This document shows, in pieces, positions 1 to 64,000 of a DNA stretch of 64,000 nucleotides. The notes beneath the pieces were generated by a model, which was not told the DNA's origin, made no database searches, and was given only the letters and a program-made list of their open reading frames with translations. Both the position numbers and the translations under genes were made by a program. Source of the DNA: Escherichia phage vB_EcoM_VR26; the sequence record NC_028957.1; one strand, given 5' to 3'. The number at the start of each line of letters is the position of its first letter. The stretch's first letter is position 1.

Positions 1-1
1 C

Positions 2-1951
2 AAAGAAACAACGGTCCAAAGCACTGTTGTTCGTAACGCGACGGGTCGTGCGGCGCTGGTTGGTAAATTCCAGTGGGGCCCAGCTTTCCAGGTAACTCAG
101 ATTACAAACGAAGTTGAACTTGTTGATTTGTTTGGTGGTCCGAATAATGAAACAGCAGATTACTTTATGAGTGGGATGAACTTCCTGCAATATGGTAACG
201 ACCTTCGTACTGTACGTGTTGTTAACCGCGACGAAGCTAAAAACGCATCCCCTGTTGCCGGCAATATTGAAACTACCATCGTTACTGCGGGTACAAACTA
301 TGCTGTTGGTGATGTTATCCAGGTTAAGCATAACCAGACGGTCGTTGAACCAGCTGGGCGTGTGACCAAGGTTGATGTTGATGGTAAAATTCTGGCAATC
401 TTTATTCCTACCAATAAGATTATTGCATTTGCTAAAACTATTAATCAGTATCCTAATTTGGGTAGTGCGTGGACTGCAGAAGTTACGACCACTTCTTCTG
501 GTGTATCCGGTACAATCACTGTAGGTAAAATTGTTACCGATTCAGGTATTCTGTTGACCGAAGCAGAAAACAGTGAAGAAGCAATTACTTCTCTGGAATT
601 CCAGGCATCTTTAGCCAAATATGCAATGCCAGGTGTTGTTGCTCTTTATCCTGGTGAAATTGGTTCGACTCTTGAAGTTGAAATCGTATCTAAAGCTGAA
701 TTCGAAAAAGGTGCAACTACAAATCTGGATATTTTCCCTGGTGGCGGTACGCGTGCTTCTGTAGCTCGTGCAGTGTTTAACTATGGTCCTCAGTCCGAAA
801 ACCAATATGCAATTATCGTTCGCCGTGATGGTGCAATCGTCGAAAACGTTGTTCTATCTACTAAGCAGGGCGAAAAAGATGTTTACGGTAATAATATTTA
901 CCTGGATGACTACTTTGCAAAAGGTACTTCCAACTACATCTATGCAACATCTCGTAACTGGCCTGTAGGCTTCAGTGGTATTATCAATCTGTCGGGTGGT
1001 ATTTCTGCAAACGATAAGATTACTGCTGGTGATTTGATGCAAGGTTGGGACCTGTTCGCTGACCGCGAAGCTCTGCATATTAACTTGCTTATCGCTGGCG
1101 CGGTCGCTGGTGAAGGTGATGCAACTGCTTCCACTGTTCAGAAGCACGTAGTTTCTATTGCTGACGAACGTCAGGATTGTCTGGCATTCATTTCTCCTCC
1201 GAAAGGGTTGTTGGTTAACGTTCCTCTGACCCGTGCAGTGGATAACCTGATTGACTGGCGTACAGGTGGTGGTACATTCGATACTGATAACATGAATATC
1301 AGCACGACTTATGCAGCGATTGATGGCAACTATAAATATCAGTATGATAAATATAACGACGTTAACCGTTGGGTTCCTCTGGCAGCTGATATGGCTGGTC
1401 TGTGTGCTCGTACTGATGATGTTTCTCAGCCTTGGATGTCTCCGGCTGGTTATAACCGTGGTCAGATTTTGAACGTTCTGAAATTGGCTGTTGAGCCTCG
1501 TCAGACCCAGCGTGACCGCATGTATCAAGAAGCTATCAACCCGGTTGTTGGTTTCGCAGGTGGTGATGGTTTTGTTCTGTATGGTGATAAGACTGCAACT
1601 AAAGTTCCATCTCCGATGGACCATATTAACGTTCGCCGTCTTACGAATATGCTGAAGAAAAATATCGGTGACGCATCCAAATATAAACTGTTTGAGCTTA
1701 ACGATAACTTCACTCGTGCATCATTCCGTATGGAAACTTCTCAATACTTGGATGGTATTCGCGCGCTTGGTGGCATTTATGAAGGTCGTGTGGTTTGTGA
1801 TACTACTAACAACACCCCGTCGGTCATAGACCGAAATGAGTTTGTTGCTAGCATATATTATAAGCCTGCAAGGTCGATAAATTATATCGTGCTTAATTTC
1901 GTAGCAACAAGTACGGGCGCTGATTTTGATGAGTTGATTGGGGTGCAATAA
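2..1951 (+). CDS. 18: Tail sheath protein gp18 (5-prime partial; gene begins upstream of window)
   Basis: Frame 2 is open from nt 2 (KETTVQSTVVRNATG...GKFQWGPAFQ); matches remembered T4 gp18 N-terminal region (ETADYFMSAMNFLQYGNDLR) and length class; track start at 128 is an internal TTG. Confidence 0.93.
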   Translation, partial: KETTVQSTVVRNATGRAALVGKFQWGPAFQVTQITNEVELVDLFGGPNNETADYFMSGMNFLQYGNDLRTVRVVNRDEAKNASPVAGNIETTIVTAGTNYAVGDVIQVKHNQTVVEPAGRVTKVDVDGKILAIFIPTNKIIAFAKTINQYPNLGSAWTAEVTTTSSGVSGTITVGKIVTDSGILLTEAENSEEAITSLEFQASLAKYAMPGVVALYPGEIGSTLEVEIVSKAEFEKGATTNLDIFPGGGTRASVARAVFNYGPQSENQYAIIVRRDGAIVENVVLSTKQGEKDVYGNNIYLDDYFAKGTSNYIYATSRNWPVGFSGIINLSGGISANDKITAGDLMQGWDLFADREALHINLLIAGAVAGEGDATASTVQKHVVSIADERQDCLAFISPPKGLLVNVPLTRAVDNLIDWRTGGGTFDTDNMNISTTYAAIDGNYKYQYDKYNDVNRWVPLAADMAGLCARTDDVSQPWMSPAGYNRGQILNVLKLAVEPRQTQRDRMYQEAINPVVGFAGGDGFVLYGDKTATKVPSPMDHINVRRLTNMLKKNIGDASKYKLFELNDNFTRASFRMETSQYLDGIRALGGIYEGRVVCDTTNNTPSVIDRNEFVASIYYKPARSINYIVLNFVATSTGADFDELIGVQ

Positions 1952-1957
1952 TAAATT

Positions 1958-1983
1958 AGGGGATGAAAGTCCCCTTATCTATT
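1958..1983 (+). terminator. Hairpin terminator after gene 18 (AGGGGA-tgaaag-TCCCCT then T-rich)
   Basis: Perfect 6-bp stem with 6-nt loop immediately after the gp18 stop. Confidence 0.6.
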
Positions 1984-2034
1984 ATGGTTGAGTGTAATTG
2001 CTTAACGAAATAGCTTAGACCCATTATACCGTGT

Positions 2035-2042
2035 TATAAATA
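2035..2042 (+). promoter_or_regulatory. T4-type late promoter TATAAATA
   Basis: Exact TATAAATA between gp18 terminator and downstream genes. Confidence 0.6.
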
Positions 2043-2043
2043 A

Positions 2044-2844
2044 AAGCATAAGGCTCCTATAAACGATTATAGAGCACGCAACCTTTAAGTAAGGTGTTTA
2101 TACATAACACGGATAAAATCGTCCCAGAATCGTTCTGGTGTGTGATTTGAGGCTACTATGATAGTAAGTGATAAACAACTCGTTAATGTAACAAACAGAA
2201 ATGTGACAAATTTGCGTGAGCAAGGTTATGACGTTTTAATCGGAACAAAACATTTGGTGAAAATCGAGCATTTAGGTAAGCGAACTAAAATCGATTGCAA
2301 ATGTGATAAATGTGGTGATGAATACACTGTCACCCAAGATAAAATAAACGAAATCAATATCCAATTCTGCAAAAGCCATAGATGGGAAATTTATTCGGAT
2401 TTGCGTAAAGAATTTTGGAACACACCGGATGGACTAAAAATTCGAAAATCTAAAGGTGCAAAAATCTCCAAAGCCAAAAAGGGTATTCCTTGTATAAATA
2501 CACGCGGGGAATTAAATGGACGATATAATCCGAGATTACGAGAATTTAAACGGTATGCATATGCAGTTCGACAATTCACCGCGTTAAATTTTAAATCTGA
2601 AGTCGAAAATCTCCCAAATTTTGAAAAGACCGGGCGGGCTGGAATTGACGGTGCATATCAGTTAGACCACAAGGTTTCCATTAAATATGGATTTGAAAAT
2701 AATATAGACCCCTCAATCATTGGACATATTTTAAATCTTGAAATGATTCCGTGGGAATTGAATCGAGCAAAGGATATAAATAATAGTATATCAATTCTCG
2801 ATTTACAAAAATATATAGAAAATTATCATAGGAAACAATAACTT
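2044..2844 (+). mobile_element. Putative freestanding homing endonuclease insertion between genes 18 and 19
   Basis: Genes 18 and 19 are adjacent in T4; here a 684-bp HNH-like ORF sits between the late promoter and gene 19. Confidence 0.45.
2158..2841 (+). CDS. HNH-family (Mob-like) homing endonuclease, putative
   Basis: 227 aa; Cys cluster CKCDKCGDEY...CKSH (zinc-finger-like) and HNN-type motif QLDHKVSIKYGFENN...NLEMIPWELNRAK; ATG with GAGG Shine-Dalgarno. Confidence 0.6.
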   Translation: MIVSDKQLVNVTNRNVTNLREQGYDVLIGTKHLVKIEHLGKRTKIDCKCDKCGDEYTVTQDKINEINIQFCKSHRWEIYSDLRKEFWNTPDGLKIRKSKGAKISKAKKGIPCINTRGELNGRYNPRLREFKRYAYAVRQFTALNFKSEVENLPNFEKTGRAGIDGAYQLDHKVSIKYGFENNIDPSIIGHILNLEMIPWELNRAKDINNSISILDLQKYIENYHRKQ

Positions 2845-3336
2845 ATGGAACTTACAGATATCACCAGAGCCTTCGAGTCGGGTGACTTTGCTCGCCCTAA
2901 CCTGTTCGAAGTCGAAATCCCATTCCTGGGTAAAAACTTTGCTTTCCATTGTAAAGCAGCCCCGATGCCAGCAGGCATTGTAGAAAAAGTACCAGTTGGT
3001 TACATGAACCGTAAAATCAACGTTGCGGGAGACCGTACATTTGATGACTGGACTATTACGATTTATAACGACGATGCTCATAAAGTTCGTCAAGCAATTG
3101 TTGATTGGCAAAATATGTGTCACGGTATGACCAACGAAATTACCGGTGCAGCTCCTGCTGATTATAAGAAAACCGCTACTGTTCGCCAGTTCCATCGTGA
3201 TGGCAAGACCGTTACTAAAGAAGTTGTTATCACCGGCATGTGGCCAACTAACGTTGGGGAAGTCCAGATGGATTGGGACAGTAATAATGAGATTGAGACA
3301 TTTGAAACAACGTTTGCAATTGACTGGTGGGAATAA
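2845..3336 (+). CDS. 19: Tail tube protein gp19
   Basis: 163 aa, same length and near-identical to remembered T4 gp19 (MELTDITRAFESGDFARPNLFEV...). Confidence 0.95.
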   Translation: MELTDITRAFESGDFARPNLFEVEIPFLGKNFAFHCKAAPMPAGIVEKVPVGYMNRKINVAGDRTFDDWTITIYNDDAHKVRQAIVDWQNMCHGMTNEITGAAPADYKKTATVRQFHRDGKTVTKEVVITGMWPTNVGEVQMDWDSNNEIETFETTFAIDWWE

Positions 3337-3337
3337 G

Positions 3338-3345
3338 TATAAATA
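3338..3345 (+). promoter_or_regulatory. T4-type late promoter TATAAATA for gene 20
   Basis: Exact TATAAATA directly after gp19 stop. Confidence 0.65.
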
Positions 3346-3353
3346 AAGTTATT

Positions 3354-3371
3354 ATGAGGCTTCGGCCTCAT
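3354..3371 (+). other. Stable stem-loop with UUCG tetraloop in gene 20 leader
   Basis: ATGAGGC-ttcg-GCCTCAT perfect 7-bp stem, not followed by a U-run; likely mRNA 5-prime stabiliser. Confidence 0.5.
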
Positions 3372-3393
3372 TTCCCAAACTTCGGAGACTCTA

Positions 3394-4968
3394 ATGGCAG
3401 GTTTTAATACAATACTAAATTTTCTTAAGCCTTGGGCTAAAGAAGATGAACAAGAATATAAGCAACAAGAAAAAAATAATTTAGAGTCAATGACCGGGCC
3501 GAAGTTTGATGATGGGGCTCGCGAAATTGAGTCACAAGAACAAAACGTCCCGTATAATGCATTGATGCAACAGATGTTCGGGAGCAACGAACCGGAAGTA
3601 AAAAACACCAGGGAATTAATTGACACATACCGCAACCTACTAAATAATTATGAAGTTGATAACGCGGTTCAAGAGATTGTGTCTGATGCCATCGTATTTG
3701 AAGACGGCAAAGATGTTGTAGCTCTTAACCTTGATGCTACCGAATTTAGTCAGAAAATTAAAGACCGAATTCTTGAAGAATTCTCGGAAGTTAATAACCT
3801 CCTTAATTTCGAGCGTAAAGGTTCTGACCACTTTAAACGTTGGTATGTGGATTCTCGAATTTTCTTCCACAAAATTATCAACCCTTCAAAACTTAAAGAA
3901 GGCGTTCAAGAACTTCGTCGCCTTGACCCAAGACAAATCCAGTTCATCCGCGAAATCGTTACACGCATGGAAAATGGTACGAAAATTGTTGACGGTTACA
4001 GAGAATATTTTGTATACGATACAGGTCATGAAAGTTATTGTGCCGATGGTCGTATATATGAAGCGGGTACTAAAATAAAAATTCCTCGTGCGGCAATTGT
4101 ATATGCGCATTCCGGATTACTTGATTGCTGCGGTAAGAATATCATTGGATACCTGCAACGAGCAATCAAACCTGCAAACCAATTAAAACTATTAGAAGAT
4201 GCTTTAGTCATTTATCGTATAACTCGTGCTCCAGACCGCCGAGTCTTTTATATCGATACTGGGAATATGCCGTCTCGTAAAGCAGCAGCACATATGCAAC
4301 ATATTATGAACACGATGAAAAACCGTGTCGTATATGATGCAACTACGGGTAAAATCAAAAACCAACAGCACAATATGTCAATGACAGAAGACTATTGGTT
4401 GCAACGTCGTGACGGTAAAGCAGTCACCGAAGTTGATACTCTCCCAGGTGCACAAGGCATGTCGGATATGGACGATGTTCGCTGGTTTAAGAACAACCTA
4501 TATCAGGCTCTCAGAATTCCATTATCTCGTATCCCTAATGACCAGAACAGCGGCGTTATGTTTGATGCGGGGGCGACAATTACTCGCGATGAATTGAATT
4601 TCTCTAAATGGATTAGACAACTACAGAATAAATTTGAAGAAGTTTTCCTCGACCCGCTTAAAACCAACCTTATCCTGAAAAAAGTTATTTCAGAAGAGGA
4701 ATGGGACAAGGAACTAAATAATATTAAAGTTACGTTCAACCGTGATAGCTATTTCACCGAAATGAAAGATGCAGAAATCATGGAACGCAGAATCAATATG
4801 CTAACGATGGCTGAACCGTTTATCGGTAAATATATTTCGCATCAAACGGCTATGAAGGATTTCCTCCAGATGTCTGATGAAGAAATTAATCAAGAAGCTA
4901 AGCAAATTGAATTGGAGTCCAAAGAGGCTCGTTTCCAAAACCCTGAAGAAGAAGAAGAGGATTTCTAA
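3394..4968 (+). CDS. 20: Portal vertex protein gp20
   Basis: 524 aa (same as T4 gp20); GGAG Shine-Dalgarno; conserved gene order. Confidence 0.95.
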
Positions 4969-5231
4969 TGGATGATTTATTTGAAGCCATTAAATCAAAC
5001 GACCTCGTAGCCGTTCGCAAATATTTTGCTGAAAACATTGGCCCAGTATGCGGTAGTTTGATTCAAGAACGTAAGATTGAAATTGCACGTTCCATCATGA
5101 TTGAAGGCGAAGAGCCTAAAGAAGATGATGAAGACGATAAAGATACCAAGGACGAGAAGAAAGATAAAAAAGATTCTGACGATGCCGATGAAGGCGACGA
5201 TGATGATGAAGACGATGAGGACGACGAATAA
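4968..5231 (+). CDS. 67: Prohead core protein gp67 (acidic C-terminus)
   Basis: 87 aa with poly-Asp/Glu tail; TAATG overlap with gene 20; T4 synteny. Confidence 0.8.
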
Positions 5232-5659
5232 TGCTTATTCTCCCTGAAGGTTACGAATTAACTCTTGAAAATATCGAAAGTATTTCAGAAGCAGCTCAGG
5301 GACAATTTGACTCATTATCCGAAGCCTTAGAAACGGACGATATAAATATTATTGTAGAAAACATGTTTGCCAACGGTGAGATTGAAAAAGCAATCGTTAT
5401 CGGTGCCCTGAATGAAGATATTCAGCTTGACGAATTTATCGTTAAACATGTATCGTCCCGCGGTGAATTAACCCGCACAAAAGACCGTGCTACTCGTAGC
5501 CGTAACGCTTTCCAGACAACCGGTCTTTCTAAAGCAAAACGTCGTCAAATTGCCCGTAAAGCTACTAAAACCAAACGTGCAAACCCATCAACGCAAATCA
5601 GAGCAGAGCGCAAGCGCAAAAAAGCTCGAGCTAAGCGTAAAGCATTCGGACTGAATTAA
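5231..5659 (+). CDS. 68: Prohead core protein gp68
   Basis: 142 aa (T4 gp68 about 141 aa); basic C-terminus; translationally coupled. Confidence 0.75.
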
Positions 5660-6297
5660 TGGAACAGAAACCAGAGTTACTAATCGAACACTGGGGTCAA
5701 CCGGGCGAAATTAAAGATGGTGTACCGATGCTGGAATCACATGATGGTTCTGGCAGCGGTTTAAAACCAGGGCTTTATATTGAAGGGATTTTCCTACAAG
5801 CTGAAGTTGTCAACCGTAATAAACGACTTTATCCTAAACATATTTTGGAAAAAGCCGTTGCGGATTATATCGCCGAACAGGTTGAAACCAAGCAGTCACT
5901 TGGAGAATTAAACCATCCGCCCCGTGCGAACGTCGACCCTATGCAAGCCGCAATTATTATTGAAGAAATGTGGTGGAAAGGAAATGATGTATATGGACGT
6001 GCACGAATTATTGAAGGCGACCATGGCCCAGGTGATAAACTTGCCGCAAATATAAGAGCAGGTTGGATTCCGGGTGTATCTAGTCGTGGACTTGGTTCCT
6101 TGACTAAATCAGCCAAAGGTTATAGTATCGTCAACGAAGGTTTTAAATTGACGGTTGGAGTGGATGCAGTATGGGGGCCGAGTGCTCCGGACGCTTGGGT
6201 CAAACCGAAGCAGATTACAGAATCACAAACGGCAGTTGCCGATACCAGTGCCGATGACGCCTTTATGGCTCTCGCAGAGGCTTTAAAGACGTTATAA
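5659..6297 (+). CDS. 21: Prohead core scaffold protease gp21
   Basis: 212 aa, same as T4 gp21; synteny 68-21-22-23. Confidence 0.92.
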   Translation: MEQKPELLIEHWGQPGEIKDGVPMLESHDGSGSGLKPGLYIEGIFLQAEVVNRNKRLYPKHILEKAVADYIAEQVETKQSLGELNHPPRANVDPMQAAIIIEEMWWKGNDVYGRARIIEGDHGPGDKLAANIRAGWIPGVSSRGLGSLTKSAKGYSIVNEGFKLTVGVDAVWGPSAPDAWVKPKQITESQTAVADTSADDAFMALAEALKTL

Positions 6298-6300
6298 ATA
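6293..6300 (+). promoter_or_regulatory. T4-type late promoter TATAAATA for gene 22
   Basis: Exact TATAAATA overlapping gp21 stop, 30 nt before gene 22 ATG. Confidence 0.65.
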
Positions 6301-6329
6301 AATGTATATCTTAACAACAGGACTACAAA

Positions 6330-7148
6330 ATGCTTAAAGAACAACTCATCGCCGAAGCTCAGACCATCGATGCTTCCGTTGCTCTTGATAGTATTTTCGA
6401 ATCAGTTAATTTGTCCCCGGAAGCGAAAGCTACCTTCGGCACTGTATTCGAAGCTACCGTCAAGCAACACGCCGTTAAACTGGCAGAAATGCACATTCAG
6501 AAAATTGCTGAAAAAGCAGAAGAAGAAGTAGAAAAGAATAAAGAAGAATCTGACGAAAAAGCAGAGAAAAAACTGAAAGAATCCGCAGCTAAATTCCTTG
6601 ACCACGTTGCTAAAGAGTGGCTGGCAGAAAATAAACTGGCTGTTGACCGTGGTATTAAAGCTGACCTGTTCGAATCCATGTTTACTGGCATGAAAGAACT
6701 GTTTGTTGAGCACAACGTTGTTGTTCCAGAAGACTCTGTTGATGTTGTTGCAGAAATGCAGGAAGAACTGGAAGAGCAAAAAGCTGAAACCGCTAGTCTG
6801 TTCGAAGAAGTTTCTAAGCGTGATGCTTATATCAATTATGTCCAGCGCGAAGTTGCGTTGACTGAAGCGACCAAAGACCTGACCGAATCTCAGAAAGAAA
6901 AAGTTGGTTCTCTGGTAGAAGGTATGGATTATTCCGATGCGTTCGGTACCAAAATTGGCGCTATCGTTGAAATGGTTAAAGGTCAGGTAGACACCGCCGA
7001 AAAACCTATCACCGAAGCAGCTATAAATAATTCTGTAGACGATGCTGCGGCACTGAATTACATCTCAGAAGCAGTTGAAGAAAAAGGCGCCAAGCCTACC
7101 CTGTCCTTCGCGGACTTGTCTGCTCTCGCAGCATCACGAATTTCTTAA
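6330..7148 (+). CDS. 22: Prohead scaffold protein gp22
   Basis: 272 aa, Glu/Lys-rich coiled-coil-like; T4 synteny. Confidence 0.9.
   Translation: MLKEQLIAEAQTIDASVALDSIFESVNLSPEAKATFGTVFEATVKQHAVKLAEMHIQKIAEKAEEEVEKNKEESDEKAEKKLKESAAKFLDHVAKEWLAENKLAVDRGIKADLFESMFTGMKELFVEHNVVVPEDSVDVVAEMQEELEEQKAETASLFEEVSKRDAYINYVQREVALTEATKDLTESQKEKVGSLVEGMDYSDAFGTKIGAIVEMVKGQVDTAEKPITEAAINNSVDDAAALNYISEAVEEKGAKPTLSFADLSALAASRIS
7022..7029 (+). promoter_or_regulatory. Candidate late promoter TATAAATA inside gene 22 3-prime end (for gene 23)
   Basis: Exact TATAAATA about 140 nt upstream of gene 23 ATG; no other canonical motif nearer. Confidence 0.4.
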
Positions 7149-7169
7149 TTTAATAAGGTTATACAACAC

Positions 7170-8729
7170 ATGAAAAAGAATGCATTAGTTCAAAAATGGT
7201 CCGCTCTGCTGGAAAACGAAGCTCTTCCTGAAATCGTTGGTGCTTCTAAACAAGCTATCATCGCTAAAATCTTTGAAAACCAGGAACAAGATATCCTGAC
7301 CGCTCCTGAATACCGTGACGAAAAAATCTCCGAAGCATTTGGTTCTTTCCTGACTGAAGCTGAAATCGGTGGTGACCATGGTTATGATGCTACCAATATC
7401 GCGGCTGGCCAGACCTCTGGTGCAGTAACTCAGATTGGGCCGGCAGTTATGGGTATGGTTCGTCGTGCTATCCCACATCTGATTGCGTTTGATATTTGTG
7501 GCGTACAGCCTCTGAACAACCCGACTGGCCAGGTATTTGCCCTGCGTGCAGTTTACGGTAAAGACCCTGTAGCTGCTGGTGCTAAAGAAGCTTTCCACCC
7601 GATGTATGCTCCGAACGCTATGTTCTCCGGTCAGGGCGCTGCTGAAGCTTTCGAAGCTCTGGCTGCAAGCAAAGTTCTTACCGTTGGTAAAATTTATTCT
7701 CACTTCTTCGAAGCAACCGGTTCCGCACACTACCAGGCTGTTGAAGCTGTAACCGTTGATGCCGCCGCTACTGATGCTGCTAAACTTGACGCTGAAGTTA
7801 CCAAACTGCTCGAAGCTGGTAAGCTGGCAGAAATCGCTGAAGGTATGGCTACCTCTATCGCCGAACTGCAGGAAGGTTTCAACGGTTCTCAGGATAACCC
7901 GTGGAACGAAATGGGCTTCCGCATCGATAAACAAGTTATCGAAGCTAAATCCCGTCAGCTGAAAGCAAGCTACTCTATCGAACTGGCACAGGACCTGCGC
8001 GCTGTTCACGGTATGGATGCTGATGCCGAATTGAGTGGTATTCTGGCTACTGAAATTATGCTGGAAATCAACCGCGAAGTTATCGATTGGATTAACTACT
8101 CCGCACAGGTTGGTAAATCTGGTATGACCAACACCGTTGGCGCTAAAGCTGGTGTGTTTGACTTCCAGGACCCAATTGATATCCGTGGCGCTCGTTGGGC
8201 TGGTGAAAGCTTCAAAGCTTTACTGTTCCAGATTGATAAAGAAGCCGCTGAAATCGCTCGTCAGACCGGTCGTGGTGCAGGTAACTTCATCATCGCTTCC
8301 CGTAACGTAGTTAACGTACTGGCTGCAGTTGATACCTCCGTATCTTATGCTGCTCAGGGTCTGGGTAAAGGTTTCAACGTTGACACCACTAAAGCTGTGT
8401 TCGCTGGTGTTCTGGGTGGCAAATACCGTGTCTATATCGACCAGTATGCTCGCGCAGATTACTTCACCATCGGTTACAAAGGCGCTAACGAAATGGATGC
8501 TGGTATCTACTACGCACCATATGTTGCACTGACCCCGCTGCGTGGCTCTGACCCGAAAAACTTCCAGCCAGTTATGGGCTTCAAAACCCGTTACGGTATC
8601 GGTATTAACCCGTTCGCTGACCCGGCAGCTCAGGCTCCGACCAAGCGTATTCAAAACGGCATGCCGGACATCGTTAACAGCCTCGGCTTGAACGGTTACT
8701 TCCGCCGCGTATATGTTAAAGGAATTTAA
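7170..8729 (+). CDS. 23: Major capsid protein gp23
   Basis: 519 aa (T4 gp23 521 aa); strong similarity to remembered gp23. Confidence 0.97.
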   Translation: MKKNALVQKWSALLENEALPEIVGASKQAIIAKIFENQEQDILTAPEYRDEKISEAFGSFLTEAEIGGDHGYDATNIAAGQTSGAVTQIGPAVMGMVRRAIPHLIAFDICGVQPLNNPTGQVFALRAVYGKDPVAAGAKEAFHPMYAPNAMFSGQGAAEAFEALAASKVLTVGKIYSHFFEATGSAHYQAVEAVTVDAAATDAAKLDAEVTKLLEAGKLAEIAEGMATSIAELQEGFNGSQDNPWNEMGFRIDKQVIEAKSRQLKASYSIELAQDLRAVHGMDADAELSGILATEIMLEINREVIDWINYSAQVGKSGMTNTVGAKAGVFDFQDPIDIRGARWAGESFKALLFQIDKEAAEIARQTGRGAGNFIIASRNVVNVLAAVDTSVSYAAQGLGKGFNVDTTKAVFAGVLGGKYRVYIDQYARADYFTIGYKGANEMDAGIYYAPYVALTPLRGSDPKNFQPVMGFKTRYGIGINPFADPAAQAPTKRIQNGMPDIVNSLGLNGYFRRVYVKGI

Positions 8730-8751
8730 TCTTAGATTAAGTTAAATAAAA

Positions 8752-8778
8752 AGGGACCCTTGAGGTCCCTTTCTTGTT
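8752..8778 (+). terminator. Rho-independent terminator after gene 23
   Basis: AGGGACC-loop-GGTCCCT hairpin followed by TTCTTGTTTT. Confidence 0.7.
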
Positions 8779-8779
8779 T

Positions 8780-9073
8780 TCATACCATACCATTTAAATG
8801 AACTTCTACCCGGCGCTTGATGAGGTCTCTGAAATTAACACTGTTCTCTTGAAGTTTCAACCAGTTACCCGATTTGTCTCTGGTGTGAGTAGAATAATTA
8901 CCATTCCACCAAAAATCAGTGTCATATGCTAAGTTTTCATATTTTTTAACTAGTTTGTTCAGAGCATTACCATTAACACCATTTGGGTATTTGTTGACCA
9001 ATGCAACAACTTCAATTTCCAGATTTTTAAAGGTATTCCGAAGGAAAGATACTTTGTTCATTTTAGACTCCAT
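8780..9073 (-). CDS. Hypothetical protein (occupies segD position of T4)
   Basis: 97-aa ORF antisense between genes 23 and 24, with its own early-type promoter upstream; no recognisable motif. Confidence 0.5.
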   Translation of the reverse strand: MESKMNKVSFLRNTFKNLEIEVVALVNKYPNGVNGNALNKLVKKYENLAYDTDFWWNGNYSTHTRDKSGNWLKLQENSVNFRDLIKRRVEVHLNGMV

Positions 9074-9097
9074 TGTTTGGTAACTCAGTATGAAATC

Positions 9098-9127
9098 ATT
9101 ATGTCTTATCTTAATCGGGTTGTAAAC
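9098..9127 (-). promoter_or_regulatory. T4 early-type promoter (GTTTAC-N18-CATAAT)
   Basis: -35 GTTTAC and -10 CATAAT on minus strand upstream of 8780..9073; conserved downstream box also at about 35000 and 52000. Confidence 0.55.
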
Positions 9128-9133
9128 AACTTT

Positions 9134-9141
9134 TATAAATA
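9134..9141 (+). promoter_or_regulatory. T4-type late promoter TATAAATA for gene 24
   Basis: Exact TATAAATA 27 nt before gene 24 ATG. Confidence 0.65.
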
Positions 9142-9167
9142 AAGTATATCACAAAAGGAAAGCGCAA

Positions 9168-10448
9168 ATGGCAAAGATTAACAAATTACTGCGCGAGTCA
9201 ACTACCACTACCAGCAACTCCTTGGGCCGCCCGAATCTTGTTGCTTTGACCCGTGCTACAACCAAATTGATTTACCGCGATATTATCGCTGAACAACGTA
9301 CTAACCAGCCAGTTGCTGCGCTGTACGGTGTTAAATATCTTACTCCTGATAATGAATTCAGTTTCCAGACTGGTGCTACTTATGGTGGTGAAGTTGGTTC
9401 TAAAGACCGTGAAACAATTCCGGAATTTACAACCCCAACTCAGGCCGTAGCTAAAGGTGGATACATTAAATTCCAGAATATCGTTTATAAAGCTCTGGTT
9501 GATAATCCATTTGCATCGACCACAGAAACAGTGTTATCTGATGTTCTGCAAGAAGGTCTTGTTGCATTAACTATTCGTTTAGTTCCTGATGCTGCACACA
9601 CCGAAAAATTTGAAGCTGGTGATGTTGAAATTAGTAACGCCGTGTTCCAGGTTAATAAATGGAATGCTCCTGTTAAATCCCGTAAATTGAAAACTGCATT
9701 AACTGTTGAGCTTGCTCAGGATATGGAAGCAAATGGCTTTAATGCTCCTGCATTCCTGGAAGACCTGCTTGCTACTATTATGGCAGATGAAATTAACAAA
9801 GATGTTCTTCAGTCTCTTATTACCGTTTCCAAGCGTTATAAAGTAACTGGCGTTTCTGACAATGGCACCATCGATTTAACATATGATGCAGCTCCAGAAG
9901 GTGCACGTAAACTGTACGAACTGGTTTGTGAAATGAACTCTGAAATTCAGAAAACTACATCTTACTCTGGTACATTCGTTGTTGCCTCAAGTCGTGTGGC
10001 TGCGATGCTCGCCGGTTCCGGTTGGTTGAAACATAAACCTGAAGATGAACAATGGCTCCCGGAAACCGCGTATGGTTATTTGATTAATGGTCTTCCTGTA
10101 TTCTGTGATGTTAACAGCCCATTGGATTATGTGACTGTTGGTGTTAAAGAGAATTATGGTGGTAACGAGGTCGTGGGCTCAATTTTCTATGCTCCTTATA
10201 CAGAAGGCCTGGACTTAGATGATGAAGAGCATGTAGGCGCGTTTAAGGTCATTGTGGACCCAGACAGCTTGCAGCCATCTATCTCCCTGATGGTTCGATA
10301 TGCACTTTCAGCTAACCCTTACACCGTTGCTAAAGACGACAAAGAAGCTCGTATTATCGATGCAACTAATATGGATTTAATGGCTGGCCAGAGCAACATG
10401 TCTTATCTGCTCGGTGTTAAACTTCCACCAATCATTTATGAGGCGTAA
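9168..10448 (+). CDS. 24: Head vertex protein gp24 (copy 1)
   Basis: 426 aa; N-terminus MAKINKLLRESTTT..., close to remembered T4 gp24 (427 aa). Confidence 0.93.
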   Translation: MAKINKLLRESTTTTSNSLGRPNLVALTRATTKLIYRDIIAEQRTNQPVAALYGVKYLTPDNEFSFQTGATYGGEVGSKDRETIPEFTTPTQAVAKGGYIKFQNIVYKALVDNPFASTTETVLSDVLQEGLVALTIRLVPDAAHTEKFEAGDVEISNAVFQVNKWNAPVKSRKLKTALTVELAQDMEANGFNAPAFLEDLLATIMADEINKDVLQSLITVSKRYKVTGVSDNGTIDLTYDAAPEGARKLYELVCEMNSEIQKTTSYSGTFVVASSRVAAMLAGSGWLKHKPEDEQWLPETAYGYLINGLPVFCDVNSPLDYVTVGVKENYGGNEVVGSIFYAPYTEGLDLDDEEHVGAFKVIVDPDSLQPSISLMVRYALSANPYTVAKDDKEARIIDATNMDLMAGQSNMSYLLGVKLPPIIYEA

Positions 10449-11732
10449 ATGCAAAAGATTAACGCACTAATTCACGAATCAACATTAACGGCGGCCAACC
10501 AGGTCGCCCGTCCTAATTTGCTTTCTTATACTCGAGCTACGAATAAACGAATTTTTAAAGCTCTCGTGGCCGAACAGAAAACTACTCAGCCAGTTGCAGC
10601 GCTGTATGGCGTTCGTGTTCTGAACCCAGATGATAAAATGACTTATCTTGGTGGAGCAACGTTTGCCGGTCAAATTGGTATGTTCGAGCGTAAGAATATT
10701 CCAGAATTTACGAACAAAGACGAAGCTTATGCAGTCGGCGATATGTTCCAGTTTGAAAGCATTGTATTCAAAGCTTTGGAAGCTTCTCCTTTTGCCGGGA
10801 CCCTCGAAACTGATTTGGGTGAAGTTATTTCTGAAGCCATTGCGGCTGGCCATATAAGAATGATGTCAGATGCGGCTTTCACTGATAAATTTGAACAAGG
10901 ACATCCTGAAATTGCTGAAGCCGGTTTCCGTATCGATAAATGGCAGACTGAAGTTAAATCCAGAAAACTGAAAACCTCTTTAACCGTTGAGCTTGCGCAA
11001 GACCTGGAAGCAAATGGTTTCGACGCAACAGATTTTATTGATAATATCCTTGGCATTCAAATGGCAGAGGAAATTAATAAGGACGTACTGCAATCTTTAA
11101 TTACCGTAAGTTCACGTTTTAAAGTCCAGGGTGTTTCCGAAAAAGGTGTACTTAATCTTACTGATGCCGCTTATGATAATGCTCAGGACCGTGCTCGAAC
11201 TCTGTATTATTATATGTGCGAAATGAATTCCGCAGTTCAACGTCAGACTTCGTTCGCTGGTACATATGCAGTCGCTTCTTCCCGTTGTGCAGCTATTTTA
11301 GCCGCTTCTGGCTGGGTTGAGAAAAAGGAAGACCAAGATGAATTGGCCTATGGTGTTCTGAAGAACGGTTTGCCACTTTATGCAGATATGAATAGCCCGT
11401 GCGATTATGTTATTGTTGGTGTAAATGCTGATATGGGTGAAGGCCAGACGGTCGCATCTTTGTATTATGCGCCTTATACGGAAGGTCTTAGTGAAGTTGA
11501 TGATGAGGGTGACACCTCGGTTGGGGAATTCAAGGTTATTGTTGACCCTGAAAGTTTACAGCCTACAGTTGCATTGTTAGCTCGTTATGCACTGACTGCG
11601 AACCCTTATACCGTTGCTAAAGACGATAAAGAAGCTCGCATTATTGATGGGGCTGATATGGATAAGATGGCTAACCAAAGTCAATTGAGTTCTTATCTTG
11701 GTGTTAAACTTCCACCACTGGAAAAAGAATAA
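10449..11732 (+). CDS. Head vertex protein gp24 paralog (copy 2)
   Basis: 427 aa, collinear similarity to copy 1 along whole length (shared KSRKLKT.LTVELAQD.EANGF, INKDVLQSLITVS, NPYTVAKDDKEARIID); directly abutting copy 1. Confidence 0.9.
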   Translation: MQKINALIHESTLTAANQVARPNLLSYTRATNKRIFKALVAEQKTTQPVAALYGVRVLNPDDKMTYLGGATFAGQIGMFERKNIPEFTNKDEAYAVGDMFQFESIVFKALEASPFAGTLETDLGEVISEAIAAGHIRMMSDAAFTDKFEQGHPEIAEAGFRIDKWQTEVKSRKLKTSLTVELAQDLEANGFDATDFIDNILGIQMAEEINKDVLQSLITVSSRFKVQGVSEKGVLNLTDAAYDNAQDRARTLYYYMCEMNSAVQRQTSFAGTYAVASSRCAAILAASGWVEKKEDQDELAYGVLKNGLPLYADMNSPCDYVIVGVNADMGEGQTVASLYYAPYTEGLSEVDDEGDTSVGEFKVIVDPESLQPTVALLARYALTANPYTVAKDDKEARIIDGADMDKMANQSQLSSYLGVKLPPLEKE

Positions 11733-11752
11733 GGGCCTTGCGGCCCTTTTTA
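11733..11752. terminator. Bidirectional terminator between gene 24 paralog and rnlB
   Basis: GGGCC-ttgc-GGCCC hairpin followed by TTTTT. Confidence 0.7.
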
Positions 11753-12757
11753 TTAACTAATTAATGCAATCCAAACATGTCTTAATGTATCTCTTACATT
11801 TGCAATGAGTTGCTTTTTAACTTCAACAGGATTTTCTGCATCGGTTAATTCTAATTCTTCACGGGACGCCTCTTCCAAAATATCTTGGGCTGTTAGTCCC
11901 ATTACCTTTCCGAAATCCTTAGGCGTTACTTCACCAATCTTACTGATAACATTGTTAATACGGTTAACAGTCACATAATCAGTGAATTGCCACAGCAGGT
12001 CCATGTCATCTTGGGACAACACAACAGCAGCCTTGATAGGCTTATCAGACTTTTTCTTTTCGCTAAATTTAGAGTTCTTACATTTAATCGCTACGCGCTC
12101 ACCATTAGGTAACCAGGCAGGAGTATCAGGTTTAAGAACATACCCTTCTGCAGTGAATACTTTACCTTCAACCTTTGCGTCAAAATCGGTGGTATTCGCG
12201 GTAGTCAAACCCGCATTATCTACTGTAAAATTGTAATCAGGAACCACAGAATCCAGGTCGTTAGGGAGCTTAATCAAGTCTTCAAAGCTACCCGTAGCCA
12301 GGCGTGGGGCAACCTTAAATTTATGGATAATACAGAAGGCTTCCATCAATGAATCAGTCAAAACAGATTCAGAGCCATCTTCCTTAGTAACGCGGATATC
12401 AAATACATAGAAATCTTTGTCACCATAATCCACATTCTTCTGGATACCGGCCCCGGCAAACTCACCATAAATTTGGTATGATTGATAATTAATATCCTGT
12501 AAAAGTCTCTGCACAGTTTTAATGGAATCTGCATAGTTCTTGAGTACAATTTCGTAGCCATAGAAATCTTCTGCAGGTGGGATAGGTCCAGTGCGTTTCG
12601 CACATGTCACATTGTCTTGTTCAATGATTAATGAAAAGTTGGTGCCATGAATCTTTTCACGCGCTACCCATTCACCGCTGGTGAAGCCTTGCAGGCGAAT
12701 CTTTTCAATGAACTTGTTGTTATAGTGATTTTCAAGGCTGTTGTATTTCTTAAACAT
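11753..12757 (-). CDS. rnlB: RNA ligase 2 (Rnl2)
   Basis: 334 aa, same as T4 Rnl2; nucleotidyltransferase motif I KIHGTN; N-terminus near-identical to remembered T4 Rnl2. Confidence 0.9.
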
Positions 12758-12854
12758 AATCTCTCACTTTTGATGTTATAAATATCATTATAAATTATAC
12801 CCTCTATACTTTCTTTCTCTGAAAGGAATTAATCGTATCGGAAGGTCTAGAACC

Positions 12855-12882
12855 ATTATACCACAATTTTATTTGAAGCAAA
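12855..12882 (-). promoter_or_regulatory. T4 middle-type promoter (MotA box TGCTTCA, spacer, -10 TATAAT)
   Basis: Minus strand tttTGCTTCAaataaaattgtggTATAAT upstream of rnlB. Confidence 0.55.
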
Positions 12883-12886
12883 AAGG

Positions 12887-13150
12887 TCAGAATTTTACAT
12901 ACAGCATTGGTTTGTTATCTTGCCAGTCATAATTCCAGGTAAATGATGTAAATTTTTCTGCCCGCAGAAAATCAGATATCTTTGTGCGGTTTCCCTCTTC
13001 ATACTCTTTTTCAGAAACTGCCATATTAACAGCATCTTTGCCATTCTCAGCAGCGGCAATAGCCACTTTGCGAAATATAACAATAAAGTCATTTGCAACT
13101 TTATCTTGTGATTCTTTAGCCATTTGACGTAGTTCTTCTGCGAATGTCAT
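12887..13150 (-). CDS. Hypothetical protein (24.2 position)
   Basis: 87-aa ORF, ATG start, coupled to upstream ORF by ATGA overlap. Confidence 0.5.
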   Translation of the reverse strand: MTFAEELRQMAKESQDKVANDFIVIFRKVAIAAAENGKDAVNMAVSEKEYEEGNRTKISDFLRAEKFTSFTWNYDWQDNKPMLYVKF

Positions 13151-13350
13151 TTCTTCACCTTTTTGTTAAACAACCGCTTGCGGTATACGATTTTCTCTCG
13201 TGACTTGAACTTTTCTTTAGCTTGTTCAACATCAACCCATGCCTTTGCCATTTCTTTAGCGGTCCCGCCTAATACCTTGGCGATTTCAATAAATGTCATA
13301 CCAGTTTCATGCAGGAAATGTACTTTAACCTTATTCATAACCATTCTCAT
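13147..13350 (-). CDS. Hypothetical small basic protein, possible helix-turn-helix (24.3 position)
   Basis: 67-aa ORF, ATG start; basic C-terminus. Confidence 0.5.
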   Translation of the reverse strand: MRMVMNKVKVHFLHETGMTFIEIAKVLGGTAKEMAKAWVDVEQAKEKFKSREKIVYRKRLFNKKVKK

Positions 13351-13487
13351 GTTGAGTTAGTGAAGCTATCTTAACATGGAATTTTTAACTTGTAAACAGG
13401 AGTTTTATGCCAGATATTCTTGAACGTAAAGATTTACTTTACAACCGTCACTACCTTAATAAATATTAAATTAATAACGGAGGATTT

Positions 13488-15014
13488 ATGACACAAACTA
13501 CAGGTGAAAAAGAAGGCGTATTTTACGGTTATTCTCTTTATGATTTGAATAAAGAAAAACTAATAACTTTTGATGAATTACTTACGGGTATTCAAGGAGA
13601 GCCCGGAGAAAATGGCGATATTGGACCAAAAGGCCCTATTGGTTTAACAGGTCCTCAAGGACCGAAAGGTGATATCGGGTCAAAAGGTATTAAAGGTGAT
13701 ACAGGTCCTCAAGGTATTCAAGGGCCCGCTGGCCCACAAGGTCCTCAGGGAGAAAAGGGAGTCCAAGGTTTAGCTGGAGTCCAAGGCATTCAAGGACCAG
13801 TCGGCCACCAAGGAGTGAAAGGTGATACCGGCCCTCAAGGTATTCAAGGACCGAAAGGTGATACAGGAGCACAAGGCCCACAAGGTGACAAAGGCGAAAT
13901 GGGTCCGGTGGGTCCGGCTGGTCTAACATGGAAAGGAACATGGGACGCTGATGTAGAGTATTCTATAAATGAGGCTGTCGGATATGGTGGTTCTTTATAT
14001 TTCGCCAAAACAAAAGTTCCTAATGGCGAAATACCAACACCGACTTCTAACTATTGGGGTGTTTTGGCTACCGAGGGTCCACAAGGTCCACAAGGTCAAC
14101 AAGGTCTTAAAGGTGATACCGGTCCTCAAGGTATTCAAGGACCTGTAGGGCCTGTAGGGCCGCAGGGTATTCAGGGACCAAGAGGACTTCAAGGGTCAGA
14201 AGGTGAAATAGGACCGCGGGGTATTCAAGGGCTAAAAGGCGAAACTGGGCCCGCTGGTCCACAGGGTATTCAAGGGCTAAAAGGCGAGGTGGGTGCTCAG
14301 GGTCCTTCTGGTTCTCCTGGACTTACAGGACCAGAAGGACCTCGTGGGTTAACAGGCGAAGCTGGAGCTCAAGGACCTCGTGGTGCTATAGGTCCTATCG
14401 GTTTAACAGGTCCTATCGGTTTAACGGGTCCTCAAGGTATTCAAGGTCCGAAAGGTGATACAGGTCCTCAAGGCTTACAAGGTCCTCAAGGCTTACGAGG
14501 TATTCAAGGAGCTCCTGGAGTAAAAGGAGAAGCGGGTGCACAAGGTCCGAAAGGTGATACAGGAGCACAAGGTCCTATTGGTTTAACTGGACCTAAAGGT
14601 GATACAGGCCCGAGCCCTTATACTGTTTATAATTATTCTAATGTTGCAACTGGTTATGCTGAAATGGTTATGCCTGGTGTGTCATCAAACACAGTATTTA
14701 GACTTCGTTCAGTTGGAACTAATATAGAATATAGTGTTCTAAGTAAAGGCGGAGCTAATAGATATGTAGATTGGCACTTTTCAATTCCAAGTGTTTCCGG
14801 CAATACAGTAAGTACTAATAGCGGAACTAATACATTAACTCCTACAGGTAATTTTACTATTGTGGCGACCGCTTATAATGGACTAAGGGGATTTACAATA
14901 ACATTATGCGAGTGGGGTTCAAGAGCTATTGTTGATATCACTGTTTATCATCATGGGCGTTCGGGAGACACAACCAAAGCTGTGGCTATTCGTATGACTA
15001 CTACAAAATACTAA
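13488..15014 (+). CDS. Collagen-like triple-helix repeat protein with carbohydrate-binding-like insert and C-terminal globular domain
   Basis: 508 aa; two Gly-X-Y tracts (37 and 60 triplets) separated by a W.GTW....Y..N..V.Y.GS.Y insert resembling CBM5/12-type motifs; about 130-aa non-repetitive C-terminal domain; GGAGG Shine-Dalgarno. Confidence 0.85.
   Translation: MTQTTGEKEGVFYGYSLYDLNKEKLITFDELLTGIQGEPGENGDIGPKGPIGLTGPQGPKGDIGSKGIKGDTGPQGIQGPAGPQGPQGEKGVQGLAGVQGIQGPVGHQGVKGDTGPQGIQGPKGDTGAQGPQGDKGEMGPVGPAGLTWKGTWDADVEYSINEAVGYGGSLYFAKTKVPNGEIPTPTSNYWGVLATEGPQGPQGQQGLKGDTGPQGIQGPVGPVGPQGIQGPRGLQGSEGEIGPRGIQGLKGETGPAGPQGIQGLKGEVGAQGPSGSPGLTGPEGPRGLTGEAGAQGPRGAIGPIGLTGPIGLTGPQGIQGPKGDTGPQGLQGPQGLRGIQGAPGVKGEAGAQGPKGDTGAQGPIGLTGPKGDTGPSPYTVYNYSNVATGYAEMVMPGVSSNTVFRLRSVGTNIEYSVLSKGGANRYVDWHFSIPSVSGNTVSTNSGTNTLTPTGNFTIVATAYNGLRGFTITLCEWGSRAIVDITVYHHGRSGDTTKAVAIRMTTTKY
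13596..13928 (+). repeat. Collagen Gly-X-Y coding triplet array 1 (37 triplets)
   Basis: Uninterrupted GXY repeats with recurring GPQGIQG/GDTGPQG units. Confidence 0.9.
14076..14615 (+). repeat. Collagen Gly-X-Y coding triplet array 2 (60 triplets, includes tandem GPIGLTGPIGLTGP)
   Basis: Uninterrupted GXY repeats; direct DNA repeat ggtcctatcggtttaac x2 near 14390. Confidence 0.9.
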
Positions 15015-15023
15015 GGAGCTTTA

Positions 15024-15887
15024 ATGGAACCGGTTAAAGCTGTGTTAGAGCCTGATGTAATAGATGTGGAATATGGTAATACATACTCGGCTACTGTAAC
15101 TCTGTCTCCTATAGAAAATATTCCAGATGGTTCCGTGATAAGATATGATTGGGTTGTTAATAACAAGTTCGTTGGTACGGGTGAAGCTACTCGTACCACC
15201 CAACCATCTCAGACCGGAAATTATGTATTATCATGTAGAGTATTCATTACTCCGCCTAATGAAAATACTGTAATGGTAACAACTAATAAATCATATGGGT
15301 ATGTATATAAAAATTCCGATACAAGTCCAGTAGATGCAGAAATATTATATGATAACAAGATATACCAAGTAGGAAGCAAAGTTAGATTATTAGCCGTTGC
15401 CAATAACCCAGATACCAACTTTGTTAAAGGTATTATATGGAAGGATGCTGATGGTAAGATAATAGGTATAGGTCGGGAATATATCCATACAATGCAATCA
15501 GAGTATGATATAGTTCGAGCTAAAGTTACAATGGATTCGCCTATAAGAGATGAATTTAGTAAGAACTTTACTATACATTTGTACGCTATAAATGTTCAAG
15601 AAGGAACATGTATAAGATATATTCATCCTTTAGACCACAGGGATGCAGGATTTATCTGGTGTGGTTGGTGGGTTATGGATGAAATCCAACGAGCGATAAA
15701 ACTTGGGCTGGATTGGAAAAATCCAAAAGAGCTAGATTTAAATTACAAGTGTGATTTAGAGACATTAGCGTTATTGCTCAAGACATATCCTGAAGCCGAA
15801 GTTCAAGAATCAAGACACGGATATATAATAACCAGACTACAAATTGAGACTGGCGGAATATATGAAAAACCATATGAAGTAAAATAA
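15024..15887 (+). CDS. Hoc-like decoration protein paralog (Ig-like N-terminal region plus Hoc-type capsid-binding C-terminal domain)
   Basis: 287 aa; C-terminal HPLDHRDAGFIWCGWWVMDEIQ...YPEAEVQESRHGYII matches Hoc C-terminus (YVHPLP...YIWCGWWVMD...YPEVDVQESRNG); AGGAG Shine-Dalgarno; 9 nt after collagen-like gene. Confidence 0.8.
   Translation: MEPVKAVLEPDVIDVEYGNTYSATVTLSPIENIPDGSVIRYDWVVNNKFVGTGEATRTTQPSQTGNYVLSCRVFITPPNENTVMVTTNKSYGYVYKNSDTSPVDAEILYDNKIYQVGSKVRLLAVANNPDTNFVKGIIWKDADGKIIGIGREYIHTMQSEYDIVRAKVTMDSPIRDEFSKNFTIHLYAINVQEGTCIRYIHPLDHRDAGFIWCGWWVMDEIQRAIKLGLDWKNPKELDLNYKCDLETLALLLKTYPEAEVQESRHGYIITRLQIETGGIYEKPYEVK
15657..15679 (+). repeat. 23-bp perfect inverted repeat, arm 1 (TGGTGTGGTTGGTGGGTTATGGA, encodes WCGWWVMD)
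   Basis: Exact reverse complement present at about 16112..16134 inside hoc. Confidence 0.85.
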
Positions 15888-15910
15888 AAAGGGCCGCAAG
15901 GCCCTTTTAT
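15888..15910. terminator. Bidirectional terminator between Hoc-like paralog and hoc
   Basis: GGGCC-gcaa-GGCCC hairpin flanked by A-run and T-run. Confidence 0.7.
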
Positions 15911-15912
15911 CA

Positions 15913-17016
15913 TTAATAGACGTAATCGTATATAATACCAGCTTCCAATGCCGAACGGTGGACGATACGACCGTTACGAGATTCCTGTACATCAACTTCC
16001 GGGTAATCACTAAGCATTTTGGCTAATACCGCCAGATGACAATAATATGGTGTATCCTCTTTAGTGGCTTTTTTCCAATCTGTACTTTCAGATGTTAATT
16101 TCTGAATAGCGTCCATAACCCACCAACCACACCAAATATACGCAGTATTACGGACAGGAAGTGGATGTACATAAATTAAAGGACATTCTTCTGGAACAAC
16201 AGGCTCTGCTTCTGTCACCGTAACAGACTTATTACCTGATTTAACTGAATTTGTAAAGCCTGTTTGTGATGCAGTAACTTCACAAGTATATGACTTCAAG
16301 CCTTCAGTGGATTCCGTTATTGCTCTTGTTGCTTCTGTTGAGTTGTCGTCCCATTTATATGCAAGAGTAGCGCCAGGAATAGCAGGGGACACAGAAGCTG
16401 TCAAATTGAATGGAACATCAACCGTTGCAGTAGACGGGCCTGAAATCTCAACAGTGAACTCAGGGAATGTATTGTTTTCGACCGTAACAACTACTGCATC
16501 AGGATTAATAACTTGGTTGTCATAATCTGCAGCAGAAATGGTAATTTGACAAGTTAAAGAAACCGGCCCTGCAACAGTAGCAGTACGAGTAATATCTTTA
16601 GTAATTTCACCAGTAGACCACAAATATGCTATTGTAGCTCCACCAGGTTCACCTGTTACATTAGCCGAAGCGTTATATTCCTCGCCAACTTTAACGGTTG
16701 GAGTGGAAGTTGTTAATGTTGCAGTTGCAGACATAGTCTTGTTATTAACTGTAATAGTTGTTTGAGCCTCTGCCGTTTCAGGCTCTCCTTCTTCCGGCGT
16801 TGTGGTGGCAACAACTTTAATTACTTTTGAACCTGCTGGGCCAGCTGCAATATAATCCATAGTAGCAATAACAGAAGCTTGTGGAACCTCATCAACGGTC
16901 CATACAAAAGATTCGGTACCAGCGACAGCGGCTCCAGCCCCAGTAGCAGTAAAATTAGTTGTTGCACCTATAACCGCTGTAGGTGTTAAAGGGGCAATTG
17001 ATACAGTATAAGCCAT
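15913..17016 (-). CDS. hoc: Highly immunogenic outer capsid protein Hoc
   Basis: 367 aa (T4 Hoc 376 aa); N-terminus MAYTVSIAPLTPTAVIGATTNFTATG like T4 Hoc; Ig-like repeats; C-terminal capsid-binding domain. Confidence 0.88.
   Translation of the reverse strand: MAYTVSIAPLTPTAVIGATTNFTATGAGAAVAGTESFVWTVDEVPQASVIATMDYIAAGPAGSKVIKVVATTTPEEGEPETAEAQTTITVNNKTMSATATLTTSTPTVKVGEEYNASANVTGEPGGATIAYLWSTGEITKDITRTATVAGPVSLTCQITISAADYDNQVINPDAVVVTVENNTFPEFTVEISGPSTATVDVPFNLTASVSPAIPGATLAYKWDDNSTEATRAITESTEGLKSYTCEVTASQTGFTNSVKSGNKSVTVTEAEPVVPEECPLIYVHPLPVRNTAYIWCGWWVMDAIQKLTSESTDWKKATKEDTPYYCHLAVLAKMLSDYPEVDVQESRNGRIVHRSALEAGIIYDYVY
16112..16134 (-). repeat. 23-bp perfect inverted repeat, arm 2
   Basis: Reverse complement of 15657..15679. 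Confidence 0.85.
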
Positions 17017-17044
17017 AAAACCTCCAAGGGCCGAAGCCCTTTTG

Positions 17045-17725
17045 TTAATTTAAACGAATAAAAGATGAGTTACGTGTTTCACGAATAAGAATGGAACCGT
17101 CACGATTGATATAGTAAATCAAACTAAACAATGTTTGGTGTGCGCTTGCATGAGTAAAAGAAGTAGGGCGTTCTTTCCAGTCTGGGGTCTCTTTAATCCA
17201 CTGGTAAATCCACCAAGGGAGAGTACAATATCCAGGAGCTTTGCCCAGCATAAGCAGATTGGGGCTAAAATTTTTAGGCAGTGTAAATTTAGGAGTTTCA
17301 GCTTCGATGATTTGAGCGACAGCTTCTTCAAAGTCTTCGGAAACAAACGGCACTTCAATTTCAACGAGTTTAACTTCTGATTCAGGGACAACTTCCTGGG
17401 TAACTTCGACTACTTCAACGGGTGCTTCTGGAGCATCAAACAAAAGAACAGCTTCAGGTTTAGCTGATTCTTCACCTTCAAACTTACTACCTGATAATTC
17501 ATCATCGGCATTAATAAGGTCGGTGATGCTTAAGCCTTCGTTATCGTCCGGCATAGGCATGTCAGCAAATGCTTTAAGTCCTGCTTCCAGGTCAATCAAC
17601 ATATTATCGAAAGTTTTTGTTTTCTTAACATCAACACCAAGCGATGATGCATATTCAGCTAATTTTTCTTTGGCTTCTTTTTTCTCGAGGATACGAATTT
17701 CCTCAATATAGTTCTTGTCAATCAT
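17045..17725 (-). CDS. inh: Inh-like protein (inhibitor of prohead protease) with Hoc-related C-terminal domain
   Basis: 226 aa (T4 Inh 226 aa); position between hoc and uvsW; C-terminal LPWWIYQWIKETPDWK resembles the Hoc WCGWWVMD...DWK region. Confidence 0.7.
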   Translation of the reverse strand: MIDKNYIEEIRILEKKEAKEKLAEYASSLGVDVKKTKTFDNMLIDLEAGLKAFADMPMPDDNEGLSITDLINADDELSGSKFEGEESAKPEAVLLFDAPEAPVEVVEVTQEVVPESEVKLVEIEVPFVSEDFEEAVAQIIEAETPKFTLPKNFSPNLLMLGKAPGYCTLPWWIYQWIKETPDWKERPTSFTHASAHQTLFSLIYYINRDGSILIRETRNSSFIRLN

Positions 17726-17743
17726 GATGAACCTCGGTTAGTA

Positions 17744-17751
17744 TATAAATA
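17744..17751 (+). promoter_or_regulatory. T4-type late promoter TATAAATA for uvsW
   Basis: Exact TATAAATA about 30 nt before uvsW ATG. Confidence 0.6.
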
Positions 17752-17779
17752 TAGATATATTTATTACCTTGGAATCATC

Positions 17780-19279
17780 ATGGATATCAAAATCAACTTT
17801 TTAAATTTTAGTCATGTACATGTTGAATGTGAAGATAGTATCTTCTATGAACTCCGTGACTATTTCAGTTTTGAAGCCGAAAACTATCGGTTTAACCCTA
17901 AATTCAAAGCGGGAGTTTGGGACGGACGTATCCGTCTCCTGGATTATAACCGTAAATTACCGTACGGCTTAGTTAACCAGATTAAAAAATTCGCTGACCA
18001 GTTTGGTTATTCATTTTGGATTGACCCTCAAATCACCGAGAAAGAGGAAATCTCCCGTGTGGATTTCGATAAATGGGTCGAGTCAAAAGAAATCTATTCA
18101 GGCCATACCAAGATTACTCCCCATTGGTACCAAACAGACGCCGTATACGATGGTCTGGTCAACAGAAGAAAGATATTGAACTTACCTACGTCTGCAGGTA
18201 AAAGCCTCATCCAGGCGCTTCTGGCGCGATATTATCTCGAGAACTATGAAGGCAAGGTTCTTATCCTTGTACCTACAACTGCGCTCGTTGACCAGATGAT
18301 TAATGACTTTGTTGATTATAGATTGTTCCCTCGAGAAGCTTGTCTCGGTATCCGTTCCGGAACTAAACGTGATTCGGATGCAATGATTTATGTGTCTACT
18401 TATCAGACGGCAGTAAAACAACCTAAAGAATGGTTTTCACAGTTCGGTCAGTTTATGAATGATGAATGCCATATGGCTACTGGTAAATCTATTTCGACTG
18501 TTATCGAAGGCCTGACTAATTGTATGTTTAAATTTGGTCTCTCTGGTTCTCTCCGTGACGGCAAAGCAAACCTTATGCAATATATGGGTCTGTTTGGTGA
18601 TATCTTTAAACCAGTATCCACATCCCAATTAATGGATGAAGGACAAGTTACTGACCTTAAGATAAATAGTATTTTCCTTCGATATCCTGATGAATTCACC
18701 GTTAAAATGAAAGGCAAATCTTATCAAGATGAAATCAAGGTAATTACAAAAGCTACGCGTAGAAATAAATGGGTAACAAACCTTGCACTCAAGCTTGCTA
18801 AAAAAGATGAAAACGTCTTTTTGATGTTTAAGAATATCGAGCACGGTAAATCGATGTTTGAAATGCTTAAGGAAGCTGGTCATGAGAATGTGTATTATGT
18901 TTCCGGGGAAGTTGATACAGAAACACGTAACGCATTAAAGGTCATGGCAGAAAATGGAAAGGGAATTATCGTTGTAGCTTCATACGGTGTATTCTCGACG
19001 GGGATTTCCGTTAAAAACCTCCATCATATTATTTTCGCTCATCCGGTCAAGTCAAAGGTAATTGTACTCCAGACAATTGGTCGTGTACTTCGAAAACATG
19101 AATCCAAATCGACCGCAAACGTGTGGGACATCGTGGACGACATGGGGGTTAAACCCAAATCAGCAAACGCTAAAAAGAAATATGTTCACTTGAACTTTGC
19201 ACTGAAACATGCATTAGAGCGTATTCAGCGGTATGCAGACGAAAAATTCAATTATATCATTAAACAGGTGGAAATATAA
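17780..19279 (+). CDS. uvsW: UvsW RNA-DNA / DNA-DNA helicase
   Basis: 499 aa; Walker A LPTSAGKS, DECH box (MNDECH); T4 UvsW-like size and position. Confidence 0.93.
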   Translation: MDIKINFLNFSHVHVECEDSIFYELRDYFSFEAENYRFNPKFKAGVWDGRIRLLDYNRKLPYGLVNQIKKFADQFGYSFWIDPQITEKEEISRVDFDKWVESKEIYSGHTKITPHWYQTDAVYDGLVNRRKILNLPTSAGKSLIQALLARYYLENYEGKVLILVPTTALVDQMINDFVDYRLFPREACLGIRSGTKRDSDAMIYVSTYQTAVKQPKEWFSQFGQFMNDECHMATGKSISTVIEGLTNCMFKFGLSGSLRDGKANLMQYMGLFGDIFKPVSTSQLMDEGQVTDLKINSIFLRYPDEFTVKMKGKSYQDEIKVITKATRRNKWVTNLALKLAKKDENVFLMFKNIEHGKSMFEMLKEAGHENVYYVSGEVDTETRNALKVMAENGKGIIVVASYGVFSTGISVKNLHHIIFAHPVKSKVIVLQTIGRVLRKHESKSTANVWDIVDDMGVKPKSANAKKKYVHLNFALKHALERIQRYADEKFNYIIKQVEI

Positions 19280-19506
19280 TGAAGTCATTTGAAGAAATTA
19301 TGTATGAAGCGGCAATTGAAAGCTTCATGTCTAAGATAGGTTCTTGTCAGACCATGGACGGTCTGAAGGAGCTGGAAGGTTATTATAAAAAGCGCAGTAA
19401 AGAAGCTGAATTGAAAGATTCCGATGATATCAGTGTTCGCGATGCTCTAGCAGGTAAACGTGCCGAGCTTGAAGATATGGACGACGAAGAAGACGAAGAT
19501 TTCTAA
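19279..19506 (+). CDS. uvsW.1: UvsW.1 small acidic protein
   Basis: 75 aa, ATG overlapping uvsW stop, acidic C-terminus as in T4 UvsW.1. Confidence 0.75.
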   Translation: MKSFEEIMYEAAIESFMSKIGSCQTMDGLKELEGYYKKRSKEAELKDSDDISVRDALAGKRAELEDMDDEEDEDF

Positions 19507-19508
19507 AT

Positions 19509-19535
19509 AAAAAGGCCCCAACCAAAAAGGAAGGG
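19509..19535 (-). terminator. Putative hairpin terminator (GCCCC...GGGGC)
   Basis: 5-bp GC stem with T-run on minus strand downstream of small minus-strand gene. Confidence 0.35.
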
Positions 19536-19563
19536 GCAAAACCAAAATGGTTAACAACACTAG

Positions 19564-19731
19564 CTAAATTAAAAGTTGGGTCTCGTTCAGTTGCTCTTGA
19601 GTATTTTCCGTAACTGGCAAACTCTGAACATAATTATAACAGGCGCCCGGATGCACCGGACCTTGGTCTGTATCCACAACCAATGCAGAATCGATTGGAG
19701 TTTTACAGACAACACAAATCTTATCTGACAT
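19564..19731 (-). CDS. Small Cys-containing protein (below ORF-track cutoff)
   Basis: 55-aa ORF MSDKICVVCKTPIDS...HPGACYNY with CxxC; GAGGAG Shine-Dalgarno 6 nt upstream of ATG. Confidence 0.45.
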   Translation of the reverse strand: MSDKICVVCKTPIDSALVVDTDQGPVHPGACYNYVQSLPVTENTQEQLNETQLLI

Positions 19732-19759
19732 GATTGTCTCCTCAGTTAAACTTACATAT

Positions 19760-19870
19760 CTATTTAGTGCTCTTCATTGCTGTGGCTTTTGCTTTCAATT
19801 CATTAACAATTTTGGTTATTCGGTTTGCAGAGATAACCATCTCGTCAAGAATCTTACTAATATTTTTCAT
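19760..19870 (-). CDS. Possible micro-ORF (36 aa)
   Basis: ATG immediately after stop of upstream gene; MKNISKILDEMVISANRITKIVNELKAKATAMKSTK; weak support. Confidence 0.25.
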   Translation of the reverse strand: MKNISKILDEMVISANRITKIVNELKAKATAMKSTK

Positions 19871-20104
19871 TTAACTTTCCTTAAAGTATCTCATACCAGT
19901 ATCTATCCCCATATTGTGAGAATAGAATGCATCATCGATGTATCCCGCAAATTTACCTTTAACATAGATAACATCTTCACCACAAGGGTGGTCAGCGCAG
20001 ATACGAATATCTGCACGATTCAATTTCCATTCCTTCATCATATACTTAATTTCTTCTTCGAACTCTTCGTCTTGGTTAAACGCATCGTCGATAGAATATC
20101 GCAT
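19871..20104 (-). CDS. Hypothetical protein (uvsY.-1/-2 position)
   Basis: 77-aa ORF, ATG start overlapping uvsY stop. Confidence 0.5.
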   Translation of the reverse strand: MRYSIDDAFNQDEEFEEEIKYMMKEWKLNRADIRICADHPCGEDVIYVKGKFAGYIDDAFYSHNMGIDTGMRYFKES

Positions 20105-20538
20105 TACTTGCCTGCCTCGAATTGTCTTATTTCTAACATATGTTTAAGCGCGAAACTTCTCGACTTAACACCATCTAATGCAGCGCTACAGAAGTCCTGG
20201 AGCAGTGCCCAATATTGAATTGAAGTATCAATCTTAAGCACGCTTGAATCTGCGGCCATAACTGTTTTCAATTCTGACTTCTCGTACACATCCATGCATA
20301 CTTCTTCCCCTGGGTCACCCCTTCCCGTATAATGGTCTAGTCGTTTTTTCAGTGCAGTTTTCTTCTGAATCTCAAGACGCATTATTTCTTTCTTGCAGTT
20401 GGTATACAATCTCAACCATTTGCTATGCAACAAAACGTTGTTTTGTGTTTCATATTGAATTTGTGTACCATCAATTTTTAAATCTGCATCCAACTCATCC
20501 TGAAATACTTCCAACTTATATTCAATCTCTGTTTTCAT
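20104..20538 (-). CDS. uvsY: UvsY recombination mediator protein
   Basis: C-terminal region near-identical to remembered T4 UvsY (KWL...KKEIMRLE.QKK.ALK.RLD.Y.GRGD...KSRSFALKH...FEAGK); start moved to internal ATG (MKTEIEYK) because track start overlaps the promoter -10. Confidence 0.88.
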   Translation of the reverse strand: MKTEIEYKLEVFQDELDADLKIDGTQIQYETQNNVLLHSKWLRLYTNCKKEIMRLEIQKKTALKKRLDHYTGRGDPGEEVCMDVYEKSELKTVMAADSSVLKIDTSIQYWALLQDFCSAALDGVKSRSFALKHMLEIRQFEAGK

Positions 20539-20566
20539 AATGTATCCAATGTAAGGGTCTAGAACC

Positions 20567-20592
20567 ATTATACAGCCATAAAATTAAAGCAT
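20567..20592 (-). promoter_or_regulatory. T4 middle promoter (MotA box ATGCTTTA, 12-nt spacer, -10 TATAAT) for uvsY
   Basis: Minus strand aTGCTTtAattttatggctgTATAAT; T4 PuvsY is a classical MotA-dependent promoter. Confidence 0.65.
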
Positions 20593-20981
20593 TAACCGTT
20601 TTGACTTAACTGAATCCTGATTTGTTCGAGGGTGTCAGGGTCATCAACAATGCTGAACTGAACCGTTACGATGATGGAGTTATCATCATACATAGGGACA
20701 ACCGCAACCTGCAGATTGCTTATCCTTGGTTCAAAGTTCCGCACAGCGGAGACGATGTTGCGTTTAATGGTATCTGTGATTAATGGTGTGATATTCTCAA
20801 AAAGCTGATTACTTATATCACATCCAAATTCAGGCATAAAAGGCCTTGACCCTTTTCTTGTGGTGATTATTCCCAGAAGACTGTTCTTAACAGACCTTGC
20901 ACCAGTTACTTTAGCAACGTCTTTATCCCAACTTGTAGATAAGTCGGGAGACACATCGCTATACATTTTGTTTATATTCAT
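20592..20981 (-). CDS. 25: Baseplate wedge protein gp25
   Basis: 129 aa; MNINKMYSD...TRKGSRPFMPEFGCD... close to remembered T4 gp25. Confidence 0.9.
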   Translation of the reverse strand: MNINKMYSDVSPDLSTSWDKDVAKVTGARSVKNSLLGIITTRKGSRPFMPEFGCDISNQLFENITPLITDTIKRNIVSAVRNFEPRISNLQVAVVPMYDDNSIIVTVQFSIVDDPDTLEQIRIQLSQNG

Positions 20982-21605
20982 TTACATAAACTTAAAGAAT
21001 TCTTTAAGCCCCTTAATTACATGGACAGAATGCGCTCCACACTCACAAGAGATAGGAATAGCCATTTGGACCTGTGGCTTGAGAAGTTCTTCCGTTAGTG
21101 CATTGATATCATCGAGGGTAATTGCATTGTACAGGTCCTCGATTTCGGCCTCATTTAAGTCATCAACAACGATGCGCTCGCCGCCTTCCGTGATAATATA
21201 TTCAATGCAACAAGCAATCATTTTTCCTTTATCACCGTCTTCAAACAGTCCAGGATAACGGAATTTAATTTTAAACGACCCGAAATCACGAATAACTTCA
21301 GACTCGTCCACGATGCTCGCGCGGCTTATTGTCACAGGAATGTCTTGTTCCTTTCCGCACTCACATACCCATGTATGCTCGACGTTAACAGCTCCGAGAC
21401 TATTTGCCCAGAGATTAATAAGAAGCAACTCGGCTTCCTGTTTGTTTAACCCTTTAGCATCAGTGCATTTATTAAGCAGTTCAATTATTGCAGGTTCCAT
21501 ACGCTTTTCTAATTTTGCCTGAAGCAAATCTTTATATTCGCGCAAGGTAAAAGCCCTACAATTTATAGTTTTATTTTTAATTTGGACAATAAATTCATAA
21601 GTCAT
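20982..21605 (-). CDS. 26: Baseplate hub protein gp26
   Basis: 207 aa from internal ATG (T4 gp26 about 208 aa); track start is TTG inside the promoter. Confidence 0.8.
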   Translation of the reverse strand: MTYEFIVQIKNKTINCRAFTLREYKDLLQAKLEKRMEPAIIELLNKCTDAKGLNKQEAELLLINLWANSLGAVNVEHTWVCECGKEQDIPVTISRASIVDESEVIRDFGSFKIKFRYPGLFEDGDKGKMIACCIEYIITEGGERIVVDDLNEAEIEDLYNAITLDDINALTEELLKPQVQMAIPISCECGAHSVHVIKGLKEFFKFM

Positions 21606-21622
21606 AATTTGCTCCTTTACTG

Positions 21623-21630
21623 TATTTATA
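21623..21630 (-). promoter_or_regulatory. Late promoter TATAAATA (minus) for gene 26
   Basis: Part of palindromic TATTTATAAATA shared with gene 51 promoter. Confidence 0.6.
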
Positions 21631-21634
21631 AATA
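21627..21634 (+). promoter_or_regulatory. Late promoter TATAAATA (plus) for gene 51
   Basis: Overlapping divergent late promoters as in T4 26/51. Confidence 0.6.
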
Positions 21635-21658
21635 TCAATAAAGATAAAAGGGGATTCT

Positions 21659-22411
21659 ATGGCCAATATCGTAAGATGTGAAATGCCAGACGGAGTTCAT
21701 CGTTTCAAACCGTTTACAGTCGCTGATTACCGTGATTTACTGCTTGTGCGAAACGACATGAACAACAAACCCGTCGAAGAACAAAAACAATTATTAGACG
21801 AACTGTTGGAAGATTATTTTGGAGAATATCCGAAAGCATGGAGACCTTACATATTCCTGAAGGTATTCACTTCCTCTATCGGTAAGACAAAAGTCCCGGT
21901 AGCGTTCGAATGTCAAAAATGTAAAAAGACAAAGCAGACTTTGTTTAACATGAGTCAAGGCCCATTGATAAATCCAACGATGGAAACTGCCGGGATAAAA
22001 ATACAATTTAAGTTCCCTGAAGTGGAATATAAAGATAAGTCGGAGCTTGTTCTAAACACCATCCAGACTGTCGAAGACTCGGAACAAAAGTACAATTGGG
22101 AAGACCTCCCTGAAGAAACGAAGATGCAAGTTATCGATGCAATTGATATAGAAAGTCTCGAAGAGCTCCTTAAGAAAATGCACTCGATTTATCTTCCATT
22201 TACATATGGTTGCTGCGAAAAACACAAAACCGAATATACAGACTTGATTGATGTCTTTAAGCTTATCCTTAACCCGGATGAAGTCTTTGTATTTTATCAA
22301 ATTAACCACTTGCTGGTAAAGAACCAATATACGCTGGATAGCATCATGCACATGATTCCTATTGAACGAGGTATTGCTTTATCACTAGTTGAGAAGGACT
22401 TGAAAAAATGA
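21659..22411 (+). CDS. 51: Baseplate hub assembly catalyst gp51
   Basis: 250 aa (T4 gp51 249 aa); Cys-rich; divergent from gene 26. Confidence 0.85.
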
Positions 22412-23577
22412 CAGTTAAATCTATGCAGCGTGAAGGCTTTCCTAATATCAGCATCCGCCTTTATGAAGATTATGATGCGTGGCTTGAACACCGTTTTGTA
22501 GAACTAGCCGCCACCTTTACAACGTTAACCATGCGTGATTCCCTTTATGGAAGAAACGAGGGGTTGTTGCAATTCTACGATACGAAAAACCTGCATACAA
22601 AAATGAATGGTGAACAGGTTATTCAGATTTCTGTTAAGAATGCCAACTCTGACCGAACCCAATCCAGAATATATGGAAGCAAACACTTTGCAGTTTCTGT
22701 GGATTCAAAGGGTGATAACATAATTACAATTCAACTGGCACCTATTCACGAAATTGAAGACCTGAAATTTAGTCGTATGTTTTACCCGAGTGTACAAGAA
22801 ACATTAGTCGAAATGACCGGGGTAATTTATCAAGACAGGCCCTTACTTGCTCCTCCTATAAACGGAATCAACGTTTATGCTCCTAATGTTCCATGGTGTG
22901 ATTCGATGAACCAATATATGGAATTCATAAGGGAAGTGGGTCTTGCAGTTGAGTCTGATAAATTTGTATTTGTGTGGGAAGATATTGATGGCATCAGTAT
23001 CCAGGATTATGAGTGGTTAACTGCACAAGAGCCAATTAACTTTGTCGTAGGGGAACCTCGATTGATTGGTCAGTTTGTGCAAAACCTCGATGCTCCGTTA
23101 GCCTTCGATTTTGAATGGTTAACAAAGGCAAACCAACACACAAGAAAACCATATGAAAACGCAACCGTGTATGCGCATTCATTCCTTGACAAGAACGCAA
23201 CCAGAATAACTTTTGGGGAAGGTCAAAACAGTATTCTGGTATCTCGTTCCGGGGGCTATTCGGATTACACGTACCGAAATGGTTTCGAGGAAGCACAACG
23301 ATTAATAACCATGTCTCAGTATGACGGTTACGCACATTGCAAAACGTACGGGAACTTTGAATTAACCCCGGGTGATAAGATAAATTTCTTTGACCCTAAG
23401 AACCAATTCAAATATGATTTTTACGTAGACGAAGTTATTCATGAAGTGAGTAACAATACATCAATTACAAACCTCTATATGTTTACCAATGGTAAGCCTA
23501 TCGAAGTTGAAGAACCACCGAAGGTTAAAAATGAACTTAAAACTGATTCTGCCGACGAAGAAAATACAGCTGGGTGA
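22408..23577 (+). CDS. 27: Baseplate hub subunit gp27
   Basis: 389 aa (T4 gp27 391 aa); synteny. Confidence 0.9.
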
Positions 23578-24049
23578 TAAAGAGATTCATGTACCCAAGC
23601 TTGGGCTTAAGCATCACAATCTGATTAAAAACGAGGCCAACCCTTACGCTGCATTAAGAAAGGTTATGCAATCGATATTCCCTAATCTTACAGCAGCCGA
23701 ATCCGACTTTGTATCCTTACATCTTCTGGAATTCAATGGTAAGCTAAAAGACAAACGCGAGATTAACGGATTTACATATAAGCTGGATGATGTTTATATC
23801 TGTCAACGTCTTGAATTCTCTTATCAAGGAAAGACATTTAAATTCCGCTCGAATAAACCGTATGAAGAATTTGGGCCAGTTGACAATCTTCTGGAGACTC
23901 TTTATCTCGGGGAAGATGTTCCAGACTTTCTGGATATGCCTGCTTTTGTTGCTAAGTGGGCAGACGATATCACAAGCACATTAGCAATCCCGGGCCCGAA
24001 TGGTCCTGTTAAGGGGTTACTGAAAATAATGGAACTCCTAAATGAATAA
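23531..24049 (+). CDS. 28: Baseplate hub distal subunit gp28
   Basis: 172 aa from internal ATG ([11 protein letters not shown]); T4 gp28 177 aa; alternative start 23489; overlaps gp27 3-prime end. Confidence 0.75.
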
Positions 24050-25787
24050 GAACTCCGAACAAACGAGCTTCAGACGCGGTGGACCGAATAAAAAGCTTAT
24101 CGAAGAATTAGCACCACAAAGGAGGGCGGAAGCCCTCTCTGCTGAACAGAATGATGAACTATCGAATCTGAATACGACTCTTACAAATACTCAGGCTGCG
24201 ACCGAACTTGTATCGGAAGCTATTGAGGATAAGGGTAATCAGATTATCGAGAATATCCAAACCAATAATGGAGTCCTCCAGGATATCAGTGCTGGGGTCG
24301 AACTGACGGCTGAAGCCACCGAGAAGACTCAACAAGGGATTAAAAACCTCACGGATATTCTCTCGGATAAGCTCGACAAACTCAGTGCAATGATAAGCGG
24401 TAAAATAGGCGTCACGTCTCCTGTGGCTGGTTCTGAAAGCCTTAAACCCGTTGAGGATGCATTACCAGAGCCTGAAGAGAATAAGCCTACAGCGAGCGTT
24501 CCAGCGCTTATACCACCCGAAGAACAAAAGCCAGATGCAGACTTCATACCGGAACCGGAGCAGCCAAAGAATGATGCAGAAGGTAAAGAGACTAACACTT
24601 GGTCTCTCGGCGATAAGCTTGACACTCTTTCGAAGATAACCGAAAAAGGATTTAAGGCATCGGTTTCTGTAGCCGACCGAATCTCAGGGATGTTGTTCAA
24701 ATACACAATAACTGCGGCAGCTGAAGCAGCTAAATTAATAGGCGGATTATTGTTGTTGGTATTCGGCATCGATGCAATACGAGTTTACTTCCAGTATTTC
24801 ATGAAGCAATTCGAAAAAGGATGGGTCGAATTTAATGATAAGTTCAAAGAATGGGGGCCATTACTCGAAGGATTAATGACTTGGGCGAAGAATGCTGAAG
24901 CTATGTTTAGTGAAAGAAATTGGCTTGGCCTGGCAGAAGCTATTATCCGTGGAATGGTTAACTTAACGAAGAATATGGCTCAACTTCTTATGCTTGGTAT
25001 TTCAAAATTAATCTCGGCTATCTTAAGTAAAATCCCCGGGATGGGTGACCTAGCAGATAATGTGGAAGCCTCTGCGTTGATGTCTTATCAGCAAAACACG
25101 GGCGCAACCCTTGATGATGAAGACCAAACAAAGATAGCTAAGTATCATGATAAACGTTCGGCCGAAGCAATGAAAACTGCGGAGAAGATGAATAAGAAGT
25201 ATAAGGATAAACCTGAACTGATTAATCAAGCCGAAAAATATGGCAACCTTACCAAGGAACAAGCTGACCAGCTTCGTGCAGGTGGTATTGACACAAGCTT
25301 CAGAGACCTTCCAGAAGAAGAACGTCTGGACTATTTCAAGAAGCGTGATAAAACCCAAGCCGATATTATTCGTTTAACCCAGACTGCAGATAACTTAATG
25401 AAGCCAGATGCAACCGATAAAAAGAATGCTGAAGCCTCGTATAAAGCAATCCAGGAACAGTTGGCTGACCCGGTTATGTCAAAAGGTGGAGCTCCGAAAG
25501 ACCTTAATATGCGTGCTCTCCTGGAAAAACTCGATAAGTCTCTTGAGAAGTTCAAAGACGAACCGAAAGTTAAACCACCTGATGTTAAGACTTCTCCGGA
25601 CGCACAACAAGCCGCGAAGGTCGACGAAGGCATGAAGGCCAAAGAAAATAAATACAAGGATGCACCGGCTCAGGCACAAATTAACACGGTCAATAATATT
25701 CAGAAGACTTCAAGGACGCAATACAATATGCCTCCTCAAAGTTCAACCCCTGCCCCTGGCATGAGACAGGCCACGAGAATTAACTAA
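24042..25787 (+). CDS. 29: Baseplate hub / tail length determinator gp29
   Basis: 581 aa (T4 gp29 590 aa); synteny. Confidence 0.88.
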   Translation: MNKNSEQTSFRRGGPNKKLIEELAPQRRAEALSAEQNDELSNLNTTLTNTQAATELVSEAIEDKGNQIIENIQTNNGVLQDISAGVELTAEATEKTQQGIKNLTDILSDKLDKLSAMISGKIGVTSPVAGSESLKPVEDALPEPEENKPTASVPALIPPEEQKPDADFIPEPEQPKNDAEGKETNTWSLGDKLDTLSKITEKGFKASVSVADRISGMLFKYTITAAAEAAKLIGGLLLLVFGIDAIRVYFQYFMKQFEKGWVEFNDKFKEWGPLLEGLMTWAKNAEAMFSERNWLGLAEAIIRGMVNLTKNMAQLLMLGISKLISAILSKIPGMGDLADNVEASALMSYQQNTGATLDDEDQTKIAKYHDKRSAEAMKTAEKMNKKYKDKPELINQAEKYGNLTKEQADQLRAGGIDTSFRDLPEEERLDYFKKRDKTQADIIRLTQTADNLMKPDATDKKNAEASYKAIQEQLADPVMSKGGAPKDLNMRALLEKLDKSLEKFKDEPKVKPPDVKTSPDAQQAAKVDEGMKAKENKYKDAPAQAQINTVNNIQKTSRTQYNMPPQSSTPAPGMRQATRIN

Positions 25788-25795
25788 GGAATAAC

Positions 25796-26896
25796 ATGAA
25801 AGTAAAAGAACTCGATTTCGATTTAGATATTGCGGGTTTATTTAACGGAGGTTCTAAGACCTCCGCTGGGCAGTCAAAAGCTGCCCAGACTCAAGCTACT
25901 ATTGTGGCGCAATATCCAGCAGAACGAGCTTCCGGTAATGATTCTTCAGATGATATGCGAGTTAATGACCTTTATAAAAATGGTCTGTTATTCACGGCAT
26001 ACAATTTCAGTTCAAGAACATCTCCGGAATTACGCTCAGACCGGTCAAGCCAATTGACTTCATTAAAGAAAGTTTCCAATGGTGCTTCATTTAACCCAGT
26101 TAAAAGTTTAACATCTTTTGCTAAATCAAAATTAACCGGCTCCGGTTCAACAGGTAAAAGTTTTGATTCGAACGCTGTTGCAAATATCCTGTTGCCTCGT
26201 TCAAAGTCTGATGTAGAATCCGTATCGCATCGATTCAACGATGTTGGCGAATCTCTTATTACGAAAGGCGGCGGCTCAGCTACGGGTATTCTTAGTAACA
26301 TCGCATCGACCGCAGTTTTTGGCGCGCTCGAATCAGTTACAAACGGTGTAATGGCCGACCATGGCGAACAGATTTACACAACGGCAAGAAGCATGTATGC
26401 TGGTCCGGATAACAGGACAAAAGTTTACACATGGGAAATGACTCCACGTAGCGCGCAAGACTTAATCCAGATAGTGAAGATATACGAGATTTTCAACTAT
26501 TATTCTTATGGTGAAACCGGTAAAAGCTCCTTTGCTTCCGAGCTGAAAGATAAAATCGATACGTGGTATAAATCCACCTTCAAAAAGGAAGCAATCGATA
26601 ACTTTGACGGTAAGTTGCTCGGTGAAGAGATAACAAGCTTCTTAACGAACGTTCTGGTGGTCTCTAACCCTACTATCTGGTATATCCGTAACTTCGGTGA
26701 TACAAGCTCATACGATGGCCGTGGGGAGCTATTTGGGCCATGTCAGATTCAGAGCATAAGATTCGATAAATCTCCGGATGGTCATTTCGGTGGATTAGCT
26801 ATTGCTCCTAACCTGCCATCGACTTTTGTACTTGAAATCACTTTCCGTGAAATCATTACGCTTAACCGTGGCTCATTATATGCGGAAGGTTTCTAA
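25796..26896 (+). CDS. 48: Baseplate tail tube cap gp48
   Basis: 366 aa (T4 gp48 364 aa); synteny. Confidence 0.88.
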   Translation: MKVKELDFDLDIAGLFNGGSKTSAGQSKAAQTQATIVAQYPAERASGNDSSDDMRVNDLYKNGLLFTAYNFSSRTSPELRSDRSSQLTSLKKVSNGASFNPVKSLTSFAKSKLTGSGSTGKSFDSNAVANILLPRSKSDVESVSHRFNDVGESLITKGGGSATGILSNIASTAVFGALESVTNGVMADHGEQIYTTARSMYAGPDNRTKVYTWEMTPRSAQDLIQIVKIYEIFNYYSYGETGKSSFASELKDKIDTWYKSTFKKEAIDNFDGKLLGEEITSFLTNVLVVSNPTIWYIRNFGDTSSYDGRGELFGPCQIQSIRFDKSPDGHFGGLAIAPNLPSTFVLEITFREIITLNRGSLYAEGF

Positions 26897-27855
26897 TGTT
26901 TACTTTACAAGAATTTCAAACACAAGCGATTAATATCGACTTGCAGAGGAATAACCTTTTTAGCGTGGTCTTCGCGACCGCGCCTTCCTCTAAATCTCAG
27001 AATCTTCTGGACCAGTTCGGTGGTGCATTATTCAGCAACCTTCCTGTTAACTCGGATTGGTTTGGTTTAACGCAAGGCGACTTAACCCAGGGAATAACAA
27101 CTCTTGTTACTGCAGGAACTCAAAAGCTTATTCGTAAATCAGGAATAAGCAAATATCTTATCGGGGCAATGAGTAACCGTGTTGTGCAATCATTATTAGG
27201 GGAATTTGAGGTTGGTACTTACCTGCTTGATTTCTTTAATATGGCTTATCCAACGGCCGGGCTATTAGTTCACTCCGTTAAGCTTCCGGACAACACATTG
27301 AACTACGAAATGGACCTTAACCATAACGCGCCAAATATCAAGATAACAGGGAGAGAATATTCTCCGTTGGTATTAAGCTTTAGAATGGATTCAGAGGCAG
27401 GGAACTTCAGAGCATTTAACGATTGGGTCAACTCTGTACAGGACCCAGTTACCCAGCTAAGGGCTTTGCCTGAAGATGTTGAAGCAGATATTCAGGTCAA
27501 CCTTCACTCACGTAATGGATTGCCACACACGGTTGTTATGTTAACTGGTTGTGTTCCTGTAAGTGTATCTGCACCTGAATTGAGTTATGAAGGGGATAAT
27601 CAGATAGCTACATTTGATGTGACTTTTGCTTATCGCGTTATGTCAACTGGGGCGGTGGGAAGAAATGCTGCATTAGAATGGTTAGAAGATAAGGTTATTA
27701 AGGGTGTATCTGGTATTAGTTCAGATAACAACTTGAACGCAGAAGTTGCCAAATTGAGTCGCCTGTCTGGTGCCCAATCTGGATTAACAAGTCTGTACAA
27801 TACGTTCACTGGTTCCGGGAGAGCAATCTCTGGTGGAAGTCAACGTATATTATAA
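26896..27855 (+). CDS. 54: Baseplate tail tube initiator gp54
   Basis: 319 aa; near-identical stretches to remembered T4 gp54 (SKYLIGAMSNRVVQSLLGEFEVGTYLLDFFNMAYP). Confidence 0.92.
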   Translation: MFTLQEFQTQAINIDLQRNNLFSVVFATAPSSKSQNLLDQFGGALFSNLPVNSDWFGLTQGDLTQGITTLVTAGTQKLIRKSGISKYLIGAMSNRVVQSLLGEFEVGTYLLDFFNMAYPTAGLLVHSVKLPDNTLNYEMDLNHNAPNIKITGREYSPLVLSFRMDSEAGNFRAFNDWVNSVQDPVTQLRALPEDVEADIQVNLHSRNGLPHTVVMLTGCVPVSVSAPELSYEGDNQIATFDVTFAYRVMSTGAVGRNAALEWLEDKVIKGVSGISSDNNLNAEVAKLSRLSGAQSGLTSLYNTFTGSGRAISGGSQRIL

Positions 27856-27861
27856 AAAGAA

Positions 27862-27885
27862 AGGGACCCGAAGGTCCCTTTTTTA
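27862..27885. terminator. Bidirectional terminator after gene 54
   Basis: AGGGACC-cgaa-GGTCCCT hairpin followed by TTTTTT. Confidence 0.75.
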
Positions 27886-28173
27886 TTTGCGGAATGAAAT
27901 GAAACCTGCTACAGTCATTACAGCTTCTTTCTTAACAAAGACTGTAATCGCAATTGGCGCTTCAGATTCAAGCTGTCCAGTTACTATACCATTAAAAATA
28001 TTTTCTGTTTGTTCAGAATTTACAAAGTTTTCAACAGGGCGAAGGTCAAACTTCTTATCTTCACCAAACACGCGGCGCAATTCATTACCCACCGCGCTGT
28101 CAAACTCTTCTGAAGCTGGGATAACATTCTCAACTACCAGTTCCTGACCATTAAAGCGAAAAGATGATTTCAT
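27883..28173 (-). CDS. Hypothetical protein (alt.-1 position)
   Basis: 96 aa from internal ATG with GAGGA Shine-Dalgarno; track start lies inside the promoter -10. Confidence 0.5.
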   Translation of the reverse strand: MKSSFRFNGQELVVENVIPASEEFDSAVGNELRRVFGEDKKFDLRPVENFVNSEQTENIFNGIVTGQLESEAPIAITVFVKKEAVMTVAGFISFRK

Positions 28174-28204
28174 TTTGTTTTCCTCATGTGCAATTGATAT
28201 GAAC

Positions 28205-28234
28205 ATTGTATCGCACTTCCTTGTGCTTGTAAAC
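28205..28234 (-). promoter_or_regulatory. Early-type promoter (GTTTAC-N18-TACAAT)
   Basis: Minus-strand -35/-10 upstream of 27883..28173. Confidence 0.45.
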
Positions 28235-28236
28235 CC

Positions 28237-30288
28237 CTATGAAAGGAATTTAGGAGGAATACTTTCCAAATTAATACAACTAGCAAGAATACCAAGACCT
28301 TGGTTGACTTTCTTCGTCACCCTGGAGGATGCAAACGATGCGAAGTCAACAGATTCTTCTGGTTCCTCGCCTTTATAAACGACAAGCTCGCCAGTTTCCA
28401 TCAACACATCACCATCATAGATAACTGCATTTTCATCCAGTTGGTCAGTGGTCTGAATGTCAGCTTCCAGCATTTTGACGTTCGCATTTCCTTGATACGA
28501 CGCATCTGTAATCTTTGTAATCTTAACTATAGTTCCACGAGGAAGAATAACTTCCTGCTCGGATGGGTTGCCTGACAATTCACCAGGAACAATTACGTTA
28601 ATTAAGTCCGCTCCAGAAATTTTCCAACCGACATGCATCATTACGTGGTCGCGGCGGGCATCCGGCATATCTGGTAAAACAATTTCGTCATCAGCCTGGA
28701 AAGATGTCCCATCACGATAGTCCTGATGAACTGCGGCCATAGCAACGTTCGCCACCCAGCCACCAAAGATAATCGGTTTAAACGACGTTGATACATAGTT
28801 CCTGAAATAAAATAATTTAGATTTCTTAATTTTATCAAATGTAGGAACGTTTAAATATTGACCACGCCAAAGAGTTGTATTAGGCGGCAACTTATGTCCA
28901 ATTTCAAAGGCCGAATCCAATTCCTTAATTGTTTCGACAACTCTGTCTAGATTTAGGAATTCAGCTTCTTCTTCATAATATTTGCCCATCAAATAATTAT
29001 TAATATCGGCATAGTTTGCTCCACAATAATCTGCAATTGCTTCTCGCTGGCCATAATGGAAACGGTTGTCAGTATACCCTGCTGTGAAATTAAGAGTATT
29101 TTCTGATGCTTCTTCGGCAAAGTCTTTAACTGCAACACGAATGGCGCTTGTGTATTCTTTTTCCCAGAGCGTGGCTGCATAAGTGGCTGCATCCAGGTTA
29201 GGAGGAGCATCATTCATTTTTCTTTCGATAAATGCGGCTTTGCGAAGGTTAAGAATCTCTGCACATGATTCGGCAAAAATCTGCATCTGCTTCATACTAC
29301 CAACTGGAGCACGTTTAAGTTCACGGTGCATACGGTTAAAAATTGGGTCAGTATCTTCAACACGAATTTCTTCTTTCCAAACACCATTTGCTCGCATAGC
29401 CGTATCTGCTGCGCGCATACGTGCCATAGTATTCGTTTCAGAAGGCCGAACAAAAATTTCCAGTTCTTCGGCATCATCAATTAATTCAGCAGTTGCAGGT
29501 CGACTAAACTTAGCAGCTTCTGCATCAATTTCGTCCCAACCTTCTGGCACGGAATCACTTGGTGCGTACTGGGCTTGTGCAATAGCTCGGCGACTGATTT
29601 TAGTTTTCTGGGCAACAGCAGCGTCGGTCTTTTTGTTTGCTGCGTCAATCAGAACTTCGGCTGCGATTTCTTGTTTGGAGACTTGAGCACCTGTATCTTT
29701 ATTGGTGAATACATCGCCAACTTTAGTTTCAACTTTTTGATATTTCTCAGGGACTGGTGGCATACCATCAACCGAAAGCAGGTCAACACCCTTTTTGTAC
29801 ATAATTACATAAGCGTTCTTTTTACCGAGGCCAGAAGCATTCGGAAGAACATGATAACGCCCGCTGGTTTTCATTTGAATCAGTCGATTCATAATACGAA
29901 TAACAGCTTGGTCTTGTCCTTTCATCTTTTTGGATGGGAAACGGAACAAGACTACATCAGGTTTACCTAGTTTAATGCTTTCCCAGACTGTAACAAAAAT
30001 CAGGTTAATCGCGTCAAGAGGTTTTTCACCTAGACCACCCTTCAGAGGAACAGCATGGCCATGTGAAGTCCCGGATAACAGAAATACCTCGGCAATCGCA
30101 TCACCGCGTTTATATTGTTTAACCGTTTCTTTGCCCGTGAATTGCATCAAACGAGCCATAAGAGAATTTGTCCCAGGAACACCGAATTGCCAAACCTGTG
30201 GGACCTTGTATTTTGGGTTCATATTAATGACAGGATAACCGAAGGCTTCGATATATTTGTCAAAGAGTTCATTTAATTGTTCAGACAT
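28237..30288 (-). CDS. alt: Alt ADP-ribosyltransferase (packaged into heads)
   Basis: 683 aa (T4 Alt 682 aa); position between genes 54 and 30; late promoter upstream. Confidence 0.9.
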   Translation of the reverse strand: MSEQLNELFDKYIEAFGYPVINMNPKYKVPQVWQFGVPGTNSLMARLMQFTGKETVKQYKRGDAIAEVFLLSGTSHGHAVPLKGGLGEKPLDAINLIFVTVWESIKLGKPDVVLFRFPSKKMKGQDQAVIRIMNRLIQMKTSGRYHVLPNASGLGKKNAYVIMYKKGVDLLSVDGMPPVPEKYQKVETKVGDVFTNKDTGAQVSKQEIAAEVLIDAANKKTDAAVAQKTKISRRAIAQAQYAPSDSVPEGWDEIDAEAAKFSRPATAELIDDAEELEIFVRPSETNTMARMRAADTAMRANGVWKEEIRVEDTDPIFNRMHRELKRAPVGSMKQMQIFAESCAEILNLRKAAFIERKMNDAPPNLDAATYAATLWEKEYTSAIRVAVKDFAEEASENTLNFTAGYTDNRFHYGQREAIADYCGANYADINNYLMGKYYEEEAEFLNLDRVVETIKELDSAFEIGHKLPPNTTLWRGQYLNVPTFDKIKKSKLFYFRNYVSTSFKPIIFGGWVANVAMAAVHQDYRDGTSFQADDEIVLPDMPDARRDHVMMHVGWKISGADLINVIVPGELSGNPSEQEVILPRGTIVKITKITDASYQGNANVKMLEADIQTTDQLDENAVIYDGDVLMETGELVVYKGEEPEESVDFASFASSRVTKKVNQGLGILASCINLESIPPKFLS

Positions 30289-30313
30289 AATAGGTTCCTT
30301 ATAAAATATGATG

Positions 30314-30321
30314 TATTTATA
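30314..30321 (-). promoter_or_regulatory. Late promoter TATAAATA (minus) for alt
   Basis: Exact motif on minus strand 26 nt upstream of alt ATG. Confidence 0.6.
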
Positions 30322-30324
30322 CTA

Positions 30325-30345
30325 AAAAAGGCCGAAGCCCTTTTG
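30325..30345 (-). terminator. Putative imperfect hairpin terminator after gene 30
   Basis: GGC-cgaa-GCC core with flanking A/T runs. Confidence 0.4.
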
Positions 30346-31878
30346 TTATTTTAACCCCGTCTGTGACCAGTCGCCAAATACTTCTTCGAAAGTATCTGCA
30401 CGGTCTTTATCGAATCTGAACCCTTTGATAATCGGAAGGAACAGTTTAACAGTATTATCTTTACGAGTTTCAGAAGTCAACCAACCATTACATTCACAAT
30501 CAGCAATCATTCCAACTAATTCACCTTTACGAGCCTTAATCATAAGAGCTTCGCGGTCCATTTCATGACGCTCATCAATTGGGATAATAGCCCATTTCTT
30601 AGTCTTCGGGTCTTTGACTTGTGTTGTATCTTTGAAGCCTGACCCACAATTGGTAACAATTTTACCGCAAGAAGATTGAAGCACAACACCACCAATTTTA
30701 TTTGGGTCTTTCTCGTGCTCATAGAATCCGATAATTTCCAAAGCGATGTCAATAACTTCTTTGAACTTGTACATATTCTTAGAACGCTTGTTTTCCCAAG
30801 GAGCTGCAGTGTTTTTAAGAATAATACCTTCGAGCTTTAAAGCAATATATTTCTTATAGATGGCTTTGGCTTCTTCGAGGTTATTAACCACGTGGTTTTC
30901 AATCAGAATCATGCGGTCGTAGCCATGAAGCACCACGTTATCTGCAATCATCTTCTCTAATACCGCGAACCGCACATCATATTTCAGAGGGTTAAGAATT
31001 TTAACATCTGAATACACTTCAATCAACGGAACATAATCCCAGACCTGGAATTTCATGCCAGCTGCTTCAGTCGCAGTGATAGTTCCTTTTAATGATTTGT
31101 TCGCTAGACCGTTTGACTTAGTACGAGATTCCGCAGATTCAATTTGAGTCTCGGCTTGCTCTGTATCGCCAAAAAGGAAGGCCAAACCGTCATTCTGGGG
31201 AGCTACTTTCTGTTCATGGTATACTAACTCGCCATCAATTAAAACGCCCTCAGGATGTCTCTCACGCGCTTCACGGGTGGCTTCAATCAGTTCCTTTTTA
31301 AGGAGGTCAAGCTTGAGGTATTCGTTACCGGCACGGGATAACAATCGAACATCATCCAACTCATCACCACGAACTTCTGCAAAACACCTGGCACCATCGG
31401 CTTTCAATTGTGCAAAGGCCGGGAACTTAATGTTTTTAGCAATACCTGCTTCATCATAAGAAGAAGCAAGCATCTGTGGCTGTTCAGGAATTAAACCTTT
31501 CCAAACTTTATTCGCAATCGATACGGATGCCCCACATTCCAGGTCACGCATCATCACACGGCGCAGGACTTCAACATCTGCTTTTTTACCATCAGCAATA
31601 TAACCCGATAATTCCTCGATTGCAGCATTACCTGTTAATTTACGAGGGGCTAATGTAAATTCGATAAAGTCAAGCATATCACTTATATTCAGCATACCAA
31701 AGCTTTGAGTCGTTGTCCCAGGTTTTGGCCATTTCTTGATATAGAACTGAATGCCTTTGGAATATGTCAAACGATACACACGTTTAAGCGTTTCATTTTC
31801 AGAATACGATTCCAGGATAGCTTGTTTCTCTTTCGTAGAATCGGTTGCAGCAATTTCATTTAAAATATCTAAAATCAT
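30346..31878 (-). CDS. 30: ATP-dependent DNA ligase gp30
   Basis: 510 aa; N-terminus MILDILNEIAATDSTKEKQAILE and adenylation motif KADGAR match remembered T4 DNA ligase. Confidence 0.95.
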   Translation of the reverse strand: MILDILNEIAATDSTKEKQAILESYSENETLKRVYRLTYSKGIQFYIKKWPKPGTTTQSFGMLNISDMLDFIEFTLAPRKLTGNAAIEELSGYIADGKKADVEVLRRVMMRDLECGASVSIANKVWKGLIPEQPQMLASSYDEAGIAKNIKFPAFAQLKADGARCFAEVRGDELDDVRLLSRAGNEYLKLDLLKKELIEATREARERHPEGVLIDGELVYHEQKVAPQNDGLAFLFGDTEQAETQIESAESRTKSNGLANKSLKGTITATEAAGMKFQVWDYVPLIEVYSDVKILNPLKYDVRFAVLEKMIADNVVLHGYDRMILIENHVVNNLEEAKAIYKKYIALKLEGIILKNTAAPWENKRSKNMYKFKEVIDIALEIIGFYEHEKDPNKIGGVVLQSSCGKIVTNCGSGFKDTTQVKDPKTKKWAIIPIDERHEMDREALMIKARKGELVGMIADCECNGWLTSETRKDNTVKLFLPIIKGFRFDKDRADTFEEVFGDWSQTGLK

Positions 31879-31888
31879 TAATCACCTC

Positions 31889-32167
31889 TTAGTCGTTGGC
31901 TCTATTATATGCCACGTCTTCCAAAAGCAAATCCAGACGCTTATGATAAGTGAACACAAATTTCGTGGCACCGTCTGGTTTCATTTTAGTCATGAAGTGA
32001 ACATAAATGAACCCCTGCTCAACACATTCACGCCAAACGGGATTATCTTTAGTCGGATTAATATCAAACGAGTAATCATGATTCACATGACGAATAAACT
32101 GGTTAACATGACCATAATCCATCGTAGTGGTTGGACCACGGTCAGAAATAGTATGAACGACAAACAT
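31889..32167 (-). CDS. Hypothetical protein (30.1 position)
   Basis: 92 aa from internal ATG directly after upstream stop. Confidence 0.5.
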   Translation of the reverse strand: MFVVHTISDRGPTTTMDYGHVNQFIRHVNHDYSFDINPTKDNPVWRECVEQGFIYVHFMTKMKPDGATKFVFTYHKRLDLLLEDVAYNRAND

Positions 32168-32168
32168 A

Positions 32169-32987
32169 TTAACCCCTTCCACCAGTTGGTTGATTGTACC
32201 AGTATTCAATACCAGTACCTACGCGCTGACCATATTGGTATGGATATGCTGGATTATATCCAGGAGTCCATTGTTGACCTGGCTGCCAGCCTTGCTGCAT
32301 TTGTTGTTGAAGACGCCGAGTTTCACGAAACAGTTCTTCCAGTTTATGAAGTTCATCTGGTGTGAATTCTGGTTTGGTCGGTTCATCTTTGTGTTTCAGT
32401 TTAAGCTGTCCGGCAACATCGTCCCAATTAAAAACTTTGGAAGCTGTTTTAGGAATAGCATCACGTTCGCCACGAGCCATCCAATAAACTGGAACTGCAA
32501 GGATTTCACTCGCATGGTCGCAATGGTGAGCAAGGTCATCAATATAACAAATGACATTATATTTGTCTTTTGCCTTCTGGAACAACTCCTCTTTAGAGGC
32601 TGTATGACCACACATCATAACTTCTTTAAACGCACCAGGGAACAAAGCATTCAGGTTGAATTGACGATTCAGACGAGCATCAATGGAATCGCCCAGGGCT
32701 GTAACAGCCACAAAATCATATTGTTCTTTGAGGCTATTAATAACCCTTAACGCATCTGCATAAGGAGACAAATAACGAATAAAATCTGAACAGTTATATT
32801 TCTCAATCAACTGTGCGCCCAACTCTTCATCACAATTGAACAGTTTGCCAGGGGTCACAAATTTTTCATCCTGAATCATCTTAAGGATATGTTCCAGGGG
32901 TAAATTGTATTTTTGGGCGAAATAAGGCAAGCCAGACTGCCATGACAAACATACGCCATCAATGTCTGTTAAAATAACGGGTTTCAT
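32169..32987 (-). CDS. HAD-superfamily hydrolase-like protein with Gln/Tyr/Pro-rich C-terminal tail (30.2 position)
   Basis: 272 aa; N-terminal motif LTDIDGV (DxDG[TV] of HAD enzymes, as in 5-prime(3-prime)-deoxyribonucleotidases); low-complexity tail QQQMQQGWQPGQQWTPGYNPAYPYQYGQ. Confidence 0.55.
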   Translation of the reverse strand: MKPVILTDIDGVCLSWQSGLPYFAQKYNLPLEHILKMIQDEKFVTPGKLFNCDEELGAQLIEKYNCSDFIRYLSPYADALRVINSLKEQYDFVAVTALGDSIDARLNRQFNLNALFPGAFKEVMMCGHTASKEELFQKAKDKYNVICYIDDLAHHCDHASEILAVPVYWMARGERDAIPKTASKVFNWDDVAGQLKLKHKDEPTKPEFTPDELHKLEELFRETRRLQQQMQQGWQPGQQWTPGYNPAYPYQYGQRVGTGIEYWYNQPTGGRG

Positions 32988-33442
32988 AATGCATCTCTCA
33001 ATTGGTTAAGTATGTCAATAAATTCTTGTTCAGTCAATATTGTATCATGAACAGTAAGGTGGCTCGCCATCGAATGCTTTAAAACTTTGCCCTTTGTAGC
33101 TTGTAATGCGTCGCGGAATCCTTTGTTTTGGAGAGCTGCTTCAAAATATGCACTTGTATACAACTCTTTCCATGCTGCAGAGTATCTTGAAAAGGGAATT
33201 CCAAGCCAGAAAAGCGTCCCACGGTCCGCAGCTCTTGCATAAGCTCTTCCAGTTTGTTGTGCGACCAGCCCGGACATCCCAAATATACGTTTTTGTTGTT
33301 CATAATTTCTCACCTTGCACCCTTGGAGGAAGCCTTCAAGACCTCCAAACTGGATACCATCCATAACAAAAGGCCATTTGGCAAAGTTACTTAATGCACA
33401 TGATGGCCACGGGAAATTGCTTCTGATTTCTAACTCAGACAT
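32984..33442 (-). CDS. NADAR/YbiA-like domain protein (30.3 position)
   Basis: 152 aa from ATG; LSNFAKWPFVMDGIQFGGLEGFLQGCK resembles the NADAR SNF...F..DG...S.E..FQ..K signature. Confidence 0.55.
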   Translation of the reverse strand: MSELEIRSNFPWPSCALSNFAKWPFVMDGIQFGGLEGFLQGCKVRNYEQQKRIFGMSGLVAQQTGRAYARAADRGTLFWLGIPFSRYSAAWKELYTSAYFEAALQNKGFRDALQATKGKVLKHSMASHLTVHDTILTEQEFIDILNQLRDAL

Positions 33443-33647
33443 CTTTGACACTTATAATATCGATATCACACCAATGACCATAACCTGGTAGACGGTCTTC
33501 AACAGATAAACCGCTGACATATTTGAGCATCGTTGTTTTCATTATAACAGGTTCAATATCTTGACCGCCTGGGCGAACGTCAGTCACGCGATAAGTCACT
33601 TCAACCATTTCTGTGCCCAAAATTTTCTGAATCAATTTCTTAAACAT
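33435..33647 (-). CDS. Hypothetical protein
   Basis: 70-aa ORF, ATG, GAGGA Shine-Dalgarno. Confidence 0.5.
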   Translation of the reverse strand: MFKKLIQKILGTEMVEVTYRVTDVRPGGQDIEPVIMKTTMLKYVSGLSVEDRLPGYGHWCDIDIISVKDV

Positions 33648-33648
33648 A

Positions 33649-33843
33649 TTATCCTCGCTTTAAACATTTGATTACAGACAATTCTTGCCCCATGCGGACG
33701 TCTTCAGTTCCATCAACCCACAGGACTGCATAGGCTTCTTTAATGGAAATATTACCAAATTTGAAAGCAGGCAGGACCTTGGAAATCATTCCAGGAATAC
33801 CCACACCTTTTAACTGAACAGTTTGTGATAAGAACAATTTCAT
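33649..33843 (-). CDS. Hypothetical protein
   Basis: 64-aa ORF, ATG, coupled to upstream gene. Confidence 0.45.
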   Translation of the reverse strand: MKLFLSQTVQLKGVGIPGMISKVLPAFKFGNISIKEAYAVLWVDGTEDVRMGQELSVIKCLKRG

Positions 33844-34130
33844 TAAAACCTCGTCTGAAAACCGCGCGATTTAACATTCTTGCCATTGATATCAGAGGAA
33901 TTAATTTCACGTGCTGCAATTGGGTCAATATCAATGTCGCGACTAAGCTTGGTGATTGCTAGAGTATCGCGACCATTTACAGTGCGAAATTCTAGTGGAC
34001 AAACTACATCAACATAGTTCTTAATGGAATCGCGTGTTGGTTCACACCCAGCAGGAACATTAGGGCCTTTTTTAGAGAAAACAACTTCACAGAAATTTTT
34101 ACGAGTATCAAAATAAGTGGTCATAAACAT
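33843..34130 (-). CDS. Hypothetical protein
   Basis: 95 aa from internal ATG with GAGGA Shine-Dalgarno; hairpin GGGGC-tttc-GCCCC just upstream. Confidence 0.5.
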   Translation of the reverse strand: MFMTTYFDTRKNFCEVVFSKKGPNVPAGCEPTRDSIKNYVDVVCPLEFRTVNGRDTLAITKLSRDIDIDPIAAREINSSDINGKNVKSRGFQTRF

Positions 34131-34166
34131 AATATTTTCCTCAAGGGGCTTTCGCCCCATTTAAGA

Positions 34167-34532
34167 TTAGATATCAAATTCATTAAGAACTACATCAAAG
34201 ATTGCTTCCAGGTGTGCAGGTTTTGCTTTGTTGCTCAGAATATGGCGAATCCAAGTTTTAACCAGAAGCTTACGATTAACACCATTCCAGCAAGGATGAG
34301 TACCTAAATCACGTTCACGGAAATCATCATCCAGAGCGATTTTAAAGTTGGAACCTTCCATTGTGATTGAAAGAGTGATACCATTTTCAAATCGCATATA
34401 AACATAGTTGGGAGTCATATACTGTTCAATTTCACACACTGAACCATTTTTATGTTTCCATAAACAAATAACTTCAGAAGAACCTGGGATACAGTTGGAA
34501 ACATATTTGCGTTCAAAGTTGATGTAGTTCAT
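34167..34532 (-). CDS. Hypothetical protein
   Basis: 121-aa ORF; leader ctggagaataaaATG identical to neighbouring gene. Confidence 0.55.
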   Translation of the reverse strand: MNYINFERKYVSNCIPGSSEVICLWKHKNGSVCEIEQYMTPNYVYMRFENGITLSITMEGSNFKIALDDDFRERDLGTHPCWNGVNRKLLVKTWIRHILSNKAKPAHLEAIFDVVLNEFDI

Positions 34533-34603
34533 TTTATTCTCCAGTTATTTTCATTTGTTGGTACAGGTTTATAATATCATAACCTGTACCAAAGTAAACT
34601 GTT

Positions 34604-34972
34604 TTATGCGACTTTAATCCAATTATCTAAATTTAATTCACCCTTAGCTTTCATTTTTTCAATCAGAAGGTCTGCAGTGGTGCGACCATTTTGATACCAT
34701 GTAACATCTTCAGAATAACCAGTTTCTTCATCTTCATAGGTCTTACAACGAATCTTACCAAGAATCAAAGTTTTCAGTTCGTAGGTATCACCAGTAAAAA
34801 AGTTTGTTACCAAAATTTTCCAGGAGAAGTCATCAGAAGGACCTTCAGGAGTCATGCAACCAACAAATTCAAACTGTTCTTTATGCAAGTGCCATTGGAG
34901 TTCTTTAGTTTCAATGGCTTTATAACCGTCGTGGTCTTTACCTTTGATGTATGAGTTAAGATTGATTTTCAT
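34604..34972 (-). CDS. Hypothetical protein
   Basis: 122-aa ORF; GGAG Shine-Dalgarno; early-type promoter upstream. Confidence 0.55.
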   Translation of the reverse strand: MKINLNSYIKGKDHDGYKAIETKELQWHLHKEQFEFVGCMTPEGPSDDFSWKILVTNFFTGDTYELKTLILGKIRCKTYEDEETGYSEDVTWYQNGRTTADLLIEKMKAKGELNLDNWIKVA

Positions 34973-35013
34973 TTTATTCTCCAGTGTTTTATTGTGTAAC
35001 TCAGTATGGAATC

Positions 35014-35043
35014 ATTATGCACTGGTCAAACCCTGTTGTAAAC
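35014..35043 (-). promoter_or_regulatory. T4 early-type promoter (GTTTAC-N18-CATAAT)
   Basis: Same conserved cassette as at 9098 and 52018. Confidence 0.55.
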
Positions 35044-35053
35044 CTTTTTATGG

Positions 35054-35082
35054 AAATAAAAAAGGGACTCCGAAGAGTCCCT
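35054..35082 (-). terminator. Rho-independent terminator (AGGGACTC-cgaa-GAGTCCCT then T-run)
   Basis: Perfect 8-bp stem immediately after stop of small basic ORF. Confidence 0.75.
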
Positions 35083-35086
35083 GAAC

Positions 35087-35248
35087 TTATGCTTTCGGCT
35101 TACCAAAGCAAGCTGCATCGGCACGCAATACCGCACGAGCACGAGCCTGAAGTTTATCAGTCACCTGATTGATTCGCTTGTTGGACGCACGCTTGTAACC
35201 AGCGCGTTTGGAGGAGCCATCAACAACTTTAACTTCTTTCTTAGCCAT
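35087..35248 (-). CDS. Small basic protein (53 aa; below ORF-track cutoff; 30.9 position)
   Basis: ATG-to-TAA ORF MAKKEVKVVDGSSKRAGYKRASNKRINQVTDKLQARARAVLRADAACFGKPKA; CGT/GCT-biased codons; followed directly by strong terminator. Confidence 0.45.
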   Translation of the reverse strand: MAKKEVKVVDGSSKRAGYKRASNKRINQVTDKLQARARAVLRADAACFGKPKA

Positions 35249-35646
35249 ATTAAATTCTCTTTAAAATAGAATGCAGGACTTATTGACATTGCCCGCGCAA
35301 GCCCTCGAAGGGAACATTAGGTTTCGGATATTTAACGGCAGGATAACCATAAACCTCGCCATCATACCTTATAGCTCTTATCTGTTGCACACCGTTAGCT
35401 TAAAGGTTCCGGGTTCGATTACTCGAGGATAAGATATATACTGATGGATATATAGGCCTTGAGGCGTACTCCCGATTGGCCATCACCTCGGGGTAGCATG
35501 CACTTGCCGCTATAAAATAACATTCAAGAGGTACACCATAAAACTGCCGAGGTCTTAAAACTATAATGATTCGCAAATCATTAATCAGACAGTTCGATGG
35601 CTCCTCGATTTTCTAGCCGCACTTAAGGTAGCGAATCACCTAAAAC

Positions 35647-35901
35647 TTACTTCAGAGTAACGACAAAATGGCGAACAGCTTTGCGAGCTGCAGATGCCAG
35701 CGGCTTAGCAAATTTCAGTTCATCTTTAGCTTCGAGCACAGCGCGAAGGTCGGTTTGTACCGGGTTAAGATGTTTGAAATACTGCAGAATTTCCAGTGCT
35801 TCGGCTTCAACATCAATAGATGCGCCGTAGTTTTCGTGACCGTTATTCCATGCAGTGCGTTGCAGTTCAAGAGCGTGTTGTAATTGTTTGTTTAAAGACA
35901 T
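35647..35901 (-). CDS. rIII: rIII lysis-inhibition accessory protein
   Basis: 84 aa from internal ATG (MSLNKQLQHALELQ...); sequence matches my recollection of T4 rIII (82 aa), which is not certain; upstream part of the track ORF uses rare codons and contains a late promoter, so is treated as leader. Confidence 0.6.
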   Translation of the reverse strand: MSLNKQLQHALELQRTAWNNGHENYGASIDVEAEALEILQYFKHLNPVQTDLRAVLEAKDELKFAKPLASAARKAVRHFVVTLK

Positions 35902-36041
35902 TTTAGAAGCCTCAATATGAGGTGAATATTTGGTGGACACGTTCTTCTGAATTTCACTTCCTTTCGGCAAGTCTCTCAGTTGTAGTCCACCGTTTAGGAT
36001 TCTCCGGGTAACTAACTGGTCCGGCAGCCAATCCATATTAT

Positions 36042-36049
36042 TATTTATA
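36042..36049 (-). promoter_or_regulatory. Late promoter TATAAATA (minus) upstream of rIII
   Basis: Exact motif on minus strand in the 31-rIII intergenic region. Confidence 0.5.
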
Positions 36050-36058
36050 ACGCTAATT

Positions 36059-36406
36059 TTACTTATAAAGGCAAGGAACAGCTTTATAATGACAGGTCAC
36101 AAATTTCTGCTTAACTTCTTTAGCCTGCTTAAGTCCCAAGGCAACCAGAGGATGTGGAACGTTTGCAATCTTGCCAACCGGAAGAGGAGTCAAATCACCT
36201 ACTTCACAGAAGCCTTCAGGAACATCTGAACCAATCGAAAATACTTCACACATCTCGGGAATTTCACCCTGATGAAGTTTTCCGATAACGATACCTGATG
36301 CCGTAGTTTCTTCGTCACCAGCTTGCTTTGGCTCAGAAACCAAAATAATATATTCACCTACTGCTTTAATTGGTAATTCCATATTTAATCCATGTTGTTT
36401 GGTCAT
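36059..36406 (-). CDS. 31: Co-chaperonin gp31 (GroES analogue)
   Basis: 115 aa; [16 protein letters not shown]...[13 protein letters not shown] near-identical to remembered T4 gp31; alternative start 36382. Confidence 0.88.
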
Positions 36407-36412
36407 GTATTA

Positions 36413-36438
36413 ATAATAACACGCGTTGTTTGAAGCAT
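36413..36438 (-). promoter_or_regulatory. Middle-type promoter (MotA box ATGCTTCA, 12-nt spacer, TATTAT) upstream of gene 31
   Basis: Minus strand aTGCTTcAaacaacgcgtgtTATTAT. Confidence 0.45.
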
Positions 36439-36737
36439 TAAAGGACGAGCAGAGTCTCGGTCTGTAATCCATTCACAGAAATCAATTTATTGAAACAGAA
36501 TGAACGCCACTCATTAAGCTTGGTATCAAATACCCTGATATAGCTAACCGGTTCTTTACTAGCTTCTGGTCCAGGGGCCTGGATTTCTTTATACGGCAAC
36601 AGGTCCAGGTCGCGAGTACAAGTCATACGACGGATGCTGCCATCTGCTTTTTCAAACAGAACTTCGTGAAAGCCAACAGACAAGATAGTCTTGACTTTTT
36701 CACGGAGGCGAATTGTTTCTTGTTCAGTTAAAATCAT
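36438..36737 (-). CDS. Hypothetical protein (31.1 position)
   Basis: 99-aa ORF, ATG start. Confidence 0.55.
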   Translation of the reverse strand: MILTEQETIRLREKVKTILSVGFHEVLFEKADGSIRRMTCTRDLDLLPYKEIQAPGPEASKEPVSYIRVFDTKLNEWRSFCFNKLISVNGLQTETLLVL

Positions 36738-36739
36738 AA

Positions 36740-36973
36740 TTATTCCAAAACAGTTTTAATGGTGGTTGTACCGCGCGATTTTAAAGCGCTCAACAGGTTT
36801 TTACATTTTTCAAAAACTGGGTCCGTTTTATACTTAATGCTTTCATCAATCCATTCGGATTTATAGTAAGACTTCCAGCGAGAGAAAAAGTTCTTTTTGT
36901 ATTCTACTGAAAAAGCAATTATACCAGTTCCTCTTGAACTAAGCCCGGATATTTTAACCATACGAAATTTCAT
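36740..36973 (-). CDS. Hypothetical protein (31.2 position)
   Basis: 77-aa ORF, ATG overlapping cd stop. Confidence 0.5.
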   Translation of the reverse strand: MKFRMVKISGLSSRGTGIIAFSVEYKKNFFSRWKSYYKSEWIDESIKYKTDPVFEKCKNLLSALKSRGTTTIKTVLE

Positions 36974-37554
36974 TATTCACCACAAAATTCGTTAATGTTT
37001 TCCCAGTTCAATTTGTCTAGACTACGCTTAGGCACATTGAACACCTCAATTCCTGCATTCTTTAGGATATCATCCCAACCGGGAATATTCTTGTCATACG
37101 TTTCACAGTAAACCAATTTCTTGATTCCTGATTGAGAAATTGCCTTTGCACAATCAGGGCAAGGAGAAAGCGTCACGTACATAGTCGCTCCCTCAATTGA
37201 CGACCCCATCCTTGCTGCGAACAAAATCGCATTAAGTTCTGCGTGGATTTCGTTGTTCTTTGACCATGCAGAATGTTCTTCACGATGAGCTTTCGCCAAT
37301 ACAAAACGGTCAACCTTACTGAATCTCACACATTCTGGCTTGTGGCCAGGGACGAGAACAGGTTTAGGTTTATTCAGTAACCAACCTTGCTCCTCTGCAT
37401 GCTCGCAACAGTTAACCCCACCTGCAGGGGAACCATTATACCCTGTAGAAATAATGCGACCATTCTTTTCAATAACAGCTCCCACTTTCCAGGAGCAGCA
37501 TTTTGATTCTTGAGATACAAGGTACGCGATTTGCAGAACAGTAGTTGGTTTCAT
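36973..37554 (-). CDS. cd: dCMP deaminase
   Basis: 193 aa (same as T4 Cd); cytidine/dCMP deaminase zinc motifs CEHAE and PCPDC. Confidence 0.93.
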   Translation of the reverse strand: MKPTTVLQIAYLVSQESKCCSWKVGAVIEKNGRIISTGYNGSPAGGVNCCEHAEEQGWLLNKPKPVLVPGHKPECVRFSKVDRFVLAKAHREEHSAWSKNNEIHAELNAILFAARMGSSIEGATMYVTLSPCPDCAKAISQSGIKKLVYCETYDKNIPGWDDILKNAGIEVFNVPKRSLDKLNWENINEFCGE

Positions 37555-37890
37555 TTACATCACCACGAGATAATTGGTTTTAATAGTTTCAACACGATAT
37601 AATTCATGTCGCAATTTAGTAATGCTCTTAACATGTGTTGTAATTATACTATCACCATCACTGAAGCGTTTTTTCTTATCATCAAAAATCACCCCAAACA
37701 TTCGCTCACCAATTTCTACAGGAGCTTCTGTGATAACAACCGCATCATAATTACTTGGGTGAATACTTTTAAACAGAGCATCATTCGCAAGCGTTACTTT
37801 AATAAATGCAGTTGTCTCCGGGTCCAACTTACGATGGTCACCCAAATCATTTTTAAGTGCTTCCTGGAAAATATCCATCAAATTCATCAT
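37555..37890 (-). CDS. Hypothetical protein (cd.x cluster)
   Basis: 111-aa ORF, ATG. Confidence 0.5.
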   Translation of the reverse strand: MMNLMDIFQEALKNDLGDHRKLDPETTAFIKVTLANDALFKSIHPSNYDAVVITEAPVEIGERMFGVIFDDKKKRFSDGDSIITTHVKSITKLRHELYRVETIKTNYLVVM

Positions 37891-38120
37891 TGAATGTACA
37901 CTCGCTGCGCTTCAACCAGACCATCAGAACCCAATTTCAATTGAGTAAGCTGGTCACCATCTTTTGGATTAATGACAATCATAAAACTGCGTGCAGATTC
38001 CTGAATAACTTGCAAAGTCGCATTAGGGAATCGCTCTGATACGCGGTTAATCATCGTTTGAGCAAATGCCTTCACTTTTTCGTGGAACTCTTCAACAGTA
38101 ATTGGGGTTTCGCTAAGCAT
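37887..38120 (-). CDS. Hypothetical protein (cd.x cluster)
   Basis: 77-aa ORF, ATG, ATGA-type overlap. Confidence 0.5.
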   Translation of the reverse strand: MLSETPITVEEFHEKVKAFAQTMINRVSERFPNATLQVIQESARSFMIVINPKDGDQLTQLKLGSDGLVEAQRVYIQ

Positions 38121-38662
38121 CAGATTGTCTCCTGTTTTACTTGTTTAACGATAGAAGCTTTTGTGATATCGCCCTTGATAATATAGCAATCTTCTGCAGT
38201 ACCACGGTTTAATAGGCGCTCTGCTTCGTCTTCCGCATATTCTTTTGATGTATGACGAGAGTTAATCTCAATCTTGCCATTTTTAACCACGAGTAATTTC
38301 CAAACTGATGCAAGTTTCACCGGTACAGGCTCAACTTCTGGCTTAACACCAACTTCCGCCTGGATGAAATAATCAAATTCATCAGACAATGGACCAGCAG
38401 AAACAAACATTGCTCCATGATGCCTGTTCTGTGTGCTAGATATTTTTGCCAAATCCACAAAATCATTTTCATCAATCAAACGAATCTCACAAACTTTTTT
38501 ACCGCCGCTGATAGCATCAGGTACAATCTTAACTTCAAACGGAGTCATGCCGATGTATCCAGCAATTTGGTAATTAGCTGCCCAGCCTCCGGCAATAAAT
38601 TGTTTTTTGGCATTTTCAGACGTGAATTTGTAAAACTTACCTTCTTCAAAGAAATTGCTCAT
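38120..38662 (-). CDS. Hypothetical protein; N-terminal motif shared with 51606..51974
   Basis: 180 aa; GKFYKF...AKKQFIAG; GAGGA Shine-Dalgarno. Confidence 0.55.
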   Translation of the reverse strand: MSNFFEEGKFYKFTSENAKKQFIAGGWAANYQIAGYIGMTPFEVKIVPDAISGGKKVCEIRLIDENDFVDLAKISSTQNRHHGAMFVSAGPLSDEFDYFIQAEVGVKPEVEPVPVKLASVWKLLVVKNGKIEINSRHTSKEYAEDEAERLLNRGTAEDCYIIKGDITKASIVKQVKQETI

Positions 38663-38722
38663 TTTGTTTTCCTCATGTGTTGATGAAATTCATTATACAC
38701 CATCCGTGGTGAAAGTAAACAC

Positions 38723-39001
38723 TTAAATTGCTTCGACAACTACCGTTTGTTTCTGGAAGTCCATTTTGCATGAAATGGCCAAAATGCGGTTATCAATTTT
38801 AAACGGAACAATTGCAAATGCTGCACCAGGCGTGAGTTGAACAGTGATTGCATCAACTGCATCCGGGAACATGATTTCCAGAATAGCAGACAAACGACCA
38901 TGCACCTTTAGTTCAGTCGACACGTCGACGCTTTCGTATAGATAATCAGATACAATCTGACTAAAAACTACTTTAACAATTTCAGAATACGTAGGAAACA
39001 T
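38723..39001 (-). CDS. Hypothetical protein
   Basis: 92 aa from internal ATG (track start is TTG). Confidence 0.45.
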   Translation of the reverse strand: MFPTYSEIVKVVFSQIVSDYLYESVDVSTELKVHGRLSAILEIMFPDAVDAITVQLTPGAAFAIVPFKIDNRILAISCKMDFQKQTVVVEAI

Positions 39002-39073
39002 TTTCTTTTCTCGCTTAGTTATTGGGGTATCCAAAGGACCTAGACCCCATTATAACATAAAATTTTTAAAGCG

Positions 39074-39289
39074 TTAATGAACGGTATGCACCTTGACATT
39101 AACGATAAATCGGTCAATGACTTCAGTCAGCGGAACAAACTCAACATAGTACTCGCCTTTGTAACGTTCATTGAGGTCATTACGAAGGGCCGCTAGCGAG
39201 TTAATGAGGGCAGGAGACATATTCTGCCCTACCAGTTTCTGAAGCTCTTTATAAGCTTCTTCTTCAACTTCATGGTGTTTGTTATACAT
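39074..39289 (-). CDS. Hypothetical protein
   Basis: 71 aa from internal ATG chosen to remove 77-nt overlap with upstream gene. Confidence 0.4.
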   Translation of the reverse strand: MYNKHHEVEEEAYKELQKLVGQNMSPALINSLAALRNDLNERYKGEYYVEFVPLTEVIDRFIVNVKVHTVH

Positions 39290-39478
39290 AATGTTCTTCC
39301 AAGAAGGCCAAGAGTTCTGGAGCGGATTTAAAAATACCACCATCGACCTTGTCTTCATCTTTATAGTCCATCACATCCAGGCCAATACGTCCATCAGTTA
39401 AAGGCCATACGCCGAAGAAAAAGCATTTACGTTTTTCAATTTCTTCGATTGTACGAAAAATCTTTTCGATATTATTCA

Positions 39479-39479
<1 letters not shown>
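39282..39479 (-). CDS. Hypothetical protein
   Basis: 65 aa from internal ATG forming TAATG overlap with pseT stop. Confidence 0.4.
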
Positions 39480-40697
<1,218 letters not shown>

Positions 40698-40701
<4 letters not shown>

Positions 40702-41180
40702 ACACCAAGCTCCTTATAAAGTTCTTCGCGACAGGTTTTAAGGATTTTACCAGTTTCATAAGCTGCACTTTCAGAAACATCACCAAGTGCAGCGGCAGAT
40801 TGCATTTGTCCATGGCGTTTAGCTGCATATTCAAAACTTTTTACTAGCTCACGAATACGTTCTTTTTCATTGTATTCTTCAATGAATTCAGGATATTCCC
40901 AAACTGGGCGCATCATACGATACCAATGCTGAATAGTAATATAATTACTTCCATCCAGATTAATAATTTGCGAAGGCTTAATAGCGCCCGGAGCATAAAA
41001 AGTTACCTGTCTTACTACATCAATACCGTCCACAATAGCCCAAGCAAAATCGAAAGTGGCCTTCTTTTCAATTGGCGTGCTCGCACAAGACCCTAACTTT
41101 AAGAGCTTTTGTAATACAGGAGATTTAACTCCTGAAATGTACACAGGATTAGCTACAAAGCTGTTATCACGTAATGACAT
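40698..41180 (-). CDS. Hypothetical protein (pseT.1 position)
   Basis: 160 aa from internal ATG with GAGGA Shine-Dalgarno; track start is TTG upstream of a predicted promoter. Confidence 0.5.
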
Positions 41181-41216
41181 AATAGTTTCCTCAAATATTT
41201 TATAATCCGTAGGAGC

Positions 41217-41246
41217 ATTATACTCTGCTCCCGTGAGTTTGTATAC
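41217..41246 (-). promoter_or_regulatory. Early-type promoter (GTATAC-N18-TATAAT)
   Basis: Minus-strand elements upstream of 40698..41180. Confidence 0.4.
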
Positions 41247-41349
41247 TACTTTCCGAAAAGACCTTGAACACATAAAGTGGCCGCAATCCCAAAACAAAAA
41301 CAGAATGCACCAAATCTAACAATATCCCAACCAAGGCTACAGGTCTCTA

Positions 41350-41640
41350 TCATTTGCAACGTTCCTCTTTTAGTTCAGAACGATAATAACATAACATACC
41401 TTTTTGGTCATGTACATATCTTTTTACATCATTCATCCAAATCCTGAATTCTTGCGATGCTTCAAAAGGCATACCAACCCAGGCTTGACCCTCAATTACC
41501 TTCACTTCCCATTGCTGCTTATAATCAGCCAATGCAACAGGCCAATTAGGATGAACTTGGATTGTGGGCTCCACAACGGGCTTCTGGGCACATGAAACGA
41601 GTCCGATAGCCAAACATACTGCCATGATAGATTTCATCAT
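41350..41640 (-). CDS. Outer-membrane spanin (Rz1-like lipoprotein; T4 pseT.2 equivalent)
   Basis: 96 aa; signal peptide with lipobox LVSC (MMKSIMAVCLAIGLVSCAQ); directly follows i-spanin. Confidence 0.65.
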   Translation of the reverse strand: MMKSIMAVCLAIGLVSCAQKPVVEPTIQVHPNWPVALADYKQQWEVKVIEGQAWVGMPFEASQEFRIWMNDVKRYVHDQKGMLCYYRSELKEERCK

Positions 41641-41990
41641 TTGGTGAGCTCCTGGAAGTCCTGGGCAAACTTATCAAAGGACTGATTAATCTGTTTTTCA
41701 ACTAATTTAGGCTTAGCTGCCACAACCTTAGTACGTTTTGCATCTGCGCGAAGTTTATCATTTTCCTTCTGCAGAAGTTCAACATATTCCTGGCGCTCCT
41801 GGTCAAGGAGATTAATTTGATTAACCTGGTCTTTTATTGATTGCAGATTTTTTGCGTTATCTTCTGCAACTTTGGTGACCGCAGCCACCTCTGTCTTGAG
41901 ATTATCCACTTTTGCTTTTAGATAGAAACCACTACCAGCAGTTACTACCAGGGCAAGCATAAGCCCTGCGGTCAGATTACTTATTTGCAT
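41637..41990 (-). CDS. Inner-membrane spanin (Rz-like; T4 pseT.3 equivalent)
   Basis: 117 aa; N-terminal transmembrane helix then charged coiled-coil region. Confidence 0.65.
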   Translation of the reverse strand: MQISNLTAGLMLALVVTAGSGFYLKAKVDNLKTEVAAVTKVAEDNAKNLQSIKDQVNQINLLDQERQEYVELLQKENDKLRADAKRTKVVAAKPKLVEKQINQSFDKFAQDFQELTK

Positions 41991-42484
41991 AACTTGATGA
42001 TTACCTCAACAATATCATCCTGGGATAAACCATTCAGGAGGATGTGATTTGTACTGTCAGATGCTGAAATGCGGAACTGATTACCAACTTCATCCGCCAT
42101 ATCATCCTGGGTTAACACTGGGTGTTTAATTCCCAGGCGGTGTTGAAGTGTCAGGGGTTCAACCACAACATAACAAACACATCCATTGATATGCACATTA
42201 GGTTGGGTCTGATTGATGAACACTTCTGCATCATATTTAACCAAATGGTTCTTTAAGAAGTCAACCATTTCTGGAACAGATTCATGAAGGGCTTCTTTCC
42301 GCTCTTCTGATTTCTTATTGCGATATTCCTTCTGTTTGGTCTTCAACTTATTATCAGACGCCAGTTTCTTTCTTAAGTCAGTAAGGAACCCAACATTTTT
42401 GGAACCTTTATAAACATAGATTCCGTCATGGCGGTCACCATATACATCAACAATCATATCATTTGAAATCAGTTGCATATTCAT
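41981..42484 (-). CDS. alc: Alc-like protein (host transcription termination on C-DNA), putative
   Basis: 167 aa from internal ATG (T4 Alc 167 aa), GAGGA Shine-Dalgarno; position between rnlA and the spanins as in T4. Confidence 0.5.
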   Translation of the reverse strand: MNMQLISNDMIVDVYGDRHDGIYVYKGSKNVGFLTDLRKKLASDNKLKTKQKEYRNKKSEERKEALHESVPEMVDFLKNHLVKYDAEVFINQTQPNVHINGCVCYVVVEPLTLQHRLGIKHPVLTQDDMADEVGNQFRISASDSTNHILLNGLSQDDIVEVIIKLCK

Positions 42485-42494
42485 AATATTTTCC

Positions 42495-42728
42495 TCAATA
42501 GCGGTTATAACCTCTAGGACCAAAAGAGTTTGCACCCAGGCGCTCATCTTTCTTTTTAGCTCTTGCTCTAAACCCAGAATCACCTGTTTGGTCTTTCAGT
42601 TCTTTTAACAATTTGGCCTTCAGGTCAGTAATGAAACCAATCCGGCGGTCTCCCTTGTAGACATAGATTCCATCATTTCTGTCGCCATATGCCTTTGTAA
42701 CTCTGTCATTTGAAATTAAGTTTAACAT
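42495..42728 (-). CDS. Truncated paralog of the Alc-like N-terminal domain
   Basis: 77 aa; LISNDRVTKAYGDRNDGIYVYKGDRRIGFITDLKAKL versus downstream LISNDMIVDVYGDRHDGIYVYKGSKNVGFLTDLRKKL; GAGGA Shine-Dalgarno. Confidence 0.45.
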   Translation of the reverse strand: MLNLISNDRVTKAYGDRNDGIYVYKGDRRIGFITDLKAKLLKELKDQTGDSGFRARAKKKDERLGANSFGPRGYNRY

Positions 42729-42759
42729 GTTTTGGTCCTCATCAGTAGTTGATGGAACC

Positions 42760-42789
42760 ATTATGTATAGAAAGAAGGGGCTTGTACAC
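42760..42789 (-). promoter_or_regulatory. Early-type promoter (GTGTAC-N18-CATAAT) overlapping rnlA terminator hairpin
   Basis: Minus-strand elements upstream of 42495..42728. Confidence 0.4.
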
Positions 42790-42791
42790 CC
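42776..42791 (-). terminator. Hairpin after rnlA (GGGGTGTACAAGCCCC)
   Basis: 4-bp GC stem with 8-nt loop then T-rich tract on minus strand. Confidence 0.4.
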
Positions 42792-42799
42792 CTTTTTTA

Positions 42800-43936
42800 T
42801 TATTCAGGCAGGATTACATCCGCTTGGTAGTCCGCTGGGATGTAAAGTTTATGATTTTTAAGGAAAACATTATTGATTTGAGCGATAGTTTGCTCTGTTT
42901 CCTGGGGACGTTGATAGGTGTTCATTAATACAGAGAACAAACCCGGATATGGTTTACACAGTTCTTGACCTTTAATCGCAAACTCGCGTCGGTCTTTTCC
43001 TGCCAACTGTTTCTGGGCATCAAGCAACAGTCCCAGGGTATTGGACAGATAATCCAGATGGGTCAAAGTAAAGGCATTAACTTTTTCACGAGCATACTCA
43101 TCGCCAGTAAACATGGCAATAACATCATCTGCACCGCCTGCAACAACAACTTCAAAAAGACGCTGGTTATTGTTAACAGAATCCTTTGTATGGTGTAAAG
43201 CACAATACCATTCTGTCTTAACTTTAAATTTGCGACCATCGACCAGCTCATAGACAAAGCCTTCAATCTCTTTCATATCACGGACGTTTTCAATTGTAGC
43301 CGGGTCATATGCTTCAACCAGGAATGGACGAAGCGCTGCATCTTTAAACAAATCCTGATAAGGGATATATTCACCAGTTTCATTATGGCGAACGTTCAGT
43401 AAAATCAGGTCACGTTCCTGGTAAGGCAAAACAATGCGGTTGGTTGGCGCAACATATTCCATATTGCATGTATAACCAGCTTCAGTAATTTCAGTTACGC
43501 GCTCACGGAAAGCTATACGGTGTTCTTGTTTGAATACCTGCAGCGCTTCTGCAGCCTGGGAGCTTTTGATTGACCCTTTGGATTTAAAAGCAATATTGGT
43601 CTGGTCCATATAAGTGGAGACAAGAGAGCCATCGGCCTTGGTCATGACCAGCGCAACTTCATCCATATTGATATCCATGGTCAACGGATTTTCGCCTAAG
43701 TTAAAGAACTTTTCCATAGGACGAGCCGCAATACGAACTGGACCATCTGCATCCATTTCAAACATAATGCCGCGGCACTCTAATGCATCATCAAGGAGCC
43801 AATCACTATAGGAAGCATAGTTATAGCTAAAGATGCGGAACTTGGTTTCAAATGGAGAAACGAAATCAGTATAGAAAAACTTACCTTTTTCAGATTCAGC
43901 ACACAGCTTCATTAAGTTGTCATATAATTCAATCAT
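42800..43936 (-). CDS. rnlA: RNA ligase 1 (Rnl1)
   Basis: 378 aa (T4 Rnl1 374 aa); FYTDFVSPFETKFRIFSYNYASYSDWLLDDALECRGIMFEMD near-identical to remembered T4 Rnl1. Confidence 0.93.
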   Translation of the reverse strand: MIELYDNLMKLCAESEKGKFFYTDFVSPFETKFRIFSYNYASYSDWLLDDALECRGIMFEMDADGPVRIAARPMEKFFNLGENPLTMDINMDEVALVMTKADGSLVSTYMDQTNIAFKSKGSIKSSQAAEALQVFKQEHRIAFRERVTEITEAGYTCNMEYVAPTNRIVLPYQERDLILLNVRHNETGEYIPYQDLFKDAALRPFLVEAYDPATIENVRDMKEIEGFVYELVDGRKFKVKTEWYCALHHTKDSVNNNQRLFEVVVAGGADDVIAMFTGDEYAREKVNAFTLTHLDYLSNTLGLLLDAQKQLAGKDRREFAIKGQELCKPYPGLFSVLMNTYQRPQETEQTIAQINNVFLKNHKLYIPADYQADVILPE

Positions 43937-44343
43937 TTCTTCACCTTATGTTGGTAGTTCCACGGGGGATTAAAAAGCTTTATGAACATCGGCTCTTCCA
44001 GAGACATAGTTTCGACTGACATCGTACCAAGTTCATTGGTCATTGATAGATTGAAACATTGTCGTGCATAGAATACCACCTTTTGACCTGCATGTAAAGC
44101 TTCATGTATCATCCGGGATTTGTTTGAATCACTCGTTTGTTCTATACGATTGATTGCAGTCCGGTAATAATTGATTCGCTTCTTCAGGTTGTTCGTCTTA
44201 CCAATATACACTAGTTCGTCGTCAACTGAAATAGCGTAGATAACATTTTTCTTGTTCGCGAGTGTAAGGGTAGGGATTTTACCATCGACTAACTCTAACT
44301 CCGCATATTTTATAAAACTGTATTCGTCAGCGATTTGTTTCAT
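43933..44343 (-). CDS. denA: Endonuclease II (GIY-YIG family)
   Basis: 136 aa from ATG (same as T4 DenA); IYAISVDDELVYIGKTNNLKKRINYYRTAINR near-identical to remembered T4 DenA. Confidence 0.9.
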   Translation of the reverse strand: MKQIADEYSFIKYAELELVDGKIPTLTLANKKNVIYAISVDDELVYIGKTNNLKKRINYYRTAINRIEQTSDSNKSRMIHEALHAGQKVVFYARQCFNLSMTNELGTMSVETMSLEEPMFIKLFNPPWNYQHKVKK

Positions 44344-44345
44344 AG

Positions 44346-44366
44346 ACAAAAAGGGCCGAAGCCCTT
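44346..44366 (-). terminator. Terminator after nrdB (AGGGC-cgaa-GCCCT then T-run)
   Basis: Hairpin between nrdB stop and denA start. Confidence 0.6.
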
Positions 44367-44369
44367 TCC

Positions 44370-45548
44370 TTATAGATATTTACGGAAACCAGCAAGAACA
44401 TTCTCATCGACGTCATTGTCAATCTGGGCTACCAGGTAAGCGGACAACTCAACTTCTTGTGGCGCAGATTGCACATTATCAGAATTGAGATATTCGCGAA
44501 TCCATGGAATCGGGTGCTTAGTAGATTCTAACACGATTTCACAAGGGAGACCGCATTGCTTCATACGAGAAACTGTCAGGTAATCGATGAACCGGTTAAG
44601 AATCTCGACGCTCAGCCCGGGGAGTCCACCATCTTTAAACAGATGCACAGCCCATTCTTTTTCCTGGCGATTGACTTCCATAAAAATGGCTGCGGCTTCT
44701 GCTTCGCATTCTTGAGCGATTTTAACCCATTCGTCACCGTCAACACCGGTCTGCAGCTGACGAAGAATATATTGGGTCCCCTTAAGGTGGAGCTGTTCAT
44801 CACGGGCGATGAACTTCATTATCTTCGCATTGCCTTCCATGATTTCCATGTTCTTATGGAAGTTGAAAGTACAAGCAAAAGATACATAAAAACGAATGGC
44901 TTCCAGCGCATTAATGACATGAAGGCAGAGATAAAGAGACTTCATCAATGCTCGTTTGGCAATAGCTTCTTGTGTGATAGCTCGTTCCAAACGTTGGTCC
45001 GCTTCGGGAGTTTCTTTGGCTAGTTCAATAAAAGCAATCTGGTTTTGCCATTGACGAGTTTTATTCAGAACGTCGTCATAATAATGTCCGATGGATTCGG
45101 CTCGCTTCATGATTGCATCATCTAACAGGATTTCGTCGAATACCTTCGCCGGGTCTGTATAGAGATTTCGCATGATGTGTGTATAAGAACGAGAGTGAAT
45201 TGTCTCGCTGAATGTCCAGGTCTGAATCCATGTATCAAGACTTGGGTCAGAAACTAATGCGGCTAATGCTGCAGCTGGAGCACGGCCCTGGATACTATCC
45301 AGAAGTGATTGGTATTTCAGGTTATTGGTAAAAATATTTTGTTGATGTTCAGGAAGCTTATTAAATTGAGCCCCGTCCATCATCAGGTTTACTTCCTCGG
45401 GTCGCCAGAAAAAACTCAACTGCTTTTCACAAAGCTCTTCAAAAACTTTATGACGCTGGATATCATACCGGGCGATGCCCAATCCAGAACCAAAGAACAT
45501 CGGCTCGGCTAAAACATCCACCGGAGTGGTATTAAAAACTGTACTCAT
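44370..45548 (-). CDS. nrdB: Ribonucleotide reductase small subunit NrdB (no intron)
   Basis: 392 aa contiguous (T4 NrdB 388 aa, intron-interrupted in T4). Confidence 0.95.
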   Translation of the reverse strand: MSTVFNTTPVDVLAEPMFFGSGLGIARYDIQRHKVFEELCEKQLSFFWRPEEVNLMMDGAQFNKLPEHQQNIFTNNLKYQSLLDSIQGRAPAAALAALVSDPSLDTWIQTWTFSETIHSRSYTHIMRNLYTDPAKVFDEILLDDAIMKRAESIGHYYDDVLNKTRQWQNQIAFIELAKETPEADQRLERAITQEAIAKRALMKSLYLCLHVINALEAIRFYVSFACTFNFHKNMEIMEGNAKIMKFIARDEQLHLKGTQYILRQLQTGVDGDEWVKIAQECEAEAAAIFMEVNRQEKEWAVHLFKDGGLPGLSVEILNRFIDYLTVSRMKQCGLPCEIVLESTKHPIPWIREYLNSDNVQSAPQEVELSAYLVAQIDNDVDENVLAGFRKYL

Positions 45549-45586
45549 TTTATTTCCTCAATAGCTCATCCATGAGCATAATTATA

Positions 45587-47842
45587 TCAAAGTTTACATG
45601 CGGAGCAGTCTTCTGCTTTAGGAGCTTCGATTTCGTAATCGTCTGTTCCGGAACCGTCTCTAGTGTTATGATAATAAAGGTTTTTTCCACCAAAATACCA
45701 GAAGTACATCAAGTCGTCAAGCATAACTGACATCGGAACTTTTCCTTTCGGATAATTCTGCGGGTCATAATATGTGTTTGCTGATGCTGACTGACAAATC
45801 CATTTCAACATAATTGCGACTTGAGTCAGATAAGGTTTGTTACCTTGCTTAGCCAGCACCCATGCGTAATCGTACAATCCTTTATTATGTTCGATATTAG
45901 GAACAACCTGGTTAAAGGAACCTTCTTTACTTTCCTTGATACTTACTGGTCCACGCGGAGGTTCGATACCGTTTGTACTGTTAGAAACTTGGGAAGATGA
46001 CTCACACGGCATAAGTGCTGATAATGTGCTATTACGGATGCCATGTGCAACCAGGTCTTCCCGCAGCTGCGCCCAGTCACAAACGTAGTTTGGAGCTGCG
46101 ATTTGGTCAATCTTTTTATTGTACCAGTCGATAGGTAATTCGCCTCGAGCCCAACGAGTGTCTGAATAATATTCGCAAGGTCCTTTTTCTTTGGCGAGCT
46201 TGATTGACGCTCGGATAAGGCCATATTGTAATCTCTCAAATAATTCATGGGTTAAATCGTTTGCATCAGCGTAAGAAGCGAAATTGCTTGCCAGCCATGC
46301 AGCATAGTTAGTAACCCCAACACCCAGGTTGCGGCGTTTTTTGGCTTTCAGAGCTTCTTTAACCGGATAACCCTGGTAGTCCAACAGGTTATCAAGAGCA
46401 CGAACTTGAACTTCGGCCAGCTCGTTAATCTTATCTTGGTCCTGCCAGTCAAAACTATCCAGAACAAATGCAGAGAGGGTGCACAATCCGATTTCAGCGT
46501 CTTCGCTGTTCACATCAGTGGTCGGGATTGCAATTTCACAACATAAATTCGATTGACGAATCGGAGCCTTATCGCGGATGAACGGAGTATAGTCATTCAC
46601 GTTATCAACGAACTGTGGATAAACCCTGGCTGTACCGGAACGTTCAGTCATGAATAATTCGAACAGGTCTTTTGCTTTGATGCGCTTCTTACGAACTGTC
46701 GGGTCTTTTTCCAAGGCTTCGTATAACTCACGGAATTTATCCGGGTTATCAAAATATGAATAATACAATTCACCACCAGCTTCATGTGGACTAAACAGAG
46801 TGATGTAATCATTCTTAGCCAGACGTTCCATCATCAAGTTATTCAACTGGACGCCATAGTCCATATGTCTGATGCGGTTTTCTTCAACGCCCTTGTTGTT
46901 CTTCAGAACGAGCAAATTTTCAACTTCCAAATGCCATAAAGGATAATAAGCAGTAGCAGCGCCGCCCCGGATTCCACCTTGTGAACAGGATTTAACAGCC
47001 GTTTGGAAATGTTTCCAGAACGGAATAACACCAGTATGACGAACTTCACCCATACCGATTTTCGAACCTTCAGCACGAATCATACCAACGTTGATGCCGA
47101 TACCCGCACGCTTACTGATATATTCGATGATTGAATTGGCAGTCTTATTGATTGACTTCAGGGAGTCTGCAGCTTCGATAACCACGCAGGAACTGAACTG
47201 CCGGGTAGGTGTTCTGGCGCCCGCCATGATAGGTGTGGGCAACGAAACCTGTCTTGTGGATACTGCATCATAAAAACGGCAAACGTGCTTCAGACGGTCC
47301 GTTGGTTCATCCTGGTGCAGTGCCATGCCGATAGCCATGATAGCGAATTGTGGAGTCTCGTAGATTTTACCAGTGGTTTTATCTTTAACCAGGTATTTCT
47401 CTTTAAGCTGCATCGCGCCTGCATAAGTCAGGTCAAAATCACGTTCGTGCTTGATACGAGATTCCAGATAAGTAATCTCTTCGGCGGAGTAGCTTGACAA
47501 CAGCTCTGGGTCATATTTGCCTTCATTAACACAATAAGAAATCTGGTCAATAAAAGAACGTGGCTCGAATTGCCCATAAACATCTTTACGCAGAGCAAAC
47601 ATCGTAGCCTTCGCTGCAACATATTGATAATCCGGTTCTTCGACCGAGATAAGCCCAGCAGACACTTTGATGATAACCGTCTGAATATCGCGGGTAGTCA
47701 TACCATCGCGCAGATGTGGTTTGATTGTTTCGTATAATTCATACGGGTCGATATTAGTTCCTTCGCATGACCAGGAAAGAACTTTAATAATTTTCTGGCC
47801 ATCAAAATCTTGAGAGACACCACTACTTTTTTGTACTTGCAT
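45587..47842 (-). CDS. nrdA: Ribonucleotide reductase large subunit NrdA
   Basis: 751 aa (T4 NrdA 754 aa); N-terminal ATP-cone; class Ia active-site region NLCCEI. Confidence 0.97.
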   Translation of the reverse strand: MQVQKSSGVSQDFDGQKIIKVLSWSCEGTNIDPYELYETIKPHLRDGMTTRDIQTVIIKVSAGLISVEEPDYQYVAAKATMFALRKDVYGQFEPRSFIDQISYCVNEGKYDPELLSSYSAEEITYLESRIKHERDFDLTYAGAMQLKEKYLVKDKTTGKIYETPQFAIMAIGMALHQDEPTDRLKHVCRFYDAVSTRQVSLPTPIMAGARTPTRQFSSCVVIEAADSLKSINKTANSIIEYISKRAGIGINVGMIRAEGSKIGMGEVRHTGVIPFWKHFQTAVKSCSQGGIRGGAATAYYPLWHLEVENLLVLKNNKGVEENRIRHMDYGVQLNNLMMERLAKNDYITLFSPHEAGGELYYSYFDNPDKFRELYEALEKDPTVRKKRIKAKDLFELFMTERSGTARVYPQFVDNVNDYTPFIRDKAPIRQSNLCCEIAIPTTDVNSEDAEIGLCTLSAFVLDSFDWQDQDKINELAEVQVRALDNLLDYQGYPVKEALKAKKRRNLGVGVTNYAAWLASNFASYADANDLTHELFERLQYGLIRASIKLAKEKGPCEYYSDTRWARGELPIDWYNKKIDQIAAPNYVCDWAQLREDLVAHGIRNSTLSALMPCESSSQVSNSTNGIEPPRGPVSIKESKEGSFNQVVPNIEHNKGLYDYAWVLAKQGNKPYLTQVAIMLKWICQSASANTYYDPQNYPKGKVPMSVMLDDLMYFWYFGGKNLYYHNTRDGSGTDDYEIEAPKAEDCSACKL

Positions 47843-47875
47843 GTTTTCCTCTATAGTTCAAAAGGGTTGGGAACC

Positions 47876-48121
47876 TTAAATTGACTCTGGCAGTTCCGAA
47901 GACATTTCATCATTATATTCTTCTTCTGACTGGACGGTGATGTCAAAATATGATTGGACGTCACCGGCTGCATCATGACAGTAGACACGTTCATGACGTT
48001 TGGCCAGAAATTTGATTCCGTCAATAGTGATATAAGAATTTGGTGCCGGTAAATCCTGTTCGGTAAATTGCAGCATTTCAAAAATGACTTCGCCGGTCTG
48101 GCGTTTAAATCGTAAATTCAT
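47876..48121 (-). CDS. Hypothetical protein (nrdA.1 position)
   Basis: 81-aa ORF, ATG. Confidence 0.5.
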   Translation of the reverse strand: MNLRFKRQTGEVIFEMLQFTEQDLPAPNSYITIDGIKFLAKRHERVYCHDAAGDVQSYFDITVQSEEEYNDEMSSELPESI

Positions 48122-48180
48122 AATTTCCTCTCATTAAATTTTAAATAATTATATCACAGTGCCCTGAAGCGGAATCGTAT

Positions 48181-48480
48181 TTATGTTCCCAAATCCTCGA
48201 GCGAAAAGGTATCTTTGAAAAGTTTGTTAACGACCAGGGCGATAACATCGCCATGGCATGCTTTTGGTTTGCATGTACAGGCCAATCGCATTCCGCGTAG
48301 GGTTTCTAGGTGTTCTCTTTTGATTTCGCCCGATTTAATCTTTGCTATGAAATATTCTTTAAAGTTCTTTATGTTTTCTTCTCGGGTACCATCTTTATAT
48401 GGGTTTCCCCACATGGTACCCCGTTGAATATTCACATCAAAGTCGGATTGATATTTGTTAACAACCCGACAGGCTTTCAT
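48181..48480 (-). CDS. Hypothetical protein, DUF4326-like
   Basis: 99 aa; GNPY...CTCKPKACHGDV pattern. Confidence 0.45.
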   Translation of the reverse strand: MKACRVVNKYQSDFDVNIQRGTMWGNPYKDGTREENIKNFKEYFIAKIKSGEIKREHLETLRGMRLACTCKPKACHGDVIALVVNKLFKDTFSLEDLGT

Positions 48481-48541
48481 AGTAGGAAGTTAAGTCCGAC
48501 CATTACGACCAGAAATAAAATACCGGCAATTTGAATTTTCA

Positions 48542-48744
48542 TTAGACCTCGACAATAAACCAGATAGACTGGTGTTGGGTTAAATCGTGATATTCATATG
48601 ATTTAATCACACGCATAACATAAAGTTCTTTGTTCTGGACAAAAATCGTTGTTTTCTCTTTAGGCAGCTCATCGAGACTTATATTCATTTTTTCAAACAG
48701 CACCTCACGGGTGCCGTATCTATTGTTTACTATACGAATATTCA

Positions 48745-48745
<1 letters not shown>
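48542..48745 (-). CDS. Hypothetical protein
   Basis: 67-aa ORF overlapping td stop. Confidence 0.45.
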
Positions 48746-50403
<1,658 letters not shown>

Positions 50404-50407
<4 letters not shown>

Positions 50408-50745
50408 TTTAATTCCTTAACTGCCTTTTTGATGGCAGTAAAATCTTTGCGAATATCGAGAACCAATTTGTAAAGATGTTTAATTGTATCTGTATCAAAA
50501 TATGATACCGCGCAACGTGATTGGCGAATATCTTCTAATGAATACTTGCTTTCACCTGCGCCATATCCAATGATACCACTAATGCACTTGTCATTAAGCG
50601 TATACTTCTGGGGGACATCAATAATATTTTTAGGATAGATGTAAAGACTCCAATCAAATTTTTGTTCAAGCGTATCAACCTTAACTTCAAGAACCAGTTC
50701 AGGATGCGCATCATCTTTAGCAAAACAAGTGTATTCAGCAAGCAT
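50404..50745 (-). CDS. Hypothetical protein
   Basis: 114 aa from internal ATG with GAGGA Shine-Dalgarno; removes overlap with next gene. Confidence 0.45.
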
Positions 50746-50755
50746 TATATTTTCC

Positions 50756-50995
50756 TCACGCTTTCTTAGCGATTTTCCAGTCAGCTTTAAATTGGTCAAC
50801 ATCAGAGTGGTGAATCCAGAAACCAGATGAGCTACCATCTTCATAAAGAGGGCAACCATCACACTCATCTTTCCAACCCATTGTACACAAAGTTTCTTCT
50901 GCTTTTTCCAGAGCTTCAGGATTGTTACCTTGGATTGTGAAGTACCATTTGCCTTTAACTTCTGAATCTTTGATGCTCTCACGTTTTAATTTCAT
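50756..50995 (-). CDS. Hypothetical protein
   Basis: 79-aa ORF, ATG, GAGGAG Shine-Dalgarno. Confidence 0.5.
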   Translation of the reverse strand: MKLKRESIKDSEVKGKWYFTIQGNNPEALEKAEETLCTMGWKDECDGCPLYEDGSSSGFWIHHSDVDQFKADWKIAKKA

Positions 50996-51053
50996 TTTAT
51001 TCTCCTCAAGTTGGTAAGGCTATAGTATCATTACCATAGCCTGTTGTAAACAT

Positions 51054-51281
51054 TTATTTTTGGATTAAGCCCATATAAAATTCAGCATCTTCAACATGCA
51101 TACCATCACAATACTCGTCAGTCATAAAACGAGTAAGGTCTTCAAGAGGACCTTGGATTTCAATTTGGATACTGAAGAATTGAGTATCTTTAATATAAGT
51201 CATACTCAAAGAAGGATAACGATTACGGATAACTTCGTAAGTGTATTCAAAATCAACAATATCAATATTAACTTTAGCCAT
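51054..51281 (-). CDS. Hypothetical protein
   Basis: 75-aa ORF, ATG, GAGGA Shine-Dalgarno. Confidence 0.5.
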
Positions 51282-51313
51282 TTTATTTTCCTCACTTATT
51301 AGTTGATAGGTCT

Positions 51314-51342
51314 ATAATAACATAATCATAGACATTGTATAC
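51314..51342 (-). promoter_or_regulatory. Early-type promoter (GTATAC-N17-TATTAT)
   Basis: Minus-strand elements upstream of 51054..51281. Confidence 0.4.
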
Positions 51343-51349
51343 TACTTTT

Positions 51350-51604
51350 TTAAATTTTATCAAGCCATTTGCCAAGTTTAGTCATTTCTTTAGTAGCTTT
51401 TTCTAGACTTCTGAACTTGACTAACAAAGGATGAGTGTCTACGCCCATGACTAAAGTGGTTACAAGACTATGCTCGCCTACAAGCCATAGAGAATACGTT
51501 TGAACATCAAGTCCGTAATTTCGGTCTTTATGAACACGTACACCCATCACTTCAAACTGTTCGCTGGCTTTTTCTACTGCATCCAGGAAATCATCTTTAG
51601 TCAT
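51350..51604 (-). CDS. Hypothetical protein
   Basis: 84 aa from internal ATG (track start is TTG). Confidence 0.45.
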   Translation of the reverse strand: MTKDDFLDAVEKASEQFEVMGVRVHKDRNYGLDVQTYSLWLVGEHSLVTTLVMGVDTHPLLVKFRSLEKATKEMTKLGKWLDKI

Positions 51605-51605
51605 A

Positions 51606-51974
51606 TTAAATTCCAAAGGTAGCTTTAATCAGGGCAATGACTTCAGCAGCATTTTTGTGATTAACTTGTACATGAATGGTTTGCGTGTCAACAACAGGAG
51701 CATCTTCATCAACTTCCAGGAAGTGACGGAATTCCCACTCAGCGAGTTCAAAGTACTCATCAGCACCATCCATACTATCCAGGATGGTGCCATCTTTCAT
51801 TTCAACTTTTTCGACAAAATAATCGCCATCAATATAGCACATATCCAGGACTTTGAAGGAACTGCCATGTTGTTCCATCAGCTTAATCATACGCGAATTG
51901 TCATCAGGACTACCAGCGATGAATTGTTTTTTGGCAGCAGGGTCTAATGTATAAAATTTACCAGTTTCCATCAT
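51606..51974 (-). CDS. Hypothetical protein; N-terminal motif shared with 38120..38662
   Basis: 122 aa; GKFYTL...AKKQFIAG; GAGGA Shine-Dalgarno. Confidence 0.55.
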   Translation of the reverse strand: MMETGKFYTLDPAAKKQFIAGSPDDNSRMIKLMEQHGSSFKVLDMCYIDGDYFVEKVEMKDGTILDSMDGADEYFELAEWEFRHFLEVDEDAPVVDTQTIHVQVNHKNAAEVIALIKATFGI

Positions 51975-52017
51975 TTTAATTTCCTCGGTTGTTTATCGTG
52001 TAACTCAGTATGGAATC

Positions 52018-52047
52018 ATTATGCCTTAGCTCAAAGGACTTGTACAC
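52018..52047 (-). promoter_or_regulatory. T4 early-type promoter (GTGTAC-N18-CATAAT)
   Basis: Same conserved cassette as at 9098 and 35014. Confidence 0.5.
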
Positions 52048-52060
52048 TACTTTTTGAAAA

Positions 52061-52084
52061 TAAAAAAGGGACCCGAAGGTCCCC
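52061..52084 (-). terminator. Terminator after gene 32 (GGGACC-cgaa-GGTCCC then T-run)
   Basis: Perfect hairpin 6 nt after gene 32 stop. Confidence 0.75.
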
Positions 52085-52089
52085 TTATA

Positions 52090-53007
52090 TTAAAGGCCAG
52101 CCAGAAGGTCGTCAAGACCATCATCAGAAGGCTCTGGAGTGCTTGGAGCAGTCGCAGTGCGTTCAGACTTAGCAGGTTTACTGGAAGTGAAATCTTCCAT
52201 ATCTTTATCAAAATCGTCCAGGTCAGCGCCCAGTTTATCAGCTTGTGCAGCAGCTTTAGAAGCAGCGCCGCCGAGAGCAGCCGTACCCATTACTTTAGAG
52301 AATTTCTTCTGATTCTCTTCAAGGGATTTAAACACCAGCAATTCATTCAGGTCAGACATTTCGTCCCAAAGTTTTTTCTGGAACGCTTCATCATTGATGC
52401 CAGCGATTTCAGACTGGTTCATGAATTTGGAATCATCGTAGTTTTTATAACCGGAAACCATTTTAGATTTCAGTACGAAGTTTGCACCTTCAAAAGGACA
52501 AGTTACATCAATAGCTGTTTCGCCCATGTCAACATCGACTTCAACCATCTGGTTGATTTTGTCCATGATTTTCTTACCGAAGCGGTATTTGAATACTTGG
52601 CCTTCGTTAGACGGAACAGCAGGGTCTTTAATGACCAGGATGTTAGCCCAGTAAGAAGTATTACGCTTCAGTTTACGATATTCGGATTCGTTTGTATTGT
52701 ACAGGTCATTCTTATTCATGTACGAACACACAGGGCAGTTTTCATAGTCGCCGTGAGTAGAAGTACAGTTTTCAATATACCATTGACCAGCATTTTTAAA
52801 GCCGTGGTTAACCAACTTAATGAACGGAGATGGATTTTCTTCATTCTTAGAAGGCAGGAAACGAATAACCGCAGAGCCGACGCCATCAGTATCTTTCAGT
52901 TTCCATTCTTTTTTATCGTCAGAAGAGAAACCAGAACCACCTTTAAGTGCATTCAGGGAAGCGGCGAGGTCAGCTGGGTTTTTACGTTTAAACATAGACA
53001 TAGACAT
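52090..53007 (-). CDS. 32: Single-stranded DNA-binding protein gp32
   Basis: Zinc-binding and OB-fold region near-identical to remembered T4 gp32 (AVIRFLPSK...CPVCS...[16 protein letters not shown]); three in-frame ATGs at 53007/53001/52995, the last giving the T4 length of 301 aa. Confidence 0.95.
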
Positions 53008-53066
53008 AGTGATTTCCTTAGATTATTTGATTTTAACAGTTGTTTTGATTACGTATTAATTATACT

Positions 53067-53735
53067 TCAGAGTGATTGAAGCGTTATTTGACAGTTTTTA
53101 ACCGTCTCAATGAAAAGCTTACGAGCTTCAAGAGCATCTATATTTAAGATTTTCTTATAAGCATTTAGTTTGGTTGAATACTTGTCCCAAACCAAATCGT
53201 TAGTCTGTTCATCATGTTTATTTATTATATGCAAAAATGAGTCAAGCAAACAAAACGTTTCAAATGAAATAACATTCGATTGGAGAAGTTTGAAAATATA
53301 ACTTGTGTTCACTTTAGTATTATACTCGAAAATCTCTTGAAGCGATTTGACTTCGACTTTCTTACTGAAGTAATAGATGTTCTTTATATCATCTTCGTAT
53401 ACTTGTTTAATTCTTTTAAGTCTGCCGATGTATTCCCTATAAAATATCAGAGCATCGGCATCACTTATATCACCTATCCATGCATCCTGGTTCGCGACCA
53501 GGTTTGACATGAATATTAACGTTAATTCTTTGAGAGTGTACTTATCGCTAAGCTTTTCGAAAAAATACTTGTCACGACGTTTTTGATAAGCACTATCGGA
53601 GATTCGCATGGTCCAGTTATATTTGATAATATCATAACGACCCGAAAAATGCTGTTTGATGGATAAGTACAGTTGATATACTGATTTACCATTTATGTAT
53701 CGGTTGTTATTTGGAGGCATGCGAATCGTAATCAT
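53067..53735 (-). CDS. 59: Helicase loader gp59
   Basis: 222 aa; near-identical to remembered T4 gp59 (YINGKSVYQLYLSIKQH...ISNLVANQDAWIGDISDADAL). Confidence 0.93.
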   Translation of the reverse strand: MITIRMPPNNNRYINGKSVYQLYLSIKQHFSGRYDIIKYNWTMRISDSAYQKRRDKYFFEKLSDKYTLKELTLIFMSNLVANQDAWIGDISDADALIFYREYIGRLKRIKQVYEDDIKNIYYFSKKVEVKSLQEIFEYNTKVNTSYIFKLLQSNVISFETFCLLDSFLHIINKHDEQTNDLVWDKYSTKLNAYKKILNIDALEARKLFIETVKNCQITLQSL

Positions 53736-54025
53736 AACAAAAAGTCCAGCGTATTAGTTTTCTGTGTACGAGACATACTCGGACGAAGCAGGTTATCATC
53801 ATATGCTTCATTCATAATCTTATCAATGATCCCCGCGGGGATATATCGCGCAAAATTACCCTCAGGAACACCACGTTCTTCCAACCAGGCAGTCGTAGCT
53901 TCCAGATAAGACATTTCAGTTGACTCAACCATGGCTTCAATATCAAGCCCGTTTTGCTGCTTACTAATCGCCCCGGAAGGTGATTCAGTTTTCTGTGTAT
54001 CAAAATTAACTAAAGAGGACATCAT
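53732..54025 (-). CDS. 33: Late transcription accessory protein gp33
   Basis: Position between dsbA and 59; start moved to internal ATG with GGAG Shine-Dalgarno because the track start overlaps dsbA by 116 nt; start uncertain. Confidence 0.55.
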   Translation of the reverse strand: MMSSLVNFDTQKTESPSGAISKQQNGLDIEAMVESTEMSYLEATTAWLEERGVPEGNFARYIPAGIIDKIMNEAYDDNLLRPSMSRTQKTNTLDFLL

Positions 54026-54275
54026 AGAGCTCCACAGCTTCGGTTTTTTCATCTTCAAAACGCTCACGAGTACCTTTATGATACAAGCCGAGCTGTGTAT
54101 TGAACATCTTACCGTCAACACCTAATTCAGTTTTTGCCTTATCTTTAAGGTCTTTAATTTCGTCCGCGTATGCTTCCATTTTTAATTTAGTATCGGAAGC
54201 AGCTTTAATCAGTTTGGCCAGTTCAGCGCCGTGAGTATCAGGACAAAATTCAACTTTCACTTTTTTCTCTTTCAT
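54006..54275 (-). CDS. dsbA: Double-stranded DNA-binding protein DsbA
   Basis: 89 aa (same as T4 DsbA); position between rnh and 33. Confidence 0.8.
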   Translation of the reverse strand: MKEKKVKVEFCPDTHGAELAKLIKAASDTKLKMEAYADEIKDLKDKAKTELGVDGKMFNTQLGLYHKGTRERFEDEKTEAVELYDVLFS

Positions 54276-54283
54276 AATATACC

Positions 54284-55228
54284 TTAATAAAATTCAGCAA
54301 TATTTGCAGTTAGTTTAGACAGACCAGACTTAACAAAGTAAGGATAAACTTTACTTTTGGCTGGGATAGTGTAGTTATTATATCGTTCTAAGATTGAAGC
54401 GGATATTTCTGTTGGGATAAAGTCCATATCAATCAACAATTGGTTTTCACAGAATCTATTATATTGCTCTTCTGTTAAAAGCGTTTTCAGGACGTCATGG
54501 TCGTAATAGTTGAGCGCAATTTGTTCAAGCTCAGCAGCACGGGTCGGTGGAGTACGTTCCCCTTCTTCGTGAGTGTAATAAAAATCACCACGAACTTTGA
54601 TGCTTGACACGTTATCTTTTTTGTCGCCTTTAACAACTTTTGTCACGCAATCCATAAGGGCATCGCCAGATTTTGTTTTTACATATTTTTTCTGCATCGG
54701 GGACCATTGTTTTACCCCAGGGAATTTATGCAACTGGGTAAAGTCGCCATCCGAAGAAACAATCATAACCGGATGTCCGAGACCGGTGAGCAACTTCGTT
54801 AAGACTGCAATATGGTCGTCTGCCTCAACTTTATCCATATTCATCACGATGTACGGCATGTATTTTTCCATTTCATCAATGATGATGTGCATGGCAGCAT
54901 GTAGACCTTCCCAATCGAATTGAGACTCTTCACGAGCTTTCGCACGGTTTTTCTTATAATAATAAGATTTCGTTCGACGCCAATAACCATTCTTCGAGTT
55001 ATCAACACAAATAATTGGAATCGTATAACCGAGCTTCTTGAACTGCACAATATTTTTTCTGATGGAGTTCAGAACCAGGTGCCGGGTCATTGCGGTTGTT
55101 ACCTTTGGATAACCAGCGTCTTTGCCGAATTCCTGGAAGGCTGCAGCCATGATGAGCTGACTAAAATCGAGTAACTGAAAACCATCTTTTTGACGGTCTT
55201 CTTCAGGGAGTAAGAAATCTAAATTCAT
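54284..55228 (-). CDS. rnh: RNase H (FEN-family 5-prime nuclease)
   Basis: 314 aa (T4 Rnh 305 aa); conserved blocks SGYWRR...YYKKNR...AREES.WDWEG and SSDGDFTQLHK. Confidence 0.93.
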   Translation of the reverse strand: MNLDFLLPEEDRQKDGFQLLDFSQLIMAAAFQEFGKDAGYPKVTTAMTRHLVLNSIRKNIVQFKKLGYTIPIICVDNSKNGYWRRTKSYYYKKNRAKAREESQFDWEGLHAAMHIIIDEMEKYMPYIVMNMDKVEADDHIAVLTKLLTGLGHPVMIVSSDGDFTQLHKFPGVKQWSPMQKKYVKTKSGDALMDCVTKVVKGDKKDNVSSIKVRGDFYYTHEEGERTPPTRAAELEQIALNYYDHDVLKTLLTEEQYNRFCENQLLIDMDFIPTEISASILERYNNYTIPAKSKVYPYFVKSGLSKLTANIAEFY

Positions 55229-55285
55229 ATGTACCTCTGTACAAGTAGTTAACTCAATTATATTAGCATAAAAATTTTAAAGCAA

Positions 55286-55293
55286 TATAAATA
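55286..55293 (+). promoter_or_regulatory. Late promoter TATAAATA for gene 34
   Basis: Exact motif 32 nt upstream of gene 34 ATG. Confidence 0.65.
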
Positions 55294-55324
55294 CACATAT
55301 ACCAAATCAATAAGGATAAAGCAC

Positions 55325-58300
55325 ATGGCCGATATTTTAAAACCAGCATTCAGAGCAACATCCGGTCTCGATGCTGCTGGTGAGAAAGTCATTAATGTCG
55401 CGAAAGCTGATTACTCAGTTTTGTCAGACGGCGTTAACGTAGATTTCTTTATAGAAGAAAACACAGTTCAACAATATGATGCAACGCGTGGATACAAAAA
55501 GAACTTCGCAGTTATTAATGATAACCGTATTTGGGTTGCTCAACGTGATATTGATGCTCCTGCTGGAGCATTTACCCCTCAGTATTGGTTAGCAACTCGT
55601 ACTGACCCTAAATGGGAAACTGTTGCATCTCCGACTCGTCAGCTTAATTCGGGTGAATTTATCGCAGTTGACTCTGCTGCAAGCTTTACCACATTTACAT
55701 TGCCTACAAACCCGGTCGATGGCGATACCATCGTTATTAAAGATATCGGCGGCAATGTTGGTTACAACGAAATTAAAGTGCAGTCAAGCAACGTACCAGG
55801 CGGCGGTAACCAAAAGATTGTTCGTTTTGGTAATCAGTATTCAGAAGTTTTAATTACCAAACCGTTCTCTTATAATATGCTTATCTTCTCGAATCGCTTA
55901 TGGCAATTCTGGGAAGCTGGCAACGAAGAACGTGGCATCAGAGTAGAACCATCAACTGGTCGTTTCCATGCGCAAGCCGGCGACTTTATTATGCGTCGTT
56001 ATACAACCGGTGCACCGATTACTTTCATTCTTCCTAAGTATGCGAACCAGGGCGATATTGTCAAATCTGTTGATATCGATGGCCTGGGGCCAACATTCCA
56101 CCTGATGGTTGAAACCTTTGACTCCAGTTCCAGTCTTGGTAAAGCTGGACAGCATCAAATGGAATTCCGCACCACGGGCGATGGCTTCTTTGTTTATAAT
56201 GCCGCCGAAAAACTCTGGTATGTTTGGGACGGTGATTTTAAAACTCGTCTTCGCGTTATTCGCGATAACGTTAAACTTTTACCGAACGAAAGTGTCATTG
56301 TATTTGGTGAAGATAACTCAACTCCAGCGACGATTAATATCGATTTGCCAACGGATGTTTTGCAAGGTGACATTGTTAAAATTGCACTGAACTATCTCCG
56401 CAAATCACAGACTGTTAATATAAGAGCTGCTGCTGGTGATAAGATTGCATCTGACATTAAATTGTTGCAATTTCCTAAACGCTCCGAGTATCCACCAGAT
56501 TCAACTTGGGTATTGGTTGATTCATTGACCTTTAATGGTAACATCAGTTATACTCCAGTTATTGAATTGTCTTATGCCGAAGATAAATTGTCTGGAACAA
56601 GTTATTGGGTTGTTGCTCAAAACGTTCCGACTGTTGAGCGAGTTGACTCATTAAATGATTCCACGCGTGCTCGTCTTGGTGTTATTGCTCTGGCAAACCA
56701 GACTCAGGCAAACGTTGACCATGAAAATAACCCAGAAAAAGAACTCGCAATTACTCCTCAGACTTTGGCTAACCGTGTTGCTAAAGAGAACCAACGAGGC
56801 ATTGCCAGAATCGCAACGACTGCCCAAGTAAATCAGAACAGTGATTTTGCATTTGTTGATGATGTAATTATTTCTCCGAAAAAACTCAATGAACGTACGG
56901 CAACAGAAACGAGACGTGGGCTCGCAGAACTCGCCACACAGCAAGAAACTGATGCAGGTGTAGATGATACCACAATTATCACTCCAAAGAAACTGCAAGC
57001 GCGTCAGGGCTCAGAATCGCTGTCCGGTATCGTGACTTACGTCCCGACCACTGGTGCAACTCCAGCTACTTCGCGTGAATTAAATGGTACAAACGTTTAT
57101 AATAAAAATACCACTAATCTGGTAATTTCTCCGAAAGCTCTTGACCAATACAAAGCTACTTACACTCAGCAAGGCGCAGTTATTCTGGCCGTTGAAAGTG
57201 AAGTAATTGCAGGTACATCGCAATCTGGCTGGCCAAACGCTGTTGTTACTCCGGAGATGTTGCATCGTAAAACAGCTCTTGATTCCCGTATCGGTTTAAT
57301 CGAAATTGCTACTCAGACAGAAACAAATGCAGGAACCGATTATACCAGAGCCGTGACTCCTAAAACGTTAAATGACCGTAAAGCATCAGAAACGTTAACC
57401 GGCATAGCCGAGATTGCTACGCAATCAGAATTTGATACTGGAACTGATGATACTCGTATCTCAACTCCATTAAAAGTTAAAACTAGATTTAATAATACTG
57501 CTCGTACTTCTGTTAATGCATTAAGTGGTTTAGTAGAAACAGGGACGCTCTGGGACCATTATAACCTGAATATTCTTGAAGCAAATGAGACACAACGTGG
57601 TACGGCAAGATTAGCAACTCAGGGTGAAGTTAATACCGGTACTGACGATAAAACAATCGTTACTCCGCTTAAATTGATGTCGAAAAAAGCCACTGAAAAT
57701 GCCGAAGGTATTGTTCGCATTGCGACAAACGCAGAAGCGACTGCCGGTACATCGAAAGTTCTGGCCATCAGTCCGTCTGCGCTGAAATATATTGCACAAA
57801 CGGAAACAACCTGGGAAGCATCTGAAACACTGCGTGGATTTGTTCGTTTATCTTCTGGCACAGCTACTTCGGCCGCAACTACAACGACTGGTGCAGGATT
57901 TACATATGAGAATGGTGTATATACCCCGGACCCAAGTAAACTGGTTAACTACGTAAAATCTGGCTATGCAGTTTCGCCTTACGAATTAAACCGCGTATTG
58001 CAAAACTTCTTACCGATAAATGCGATGGCTGTTAATGCCGAAAAACTTGATAGCCTCGATTCAACCCAGTTTATTCGTCGTGATATTGCTCAGACTGTTG
58101 AAGGTGTGTTAACTCTCACCAAACAGACAAATTTATCCGCTCCGGTTGTATCGACGAGCACTGCAGTGTTTACTGATGTAACGGCTGGCACTTCGACGTT
58201 CGGAACTGTGAATGTTGTTAATGGAACCAACAAGTGGAAAATCACTGCTCCTTCCACCGGAACGACAATGACTATTGGCGATACGACTAACGTATTGACA

Positions 58301-59338
58301 TTAAACACTGCCTCGGGCAATGTTGCTGTATTGAACAACCTTAGTGCCGGAAACGATGTTCAAGCCAAAAATAATTACGTTCTAAACGGTCGTACTATTG
58401 CAACCACGACGGGTGAAGCTTCTGGTGCAACTCTGGCCCTGGGTGATAACTCGCAGAATTTAGTGCTCAAAACTCTTGATGCTGGTAATATCATAGCAAA
58501 TGGTGGCGGTGCATTTAAAGTCCTGACCGAGAAAAACGCTGTTGAGATTGTTGATAGAAACTTTGTTAACCAAGCGGGCGATACAATGTCTGGTATGCTC
58601 CGTGTGAATGCTCCGGTCCGTGTATTCGGTACGAAACCAAGTCTTATCGCACAAGCCCCAACTGCGGAAACTGTTGGCTTCTGGTCTGTTGATATTAATG
58701 ATGAACCGACTTACAGTCAGTTCCCCGGTTATTGGACAATGATTTTAAAACGTCAAATAAACATTGATACCGTTCAAACTAAACCGGCCGGTATGTCCGA
58801 TGAAGTTTGGAATAGTTCTGGTTGGTTAACAGAAAACGGCAAGAATGGTAAATTACCCGGTGGACAAGAATTGGGTCCCGATGGACAACCGATTACACCA
58901 CAGCCTCCGGTTGTACCAATTCATTATCGTAAACCAGATGGAACTTTAGGTGACCCAGTTAGTACACCAGAGGCTCCTATACGTGGTACATGGTTTGACT
59001 ATTCAGTTCGTGACAAACAAATTAAATATCCTGGTACATTGACTCAGTTTGGTAATACGCTGGATTCATGCTATCAAGATTGGGTTTGCTATCCTACTGG
59101 ATTAAACGGTGGTACTATTCGTTATACTCGCACATGGCAGAAAAATAAATCAGCCTGGACGACTTTCGCAATGGTTTACACCGCGGATAACCCTCCGTCT
59201 GCAGAGGATGTTGGTGCATTACCGGCGGACAACACAACAATGGGGAACTTGACCATTCTTGATTGGTTACGTATCGGTAACGTGCGTATCATCCCAGACC
59301 CGACCACTAAATCCGTTAAGTTTGAATGGGTTGAATAA
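55325..59338 (+). CDS. 34: Long tail fibre proximal subunit gp34
   Basis: 1337 aa (T4 gp34 1289 aa); N-terminus and internal repeats typical. Confidence 0.95.
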   Translation: MADILKPAFRATSGLDAAGEKVINVAKADYSVLSDGVNVDFFIEENTVQQYDATRGYKKNFAVINDNRIWVAQRDIDAPAGAFTPQYWLATRTDPKWETVASPTRQLNSGEFIAVDSAASFTTFTLPTNPVDGDTIVIKDIGGNVGYNEIKVQSSNVPGGGNQKIVRFGNQYSEVLITKPFSYNMLIFSNRLWQFWEAGNEERGIRVEPSTGRFHAQAGDFIMRRYTTGAPITFILPKYANQGDIVKSVDIDGLGPTFHLMVETFDSSSSLGKAGQHQMEFRTTGDGFFVYNAAEKLWYVWDGDFKTRLRVIRDNVKLLPNESVIVFGEDNSTPATINIDLPTDVLQGDIVKIALNYLRKSQTVNIRAAAGDKIASDIKLLQFPKRSEYPPDSTWVLVDSLTFNGNISYTPVIELSYAEDKLSGTSYWVVAQNVPTVERVDSLNDSTRARLGVIALANQTQANVDHENNPEKELAITPQTLANRVAKENQRGIARIATTAQVNQNSDFAFVDDVIISPKKLNERTATETRRGLAELATQQETDAGVDDTTIITPKKLQARQGSESLSGIVTYVPTTGATPATSRELNGTNVYNKNTTNLVISPKALDQYKATYTQQGAVILAVESEVIAGTSQSGWPNAVVTPEMLHRKTALDSRIGLIEIATQTETNAGTDYTRAVTPKTLNDRKASETLTGIAEIATQSEFDTGTDDTRISTPLKVKTRFNNTARTSVNALSGLVETGTLWDHYNLNILEANETQRGTARLATQGEVNTGTDDKTIVTPLKLMSKKATENAEGIVRIATNAEATAGTSKVLAISPSALKYIAQTETTWEASETLRGFVRLSSGTATSAATTTTGAGFTYENGVYTPDPSKLVNYVKSGYAVSPYELNRVLQNFLPINAMAVNAEKLDSLDSTQFIRRDIAQTVEGVLTLTKQTNLSAPVVSTSTAVFTDVTAGTSTFGTVNVVNGTNKWKITAPSTGTTMTIGDTTNVLTLNTASGNVAVLNNLSAGNDVQAKNNYVLNGRTIATTTGEASGATLALGDNSQNLVLKTLDAGNIIANGGGAFKVLTEKNAVEIVDRNFVNQAGDTMSGMLRVNAPVRVFGTKPSLIAQAPTAETVGFWSVDINDEPTYSQFPGYWTMILKRQINIDTVQTKPAGMSDEVWNSSGWLTENGKNGKLPGGQELGPDGQPITPQPPVVPIHYRKPDGTLGDPVSTPEAPIRGTWFDYSVRDKQIKYPGTLTQFGNTLDSCYQDWVCYPTGLNGGTIRYTRTWQKNKSAWTTFAMVYTADNPPSAEDVGALPADNTTMGNLTILDWLRIGNVRIIPDPTTKSVKFEWVE

Positions 59339-59346
59339 GAGGTAAT

Positions 59347-60477
59347 ATGGAAAAATTTATGGCAGAGTTTGGACAAGGATACGTCCAAACGCCAGTTATA
59401 TCAGAAAATAATGCCGTTAAATTTAAAATGAGTATAGCAGGGAGCTGTACTCTTTCCACGGTGAAATCGTATATCAAATTTCAGGACGAACGAATCGGGC
59501 CAACTACTTTTGGTAATGGTCTGACTCTATTGGAAATTGATACAACTACGAATAAAATTGTTAACACGAAAAACTATTCATTAACCAGCACACACGATGC
59601 AATCAGTCAGGCATTAATTACCTTTGTGGAATCTGTTCCAGCCGGAAGATTAATTGCATTTATTTCTTCCGGTAAGCTAAATGCTTCACAGACATTAATT
59701 GACTGGATGCGATTAAAGGGGTCAAAGGCATTCCCTGAAAAATGGCTAATCGACAAAGTTGACACATCTTACTCGGCATTCTATATCTCTGGTCGAAATG
59801 TAATCGTCTCCGAGCATGTAAAATATAACGATGGCAAATTTGTTGAAGATGTATCCACCCCATTAGAAGTTGTTTATGATACCTTTAGTGATATAGGAGC
59901 AACAGGCTATCCTGTGCGCATAACGGAAGACGAGAGCACGTATTCATCAACAGGTGATGGAACACCAGCCACAATTAAAAGGTTCCCTAGAGAGGACCTG
60001 GTGACTCCTATGGCTGGCTACAACCTTTTGCCTTTGGATATGCTTTATCTGAAGTTTCAGATGTCATTTGATGCTGCTCTGAAAGCCGCTGGGACTGTAA
60101 GGACTTCGGTTCGATTCTTTAAAAGCCCCAGCACCTCTCCTATATCAAATACAAACATCGATATTGCAACAAACGTTCCAGCCGGTGCATGGGCGAGTTT
60201 TGAAAGATATGTCGAGATTCCAGCAGGTGCCGATGGTTTTACAGTAGTAACGTCAAGAACTGTAGCTGTGGGAACTGGGTCAATACGTAATATTGTTATT
60301 GGTGAGATAACCAGAGACGACTCTGCGTTCAAACCAGCTGAATTTGGTGTCAACGGCATAAGGATGTCATATGCAAACGATGCAACAAATACAGGCAATA
60401 CAATTGTAACATTCCCTGATGCACAAGCTCCGCGTGCAGGCAAGATTTATGCAGCCGAACTTCGAGAAAAACAATAA
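59347..60477 (+). CDS. 35: Long tail fibre hinge connector gp35
   Basis: 376 aa; N-terminus MEKFMAEFGQGYVQTP identical to remembered T4 gp35. Confidence 0.92.
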   Translation: MEKFMAEFGQGYVQTPVISENNAVKFKMSIAGSCTLSTVKSYIKFQDERIGPTTFGNGLTLLEIDTTTNKIVNTKNYSLTSTHDAISQALITFVESVPAGRLIAFISSGKLNASQTLIDWMRLKGSKAFPEKWLIDKVDTSYSAFYISGRNVIVSEHVKYNDGKFVEDVSTPLEVVYDTFSDIGATGYPVRITEDESTYSSTGDGTPATIKRFPREDLVTPMAGYNLLPLDMLYLKFQMSFDAALKAAGTVRTSVRFFKSPSTSPISNTNIDIATNVPAGAWASFERYVEIPAGADGFTVVTSRTVAVGTGSIRNIVIGEITRDDSAFKPAEFGVNGIRMSYANDATNTGNTIVTFPDAQAPRAGKIYAAELREKQ

Positions 60478-60498
60478 GGACCTTCGGGTCCTTTTTTC
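60477..60498 (+). terminator. Terminator after gene 35 (AGGACC-ttcg-GGTCCT then TTTTTT)
   Basis: Perfect hairpin with UUCG loop. Confidence 0.75.
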
Positions 60499-60500
60499 GT

Positions 60501-60508
60501 TATAAATA
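60501..60508 (+). promoter_or_regulatory. Late promoter TATAAATA for genes 36-37
   Basis: Exact motif directly after the terminator, 37 nt upstream of gene 36. Confidence 0.65.
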
Positions 60509-60544
60509 TTGAATAATGAATAAGCTGACCGAAGAGGATTTGAA

Positions 60545-61192
60545 ATGGCTGATTTAAAATTAGGTTCAACCGCCGGAGGTTCAGTCCTTTGGCATCAGGG
60601 TAATTTCCCTTTAACACCAGTTAGTAATGATGTATATTACAAAACTTATAAAATTTATTCCGAATATAATAAGCCACAGGCAGTAGATAATGATTTCGTT
60701 TCTAAAGCTCTTGGTGGTAATTATAAAGCAAACGTATATTTCGAACAAGGTCTGACCTTTAACGATTCAAATGGTTATGGCATTAAACTCGGAGCAAGAA
60801 CAGGCGGTGCACCATTTACAGCTTCATTCCGTATAAAAGGTCCGTTTGGTTTCGAAACCGAAACAGGCACGCCATTTGTTATTTTTGACCCCGATACTAC
60901 AACCGGAGCAAAACGTTTTACTGTTATGGGTGATACGCTGGCTCGTCAAGTTTATGATGATTCGGGTCGTGTATTTTCCCCAGGGAACACTCCGTCGAAA
61001 GCTCAAGTTGGTTTAGGAAACGTAACTAACCAGCAACAGGTAGAACTAAATAATAGTACATTACAATCAATGACAGGAAACTTGTCAGCGCCCAATTTTT
61101 TCTCTAGGAACCCTGCATCAGACCCGGCTCACGTGCCTCGTTTTGACCAAATCGTTCTTAAAGACTCCGTACAAGACTTTGGATATTATTAA
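60545..61192 (+). CDS. 36: Long tail fibre distal connector gp36
   Basis: 215 aa; N- and C-termini (MADLKLGSTAGGSVLWHQGNFPL...PRFDQIVLKDSVQDFGYY) match remembered T4 gp36. Confidence 0.92.
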   Translation: MADLKLGSTAGGSVLWHQGNFPLTPVSNDVYYKTYKIYSEYNKPQAVDNDFVSKALGGNYKANVYFEQGLTFNDSNGYGIKLGARTGGAPFTASFRIKGPFGFETETGTPFVIFDPDTTTGAKRFTVMGDTLARQVYDDSGRVFSPGNTPSKAQVGLGNVTNQQQVELNNSTLQSMTGNLSAPNFFSRNPASDPAHVPRFDQIVLKDSVQDFGYY

Positions 61193-61200
61193 GAGGCATT

Positions 61201-64000
61201 ATGGCTACTTTAAAACAAATACAATTTAAAAGAAGTAAAATTGCTGGTGTCCGCCCAACCCCAACTGTATTGGCTGAAGGTGAACTCGCAATTAACTTGA
61301 AAGACCGCTTGTTATTCACAAAGGATGATACCGGAGCTATTATTGACCTTGGTTTTGCTAAAGGTGGCAATATCGATGGTAACGTTATCCATAAAGGCAA
61401 TTACAACCAAACGGGCGATTATACCCTCAATGGCACATTTACCCAGACAGGTAATTTTAATTTAACCGGAATTGCTCGTGTAACTCGTGATATTATTGCT
61501 GCAGGTCAGATAATGACTGAAGGTGGCGAACTGATTTCTAAGAGCGCTTCTACTTCACACCTTCGTTTCTTTGATGGCGATGACCGAGAACGCGGTATTA
61601 TCTTTTCGCCAAATAATGCGGGTCTTACCAATCAAGTAGTTAATATTCGTGTCCAAGACTACGCCGCTGGTAGCGAAAGCACCTACGCGTTTTCAGGCAG
61701 TGGCCTATTTACTTCACCAGAAGTATCAGCATGGAAATCTATTTCTTCGCCACAAATTCTTACCGATAAAGTTATTACCAACGGCAAGAAGGCAGACGAT
61801 TATGACATCTATTCGTTGGCTGACAACACTCCTTTAACCGAAAGCGAAACAGCAATTAATCATCTTCGTGTCATGCGTAATGCCGTTGGTTCTGGTATTT
61901 TCCATGAAGTTAAAGATAATGATGGAATAACTTGGTATGCTGGTGATGGGCTAGAGGCCTATCTATGGTCGTTTACATGGTCTGGTGGATTGAAAGCGGG
62001 TCATTCCATTTCTATAGGCACCCCAGGCGGCCCCAAAGGATATTCCGAATTAGGAACGGCTTCAATTGCCCTCGGTGATAATGGCACCGGATTTAAATGG
62101 CATCAAGATGGATATTTTTTTACGGTAAACAACGGTACAAAAACTTTCCTTTCCGGTCCGGCGGAAACTACTAGTCTTAGAAAAATGGTTATGGGTTATT
62201 CTGTAAATGGTACTGATTTGACAACGCCGCCGGAAGAAAACTATGCCCTGGCAACTGTAGTTACTTACCATGATAATAACGCCTTTGGTGATGGTCAAAC
62301 CCTTTTAGGATATTATCAAGGTGGTAATTACCATCACTATTTCCGTGGTAAAGGTACTACAAACATTAACACCGCCGGCGGATTGTTAGTTACTCCAGGT
62401 AATATTGATGTTGTTGGTGGTTCGGTTAATATCGACGGACGTAGTAATGCTTCTACTGTGCTTTTTAAAGGAAATACTATAGGACATAGTTCAGTTGATA
62501 ATATAGAGCTCAAAGTTTGGGGCGATACTTTTGCTACTGTAGGTGGTACTCGCAAAAACGTAATGGAAACATCTGATGCTACCGGCTGGATGCAGTATAT
62601 TCAGCGAACTACAGCAGGTAAAGTCGAATCTTATTTAAACGGCGCGATGAACATCGTCGAAGGATTAAATGTAGGTCAAGATGCATCCTTAAAACGCAAT
62701 CTGTACGTTTCCAATGAAATTAAAGTTCGCGGTTCTAGTGGACTTCGTATTTGGAACGATAAGTACGGCGTTATTTTCAGGAATTCAGAAGACCAACTAC
62801 ATATTATTCCAACTAATATTAACCAAGGCGAAAGTGGCGGATTAGGTCCATTACGTCCATTGAGTATTACATTAGACACTGGTCTGGTTAAAATTCCCAA
62901 TTTGGCAGCTGGCCAGGTTTCTTTTAGTAGTACAGGCGTATTGGAATTTCCCGCCGGTAATGGCGGCTCTTATGCCAACCAGAACACGGCTAAAGCCCCA
63001 CTGTATCAAACATTAGGTTCGTCGTCGGCTCAAGCATTCTATCCTATTACTAAGCAGAAAAATACTGTTTCGAATGTAACTGTTACTCAAGGTATGGACC
63101 GAACTACAAGTGAATACCGAATTGTTGCTCAAGGCGATTTGCTTGGTGATGGTGATGCTACTGGATTAAAATACTGGCGCTTTACTAAAGAAGGTCACTT
63201 CATAACTCAGAGCCGCTTATATGCTGGTACAGCATTCTTGAACACTGACGGTAACATTGCTGGTTCTATCTGGAACAAATATTCTGGTTCCACTAACCTT
63301 GATGCAGCAGTGAGTACTCGTGTCGGTAAAAGCGGTGATACAATGACCGGAAAATTGACTATTGAGGCTCCGGGTGATGCATTAGTATTGAGAACAACCA
63401 CAGGTAATAGCTCGCATATCCGTTCTGATGTAGGTGGTACAGGTAACTGGTATATAGGCAAAGGCGGCGACGACAATGGTCTAGGTTTCTACAGTTACGC
63501 TACACAAGGTGCTATATACATAACAAATAATGGCGAAATATCTCTCTCTCCTCAAGGTCAAGGAACATTTAATTTTAACAAAGACCGTATTCATATAAAC
63601 GGTACACAATGGACTGCACACCAGGGTGGTGACTGGGCCAGTCAATGGCGTCAAGAAGCTCCTGTGTTTGTGGATTTTGGTAATGTCGGTAATGATAGTT
63701 ATTATCCTATTATTAAAGGAAAATCTGGTATTACTAATGAAGGTTATATATCTGGTGTAGATTTTGGTATGCGCCGTATCACTAATACATGGGCCCAAGC
63801 TATTATCCGTGTTGGTAACCAGGAAAACGGTCATGACCCACAAGCTGTCTACGAATTCCACCATAGTGGTACTTTTTATGCCCCTGGGTTGCTCAAGAGT
63901 AGCAGGGTATCAGCAGGTGGTGGTGACCCCGCCTGGTTAGGGCCGTGTATTGTTCTTGGCGATAATGACACAGGTCTAGTTTGGGAATCTGATGGTGTCT
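61201..64000 (+). CDS. 37: Long tail fibre distal subunit gp37 (3-prime partial; continues beyond window)
   Basis: Frame 1 open from ATG 61201 to window end; N-terminus MATLKQIQFKRSKIAG...LAEGELAINLKDR matches remembered T4 gp37; absent from ORF track because no stop in window. Confidence 0.9.
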   Translation, partial: MATLKQIQFKRSKIAGVRPTPTVLAEGELAINLKDRLLFTKDDTGAIIDLGFAKGGNIDGNVIHKGNYNQTGDYTLNGTFTQTGNFNLTGIARVTRDIIAAGQIMTEGGELISKSASTSHLRFFDGDDRERGIIFSPNNAGLTNQVVNIRVQDYAAGSESTYAFSGSGLFTSPEVSAWKSISSPQILTDKVITNGKKADDYDIYSLADNTPLTESETAINHLRVMRNAVGSGIFHEVKDNDGITWYAGDGLEAYLWSFTWSGGLKAGHSISIGTPGGPKGYSELGTASIALGDNGTGFKWHQDGYFFTVNNGTKTFLSGPAETTSLRKMVMGYSVNGTDLTTPPEENYALATVVTYHDNNAFGDGQTLLGYYQGGNYHHYFRGKGTTNINTAGGLLVTPGNIDVVGGSVNIDGRSNASTVLFKGNTIGHSSVDNIELKVWGDTFATVGGTRKNVMETSDATGWMQYIQRTTAGKVESYLNGAMNIVEGLNVGQDASLKRNLYVSNEIKVRGSSGLRIWNDKYGVIFRNSEDQLHIIPTNINQGESGGLGPLRPLSITLDTGLVKIPNLAAGQVSFSSTGVLEFPAGNGGSYANQNTAKAPLYQTLGSSSAQAFYPITKQKNTVSNVTVTQGMDRTTSEYRIVAQGDLLGDGDATGLKYWRFTKEGHFITQSRLYAGTAFLNTDGNIAGSIWNKYSGSTNLDAAVSTRVGKSGDTMTGKLTIEAPGDALVLRTTTGNSSHIRSDVGGTGNWYIGKGGDDNGLGFYSYATQGAIYITNNGEISLSPQGQGTFNFNKDRIHINGTQWTAHQGGDWASQWRQEAPVFVDFGNVGNDSYYPIIKGKSGITNEGYISGVDFGMRRITNTWAQAIIRVGNQENGHDPQAVYEFHHSGTFYAPGLLKSSRVSAGGGDPAWLGPCIVLGDNDTGLVWESDGV

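Follow-up and report, generated by a model that had tools for sequence, protein, structure and literature searches.

A conserved two-gene cassette beside hoc in Escherichia phage vB_EcoM_VR26 encodes a collagen-like fiber protein and a Hoc paralog that may hold it on the capsid

A 64,000-nt stretch of the genome of Escherichia phage vB_EcoM_VR26 (NC_028957.1; hereafter the window) encodes, beside hoc, two genes on the plus strand whose structures, domain identities and folds, and conserved pairing are reported here. The upstream gene encodes a collagen-like fiber protein and the downstream gene a second Hoc protein (hereafter Hoc2). Among the phage decorations known for display and mucus adherence, Hoc has been studied most, and what it does for the phage is still under debate. 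It is tentatively proposed that the two genes form a late, dispensable virion-surface module in which Hoc2 would hold a trimeric fiber on capsid hexamers, a reading considered plausible but not quite probable. The further proposition that the Hoc paralog has turned into an adaptor dedicated to carrying a separate collagen/CBM fiber of ~90 nm with an exchangeable tip, the two constituting a conserved two-component head-fiber system among T4-like phages of enterobacteria, Erwinia, and Aeromonas, is held with slightly more reserve.

Genomic location and expression signals

The two-ORF cassette lies at the place and on the strand given in a preliminary description of this DNA and is convergent with hoc (Table 1). 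The corresponding site in phage VR20 is empty, with 24.3 directly abutting hoc, and the insertion is thereby bounded by approximately position 13415 and by the terminator hairpin at 15887-15908. This hairpin probably serves as a shared bidirectional terminator, and VR20 has a similar hairpin at the same place. A 20-codon ORF (MPDILERKDLLYNRHYLNKY) across the left junction was rejected as a gene because the segment is deleted in KIT01 and its ATGCCAG start is already present in the empty site of VR20; it is probably a by-product. The GC content between 13.5 and 14.7 kb is 0.47-0.52 versus ~0.38. A foreign origin was rejected as the reason for this elevation, since the Gly and Pro codons explain it; GC content is thus no evidence for foreign origin.

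Table 1. Features of the cassette and its surroundings (positions in the window).
Feature	Position	Strand	Remark
TATAAATA, canonical T4-type late promoter motif	12777..12784	+	between rnlB start and 24.2 end
20-codon ORF MPDILERKDLLYNRHYLNKY	13408..13470	+	spans left insertion junction
AATAAATA, one-mismatch late-promoter variant	13458..13465	+	22 nt before fiber ATG
Shine-Dalgarno GGAGG of fiber gene	13479..13483	+	read from sequence
Collagen-like fiber gene	13488..15014	+	508 aa
N-terminal motif GEKEGVFYGYSLYDLNKEKLITFDELLTG, aa 1-33	13488..13586	+
Collagen tract 1, 38 triplets	13587..13928	+	~33 nm if triple-helical
49-aa node WKGTWDADVEYSINEAVGYGGSLYF..., aa 148-196	13929..14075	+	splits two collagen tracts
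Collagen tract 2, 60 triplets	14076..14615	+	~51 nm if triple-helical; VR25 has 66
C-terminal 132-aa beta-sandwich	14616..15011	+	non-collagenous
Shine-Dalgarno GGAG for Hoc2	15015..15018	+	inside 9-nt intergenic spacer
Hoc2 gene (Hoc paralog)	15024..15887	+	287 aa
GC-rich hairpin AAAAGGGCCGCAAGGCCCTTTT	15887..15908	.	between convergent Hoc2 and hoc
Canonical hoc	15913..17016	-	367 aa; context; convergent with Hoc2

As already described, no TATAAATA lies directly upstream of the fiber gene, where the variant AATAAATA alone is found. This variant occurs just four times in the window, both strands together, and one of these copies (17765, minus strand) precedes inh by 32 nt. Its presence shortly before the fiber gene and ahead of inh is consistent with late expression of the cassette. 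The equivalent site in Kos305 reads CATAAATA, and no late-promoter-like motif occurs at the equivalent position in JS10 and KIT01. The canonical TATAAATA at 12777 points toward the cassette, across the antisense of 24.2/24.3, and could act as a distal promoter. It is kept in VR7, VR25, and Kos305 and also in VR20, and because VR20 has the motif without the cassette it is not cassette-specific. The fiber and Hoc2 ORFs are in one frame (TAA GGA GCT TTA ATG) in the window and in VR25. A read-through fusion of the two proteins was rejected, since the frame is not common in VR7, KIT01, JS10, and Kos305, and its occurrence is taken as chance.

Architecture of the fiber protein

The fiber protein carries two uninterrupted Gly-X-Y tracts, as had been described, and a recount gives 98 triplets (38 in aa 34-147 and 60 in aa 197-376) in place of the 97 reported earlier. 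The match to Pfam Collagen (PF01391), with an E-value of 2e-47, is far beyond chance, and Pro and charged residues each occupy 21% of the X/Y positions. The fiber is presumed to trimerize. The protein also matches PHROG 5073, labeled 'tail fiber protein' (E 2e-151).

Residues 1-33, presumed to be the attachment end, form a motif common to VR7, VR25, KIT01, Kos305, and the Vequintavirinae phage A5-4. By eye, this motif resembles the first ~30 aa of a 75-aa N-domain ('type B') that is found in JS10, CGG4-1, phage 65, and Cronus. The N-terminus of the VR7 fiber is identical to that of the window, and the Hoc2 proteins of these two phages are only 39% identical, which speaks against the anchoring of the fiber by Hoc2 proposed below.

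The preliminary description had likened the insert between the collagen tracts to CBM5/12-type carbohydrate-binding motifs. This assignment holds for a profile of homologous modules; the window insert alone gave no match in a direct scan of Pfam at E <= 10. The profile, built from 46 homologous modules including that of the window, matches the chitinase A1 chitin-binding domain (ChBD; 1ed7) over its full length (E 2.8e-7) as well as other CBM5/12 domains, and modules of relatives score 27-39.5 bits against a gathering cut-off of 26.2 for Pfam CBM_5_12 (PF02839). The insert is thus a CBM5/12 module at the level of the family profile only, and the conserved W/Y positions are present in it. The same profile also matches solved tail-fiber chains (8ke9 and an F2-pyocin fiber). 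From fold and family, the fiber may be expected to bind glycans.

The globular C-terminal domain noted earlier was borne out by an AF2 model (pLDDT 92), in which it is a confidently modeled beta-sandwich. No specific relative was found among solved structures, and the model did not show the C1q/TNF fold of the BclA-type jelly-roll tip. Direct Pfam scans at E <= 10 gave no match for the C-domain or the N-terminus, and the C-domain by itself found nothing in a word-indexed search of proteins. The full-length fiber as query returned 7111 matches, mostly collagen proteins, that yielded 9 homologs of the C-domain. This domain is presumed to be a distal ligand-binding tip; the fibers of VR7 and KIT01 carry tip domains different from that of the window.

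The Hoc paralog

Sequence comparison, AF2 modeling, and Foldseek all agree with the earlier identification of the 287-aa protein as carrying the Hoc capsid-binding signature: it is a true Hoc paralog with a capsid-binding domain. It aligns with T4 Hoc from residue 121 to 376, to the end of the chain (phmmer against PDB 5vf3_Z, E 3e-26), matches the Hoc-like PHROG 1149 (E 1e-57), and is recognized by a local HMM of the Hoc C-domain (E 3e-41); its C-terminal 105 aa are 44% identical to the resident Hoc. The AF2 model (pLDDT 86) comprises two Ig-like beta-sandwich domains (about aa 1-190) followed by the capsid-binding domain (about aa 195-283), the counterpart of T4 Hoc residues 281-376, and in Foldseek it matches tandem-Ig receptors (E 1e-6).

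Contacts of T4 Hoc with the capsid involve Tyr293, His295, Arg300, Trp309/310, Asp313, and the Glu355-Gly359 ESRNG loop (Fokine et al., 2023; PMC10385173). In alignments these residues are kept in Hoc2 as Y199, H201, R206, W215/W216, D219, and Q261-E-S-R-H-G266, the sole contact change being Asn358 to His (ESRHG); Hoc2 of VR7 keeps the Asn. Hoc2 and the resident Hoc would compete for the same sites on the capsid. Mean identity across genera is 45% for the first Ig domain of Hoc2 (Ig1), for its capsid-binding domain, and for the fiber N-domain, whereas between genera the Ig domain of the canonical Hoc from these phages is 17-27% identical.

[quoted passage not shown] It differs in being a second copy on the opposite strand, in having two Ig domains rather than three, in the Asn358 to His change, in an Ig1 that is conserved across genera where the Ig domains of Hoc are hypervariable, and in always being accompanied by a fiber gene among the carriers examined. 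Short second Hoc proteins have been described in Serratia phage Muldoon (314 aa) and Enterobacter phage PG7 and were interpreted as functionalization of the capsid surface, and PG7 uses the capsid-binding domain of Hoc again to present other modules (Fokine et al., 2023; PMC10385173). These phages resemble the window in having an extra Hoc-domain protein in one genome; the extra function in PG7 is covalently fused, whereas in the window it would be a separate polypeptide. That paper contains no occurrence of the word 'collagen' and no mention of a partner fiber gene.

Distribution of the cassette and pairing of its genes

Comparison among related phages finds genomes with and without the cassette, in keeping with its description as an accessory module rather than core. 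Over its full 2.56 kb the cassette is 96.9% identical to that of VR25, and the fiber gene is 97% identical in DNA to gp248 of that phage. Nor is the cassette new sequence, a point on which the rating given in the preliminary description overstated novelty: it has been annotated since 2009-2010 in VR7, VR25, VR5, JS10, phage 65, and others, under the GenBank labels 'collagen triple helix repeat domain protein', 'similar to T4 Hoc', and 'second copy of the hoc gene'. The same gene pairs are gp248/gp247 in VR25, gp196/gp197 in VR7, 0176/0177 in JS10, and p147/hoc-2 in phage 65; these four carriers are isolated and sequenced phages. A literature search found no paper on the fiber-Hoc2 cassette and no virion proteomics, structural, microscopy, or binding data on these proteins. 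The cassette is absent from the close relative VR20 and from SP18, and with these and many other relatives lacking it the cassette is, by genome comparison, dispensable.

T4-like phages found with the fiber-then-Hoc2 pair number ~26, belong to six or more genera, and range from coliphages to Aeromonas phage 65. The pair spans Tevenvirinae and Emmerichvirinae, with hosts in Escherichia, Salmonella, Kosakonia, Erwinia, Pantoea, and Aeromonas. A scan of IMG/VR with the fiber N-domain returned four known isolates only. Every T4-like phage found to carry the fiber, seven with the N-terminus of the window ('type A', the window included) and 19 of type B, also has Hoc2. In 18 of the 19 type B phages the tblastn lists coincide, the fiber N-terminus lying 0.7-1.9 kb upstream of Hoc2 on the same strand, and annotation confirms the adjacency in JS10, CLB_P2, CGG4-1, phage 65, and Cronus. 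The distance from fiber stop to Hoc2 start is -4 to +29 nt in nine of the 10 phages examined. Dhakavirus KIT01 has a Gaprivervirus-type pair with 81% DNA identity, which points to transfer of the cassette as a unit. PspYZU05 has a 49-aa fiber remnant beside a 132-aa ORF consisting of the Hoc C-domain only, and AP1 has a fiber remnant and no Hoc2, suggesting that the two genes decay jointly. IME08 has kept both genes though they are unlinked, and Kos305 has lost the canonical hoc and kept Hoc2. Taken together, the tight linkage of the genes in distantly related phages, their transfer as one unit, their shared decay, and the conserved Hoc2 Ig1 suggest that the fiber and Hoc2 work together.

Homologous fibers also occur outside the T4-like phages. 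The fiber of A5-4 has a tip 55% identical to that of the window, and is encoded between the genes for the major head protein and for the neck, beside another collagen protein with a Fibritin_C region. No Hoc C-domain was found in the 50-kb structural region of A5-4, and its neighbors gp225 and gp227 were rejected as Hoc-like adaptors because no Hoc domain was found in them. In Rogunavirus e4/1c the tip is 51% identical, the N-domain is a different one of 100 aa, the gene directly precedes that of the major head protein, and a Hoc domain was not detected. The occurrence of homologous fibers in phages without a Hoc domain weakens the claim that Hoc2 is the anchor.

A possible mechanism and its alternatives

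Of the arrangements considered, the likeliest on the comparative evidence is one in which Hoc2 would anchor the fiber on capsid hexamers; both proteins would then be present in the virion and in contact. Precedents are SPP1 gp12, a collagen-like trimer at hexamer centers, and the display of other modules by the Hoc domain in PG7. In the proposed mechanism, the first gene would give rise to a trimeric fiber ~85-90 nm long, running from the N-terminal motif through a first triple helix of 33 nm, a knot formed by three CBM5/12-like modules, and a second one of 51 nm to a variable beta-sandwich tip. The conserved N-terminus of the fiber would dock onto the distal Ig domain of Hoc2, whose conservation is unusual, and Hoc2 in turn would bind the center of major-capsid-protein (gp23) hexamers via its Hoc-type C-terminal domain, competing there with the resident Hoc. 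Long adhesive fibers carried in this way on the capsid may bind surface polysaccharide of the host or the surroundings. A single Hoc C-domain touches each of the six hexamer subunits and fully covers the center (PMC10385173), and a trimeric fiber would thus sit on a single Hoc2 monomer, an awkward stoichiometry.

Adjacency could also stem from the shared ancestry of linked genes, with no contact between their products. The two products may be independent accessory virion proteins that travel together by linkage, Hoc2 being a shorter alternative Hoc and the fiber being attached elsewhere, at the side, neck, or tail. The separation of the two genes in IME08, the shared N-terminal motif in A5-4 without a Hoc domain in the structural region, and the match of the node profile to 8ke9 and the F2-pyocin fiber would fit this arrangement, as would the 'tail fiber protein' label in PHROG and RefSeq, except that the label stems from collagen-repeat similarity and not from experiment. 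Linkage, however, poorly explains a pair whose order and spacing are kept as far as Aeromonas phage 65 at 27-47% identity, and leaves both the joint decay and the atypical conservation of Hoc2 Ig1 unexplained. Moreover, the fiber gene is in or beside the head block (24, hoc, inh) in all T4-like genomes and never in the tail-fiber cluster. Independence of the two proteins is thus judged unlikely. The dispensability of the cassette and the remnants in some phages would also be in line with cargo that has no function, or with a role away from the virion (e.g., as secreted or cell-associated proteins). Neither ORF is broken, however, and both are conserved among distant phages under domain-specific constraint; Hoc2 keeps the residues for capsid contact, and late-promoter-like motifs and good ribosome-binding sites are present, such that this explanation is very improbable.

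The collagen-like trimer might instead bind the capsid directly, with Hoc2 as an unrelated decoration or a competitor that regulates occupancy. A precedent exists in SPP1 gp12, a collagen-like trimer that attaches reversibly to hexamer centers, and the gene order of Rogunavirus e4/1c, as well as that of Cronus and IME08, in which the fiber gene follows gene 24 in the head operon, would agree with direct binding. In T4-type capsids, however, Hoc occupies the hexamer center, all of which is covered by a single C-domain. Direct binding also leaves unexplained why Hoc2 is always present, and the anchor of the Rogunavirus fiber is not that of the window because its N-domain differs. Direct binding is accordingly regarded as improbable. 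SPP1 gp12 is tiny, at about 6.6 kDa, with a short collagen motif. The likeness would consist of a trimeric collagen-like auxiliary protein that is dispensable and located on capsid hexamers. In contrast to the arrangement proposed here, gp12 itself binds the capsid; it is encoded between the scaffold and the major capsid protein rather than beside hoc. The window fiber, at 508 aa, has 98 triplets, a node of CBM type, and a tip domain, and a Hoc paralog is encoded next to it.

If anchoring by Hoc2 is correct, some T4-like heads would be hairy with long adhesins, and the site at the hexamer center would be divided between two decorations. The T4-type capsid surface would then be a modular adhesion platform, with a bearing on host finding and on persistence on mucosal or plant surfaces, and there would be a reason why some phages keep two hoc genes. 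The Hoc2-fiber pair would also offer a naturally occurring scaffold for non-covalent display. Should the two proteins prove independent, the cassette would encode an ordinary accessory fiber and an ordinary second Hoc.

In its domain order, the window fiber resembles the collagen-like tail-fiber proteins of the EPclB type from prophages of E. coli O157, in which a collagen region, a small globular repeat, and a second collagen region are followed by a C-terminal trimerization or tip domain, and which appear as three-bead dumbbells after rotary shadowing (Ghosh et al., 2012; PMC3368898). Pfam searches of the whole fiber and of its three non-collagen segments found none of Phage_tail_N (PF08400), Phage_fiber_2 (PF03406), and Phage_fiber_C (PF06820). 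The window fiber thus differs from the EPclB type in being without PfN, Pf2, and PfC, in a node of CBM5/12 type rather than Phage_fiber_2, and in a head-gene rather than a tail context. Compared to the fiber encoded by the VR25 cassette, that of the window has six fewer triplets.

The cassette and its insertion site

The window derives from a Gaprivervirus-type, T4-like genome whose nearest records are those of VR25 and VR7. The preliminary description placed a two-gene plus-strand insertion beside hoc, and this is confirmed: an ORF for a collagen-like fibre protein (508 aa) is followed, after a 9-nt spacer containing GGAG, by an ORF for a second, short Hoc paralogue (Hoc2; 287 aa). In VR20, which does not carry the pair, 24.3 directly adjoins hoc, and comparison with that phage bounds the insertion from ~13415 to the hairpin that the cassette has in common with hoc. 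The two ORFs occupy one reading frame with only TAA GGA GCT TTA between them (15012-15026). A read-through fusion is nonetheless unlikely to be a designed feature because the common frame, also found in VR25, is missing in VR7, KIT01, JS10, and Kosakonia phage 305 (Kos305). Elsewhere in the window, two tandem paralogues of gp24, the capsid vertex protein, are encoded, and these are annotated likewise in VR7, JS10, and IME08.

Features of the cassette and of other loci in the window
Feature	Coordinates	Strand	Remarks
gp24 paralogues	9168-10448, 10449-11732	plus	tandem
TATAAATA then TATAAATT	12777-12796	plus	rnlB/24.2 intergenic region, strand opposite to rnlB/24.2
24.3	13147-13350	minus	DUF2774; left neighbour of cassette
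Fibre ORF	13488-15014	plus	508 aa
Collagen tract 2	14076-14615	plus	within fibre ORF
Hoc2 ORF	15024-15887	plus	287 aa
GC-rich hairpin	15887-15908		end of cassette, common to convergent hoc
Canonical hoc	15913-17016	minus	right neighbour, convergent with cassette
inh	17045-17725	minus	head gene
AATAAATA upstream of inh	17758-17765	minus	32 nt from start

Distribution in relatives

The genes of the cassette are already in public records. In VR7 they are annotated as gp196 ('collagen triple helix repeat domain protein') and gp197 ('similar to T4 Hoc'), and VR25 carries the cassette at 96.9% identity over the whole region reported here. The pair is also annotated in VR5, ESCO10, KIT01, JS10, CLB_P2, Kos305, Salmonella phage CGG4-1, Erwinia phage Cronus, and Aeromonas phage 65, the last of which lists 'hoc-2, second copy of the hoc gene' adjoining a protein 'similar to collagen-like proteins'. 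Two types can be distinguished: type A, like that of the window, has a fibre N-terminus of 33 aa, and type B has a fibre N-domain of 75 aa, the first ~30 aa of which look by eye like type A, together with a distinct Hoc2. With type B queries, tblastn recovered 19 phages for the Ig region of Hoc2 and 20 for the fibre N-domain; 18 were common to both, and in all 18 the fibre N-terminus was encoded on the same strand as Hoc2, 0.7-1.9 kb upstream of it. The cassette moves as a unit, because KIT01, a Dhakavirus, carries a type A pair.

Several loci are rearranged or decayed. In IME08 both genes are present, with Hoc2 still at the 24.3/hoc site and the fibre gene relocated to just after gene 24 (24b) and split (2694-4103 of locus L009); its N-terminal domain forms a separate 68-codon ORF that terminates immediately ahead of the collagen part, so that the gene is either split or a pseudogene. 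Canonical hoc of Kos305 is reduced to a 3' remnant (5259-5622 of locus L005; the reverse strand encodes ...LEAGTIYSYVY*), leaving Hoc2 as the sole intact Hoc-domain gene of that locus. In PspYZU05 and AP1 the fibre gene survives only as a remnant, and Hoc2 is either truncated or missing. The CGG4-1 locus (L013, 4883-8566) holds three Hoc-domain genes, encoding Hoc2 (285 aa), Hoc (944 aa), and a further ORF of ~270 aa.

Architecture of the fibre protein

All fibres examined keep one plan: N-domain, collagen, a node of the carbohydrate-binding module (CBM) type, collagen, and a C-terminal tip. EPclB prophage fibres (PMC3368898) have the collagen-node-collagen arrangement in common with it. In the window's protein (Pfam Collagen, E 2e-47) the two uninterrupted tracts comprise 38 (aa 34-147) and 60 (aa 197-376) Gly-X-Y triplets; the two tracts thus stand as originally described, with the count corrected from 97 to 98. 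Their predicted spans, computed at 0.286 nm per residue, are ~33 and ~51 nm. Tract 2 has 66 triplets in VR25 (L002), an 18-aa difference in repeat number in genes that are 97% identical.

A Pfam scan of the 49-aa node alone gave no direct match. Its module family is widespread, interspersed in collagen-like proteins and often present several times per protein, and modules of relatives exceed the Pfam CBM_5_12 cut-off. A profile of 46 modules, including the window's, matched the chitin-binding domain of Bacillus circulans chitinase A1 (1ed7) over its full length (E 2.8e-7); further matches were to additional CBM5/12 domains and to a small number of phage or pyocin fibres with solved structures.

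The tip (last 132 aa) is predicted to be a ten-strand beta-sandwich (AF2; pLDDT 92.3, pTM 0.85). Its sequence is rare, with 1.84 billion proteins yielding 19 representative clusters, and its fold recurs at the C-terminus of siphovirus collagen-like proteins and of the JS10, Kos305, and Aeromonas phage 65.2 fibres, down to 14-17% identity. The tip is mobile: fibres of JS10, of Rogunavirus siphoviruses (e4/1c, AugustePiccard, RobRod40), and of the Vequintavirinae A5-4/A7_1 carry it at 51-56% identity, and VR7 and KIT01 have different tips on the same fibre N-terminus. One gene upstream of the fibre homologue of A5-4, also between major head protein and neck genes, is a gene (L014, 7003-10794) for a 1263-aa protein in which many short collagen tracts alternate with ~60-aa globular repeats and which includes a Fibritin_C-like region.

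Hoc2 and its relation to the fibre

Hoc2 aligns to residues 121-376 of T4 Hoc (E 3e-26), is 44% identical to the resident Hoc across 105 aa, and keeps all published T4 Hoc capsid-contact residues except Asn358, which is His. Its AF2 model (pLDDT 86) has two Ig-like sandwiches followed by an alpha/beta C-domain, and Foldseek matched it to tandem-Ig receptors. In the described structure, one Hoc C-domain touches all six subunits of a hexamer (Fokine et al., 2023; PMC10385173), so that Hoc2 and Hoc must compete for the same sites. The same study reports that Muldoon and PG7 encode a second, shorter Hoc protein, read as a way of functionalising capsids, and does not mention collagen.

Hoc2 may hold the fibre N-terminus on capsid hexamers. 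Consistent with such a partnership, gene order and spacing are kept across subfamilies, and the two genes are transferred and decay together. Cross-genus mean identity is 45% each for the fibre N-domain and for the Ig1 and capsid-binding domains of Hoc2, and 27% for the tip, and Ig domains of canonical Hoc in the same phages are 17-27% identical; conservation of Ig1 would be expected if the partner it touches is a conserved component of the virion and not an environmental ligand that varies. Against a partnership, the 3:1 stoichiometry is awkward, and the fibre N-termini of VR7 and the window are identical, yet their Hoc2 proteins are only 39% identical. In DNA, the 5' region that they share is almost identical, indicating recent recombination.

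Fibre homologues in other settings also speak against a partnership. That of A5-4, encoded between major head protein and neck genes, carries the N-terminal motif of the window's fibre, and no Hoc domain was found in the 50-kb structural region of that phage; in Rogunavirus the homologue lies immediately upstream of the gene for the major head protein and has a different N-domain, and no Hoc was found. A known collagen-like protein, SPP1 gp12, binds hexamer centres. Weighing this evidence, we tentatively favour anchoring by Hoc2, at somewhat below an even chance; that fibre and Hoc2 are independent proteins is rather unlikely, and direct binding of the fibre to the capsid is improbable. The original interpretation, an adhesion module anchored by the Hoc-like protein, is thus supported in part. 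A literature search found no paper in which a Hoc paralogue is linked with a collagen-like fibre, and the conserved module appears undescribed as a possible two-component head fibre, a reading that is readily testable.

Expression signals

A one-mismatch variant of the canonical T4-type late promoter motif TATAAATA, namely AATAAATA, precedes the fibre ATG by 22 nt and recurs upstream of inh; only four copies occur on both strands of the 64-kb window. Its equivalent in Kos305 is CATAAATA, and JS10 and KIT01 have no such motif within 120 nt. The cassette could also be fed by the canonical motif in the rnlB/24.2 intergenic region, which is kept in VR7, VR25, VR20, and Kos305 and has AATAAATA in its place in KIT01; its presence in VR20, which has no cassette, argues against a cassette-specific role. 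Transcription from this motif would yield late antisense RNA across 24.2/24.3. The cassette is likely expressed late.

Similarity between Inh and Hoc

The C-terminal ~60 aa of Inh (LPWWIYQWIKETPDWK...LIRETRNSSF) look like the Hoc capsid-binding domain (WCGWWVMD.IQ...DWK...VQESRNG), as do those of Inh from loci L004, L006, L009, L010, and L015. BLASTP and hhalign gave no significant match between Inh and Hoc. With a local Hoc C-domain HMM run on 2153 six-frame fragments, Inh of PspYZU05 scored 16.8 bits and those of JS10, CLB_P2, KIT01, and IME08 ~14 bits; the top scores among 2000 shuffles were 11.7 and 7.0 bits. That Inh and Hoc may have a capsid-binding module in common is a lead.

What the first reader, a model, noticed from the sequence alone, without database searches (positions are those of the whole stretch)
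15024..17725. Three genes share a Hoc-type capsid-binding C-terminal domain, including a perfect 23-bp inverted repeat
The Hoc-like paralog (plus strand), hoc (minus strand) and more distantly inh all end in a W-rich domain (WCGWWVMD...DWK...YPE.DVQESR.G). The two best-conserved copies face each other across a bidirectional terminator and share an exact 23-bp inverted repeat (15657..15679 and 16112..16134), implying recent domain duplication and a substrate for inversion or deletion. Two decoration proteins could compete for the same capsid site.
Basis: seen in the sequence. Interest (0 to 1): 0.6.

Follow-up and report, generated by a model that had tools for sequence, protein, structure and literature searches.

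The report
Shared Hoc capsid-anchor domain, three genes
In this T4-like phage three neighbouring head genes (a short Hoc-like gene, hoc and, far more distantly, inh) end in the same capsid-docking domain; the "perfect" 23-base inverted repeat is only the DNA footprint of an invariant tryptophan-rich peptide, not evidence of a recent duplication.

Summary
The 23-nt inverted repeat is exact (15657-15679 / 16112-16134). The Hoc-like paralog and hoc share a C-terminal domain (44% identity over 105 aa, E 4e-28).

The repeat encodes WCGWWVMD. Trp and Met have one codon each, so only three synonymous sites are free, and codon usage gives P~0.07 that all three match. The closest relative, VR25, already differs at one of them (GGC). 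Across the domain, nucleotide identity is 53% and only 17 of 41 identical degenerate residues share a codon. The two domains are 41-46% identical in all five genomes that carry both genes. The paralogy is therefore old, and I saw no sign of gene conversion or inversion.

The window is a Gaprivervirus-like phage. RefSeq already annotates the paralog as Hoc-like, and Fokine et al. 2023 describe phages with two Hoc proteins.

The parts
13488..15014 (+). Collagen-like fibre gene (508 aa) immediately upstream of the Hoc-like paralog. The two genes form a two-gene module conserved in position across related phages.
   Evidence: Pfam Collagen E 2e-47. The same gene pair sits at the same locus in VR25, VR7, VR5, KIT01 and Kosakonia phage 305. 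The sequence is mosaic, 43-96% identity to those phages.
15024..15887 (+). Hoc-like paralog (287 aa): two Ig-like domains (about residues 1-95 and 100-190) followed by a C-terminal Hoc-type capsid-anchor domain.
   Evidence: phrog_1149 'Hoc-like head decoration' E 1e-57. AlphaFold model has pLDDT 91.6. The N-terminal part matches two-Ig receptors, and the C-domain matches 8t1x_X with TM 0.81 and 50% identity. RefSeq annotates the VR25 and VR7 orthologs as Hoc-like.
15606..15887 (+). Capsid-anchor domain of the paralog (residues 195-287).
   Evidence: Scores 121.5 bits against the Hoc-C profile. 44% identical to the hoc anchor.
15657..15679 (+). Left arm of the exact 23-nt inverted repeat. Encodes W-C-G-W-W-V-M-D(first 2 nt) in the paralog.
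15887..15908 (.). Shared hairpin AAAAGGGCC-GCAA-GGCCCTTTT between the two convergent genes. Candidate bidirectional intrinsic terminator.
   Evidence: Terminator scan. Folds at -15.3 kcal/mol, z -3.9. The same hairpin is reused at 11733-11750.
16112..16134 (-). Right arm of the exact 23-nt inverted repeat. Encodes the same WCGWWVMD peptide in hoc.
15913..17016 (-). [quoted passage not shown]
   Evidence: Full-length match to T4 Hoc in PDB entries 5vf3/8t1x, E 5e-79. phrog_1149 E 3e-115.
17026..17041 (.). Small GC hairpin (AAGGGC-TTCG-GCCCTT on the minus strand) between the inh stop codon and the hoc ribosome-binding site.
   Evidence: Function not tested.
17045..17725 (-). inh (226 aa): N-terminal helical region, long acidic disordered linker, and a C-terminal domain.
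   Evidence: phrog_1051 'minor head protein inhibitor of protease' E 1e-88. AlphaFold segments.
17057..17245 (-). Inh residues 161-223: a divergent Hoc-type anchor domain (…YCTLPWWIYQWIKETPDWK…ILIRETRNSSFI).

Best explanation
The locus holds three members of one domain family, the Hoc C-terminal capsid-anchor domain. In T4 this domain docks one protein at the centre of each expanded gp23* hexamer. hoc carries it behind three Ig-like domains. The upstream convergent gene carries it behind two Ig-like domains. inh carries a strongly diverged copy behind a helical and acidic disordered N-terminal part. The 23-nt perfect inverted repeat is a by-product of protein constraint. It encodes WCGWWVMD, the most invariant peptide of the family, which contains the gp23*-contacting Trp306, Trp309 and Trp310 and the loop-stabilising Asp313 of T4 Hoc. 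Five of its eight codons (three Trp, one Met, and the counted first two bases of Asp) cannot vary, and the other three use the phage's commonest codons. The paralogs are old and evolve independently. The paralog, together with the collagen-like gene, behaves as a horizontally exchanged cassette. Inferred mechanism: after capsid expansion Hoc and the paralog bind the same hexamer-centre site as monomers. They would share the sites according to expression and affinity, giving a capsid with two lengths or specificities of Ig fibre. Inh probably also uses its anchor to sit on gp23 capsomers. Shown here: homology, fold, residue conservation, mosaicism, and the codon argument. Inferred: capsid binding, competition, and any role of the Inh anchor.
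For: Repeat and codons. Only the Cys, Gly and Val third positions are free, and P(same codon) is 0.56 x 0.35 x 0.37 = 0.07. Domain-wide nt identity is 53%, and 17 of 41 identical degenerate residues share a codon. Relatives: VR25 hoc has GGC; KIT01 has TGC versus TGT; VR7 and VR5 paralogs have Met instead of Cys. The exact 23-mer occurs once each in seven other phage contigs. Within-genome identity of the paralog anchor to the Hoc anchor is 41-46% in all five genomes, while each gene shows its own mosaic pattern between phages. WCGWWVMD is nearly invariant among Hoc homologs. Contact residues are listed in Fokine et al. 2023, PMC10385173, and the paralog keeps 14/16 (Y304F, N358H). The gp23 stretch G326-R344 is 18/19 identical to T4. 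Paralog model versus 8t1x: TM 0.81. Kosakonia phage 305 keeps the collagen-like gene and the paralog, but hoc is reduced to a remnant ending in ...LEAGTIYSYVY*. Inh evidence. The WW motif and the E-T-R-N loop are invariant in 31 Inh sequences.
Confidence: 0.8

Rival explanations
1. One reading: a recent in-situ duplication of the anchor domain left a perfect 23-bp inverted repeat, which now acts as a substrate for inversion or deletion.
For: The repeat is exact and the two genes are adjacent and convergent. An inversion between the arms would be in frame and would swap the two tails, so it would probably be tolerated (my inference from the sequence).
Against: The domains share 44% aa and 53% nt identity, and synonymous sites are saturated. 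The paralog's anchor is more similar to Hoc-like proteins of other genera. The repeat is imperfect in VR25, VR7, VR5 and KIT01. Within-genome divergence is constant at 41-46%. All six related loci keep the same gene orientation. From memory, 23 nt is below the homology length reported for efficient T4 recombination (about 50 bp); I did not check this figure here. Inverted repeats do not produce deletions.
Confidence: 0.04
2. A short-tract gene conversion between the two anchors homogenised the 23-36 nt around the WW motif in this strain only.
For: The window phage is the only one of five genomes with a perfect match. Identity stays at 86% over 36 nt.
Against: One synonymous C-to-T change relative to VR25 hoc (GGC to GGT, the commonest Gly codon at 51%) is enough to explain it. 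VR5 hoc also has GGT. The flanking identity is what the conserved peptide IWCGWWVMD.IQ predicts.
Confidence: 0.08
3. The resemblance between Inh and Hoc is spurious or convergent (a Trp-rich helix plus a charged loop), and Inh has no Hoc-type anchor.
For: Pairwise BLASTP is not significant. Shallow-profile hhalign gave only E 0.05. Sequence identity is 16-25%. The AlphaFold model is of moderate confidence.
Confidence: 0.1
4. The paralog does not compete with Hoc. It binds a different capsomer class or a different partner, for example special hexamers, one of the two gp24 paralogs, or the collagen-like fibre, so that the two decorations coexist without sharing sites.
For: The paralog differs at Y304F and N358H. 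It is always linked to a collagen-like gene. These phages also have two gp24 genes.
Against: 14/16 contact residues and the fold are conserved, and the gp23 docking stretch is conserved. Loss of hoc in Kosakonia phage 305, where the paralog is kept, suggests redundancy. gp24 duplication occurs across the wider Dhakavirus/Kanagawavirus group (VR7, IME341, PSD2002, IME523). I did not check whether all of those phages carry the paralog.
Confidence: 0.15

Closest known systems
T4 Hoc (highly immunogenic outer capsid protein) and its C-terminal capsid-binding domain (PDB 8t1x/8t9r; Fokine et al. 2023, PMC10385173)
   Same: The window hoc is a full-length ortholog (E 5e-79). The paralog has the same anchor fold (TM 0.81, 50% identity) behind a string of Ig-like domains, and it keeps the WW motif, Arg300, Asp313 and the ESR-x-G loop.
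   Different: The paralog has two rather than three Ig-like domains, carries Y304F and N358H, lies on the opposite strand, and is linked to a collagen-like gene.
Phages with two Hoc-like proteins (Serratia phage Muldoon, Enterobacter phage PG7) described by Fokine et al. 2023
   Same: A second, shorter protein carries the same capsid-binding domain, and the authors proposed that it functionalises the capsid with other ligands. About 190 more matched places than records among 1338 phage genomes suggests that second copies are not rare.
   Different: Here the two genes are convergent across a shared terminator. In Muldoon they are adjacent on the same strand. The paralog here is co-inherited with a collagen-like gene.
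VR7 ORF197w / VR25 gp247 'Hoc-like head decoration' (RefSeq NC_014792, NC_028925)
   Same: Direct orthologs or alleles of the paralog at the same locus. VR25 is 98.6% identical. The VR7 allele is about 40% identical.
   Different: The window phage is a distinct strain. Only in it do the two WCGWWVMD-coding stretches coincide base for base.
T4 Inh ('inhibitor of prohead protease gp21', minor head protein; PHROG 1051; Pfam PF26097 and PF26098 in precomputed annotations)
   Same: The window inh is a clear ortholog, 61% identical to the T6 protein, with an invariant C-terminal region.
   Different: The annotations I could see treat Inh as its own family. Hoc-like hits carry no Pfam family on the anchor, and Fokine 2023 does not mention Inh. 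The link between the Inh C-domain and the Hoc anchor is therefore new as far as I could check.

Membership tests
Hoc family (applied to the paralog, 15024-15887) | C-terminal capsid-binding domain with a four-stranded sheet plus helical-bundle fold | tested here: met
   BLASTP E 4e-28 to the window Hoc. 121.5 bits to the Hoc-C profile. AlphaFold model pLDDT 91.6, TM 0.81 and rmsd 3.0 A to 8t1x_X.
Hoc family (applied to the paralog) | Conserved gp23*-contacting and loop-stabilising residues (T4 numbering: Y293, H295, H299, R300, Y304, W306, W309, W310, D313, Q354, E355-S356-R357-N358-G359, Y360) | tested here: met
   14/16 identical; the exceptions are Y304F and N358H. Residue list from PMC10385173; alignment.
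Hoc family (applied to the paralog) | N-terminal string of Ig-like domains | tested here: met
   The model shows two beta-sandwich domains. Top Foldseek hits are two-Ig Fc receptors and other Ig/FnIII tandems. There was no Pfam Ig hit.
Hoc family (applied to the paralog) | Binds as a monomer at the centre of expanded gp23* hexamers and is present in virions | not testable with these tools
   Indirect only: the gp23 docking stretch G326-R344 is 18/19 identical to T4, and hoc has decayed in Kosakonia phage 305 where the paralog persists.
Hoc-C anchor domain family (applied to Inh residues 161-223) | Sequence homology to the anchor domain | tested here: met
   [not shown]
Hoc-C anchor domain family (applied to Inh) | Same fold | tested here: met
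   [not shown]
Hoc-C anchor domain family (applied to Inh) | Capsid-contact residues conserved | tested here: inconclusive
   Kept: Y304, W309, W310, E355, R357, N358. Conservative changes: R300K, S356T. Changed: W306T, D313Q, Q354R, G359S, Y360S. Strand 1 (Y293/H295) did not align.
Hoc family as a whole (applied to Inh) | Ig-like display domains N-terminal to the anchor | tested here: not met
   The Inh N-terminal part is helical (residues 4-54) followed by a disordered acidic linker (57-146). Inh therefore shares the anchor domain but is not a Hoc.
Programmed invertible segment (Gin/Cin/Hin-type) | Inverted repeats bounding the segment, plus an adjacent site-specific recombinase | tested here: not met
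   No recombinase-like ORF lies next to the segment. The neighbours are the collagen-like gene, inh and uvsW. The repeat lies inside coding sequence and is imperfect in relatives.
Bidirectional intrinsic terminator | GC-rich hairpin flanked by an A-run upstream and a T-run downstream, so that both strands read hairpin plus U-tract | tested here: met
   AAAAA-GGGCC-GCAA-GGCCC-TTTT, -15.3 kcal/mol, 0 of 200 shuffles as stable. Termination itself was not measured.

The most novel reading that the evidence does not exclude
Inh, annotated as the 'prohead protease inhibitor / minor head protein' and found next to hoc in T4-like phages, is a third, unrecognised carrier of the Hoc capsomer-centre anchor. 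T4-type phages including T4 would then encode at least two proteins that dock at gp23 hexamer centres. Inh's altered contact residues would let it occupy that site in a different capsid state (for example the unexpanded prohead) or in competition with Hoc, linking its reported effect on maturation to lattice binding. In this phage three anchor-bearing proteins would partition the same set of sites.
Probability: 0.4. Interest if true: 0.7.

Novelty: new variant of a known kind. Interest (0 to 1): 0.42.

Why it matters
The inverted repeat is ordinary. It is a useful example of how an invariant peptide rich in Trp and Met can look like recent DNA duplication. The paralog adds one more case, already annotated, to the phages with two Hoc-like proteins described in 2023. 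It also brings some comparative evidence: independent mosaic exchange, linkage to a collagen-like gene, and decay of hoc where the paralog persists.

The result with real value is the Inh link. Inh is barely characterised and has no solved structure. Neither of the two T4 head reviews I searched mentions it. A Hoc-type anchor at its C-terminus gives a concrete, testable hypothesis for where Inh sits and how it is recruited. It would also matter for T4 display and vaccine platforms that assume Hoc is the only ligand of the hexamer-centre site.

Tried and rejected
- **Pairwise BLASTP of Inh against Hoc or the paralog:** not significant.
- **hhalign with shallow profiles:** only E 0.05. It became significant only after I collected 150 diverse anchor domains with the exhaustive search.
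- **First-pass exhaustive Hoc-C profile search:** recruited no Inh protein at E <= 0.001. The 218-220-aa hits P0263 and P0270 are not Inh.
- **Pfam and NCBIfam:** gave nothing for the three proteins.
- **Literature searches for a Hoc-Inh link or for the VR7 proteome:** found nothing relevant. Miller et al. 2003 is not held.
- **Mosaic breakpoint at the paralog's anchor boundary:** I first read a blastn extension (window 15610-18000 versus VR7) this way. Per-domain protein identities showed that the VR7 anchor is only 53% identical, so I dropped the idea.
- **gp24 duplication as the reason for two Hoc-type proteins:** considered but not pursued. The duplication occurs across the wider Dhakavirus/Kanagawavirus group, and I did not test its co-occurrence with the paralog.
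- **Exact late-promoter motifs for hoc, inh or the cassette:** not found. Only one-mismatch variants occur.
Full report
**What the window is.** Region 13.4-17.8 kb matches T4-like coliphages of the Gaprivervirus/Dhakavirus group. The best match is vB_EcoM_VR25 (98% identity, 75% coverage), followed by VR7 and VR5. Gene order is gp23 (7170-8729), two gp24 copies, rnlB, 24.2, 24.3, a collagen-like gene (13488-15014, +), a Hoc-like gene (15024-15887, +), hoc (15913-17016, -), inh (17045-17725, -) and uvsW (17780-19279, +). RefSeq already labels the VR25 and VR7 orthologs of the plus-strand gene 'Hoc-like head decoration'. The original VR7 note reads 'similar to bacteriophage T4 Hoc'.

**The observation.** The two 23-mers are exact reverse complements and the match cannot be extended by a base. 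They lie inside a 36-nt arm pair at 86% complementarity. The two genes converge on the hairpin AAAAGGGCC-GCAA-GGCCCTTTT (15887-15908). It folds at -15.3 kcal/mol, and none of 200 shuffles folded as well. The C-termini of the paralog and Hoc align without gaps over 105 residues at 44% identity, E 4e-28.

**Why the repeat is exact.** It encodes W-C-G-W-W-V-M-D.
- Trp and Met have one codon each, and only the first two bases of Asp are counted. Only the third positions of Cys, Gly and Val are free.
- From 46.5 kb of long ORFs in this window, the chance that two genes use the same codon is 0.56, 0.35 and 0.37 respectively. That gives P = 0.07 for a perfect 23-mer once the peptide is conserved. Both genes simply use the commonest codons (TGT, GGT, GTT).
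- Over the 105 aligned codons, nucleotide identity is 53%. Of 41 identical residues with degenerate codons, only 17 use the same codon. Synonymous sites are saturated.
- In VR25 the hoc copy reads GGC. In KIT01 the paralog reads TGC. In VR7 and VR5 the paralog has Met instead of Cys. The perfect pair is thus peculiar to this strain.
- The same 23-mer occurs once each in seven other phage contigs.
- WCGWWVMD is the most conserved stretch of the whole family. In the T4 Hoc-gp23* structure it holds the contact residues Trp306, Trp309 and Trp310, and Asp313, which holds the binding loop in place (Fokine et al. 2023, PMC10385173).

**Age and mode of evolution.** The paralog's anchor is more similar to Hoc-like proteins of Serratia and Kosakonia phages (up to 62-63% over the anchor) than to its own hoc. 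Within-genome identity between the two anchors is 41-46% in all five genomes that have both, so there is no concerted evolution.

Between phages the genes are mosaic, and each has its own pattern:

| Part | Window vs VR7 | Window vs KIT01 |
|---|---|---|
| Collagen-like | 43% | 59% |
| Paralog, Ig domains | 30% | 95% |
| Paralog, anchor | 53% | 88% |
| Hoc, Ig domains | 98% | 34% |
| Hoc, anchor | 100% | 69% |
| Inh | 99% | 63% |

The paralog therefore moves horizontally as a unit. The pair formed by the collagen-like gene and the paralog is found at this locus in VR25, VR7, VR5, KIT01 and Kosakonia phage 305. In Kosakonia phage 305 the canonical hoc is reduced to a roughly 360-bp remnant. On the inh strand this remnant still reads ...LEAGTIYSYVY*, while the paralog is intact. 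This is what one would expect if the two proteins are functionally redundant.

**What the paralog most likely does.** Its AlphaFold model (pLDDT 91.6) has two Ig-like sandwiches and an anchor. The anchor superposes on the solved T4 Hoc C-domain, 8t1x_X, with TM 0.81 and 50% identity. Fourteen of the sixteen residues that Fokine et al. list as contacting gp23* or stabilising the loop are identical; the exceptions are Y304F and N358H. The gp23 stretch that Hoc docks on (G326-R344) is 18/19 identical to T4, including Asp336 and Arg344. The likely mechanism is the T4 one: a monomer docks at the centre of each expanded hexamer. Hoc and the paralog would then share those sites. Fokine et al. already describe phages with two Hoc-like proteins (Muldoon, PG7) and suggest that the anchor is used to display other ligands. 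In the phage collection, 1338 records carry the domain at 1532 places. This part is a further instance of a known kind. Binding and competition are inferred, not shown.

**Inh.** Pairwise BLASTP sees nothing, and shallow profiles give only E 0.05. I therefore searched 1.84 billion representative proteins with a profile of 12 anchor domains and collected 150 hits. With that material the following tests agree:
- A profile of 158 anchor domains (those hits plus the window copies) aligns to an Inh profile with Prob 93.6% and E 2.1e-7. The alignment spans Inh residues 161-223 over 60 columns, pairing WW with WW, DWK with DWK and ETRN with ESRN.
- The same profile scores 120 Inh sequences at 16-22.8 bits, a per-sequence P of 4e-9 to 5e-7.
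- Among all 455 six-frame ORFs of at least 50 aa in the window, the profile hits Hoc (124.6 bits), the paralog (121.5 bits) and Inh (16.5 bits). The next ORF scores 3.5 bits. Five thousand shuffles of the Inh C-terminus never exceeded 9.9 bits, against 19.0 for the real sequence.
- An Inh-C HMM hits Hoc-like proteins in return; P0276 scores 22.6 bits. Some bona fide Hoc-C proteins carry Inh-like 'LPWWIYD' motifs.

I rate homology of the Inh C-terminus with the Hoc anchor at about 0.85-0.9.

The caveats are these. By sequence-profile search alone it would not pass a database-wide threshold (E about 7). Strand 1 does not align. Five contact positions differ (W306T, D313Q, Q354R, G359S, Y360S), although the WW motif and the E-T-R-N loop are invariant in Inh. 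Inh is not a Hoc: its N-terminal part is helical and then acidic and disordered, with no Ig domains.

As for prior knowledge, I found no paper that states the link. Fokine 2023 does not mention Inh, and neither do the two T4 head reviews I searched. Precomputed Pfam labels give Inh its own families, PF26097 and PF26098. A C-terminally truncated Inh lacks PF26098, so that family corresponds to the C-terminal part. The Hoc-like hits carry no Pfam family on the anchor. I could not inspect the Pfam entries themselves.

**Recombination.** An inversion between the arms would swap the two tails in frame and would probably be viable. Nothing suggests that it happens. All six related loci have the same orientation, there is no adjacent recombinase, and the paralogs show no exchange. 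From memory, efficient T4 recombination needs roughly 50 bp of homology; I did not verify this figure. Inverted repeats do not produce deletions.

**Verdict.** The inference of recent duplication is wrong. The competition idea is plausible but had already been proposed for other phages.

Noticed in passing
window 11731-11754 and 15883-15906: The terminator hairpin between the paralog and hoc (GGGCC-GCAA-GGCCC with its A and T flanks) recurs as a 24-nt exact inverted copy between gene 24(2) and rnlB. That is another pair of convergent genes, so the phage reuses one hairpin at convergent gene ends.
   Followed up: partly
window 9168-10448 and 10449-11732: There are two tandem gp24 (capsid vertex protein) genes of 426 and 427 aa. 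About 117 of 1415 phage records show two copies, in the Dhakavirus/Gaprivervirus/Kanagawavirus group. What two vertex proteins do is unexplained.
   Followed up: partly
window 13488-15014: The collagen-like protein has a non-collagen insert (about residues 148-190, WKGTW...Y..G..Y.A motif) and a 124-aa C-terminal domain. That C-terminal domain is also found in JS10, in 137-145-kb phages (A7_1, A5-4; more weakly W70, A73) and in 43-50-kb phages (e4/1c, AugustePiccard, RobRod40 and others), where it is annotated as tail fibre. It is always next to the Hoc-like paralog in the T4-like phages examined. Whether it is a head or a tail fibre is unknown.
   Followed up: partly
L003 (Kosakonia phage 305) 5841-6202: The gap between the Hoc-like gene and inh holds a decayed hoc on the minus strand. 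It contains stop codons and Ig-like fragments and ends in ...LEAGTIYSYVY*, with the anchor core deleted. The paralog is the only intact Hoc-type gene in that phage.
   Followed up: partly
[not shown]
   Followed up: no
proteins P0260-P0262, P0267, P0271, P0258: Some homologs carry the Hoc anchor at the N-terminus, followed by other domains, as noted for PG7 by Fokine 2023. One 1314-aa protein (P0258) matches part of the anchor profile in eight separate stretches.
   Followed up: no
window 17026-17041: A GC hairpin with a TTCG loop lies between the inh stop codon and the hoc ribosome-binding site on the minus strand. It might attenuate or stabilise the inh-hoc transcript.
   Followed up: no
literature (bioRxiv 10.1101/2025.11.20.689424): A transposon screen of T4 (HIDEN-SEQ) lists inh and hoc among the few genes that appeared essential despite earlier reports that they are dispensable. 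This is possibly relevant to a shared role at the capsid.
   Followed up: no

Follow-up and report, generated by a model that had tools for sequence, protein, structure and literature searches.

Gene 30.3 (adfN) of Escherichia phage vB_EcoM_VR26, located in the 64,000-nucleotide stretch of sequence record NC_028957.1 that was analysed in this study (the window), very probably encodes a functional AdfN, a small free-standing ADP-ribosylglycohydrolase with a NADAR fold. For the window allele itself, the sequence and a structural model document an intact gene of the AdfN family, with the fold and the catalytic residues, an undamaged C-terminus and conserved synteny. Its enzymatic activity and its anti-DarTG1 phenotype we infer from the 85%-identical T4 protein. 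The function as such is already known; it was published in 2023-2025, and the identical protein is present in the GenBank record of phage VR7 (HM563683).

The open reading frame of adfN runs on the minus strand from an ATG at 33442 to a TGA at 32986..32984 and encodes 152 aa (Table 1). The preliminary description had given these coordinates and this length correctly and had named no strand. An alternative GTG start is found three codons upstream of the ATG (33451) and would result in a protein of 155 aa; the annotations of T4 and VR7 use the ATG that corresponds to 33442. The 8-nt overlap between 30.4 and 30.3 is an operon-like tight junction. The ATGA overlap between 30.3 and 30.2 is kept in 13 of 81 related loci, and T4 and VR7 are arranged likewise. 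The G+C content of adfN is 42%, compared to 41% for the window. The adfN product is matched by Phage_30_3 (Pfam: PF08010, 'Bacteriophage protein GP30.3') with an E-value of 3.7e-64 and 215 bits over profile positions 2-138 of 138, where the curated cut-off of the family is 36 bits, and by PHROG 652 with an E-value of 5e-51. Because of these two matches adfN is judged to be a real gene, far beyond a chance ORF. The gene order in the window is alt, 30 (ligase), 30.1, 30.2 and 30.3.

Table 1. Coordinates of adfN, of the features within it and of neighbouring genes in the window.
Feature	Position	Strand	Remarks
adfN / gene 30.3 CDS	32984..33442	-	152 aa + stop
Overlap of 30.4 stop and 30.3 start	33435..33442	-	8 nt (ATGTCTGA); T4 and VR7 likewise
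ATGA overlap of 30.3 stop with start of 30.2 (HAD-like)	32984..32987	-	
N-terminal NADAR signature, residues 17-43	33314..33394	-	LSNF...F..DG......EGFLQ..K; codons verified
E36 (GAA)	33335-33337	-	Invariant; Glu seven residues before K43
K43 (AAG)	33314-33316	-	At least 90% conserved in 77-78 homologs
H123	33074..33076	-	Invariant in 77 homologs; replaces last-strand Glu (YbiA type) / Asp (DarG1 type)
C-terminal alpha-helix, residues 138-151	32990..33031	-	AlphaFold2 model; lost in RB69
alt	28237..30288	-	683 aa; PHROG 802 E 2e-226; Pfam ADPrib_exo_Tox E 2e-19
Gene 30.2	32169..32987	-	HAD motif I KPVILTDIDGV near start

The 3-kb neighbourhood of adfN has 94.8% DNA identity to Escherichia phage vB_EcoM_VR7 (Straboviridae, Tevenvirinae, Gaprivervirus), whose gp30.3 is 100% identical to the adfN product. 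T4 gp30.3 has the same length and aligns without gaps at 129 identical positions out of 152. T4 AdfN and the window allele are thus separated by 23 substitutions, and the last-8-residue region reads …ILNQLRDAL against …VLNLLRDSL. Among related isolates the protein is 93-99% identical. T4 and VR7 share the synteny around adfN, with T4 AdfN in the same position between 30.4 and 30.2, near the ligase gene and alt. T4 is a Tequatrovirus, whereas the window phage belongs to the Gaprivervirus group. On sequence and gene order, the phage is placed among the Gaprivervirus-like T-even phages, and the window gene is assigned as orthologous to T4 30.3/adfN. Using tblastn, homologs were found in 1509 phage records with identities down to ~35%, in T4-like phages of Escherichia, Klebsiella, Aeromonas, Acinetobacter, Vibrio and other hosts. 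One of the gp30.3 homologs in our set (P0047) is bacterial and belongs to Methylocystis.

The catalytic residues of NADAR enzymes are a Glu, a Lys at a distance of seven residues from it, and an acidic residue on the last strand (PMC11543638). The last-strand residue is Glu in YbiA-type, Asp in DarT1-associated and His in phage NADARs (PMC11543638; for the substitution also PMC11125620). The signature string in the adfN product is L17-SNF-AKWP-F25-VM-DG-IQFGGL-E36-GFLQ40-GC-K43. The motif quoted in the preliminary description is the generic YbiA-type NADAR signature; its key letters SNF, F..DG, E, Q and K are present, but it is not the literal sequence of the adfN product, in which the 'S' before the Glu is Gly and 'FQ' is 'LQ', and its spacing is off by one. 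In the alignments of 77-78 homologs, P13, L17, S18, N19, F25, E36, G37, F38, Q40, G58, A61, H123, T134, T137 and R149 are invariant. All of these 15 residues as well as K43 are found in the adfN product, and their codons were verified.

Sequence links to solved structures are weak, so the superfamily question was settled by fold comparison. We ran AlphaFold2 with a 77-sequence alignment of database homologs, from which the T4 sequence was left out, and obtained a model with a mean pLDDT of 93.8 and a pTM of 0.89. In this model the adfN product has the helical core flanked by small sheets of the NADAR fold, and H123 lies directly after the last predicted strand (residues 120-122). Searched alone against the Pfam NADAR family (Pfam: PF08719), the adfN product gave no match at E <= 1, and scans with PADLOC and NCBIfam gave no significant match. 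The Pfam NADAR model also matches 23 of the 77 gp30.3 homologs, with a best E-value of 1.5e-7. The sole sequence match in the PDB is YbiA (E 0.61 for the single sequence with phmmer, 0.017 for the 78-sequence profile), and the alignment pairs the SNF, Glu and Lys of its motif SNF...SEHYFQAQK with those of the adfN product. Aligning the gp30.3 family profile with one canonical Pfam NADAR in hhalign covered 125 columns with an E-value of 0.072 and put H123 opposite the last-strand Glu. Membership in the NADAR superfamily is based on the predicted fold together with this transitive sequence evidence, and the earlier claim of a NADAR-type protein agrees with both.

The bioinformatic assignment of gp30.3 to the NADARs dates to 2012 (cited in PMC11543638), and Schuller et al. 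2023 reported that NADARs hydrolyse ADP-ribose from guanine in DNA and act as DarT1 antitoxin (PMC11543638). According to Cihlova et al. 2024, T4 gp30.3 removes guanine-ADPr and not thymidine-ADPr in vitro (PMC11125620). T4 30.3 now bears the name adfN, for anti-DarT factor NADAR. Johannesman et al. 2025 (Nat Commun) traced the resistance of T-even phages against DarTG1 to the 3' part of this gene, and found T4 adfN to be necessary and sufficient for it (PMC11825919). Purified AdfN strips ADP-ribose from DarT1-modified DNA and does not bind to DarT1 (PMC11825919). In a T4 transposon screen, 30.3/adfN was dispensable on E. coli K-12, and insertions in it were completely lost on a DarTG1 host (10.1101/2025.11.20.689424). 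DarTG1 resistance has been shown for the T4 and T2 alleles (PMC11825919). The phages tested, as far as the accessible part of the published material lists them, are T2, T4, T6, RB69 and Bas35-47, with no Gaprivervirus allele among them.

Transferred to the window allele, infection of a DarTG1 host would activate the DarT1 toxin, which would ADP-ribosylate guanines of the phage DNA and block replication. AdfN would hydrolyse the N-glycosidic guanine-ADP-ribose bond and free ADP-ribose, with E36 and H123 predicted to contact the distal ribose and K43 the phosphates. Unmodified DNA would be restored and the phage could replicate. AdfN would act as an orphan, type-IV-antitoxin-like counter-defence factor that works without toxin binding. 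The preliminary description had raised a possible eraser of DNA-base ADP-ribosylation with relevance to DarT. This is borne out by the T4 ortholog, which counters DarTG1 as a DNA glycohydrolase acting on guanine-ADP-ribose (PMC11825919, PMC11125620, 10.1101/2025.11.20.689424). The checks proposed with it, a fold search, a de-ADP-ribosylation assay on DarT-modified DNA and plaque assays with DarTG-carrying hosts, are already available for the T4 protein.

In uninfected cells DarT1 toxicity is not rescued by T4 gp30.3 (PMC11125620, PMC11825919), and full activity of T4 AdfN requires a T-even infection, with non-T-even phages being rescued weakly (PMC11825919). Thus a T-even-specific factor or context is missing from the mechanism. 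We considered gp30.2 because such a factor has been inferred in the literature and because 30.2 is translationally coupled to adfN. That AdfN and gp30.2 form a two-enzyme module for DNA de-ADP-ribosylation, with gp30.2 as the T-even-specific factor, we regard as very unlikely. No match to gp30.2 was found in Pfam, NCBIfam or PADLOC, and the match to a 5'(3')-deoxyribonucleotidase (PDB 2jao) is faint (E 0.44). Tevenvirinae have the gp30.2 gene beside 30.3, and so do Acinetobacter phage Ac42 (49% identity) and Morganella phage MP1. Using an iterated profile on all ORFs, a gp30.2-like gene was detected next to the gp30.3 homolog in 13 of 81 loci and within 4 kb in 18 of 81. By tblastn it was detected within this distance in 19 of the 82 related loci, which comprise 80 loci from IMG/VR plus Ac42 and Vibrio phage ValKK3, with flanks of 3-4 kb as far as the contigs extend. 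The loci bearing gp30.2 are essentially those that keep the T-even-like ligase synteny, and in a jumbo-phage-like contig the gene following the gp30.3 homolog is unrelated to gp30.2. The main text of the T4 transposon-screen preprint never mentions 30.2, its DarTG1 discussion covering 30.3/adfN only (10.1101/2025.11.20.689424). Overall, the locus survey weakens rather than supports the idea of gp30.2 as a helper.

The C-terminus of gp30.2 is a Q/P/Y/G-rich low-complexity tail (…QQQMQQGWQPGQQWTPGYNPAYPYQYGQ…), which varies in length in close relatives, giving proteins of 212-284 aa, and is absent in Ac42. In ValKK3, a distant schizo-T4 phage, a putative 5'(3')-deoxyribonucleotidase gene (L008, 3449-3961) overlaps the end of the gp30.3 homolog. 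Its similarity to gp30.2 (pairwise E 9e-4) is confined to the region of HAD motif I. The same slot is thus taken by a HAD enzyme though the flanking genes, which encode exonuclease subunits, differ from T4. No relatives of this HAD neighbour were found in the other loci of the set.

By its sequence the adfN product is placed in the gp30.3/AdfN-T4 clade, all defining features that can be read from a sequence being present. In the published phylogeny the gp30.3 proteins are nearest to the DarT1-associated NADARs (PMC11825919). The DarG1/DarT1-associated NADARs (BC4488 family; E. coli C7 and Geobacter lovleyi, PDB 8bat; Schuller et al. 2023) are encoded adjacent to DarT1, and DarG1 has 219 aa with an N-terminal extension and a last-strand Asp, whereas the adfN product has neither an adjacent DarT nor the extension, and carries a His. 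For these reasons the adfN product is, on sequence features, not a DarG1 antitoxin. Moreover, DarG1-type NADARs act as antitoxins, whereas T4 gp30.3 fails as an antitoxin in uninfected cells. AdfN-Bas32 of a T5-like phage and AdfN-Bas60 of a Vequintavirinae phage are likewise phage-borne orphan NADARs that reverse the DarT1 modification (PMC11825919). Unlike AdfN of T4, they belong to other NADAR clades, were independently acquired, work without the T-even context and neutralise DarT1 in uninfected cells. Two further anti-DarT factors are known from T-even phages. AdfM, the T4 Tk.4 macrodomain protein, is also an orphan antitoxin-like hydrolase (10.1101/2025.11.20.689424), but its fold is that of a macrodomain and its target is DarTG2 (thymidine). 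AdfA, a DarT binder of the T4 61.2 type, is non-enzymatic, unlike AdfN.

We found no DarT-like gene adjoining adfN, its neighbours being 30.4, which has no function assigned, and the HAD-like 30.2. The nearest ADP-ribosyltransferase is Alt, which is of the ARTC type and not a DarT. Its family, PHROG 802, is described as 'Alt-like RNA polymerase ADP-ribosyltransferase', and the known targets of Alt are arginines of host proteins. The preliminary description had proposed that the phage encodes a writer and an eraser. Both genes are indeed encoded, with alt where it had been placed, but a functional link between them is not borne out. In 13 of 82 loci the gp30.3 homolog has an Alt-like gene no more than 4 kb away, and all 13 have the T-even synteny with ligase and 30.2; in ~63 more distant loci unrelated genes surround the gp30.3 homolog. 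The proximity of Alt is limited to the loci with T-even synteny, so there is no specific linkage, and Alt was rejected as functional partner of AdfN. A phage-internal pair, in which the adfN product would erase the marks of the phage's own Alt (or ModA/ModB), is therefore very unlikely, even though Alt is encoded on the same strand at a distance of four genes and belongs to the ARTC class (Pfam ADPrib_exo_Tox), like the guanine ADP-ribosyltransferase ScARP, whose product T4 gp30.3 reverses in vitro (PMC11125620). The link to Alt amounts to co-residence in a conserved synteny block, and the reported NADAR substrates speak against the pair, guanine-ADPr in DNA being hydrolysed and thymidine-ADPr not (PMC11543638, PMC11125620). 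In addition, T4 adfN has a phenotype on DarTG1 hosts only and is dispensable on plain K-12 (PMC11825919; 10.1101/2025.11.20.689424). The writer known to be opposed by AdfN is DarT1 of the host, not Alt of the phage. Between alt and the ligase gene (30289-30345) there is no alt.1 ORF, as in VR7 and unlike in T4 and RB69.

Natural loss-of-function alleles of 30.3 are known. RB69 was the only DarTG1-sensitive phage, and the insertion of a T deletes the last 15 residues of its gp30.3; RB69 is rescued by adfN-T4 supplied ectopically, while the E36A and K43A mutants and the truncated form are impaired, and truncation lowers the activity of T4 AdfN (PMC11825919). The protein database also contains truncated homologs, with lengths of 89-126 aa. 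That adfN in the window is such a decayed or inactive allele, leaving the phage no longer protected, is nevertheless highly improbable. In a DNA alignment of the window, T4 and RB69, the extra T of RB69 truncates the protein after ...DTILT, and the window is without this insertion. The window gene encodes the full length of 152 aa with the complete C-terminal helix and 15/15 invariant residues, and has E36, K43, H123 and the intact helix in common with T4 AdfN. Protein identity in VR7 and the high conservation in the related isolates are consistent with purifying selection.

The short gp30.3 entries in the database (P0004-P0006 and P0013-P0019) have 80-94% identity, and some of them are from complete phage genomes, namely SV76, UGJNEcP4 and NR1. 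They may be truncated or frameshifted alleles as in RB69, or miscalled starts. If these short alleles are real, AdfN loss is recurrent in T-even phages.

YbiA and the Pfam NADAR family (Pfam: PF08719; PDB 2b3w), as well as the Phytophthora NADAR (8bau), have a Glu on the last strand. The similarity of YbiA to the adfN product is below the family threshold, and because His123 stands where YbiA has this Glu, the adfN product is not classed as a member of the YbiA subfamily. In the model and by analogy, it probably shares fold and chemistry with both the YbiA-type and the DarG1-type NADARs. The processes linked to YbiA proteins are swarming motility and the metabolism of riboflavin, and phage counter-defence is not among them. 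A housekeeping role of the adfN product as YbiA-type N-glycosidase on riboflavin-pathway intermediates or other small-molecule ribosides, and not on DNA, can be given almost no weight in view of this His, of the phylogenetic proximity of gp30.3 proteins to DarT1-associated NADARs, and of the T4 ortholog, which works on ADP-ribosylated DNA and has a DarTG1 phenotype.

Inside adfN, the ORF 30.3' (33079-33303, minus strand, +1 frame, 74 aa) is annotated in T4 and VR7, is matched by Pfam DUF2883 with an E-value of 8e-24 and is preceded by AAGGTGAG, which is Shine-Dalgarno-like. In most T-even relatives no stop interrupts the +1 frame for 76 codons; it is broken in RB69 (40 codons) and in locus L013 (61 codons). 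As distant homologs with unrelated DNA also have +1 stretches that are open for 60-75 codons, 30.3' may be a compositional by-product rather than a gene, and we did not retain it as a real overlapping gene. The gp30.1 gene (DUF3045; 31889-32209, minus strand) can be read as 106 aa from a TTG start, and is annotated with 92 aa in VR7 and 89 aa in T4. A promoter scan yielded 21 promoter-like sites compared to 15.8 ± 3.8 in shuffled controls; these are consensus-level matches and not in excess. Upstream of 30.8, a terminator-like hairpin (35082-35063) is followed by a TTTACA-17-CATAAT site (35042-35014), and judging from the sequence the two may mark the start of a transcription unit.

Two further observations concern gp30.3 homologs in metagenomic contigs. 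The homolog P0110, with 37% identity, is located around 6001-6468 in the loci L003-L006, which come from ENA metagenome contigs of up to 308 kb that are large and phage-like and are densely filled with small genes lacking annotation. A few kb downstream of P0110 there are genes for a NUDIX hydrolase and a Thg1-like protein. ADP-ribose, which the NADAR reaction yields, can be a substrate of NUDIX enzymes. In the 128-kb viral contig IMGVR_UViG_3300033997_000035 (L081), two NADARs of different subfamilies are encoded in tandem with a 4-nt overlap. The first (4001-4456) is of the gp30.3 type (PF08010, E 8e-52) and the second (4453-4890) is a canonical NADAR (PF08719, E 8e-21) with the last-strand Glu kept, which suggests that their specificities may not be redundant.

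What gp30.3 is, how it folds, which chemistry it performs and which phenotype it confers had all been published between 2012 and 2025. The present result adds no new biology; its use lies in annotation and in host-range prediction for T-even isolates of therapeutic or environmental origin. Carrying an intact copy of a characterised counter-defence gene, the phage is predicted to be resistant to abortive-infection systems of the DarTG1 type.

What the first reader, a model, noticed from the sequence alone, without database searches (positions are those of the whole stretch)
32169..32987. HAD-type hydrolase with an unusual Gln/Tyr/Pro-rich low-complexity C-terminal tail
The N-terminal 200 residues look like a HAD phosphatase or deoxyribonucleotidase (DIDGV motif), but the last 50 residues (QQQMQQGWQPGQQWTPGYNPAYPYQYGQRVGTGIEYWYNQPTGG) are low-complexity and aromatic-rich, unusual for a phage metabolic enzyme. 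It could mediate multimerisation or condensate-like assembly, or be a fusion.
Basis: seen in the sequence. Interest (0 to 1): 0.35.

Follow-up and report, generated by a model that had tools for sequence, protein, structure and literature searches.

The report
Phage phosphatase with conserved disordered tail
This is the T4 gene 30.2 counterpart of a T4-like coliphage: a predicted phosphatase with a real, selected, floppy C-terminal tail that ends in a short conserved peptide, probably a docking tag, so it is a modest lead and not a new kind of system.

Summary
ORF 32169..32987 (-) encodes 272 aa with DIDGV at residues 8-12 and the quoted Q/Y/P/G/W-rich end.

It is the orthologue of T4 gp30.2 (phrog_420, E 2e-78) in a Gaprivervirus-like phage. 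It lies between 30.3 (AdfN, a NADAR anti-DarTG1 enzyme) and 30.1/DNA ligase.

- **Core:** Residues 1-200 fold with high confidence as a capped HAD phosphatase, and all four catalytic motifs are conserved. No Pfam or NCBIfam model detects it, and the substrate is unknown.
- **Tail, reality:** The tail is not an artefact. Across six related phages it changes only by in-frame indels. Its dN/dS is 0.04-0.11 at dS 0.2-0.6.
- **Tail, structure:** It is not uniform low complexity. AlphaFold2 predicts a helix at 210-232, then about 40 disordered residues.
- **Tail, motif:** The Q-richness is lineage-specific. The anchors (W, P) and the terminal motif GxG[IV]EY[LW]xxQPT are shared with T4, Klebsiella and Enterobacter phage homologues.
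- **Distribution:** About half of the homologues have no tail, including close relatives with unchanged cores. Others carry different tails.
- **Best reading:** An accessory tether (helix, flexible linker, docking peptide), similar in layout to the bacterial SSB tail. The partner is unknown.
- **Alternatives:** Condensate formation is not excluded but is less supported. Fusion to a known domain is not supported.

Interest is modest.

The parts
32169..32987 (-). Gene 30.2 orthologue, 272 aa plus stop
   Evidence: ORF. phrog_420 E 2.1e-78. 96-98% aa identity to phages VR20 and TH15, about 66% to T4-type phages. Annotated 'gp30.2' in VR7 at the syntenic place.
32388..32987 (-). HAD-fold catalytic core with C1 cap, residues 1-200
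32952..32966 (-). HAD motif I, D8-I-D10-G-V12 (nucleophile and general acid/base Asp)
   Evidence: D8 and D10 are invariant in 69 and in 40 homologues. Coordinates checked.
32700..32702 (-). HAD motif II Thr96
   Evidence: At least 90% conserved. Lies at the end of predicted strand 91-96.
32592..32594 (-). HAD motif III Lys132
   Evidence: Invariant. The assignment to motif III is by position in the fold, which is an inference.
32535..32540 (-). HAD motif IV, Asp150-Asp151 (Mg2+ ligands)
   Evidence: Invariant. Lies at the end of predicted strand 145-150.
32361..32387 (-). Short linker DEPTKPEFT, residues 201-209
   Evidence: pLDDT dips here. The block mean is 62-68, and residues 200-203 fall below 50 in the second run.
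32292..32360 (-). Tail helix, residues 210-232 (PDELHKLEELFRETRRLQQQMQQ), amphipathic
   Evidence: AF2 predicts helix 210-232/233 with pLDDT 81-93 in two runs. Tail-bearing homologues of other classes show an amphipathic segment of similar pattern at the equivalent place; this comes from my reading of the tails and alignments, not from a separate test.
32220..32291 (-). Disordered aromatic/Gln/Pro/Gly-rich linker, residues 233-256, with conserved anchors W234 and P249
   Evidence: Block-mean pLDDT is 41-66 in the two runs, and residues 250-257 (run 1) and 238-257 (run 2) fall below 50. W234 and P249 (tail positions 39 and 54) are invariant columns of the tail alignment A2. dN/dS is 0.04-0.06.
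32184..32219 (-). Conserved C-terminal motif GTGIEYWYNQPT, residues 257-268. Family consensus GxG[IV]EY[LWY]xxQPT[AS].
   Evidence: E is invariant. G, Y, Q, P and T are at least 90% conserved in 15 diverse tails. Present in 19 of 116 cluster representatives, including the T4 type. It is the only match in the six-frame translation of the window.
32173..32178 (-). AAGGGG Shine-Dalgarno of gene 30.1, embedded in the last codons (GGRG) of 30.2
   Evidence: Sequence GGT GGA AGG GGT TAA T ATG. Relatives differ here by frameshift-type indels (GGRG* versus GGQGGN*) but keep AAGGGG. T4 has AAGGAG in the same place.
31889..32167 (-). Gene 30.1 (DUF3045), downstream and separated by 1 nt
   Evidence: PF11243 E 4.8e-18 with the match starting at residue 15 of the mechanical ORF. 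279-bp annotation in relatives.
32984..33442 (-). Gene 30.3 (AdfN, NADAR DNA ADP-ribosylglycohydrolase), upstream; its stop overlaps the 30.2 start
   Evidence: PF08010 E 4e-64. Function of T4 gp30.3 from bioRxiv 10.1101/2024.07.11.602962.

Best explanation
The gene is the orthologue of T4 gene 30.2 in a Gaprivervirus-like T-even phage. It is co-transcribed and translationally coupled with 30.3 (AdfN) and 30.1, upstream of DNA ligase.

**Core.** Residues 1-200 are a catalytically competent, Mg2+-dependent HAD-superfamily phosphatase with a helical C1 cap. Its most likely substrates are small phosphomonoesters such as (deoxy)nucleoside monophosphates. The substrate is inferred, not shown.

**Tail.** Residues 201-272 are an accessory module added to an otherwise self-sufficient enzyme. 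It has three parts:
1. a short linker and an amphipathic helix (210-232);
2. about 25 flexible residues rich in Trp, Tyr, Pro, Gln and Gly, with a few fixed anchors;
3. a 12-residue conserved peptide, GTGIEYWYNQPT.

**Proposed mechanism (inferred).** The disordered stretch acts as a flexible tether. The terminal peptide, together with the W/P anchors, docks onto a partner macromolecule. That would place or regulate the phosphatase in the infected cell. The layout matches the bacterial SSB tail, which has a variable disordered linker and a conserved C-terminal tip.

The final residues GGRG are dictated by the ribosome-binding site of gene 30.1, not by protein function.

**Confidence by step**
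- Real coding tail under selection: about 0.95.
- HAD phosphatase: about 0.85.
- Helix, disordered linker and conserved motif as the tail layout: about 0.8.
- Docking or tethering function in trans: about 0.45.
For: **Identity and context**
- phrog_420 E 2e-78.
- 1437 phage records match, and synteny is 30.3-30.2-30.1-30.

**HAD core**
- AF2 pLDDT above 90.
- D8, D10, K132, D150 and D151 are invariant, and T96 is at least 90% conserved.
- The motif-I region aligns with mouse cdN as DGVcLsWqSGL against DGVLADFESGL.

**Tail is real and selected**
- dN/dS is 0.04-0.11 with dS 0.2-0.6, and the only indels are in frame.
- GC3 is phage-like.

**Tail layout**
- Helix 210-232 has pLDDT 81-93. Residues 233-272 have block-mean pLDDT 34-66 in two runs with different alignments.

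**Position-specific conservation over a variable background**
- W, P and E are invariant, and G, Y, Q, P and T are at least 90% conserved, in tails that are otherwise only 25-34% identical and vary in length.
- The motif is shared by T4, Klebsiella, Enterobacter and Citrobacter phage homologues.

**Modularity**
- 55 of 116 cluster representatives lack a tail.
- Dhakavirus NC-G has the core followed directly by 30.1.
- No core position separates tail-bearing proteins from the closely related tail-less ones.

**Precedent for the layout**
- SSB combines a variable disordered linker with a conserved C-terminal peptide that mediates protein-protein interactions (abstract of bioRxiv 10.1101/797431, also held as PMC7584906).
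Against: - No partner is identified, and no experiment or complex prediction was possible.
- The motif occurs only in gp30.2 proteins, in the viral contig scan and in the window. So there is no evidence that it is a portable motif shared by several clients of one hub.
- Only 19 of 61 tail-bearing representatives carry this motif. The others end differently (..LRAYY....LLNKVTAND.. and others), so a single conserved partner is not guaranteed.
- Low pLDDT is only a proxy for disorder.
- The core has no significant sequence match to any Pfam, NCBIfam or PDB family. The HAD assignment therefore rests on a predicted structure plus motif conservation.
Confidence: 0.5

Rival explanations
1. Self-association or condensate formation. 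The uncharged aromatic/Gln/Gly/Pro stretch acts as a sticker-and-spacer, prion-like low-complexity domain. It clusters the enzyme into foci or a phage-induced compartment, possibly helped by oligomerisation through the 210-232 helix.
For: - Nine aromatic residues fall between 234 and 264, and there is a 29-aa run with no charge.
- The composition is the most extreme in the whole window.
- The T4 tail is also aromatic-rich and nearly uncharged.
- The preceding amphipathic helix could supply valency.
- E. coli SSB, which has a similar Q/G/P-rich linker, phase-separates (abstracts listed).
Against: - The low-complexity part is only about 40 aa.
- Q-richness is confined to Gaprivervirus. Klebsiella and Enterobacter tails that share the motif contain many K, E, D and R residues.
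- Conservation is position-specific (anchors plus a 12-aa motif), not compositional.
- The oligomeric state is unknown.
- No prion predictor was run.
Confidence: 0.17
2. Regulation in cis or between subunits. The tail folds back as a lid or pseudosubstrate on the active site. Alternatively it wraps a neighbouring subunit of a dimer or tetramer as an exchanged arm, controlling activity or stabilising the oligomer.
For: - The 210-232 helix is predicted with high confidence next to the core.
- The conserved Glu-Tyr and aromatic residues could mimic a nucleotide.
- From memory, untested here: 5'(3')-deoxyribonucleotidases, the closest solved nucleotidases, are dimers.
Against: - AF2 does not dock the motif on the core in either run; block-mean pLDDT over 241-272 is 34-57.
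- No core residue co-varies with tail presence. Close tail-less relatives with 74-81% core identity keep the same core residues.
- A monomer prediction cannot test the arm-exchange version.
Confidence: 0.2
3. Turnover signal. The exposed C-terminal peptide is a degron or adaptor-binding tag that limits the lifetime of an early phosphatase, which could become harmful once phage DNA synthesis needs dNMPs.
For: - The conserved motif is exposed, disordered and close to the C-terminus.
- The enzyme is dispensable in many relatives.
- Another tail class ends in ..TANDSD.., which resembles the SspB-binding part of the ssrA tag. This is recalled from memory and was not tested.
Against: - There is no match to a known E. 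coli C-terminal degron in this protein.
- The residues after the motif vary freely and are set by the downstream ribosome-binding site. That is atypical for degrons read from the extreme C-terminus.
Confidence: 0.1
4. Non-functional extension or artefact. The tail is translated junk produced by stop-codon loss or a sequencing frameshift.
For: - Tails are hypervariable across the family and absent in about half of it.
Against: - dN/dS is 0.04-0.11 with many synonymous changes.
- An identical frame occurs in six independently sequenced phages.
- The motif is conserved across genera.
- The alternative frames of the T4-type tails checked (L008, L033, L034) are full of stop codons.
Confidence: 0.03

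Closest known systems
Bacteriophage T4 gp30.2 (PHROG 420; 'uncharacterized protein in Gp30-rIII intergenic region')
   Same: - Orthologue: about 66% identity over 99% of the length.
- Same gene order 30.3-30.2-30.1-30.
- Same tail layout and terminal motif; T4 has GG[IV]EYLYNRPTSG.
   Different: - The linker here is Gln-rich (QQQMQQGWQPGQQW), whereas T4 has an Asn/Thr/His/Phe-rich linker.
- The extreme C-terminus differs.
- No function for gp30.2 was found in the searchable literature.
5'(3')-deoxyribonucleotidases cdN/mdN (NT5C family; PDB 2jao, 2i7d, 1q92) and the S. epidermidis dNT-like protein 3bwv
   Same: - Similar motif-I environment, DxDGVxxx[WF]xSG.
   Different: - Sequence similarity is not significant (E 0.44-0.72).
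- The Pfam scan returned no family at all at E up to 0.1, so no NT5C match.
- Other HAD IA enzymes score equally well.
- Those structures align only with the catalytic core; whether they lack a comparable C-terminal tail was not examined here.
Bacterial SSB C-terminal tail (intrinsically disordered linker plus conserved C-terminal tip)
   Same: A folded domain followed by a variable-length, variable-sequence G/Q/P-rich disordered linker and a short conserved terminal peptide. In SSB the peptide recruits partner proteins and the linker promotes condensation (abstracts listed).
   Different: - There is no sequence relationship.
- The SSB tip is acidic (DDDIPF, from memory), whereas this motif is neutral and aromatic.
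- The partner here is unknown.
- This is an analogy of layout only.
Prion-like / FUS-type low-complexity domains, including candidate prion-like domains predicted in phage proteins (PMC5694896)
   Same: Uncharged Q/G/Y/P-rich composition with regularly spaced aromatic residues.
   Different: - It is much shorter, at about 30-40 aa.
- The composition is not conserved among homologues, whereas specific positions are.
- In the passages of PMC5694896 returned by the term search, nothing refers to gp30.2 or a HAD hydrolase.
- PLAAC was not run.
Phosphatase domain of T4 polynucleotide kinase (PHROG 415)
   Same: A weak profile match over residues 74-163 (E 1e-3). Both are phage HAD phosphatases with a DxDxT/V nucleophile motif.
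   Different: - gp30.2 has a C1 cap.
- It has no kinase domain.
- The match is marginal.

Membership tests
T4 gp30.2 family (PHROG 420) | Significant full-length profile match | tested here: met
   phrog_420 E 2.1e-78, residues 1-268 against profile positions 12-264 of 267.
T4 gp30.2 family (PHROG 420) | Conserved position between 30.3 and 30.1/DNA ligase | tested here: met
   Neighbours are PF08010 (30.3) and PF11243 (30.1), followed by the ligase. Same order in VR7, VR25, T4 and NC-G.
HAD (haloacid dehalogenase) superfamily phosphatases | Motif I DxDx[TV] at the end of strand 1 | tested here: met
   D8-I-D10-G-V12 follows predicted strand 4-7. D8 and D10 are invariant.
HAD (haloacid dehalogenase) superfamily phosphatases | Motif II Ser/Thr, motif III Lys/Arg, motif IV acidic pair (DD) | tested here: met
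   T96 is at least 90% conserved. K132, D150 and D151 are invariant and sit at the ends of predicted strands 91-96 and 145-150. Assignment is by position; it was not checked residue by residue on a superposition.
HAD (haloacid dehalogenase) superfamily phosphatases | Rossmannoid core fold with cap insertion after motif I (C1 cap) | tested here: met
   [not shown]
HAD (haloacid dehalogenase) superfamily phosphatases | Match to a curated HAD sequence model (Pfam or NCBIfam) | tested here: not met
   0 Pfam families at E up to 0.1 and 0 NCBIfam families at E up to 1. A PDB profile search gives E at least 0.55. The family is too divergent for current sequence models.
HAD (haloacid dehalogenase) superfamily phosphatases | Mg2+-dependent phosphomonoesterase activity | not testable with these tools
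   Needs enzymology.
5'(3')-deoxyribonucleotidase (NT5C) family | Significant sequence or specific structural similarity to cdN/mdN above other HADs | tested here: inconclusive
   [not shown]
5'(3')-deoxyribonucleotidase (NT5C) family | dNMP substrate specificity | not testable with these tools
   Some database records call homologues '5' nucleotidase', but those are annotations, not assays.
Disordered linker plus C-terminal docking peptide (SSB-tail-like layout) | Linker predicted disordered, variable in length and sequence among homologues | tested here: met
   Block-mean pLDDT is 34-66 for 233-272 in two runs. Class A tails are 69-88 aa and 25-34% identical.
Disordered linker plus C-terminal docking peptide (SSB-tail-like layout) | Short terminal peptide conserved far above the linker | tested here: met
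   GxG[IV]EY[LWY]xxQPT has E invariant and G, Y, Q, P and T at least 90% conserved. This holds only in 19 of 61 tail-bearing representatives.
Disordered linker plus C-terminal docking peptide (SSB-tail-like layout) | Peptide binds a defined partner | not testable with these tools
   No partner was found. The motif is not seen in any other protein context.
Prion-like / low-complexity condensate domain | Uncharged Q/N/G/Y/S-rich composition | tested here: met
   29-aa uncharged run. The last 48 aa are 23% Q, 19% G and 12.5% Y.
Prion-like / low-complexity condensate domain | Length typical of such domains (about 60 aa or more; criterion recalled from PLAAC defaults) | tested here: not met
   The compositionally biased stretch is about 30-45 aa. 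PLAAC itself was not run.
Prion-like / low-complexity condensate domain | Composition, not positions, conserved among homologues | tested here: not met
   Homologous tails that share the motif are charged and not Q-rich. Specific positions are conserved instead.

The most novel reading that the evidence does not exclude
The gp30.2 tail would be a dedicated recruitment device. Its aromatic/proline-rich tether and terminal GIEY..QPT peptide would plug a nucleotide phosphatase into a specific hub of the infected cell.

Candidate hubs are the T4 dNTP-synthesising or replication assembly, or a host factor conserved in Enterobacteriaceae. The different tail classes in other T4-like phages would then be alternative 'addresses', evolving in an arms race or with the host.

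Given translational coupling to the anti-DarT enzyme AdfN, the enzyme might act in counter-defence, for example by removing a nucleotide-derived product or signal. It would then not be a housekeeping enzyme.
Probability: 0.15. Interest if true: 0.55.

Novelty: new member of a known kind. Interest (0 to 1): 0.27.

Why it matters
gp30.2 is one of many T4 early genes with no reported function, yet it matches 1437 sequenced phage records.

This work shows three things that turn an anonymous ORF into concrete experiments:
- It is a competent-looking HAD phosphatase.
- Its odd tail is under purifying selection.
- The tail ends in a peptide conserved from T4 to Klebsiella phages.

The experiments that follow are a pull-down with the 12-residue peptide, a comparison of tail-less and full-length enzyme, and substrate screening.

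Its tight linkage to AdfN, a proven anti-DarTG1 factor, makes a role in host takeover or counter-defence worth testing.

The finding itself is an incremental annotation. It is not a new type of system.

Tried and rejected
1. **Pfam, NCBIfam and PDB sequence searches with the protein or its family profile.** No significant hit. The HAD call therefore rests on fold and motifs.
2. **Profile of 15 tails against 1.84 billion representative proteins.** The only hit was a eukaryote-like 1286-aa repeat protein (E 2e-4), rejected as a low-complexity match. The search did not recover the gp30.2 family itself, so the negative result is weak.
3. **Degenerate DNA pattern for GIEY[LF]xxQPT.**
   - In IMG/VR: 6 hits, all gp30.2 genes in contigs of about 170 kb.
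   - In 185,579 prokaryotic genomes: 18 hits, none in Enterobacteriaceae, all in tiny non-coding ORFs or inside unrelated proteins, which looks like chance.
   - So there is no sign of host-motif mimicry or of a portable motif.
4. **Frameshift origin of alternative T-even tails (P0004, P0005).** Rejected. The other frames are full of stops and carry no GIEY remnant.
5. **Tail encoded as a separate ORF or as a remnant in tail-less relatives.** Rejected for Dhakavirus NC-G, where the core is followed directly by 30.1.
6. **Core residues specific to tail-bearing proteins (a cis docking site).** None survive comparison with close tail-less relatives.
7. **DNA tandem repeats or slippage.** None found.
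8. **Foreign origin of the tail by base composition.** Rejected. GC3 is phage-like, and the higher GC comes from codon positions 1 and 2, that is, from amino-acid content.
9. **A second AF2 run with a cleaner tail alignment.** The tail still did not dock.
10. **Literature.** No paper in the library mentions gp30.2. Papers on HAD-containing defence systems concern bacterial effectors, not this protein.
11. **The afdb50 fold library.** It was unavailable.
Full report
**Observation**

The ORF listing gives a 272-aa ORF at 32169..32987 on the minus strand.

The end of the protein is strongly biased:
- The last 48 residues are 23% Gln, 19% Gly, 12.5% Tyr, 10% Pro and 6% Trp.
- Residues 226-254 form a 29-residue run with no charged residue.
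- The best 40-residue window is 80% Q/Y/G/P/W/N. That is the highest value among all 101 ORFs of at least 80 aa in the window, above a collagen-like tail fibre at 75%.
- No DNA tandem repeat underlies it.

**Identity and context**

The protein matches PHROG 420 (unknown function) at E 2e-78 over its full length. By tblastn it matches 1437 phage records:
- 96-98% identity in Gaprivervirus phages (TH15, VR20);
- about 66% in T4, T2 and other Tequatroviruses;
- 46-50% in Klebsiella and Enterobacter T4-like phages;
- core-only matches (63-74% coverage) in Acinetobacter, Aeromonas, Proteus and similar phages, with only weak matches (28-33% identity, 55-69% coverage) in Vibrio phages.

The surrounding 6 kb is 92-96% identical to Gaprivervirus genomes. 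In VR7 the syntenic gene is annotated gp30.2.

Neighbours:
- Upstream is 30.3 (PF08010). The T4 homologue is AdfN, a NADAR DNA ADP-ribosylglycohydrolase that defeats DarTG1 (bioRxiv 10.1101/2024.07.11.602962). Its stop overlaps the 30.2 start (ATGA).
- Downstream, one nucleotide after the stop, is 30.1 (DUF3045), followed by DNA ligase.
- No paper in the searchable library mentions gp30.2.

**The core**

No Pfam or NCBIfam model hits the protein. Sequence searches of the PDB are not significant (E 0.44 with the single sequence, 0.72 with the family profile, both to cytosolic 5'(3')-deoxyribonucleotidase).

AlphaFold2 with a 69-sequence alignment gives pLDDT above 90 for 202 residues and an alternating strand/helix pattern.

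The model matches HAD-superfamily structures:
- Foldseek against PDB: E 2e-8 to B. subtilis YfnB, 3e-8 to mouse cdN and 1e-7 to a staphylococcal deoxyribonucleotidase-like protein, all at probability 1.00.
- BFVD: the nearest non-orthologous viral models are phage HAD and '5' nucleotidase' proteins.

The four HAD motifs are conserved. D8 and D10 (DxDxV), K132 and D150-D151 are invariant, and T96 is at least 90% conserved, across 69 homologues and 40 homologues.

**The tail is real and under selection**

Six Gaprivervirus orthologues carry the same tail. The only length changes are in frame: a Gln-Arg deletion in VR7 and VR25, and GGRG against GGQGGN at the very end.

| Region | Nei-Gojobori dN/dS vs the window gene |
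|---|---|
| Core, residues 1-195 | 0.02-0.05 |
| Tail, residues 196-272 | 0.06-0.11 |
| Low-complexity part, residues 225-272 | 0.04-0.06 |

The low-complexity value rests on 5.5-12.5 synonymous against 1.5-2.5 nonsynonymous differences, at dS 0.2-0.6. The counts are small but consistent in every pair.

Third-position GC of the tail (0.27) is as AT-rich as the rest of the phage. The higher overall GC comes from codon positions 1 and 2, that is, from Gly, Pro, Gln and Trp content. A frame error, junk translation and recent foreign origin are all rejected.

**Anatomy of the tail**

Two AlphaFold2 runs agree. One used all tail types. The other used only motif-sharing and tail-less homologues, so that the tails align cleanly.

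| Residues | Prediction |
|---|---|
| 201-209 | low-confidence linker |
| 210-232/233 | helix, pLDDT 81-93 |
| 233-272 | no confident structure (block-mean pLDDT 34-66), apart from a four-residue helical turn at EYWY |

So the 'tail' is an amphipathic helix followed by about 40 disordered residues.

**Comparison with homologues**

There are 116 sequences: the query plus 115 cluster representatives. Fifty-five end within 30 residues of the core, and 61 have tails of 30-148 residues. The post-helix part of the tails is 11-17% Pro, against 4% in the cores.

By terminal motif the tails fall into several classes:
- Class A (19 members): GxG[IV]EY[LWY]xxQPT[AS]. It includes the query, T4 and the Klebsiella, Enterobacter and Citrobacter phage types.
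- A class ending ..L[RK]AYY.. or ..LRATF (14 members).
- A class ending ..LLNxxxAND.. or ..ALLGM.. (11 members).
- Seventeen others.

Within class A, tails are only 25-34% identical and differ in length. Even so, one Trp, one Pro and the motif Glu are invariant, and G, Y, Q, P and T of the motif are at least 90% conserved.

The Gln-rich, uncharged character is peculiar to Gaprivervirus. The T4 linker is Asn/Thr/His/Phe/Tyr-rich, and the Klebsiella-type linkers contain many charged residues. A looser W-x(1-3)-P ... P-[WYF] pattern recurs in 41 of the 61 tails.

**The tail is a dispensable add-on**

- Dhakavirus NC-G has a 212-aa gp30.2 followed directly by 30.1, with no remnant.
- Tail-less proteins with 74-81% core identity to the query share every core residue that is otherwise typical of class A. 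No core position tracks tail presence.
- Divergent T-even tails (P0004, P0005) are not frameshifted versions of the class A tail.

**The extreme C-terminus**

The codons after QPT (GGT GGA AGG GGT TAA T ATG) contain the AAGGGG Shine-Dalgarno sequence of 30.1. Relatives differ here by frameshift-type indels but keep AAGGGG. T4 has AAGGAG in the same place. The functional protein motif therefore ends at QPT, and the last residues are set by the downstream ribosome-binding site.

**Is the motif found elsewhere?**

- It occurs once in the six-frame translation of the window.
- A profile of 15 tails searched against 1.84 billion representative proteins returned only an irrelevant repeat protein. 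That search did not recover the family itself, so it is a weak negative.
- A degenerate DNA pattern for GIEY[LF]xxQPT found six loci in IMG/VR, all gp30.2 genes.
- The same pattern found 18 scattered matches in prokaryotic genomes. None is enterobacterial and all look like chance.

There is therefore no evidence for a portable motif or for mimicry of a host protein. The tail is also not a fusion with any known domain.

**Interpretation**

Strong position-specific conservation of a short terminal peptide sits on a fast-evolving, disordered, variable-length linker, attached to a core that works without it in many relatives. That is the signature of a tethered short linear motif.

The best precedent for the layout is the bacterial SSB tail. 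There, a variable G/Q/P-rich linker precedes a conserved C-terminal peptide that recruits partner proteins, and the linker also promotes condensation (abstracts listed). I therefore favour a docking or tethering role in trans (about 0.45).

Rivals:
- Docking in cis or between subunits (0.2). AF2 does not dock the motif and the core does not co-vary, but oligomers were not modelled.
- Self-association or condensate formation through the aromatic 'stickers' (0.17). The composition here and in T4 fits. The shortness of the stretch, the lack of compositional conservation and the conserved motif argue against it as the primary role.
- A turnover signal (0.1).
- Non-function (0.03).

These are inferences. 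None was tested directly.

**Comparison with known families**

The gene is a member of the gp30.2 family (PHROG 420). By fold and motifs it belongs to the HAD superfamily, although it fails every curated sequence model. Membership of the 5'(3')-deoxyribonucleotidase family is inconclusive.

The tail resembles prion-like domains in composition only. It fails on length and on the kind of conservation. The resemblance to SSB is one of layout, not homology.

**Verdict**

The finding is an orthologue of a known but uncharacterised T4 gene. The added value is the recognition of a selected, disordered tail with a conserved terminal peptide, a feature I found described nowhere in the searchable literature. 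This is a useful, testable annotation lead but not a new kind of system. Interest is about 0.27.

Noticed in passing
window 32984..33442 (-): The upstream gene is the 30.3/AdfN orthologue (PF08010, E 4e-64). T4 AdfN is a NADAR DNA ADP-ribosylglycohydrolase that counters DarTG1 (bioRxiv 10.1101/2024.07.11.602962). Its stop overlaps the 30.2 start (ATGA), which suggests translational coupling of a proven counter-defence gene with the HAD phosphatase.
   Followed up: partly
window 32165..32183 (-): The last four codons of 30.2 (GGRG) contain the AAGGGG ribosome-binding site of gene 30.1. Relatives have frameshift-type indels here (GGRG* versus GGQGGN*) but keep the site, and T4 has AAGGAG at the same place. 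The extreme C-terminus is shaped by the downstream gene's translation signal.
   Followed up: yes
window 13488..15014 (+): A 508-aa ORF with long collagen-like Gly-X-Y repeats (GPQGPQGQQGLKGDTGPQG...). It matches tail fibre PHROG 5073 (E 2e-151). This is the second most compositionally biased protein in the window.
   Followed up: partly
window 4968..5231 (+): An 87-aa ORF with an extremely acidic Glu/Asp/Lys low-complexity C-terminus. It has the lowest sequence entropy in the window and matches a prohead protein family (phrog_1064, E 8e-25).
   Followed up: partly
P0021 (302 aa, Logan contig of 1378 bp): A metagenomic homologue in which the gp30.2 HAD core runs in frame, without a tail, into a 30.1/DUF3045 domain. 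It is either a natural gene fusion that hints at a functional link between 30.2 and 30.1, or an assembly or stop-codon artefact.
   Followed up: no
P0063, P0065 (Yersinia phage phiR1-RT type) and P0094: Other family members carry quite different C-terminal extensions. One type is about 110 aa and looks ordered, with no Pro/aromatic bias. Another is 148 aa and ends in a Cys-rich cluster (CVGC...CGGAPWCCP). The C-terminus of gp30.2 is a hot spot for acquiring new modules.
   Followed up: no
P0036-P0041, P0048, P0057, P0059 (Erwinia phage-like tails): A second tail class ends in ..[DE]Y.LLNKVTANDSD... The 'AND' part recalls, from memory, the SspB-binding AANDENY segment of the ssrA degradation tag. 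It may also be a distant variant of the EYLxxQPTA motif. Neither idea was tested.
   Followed up: no
window 33079..33303 (-): A 74-aa ORF nested out of frame inside 30.3 corresponds to the gene annotated 30.3' in VR7 and VR25. Whether it is expressed was not examined.
   Followed up: no
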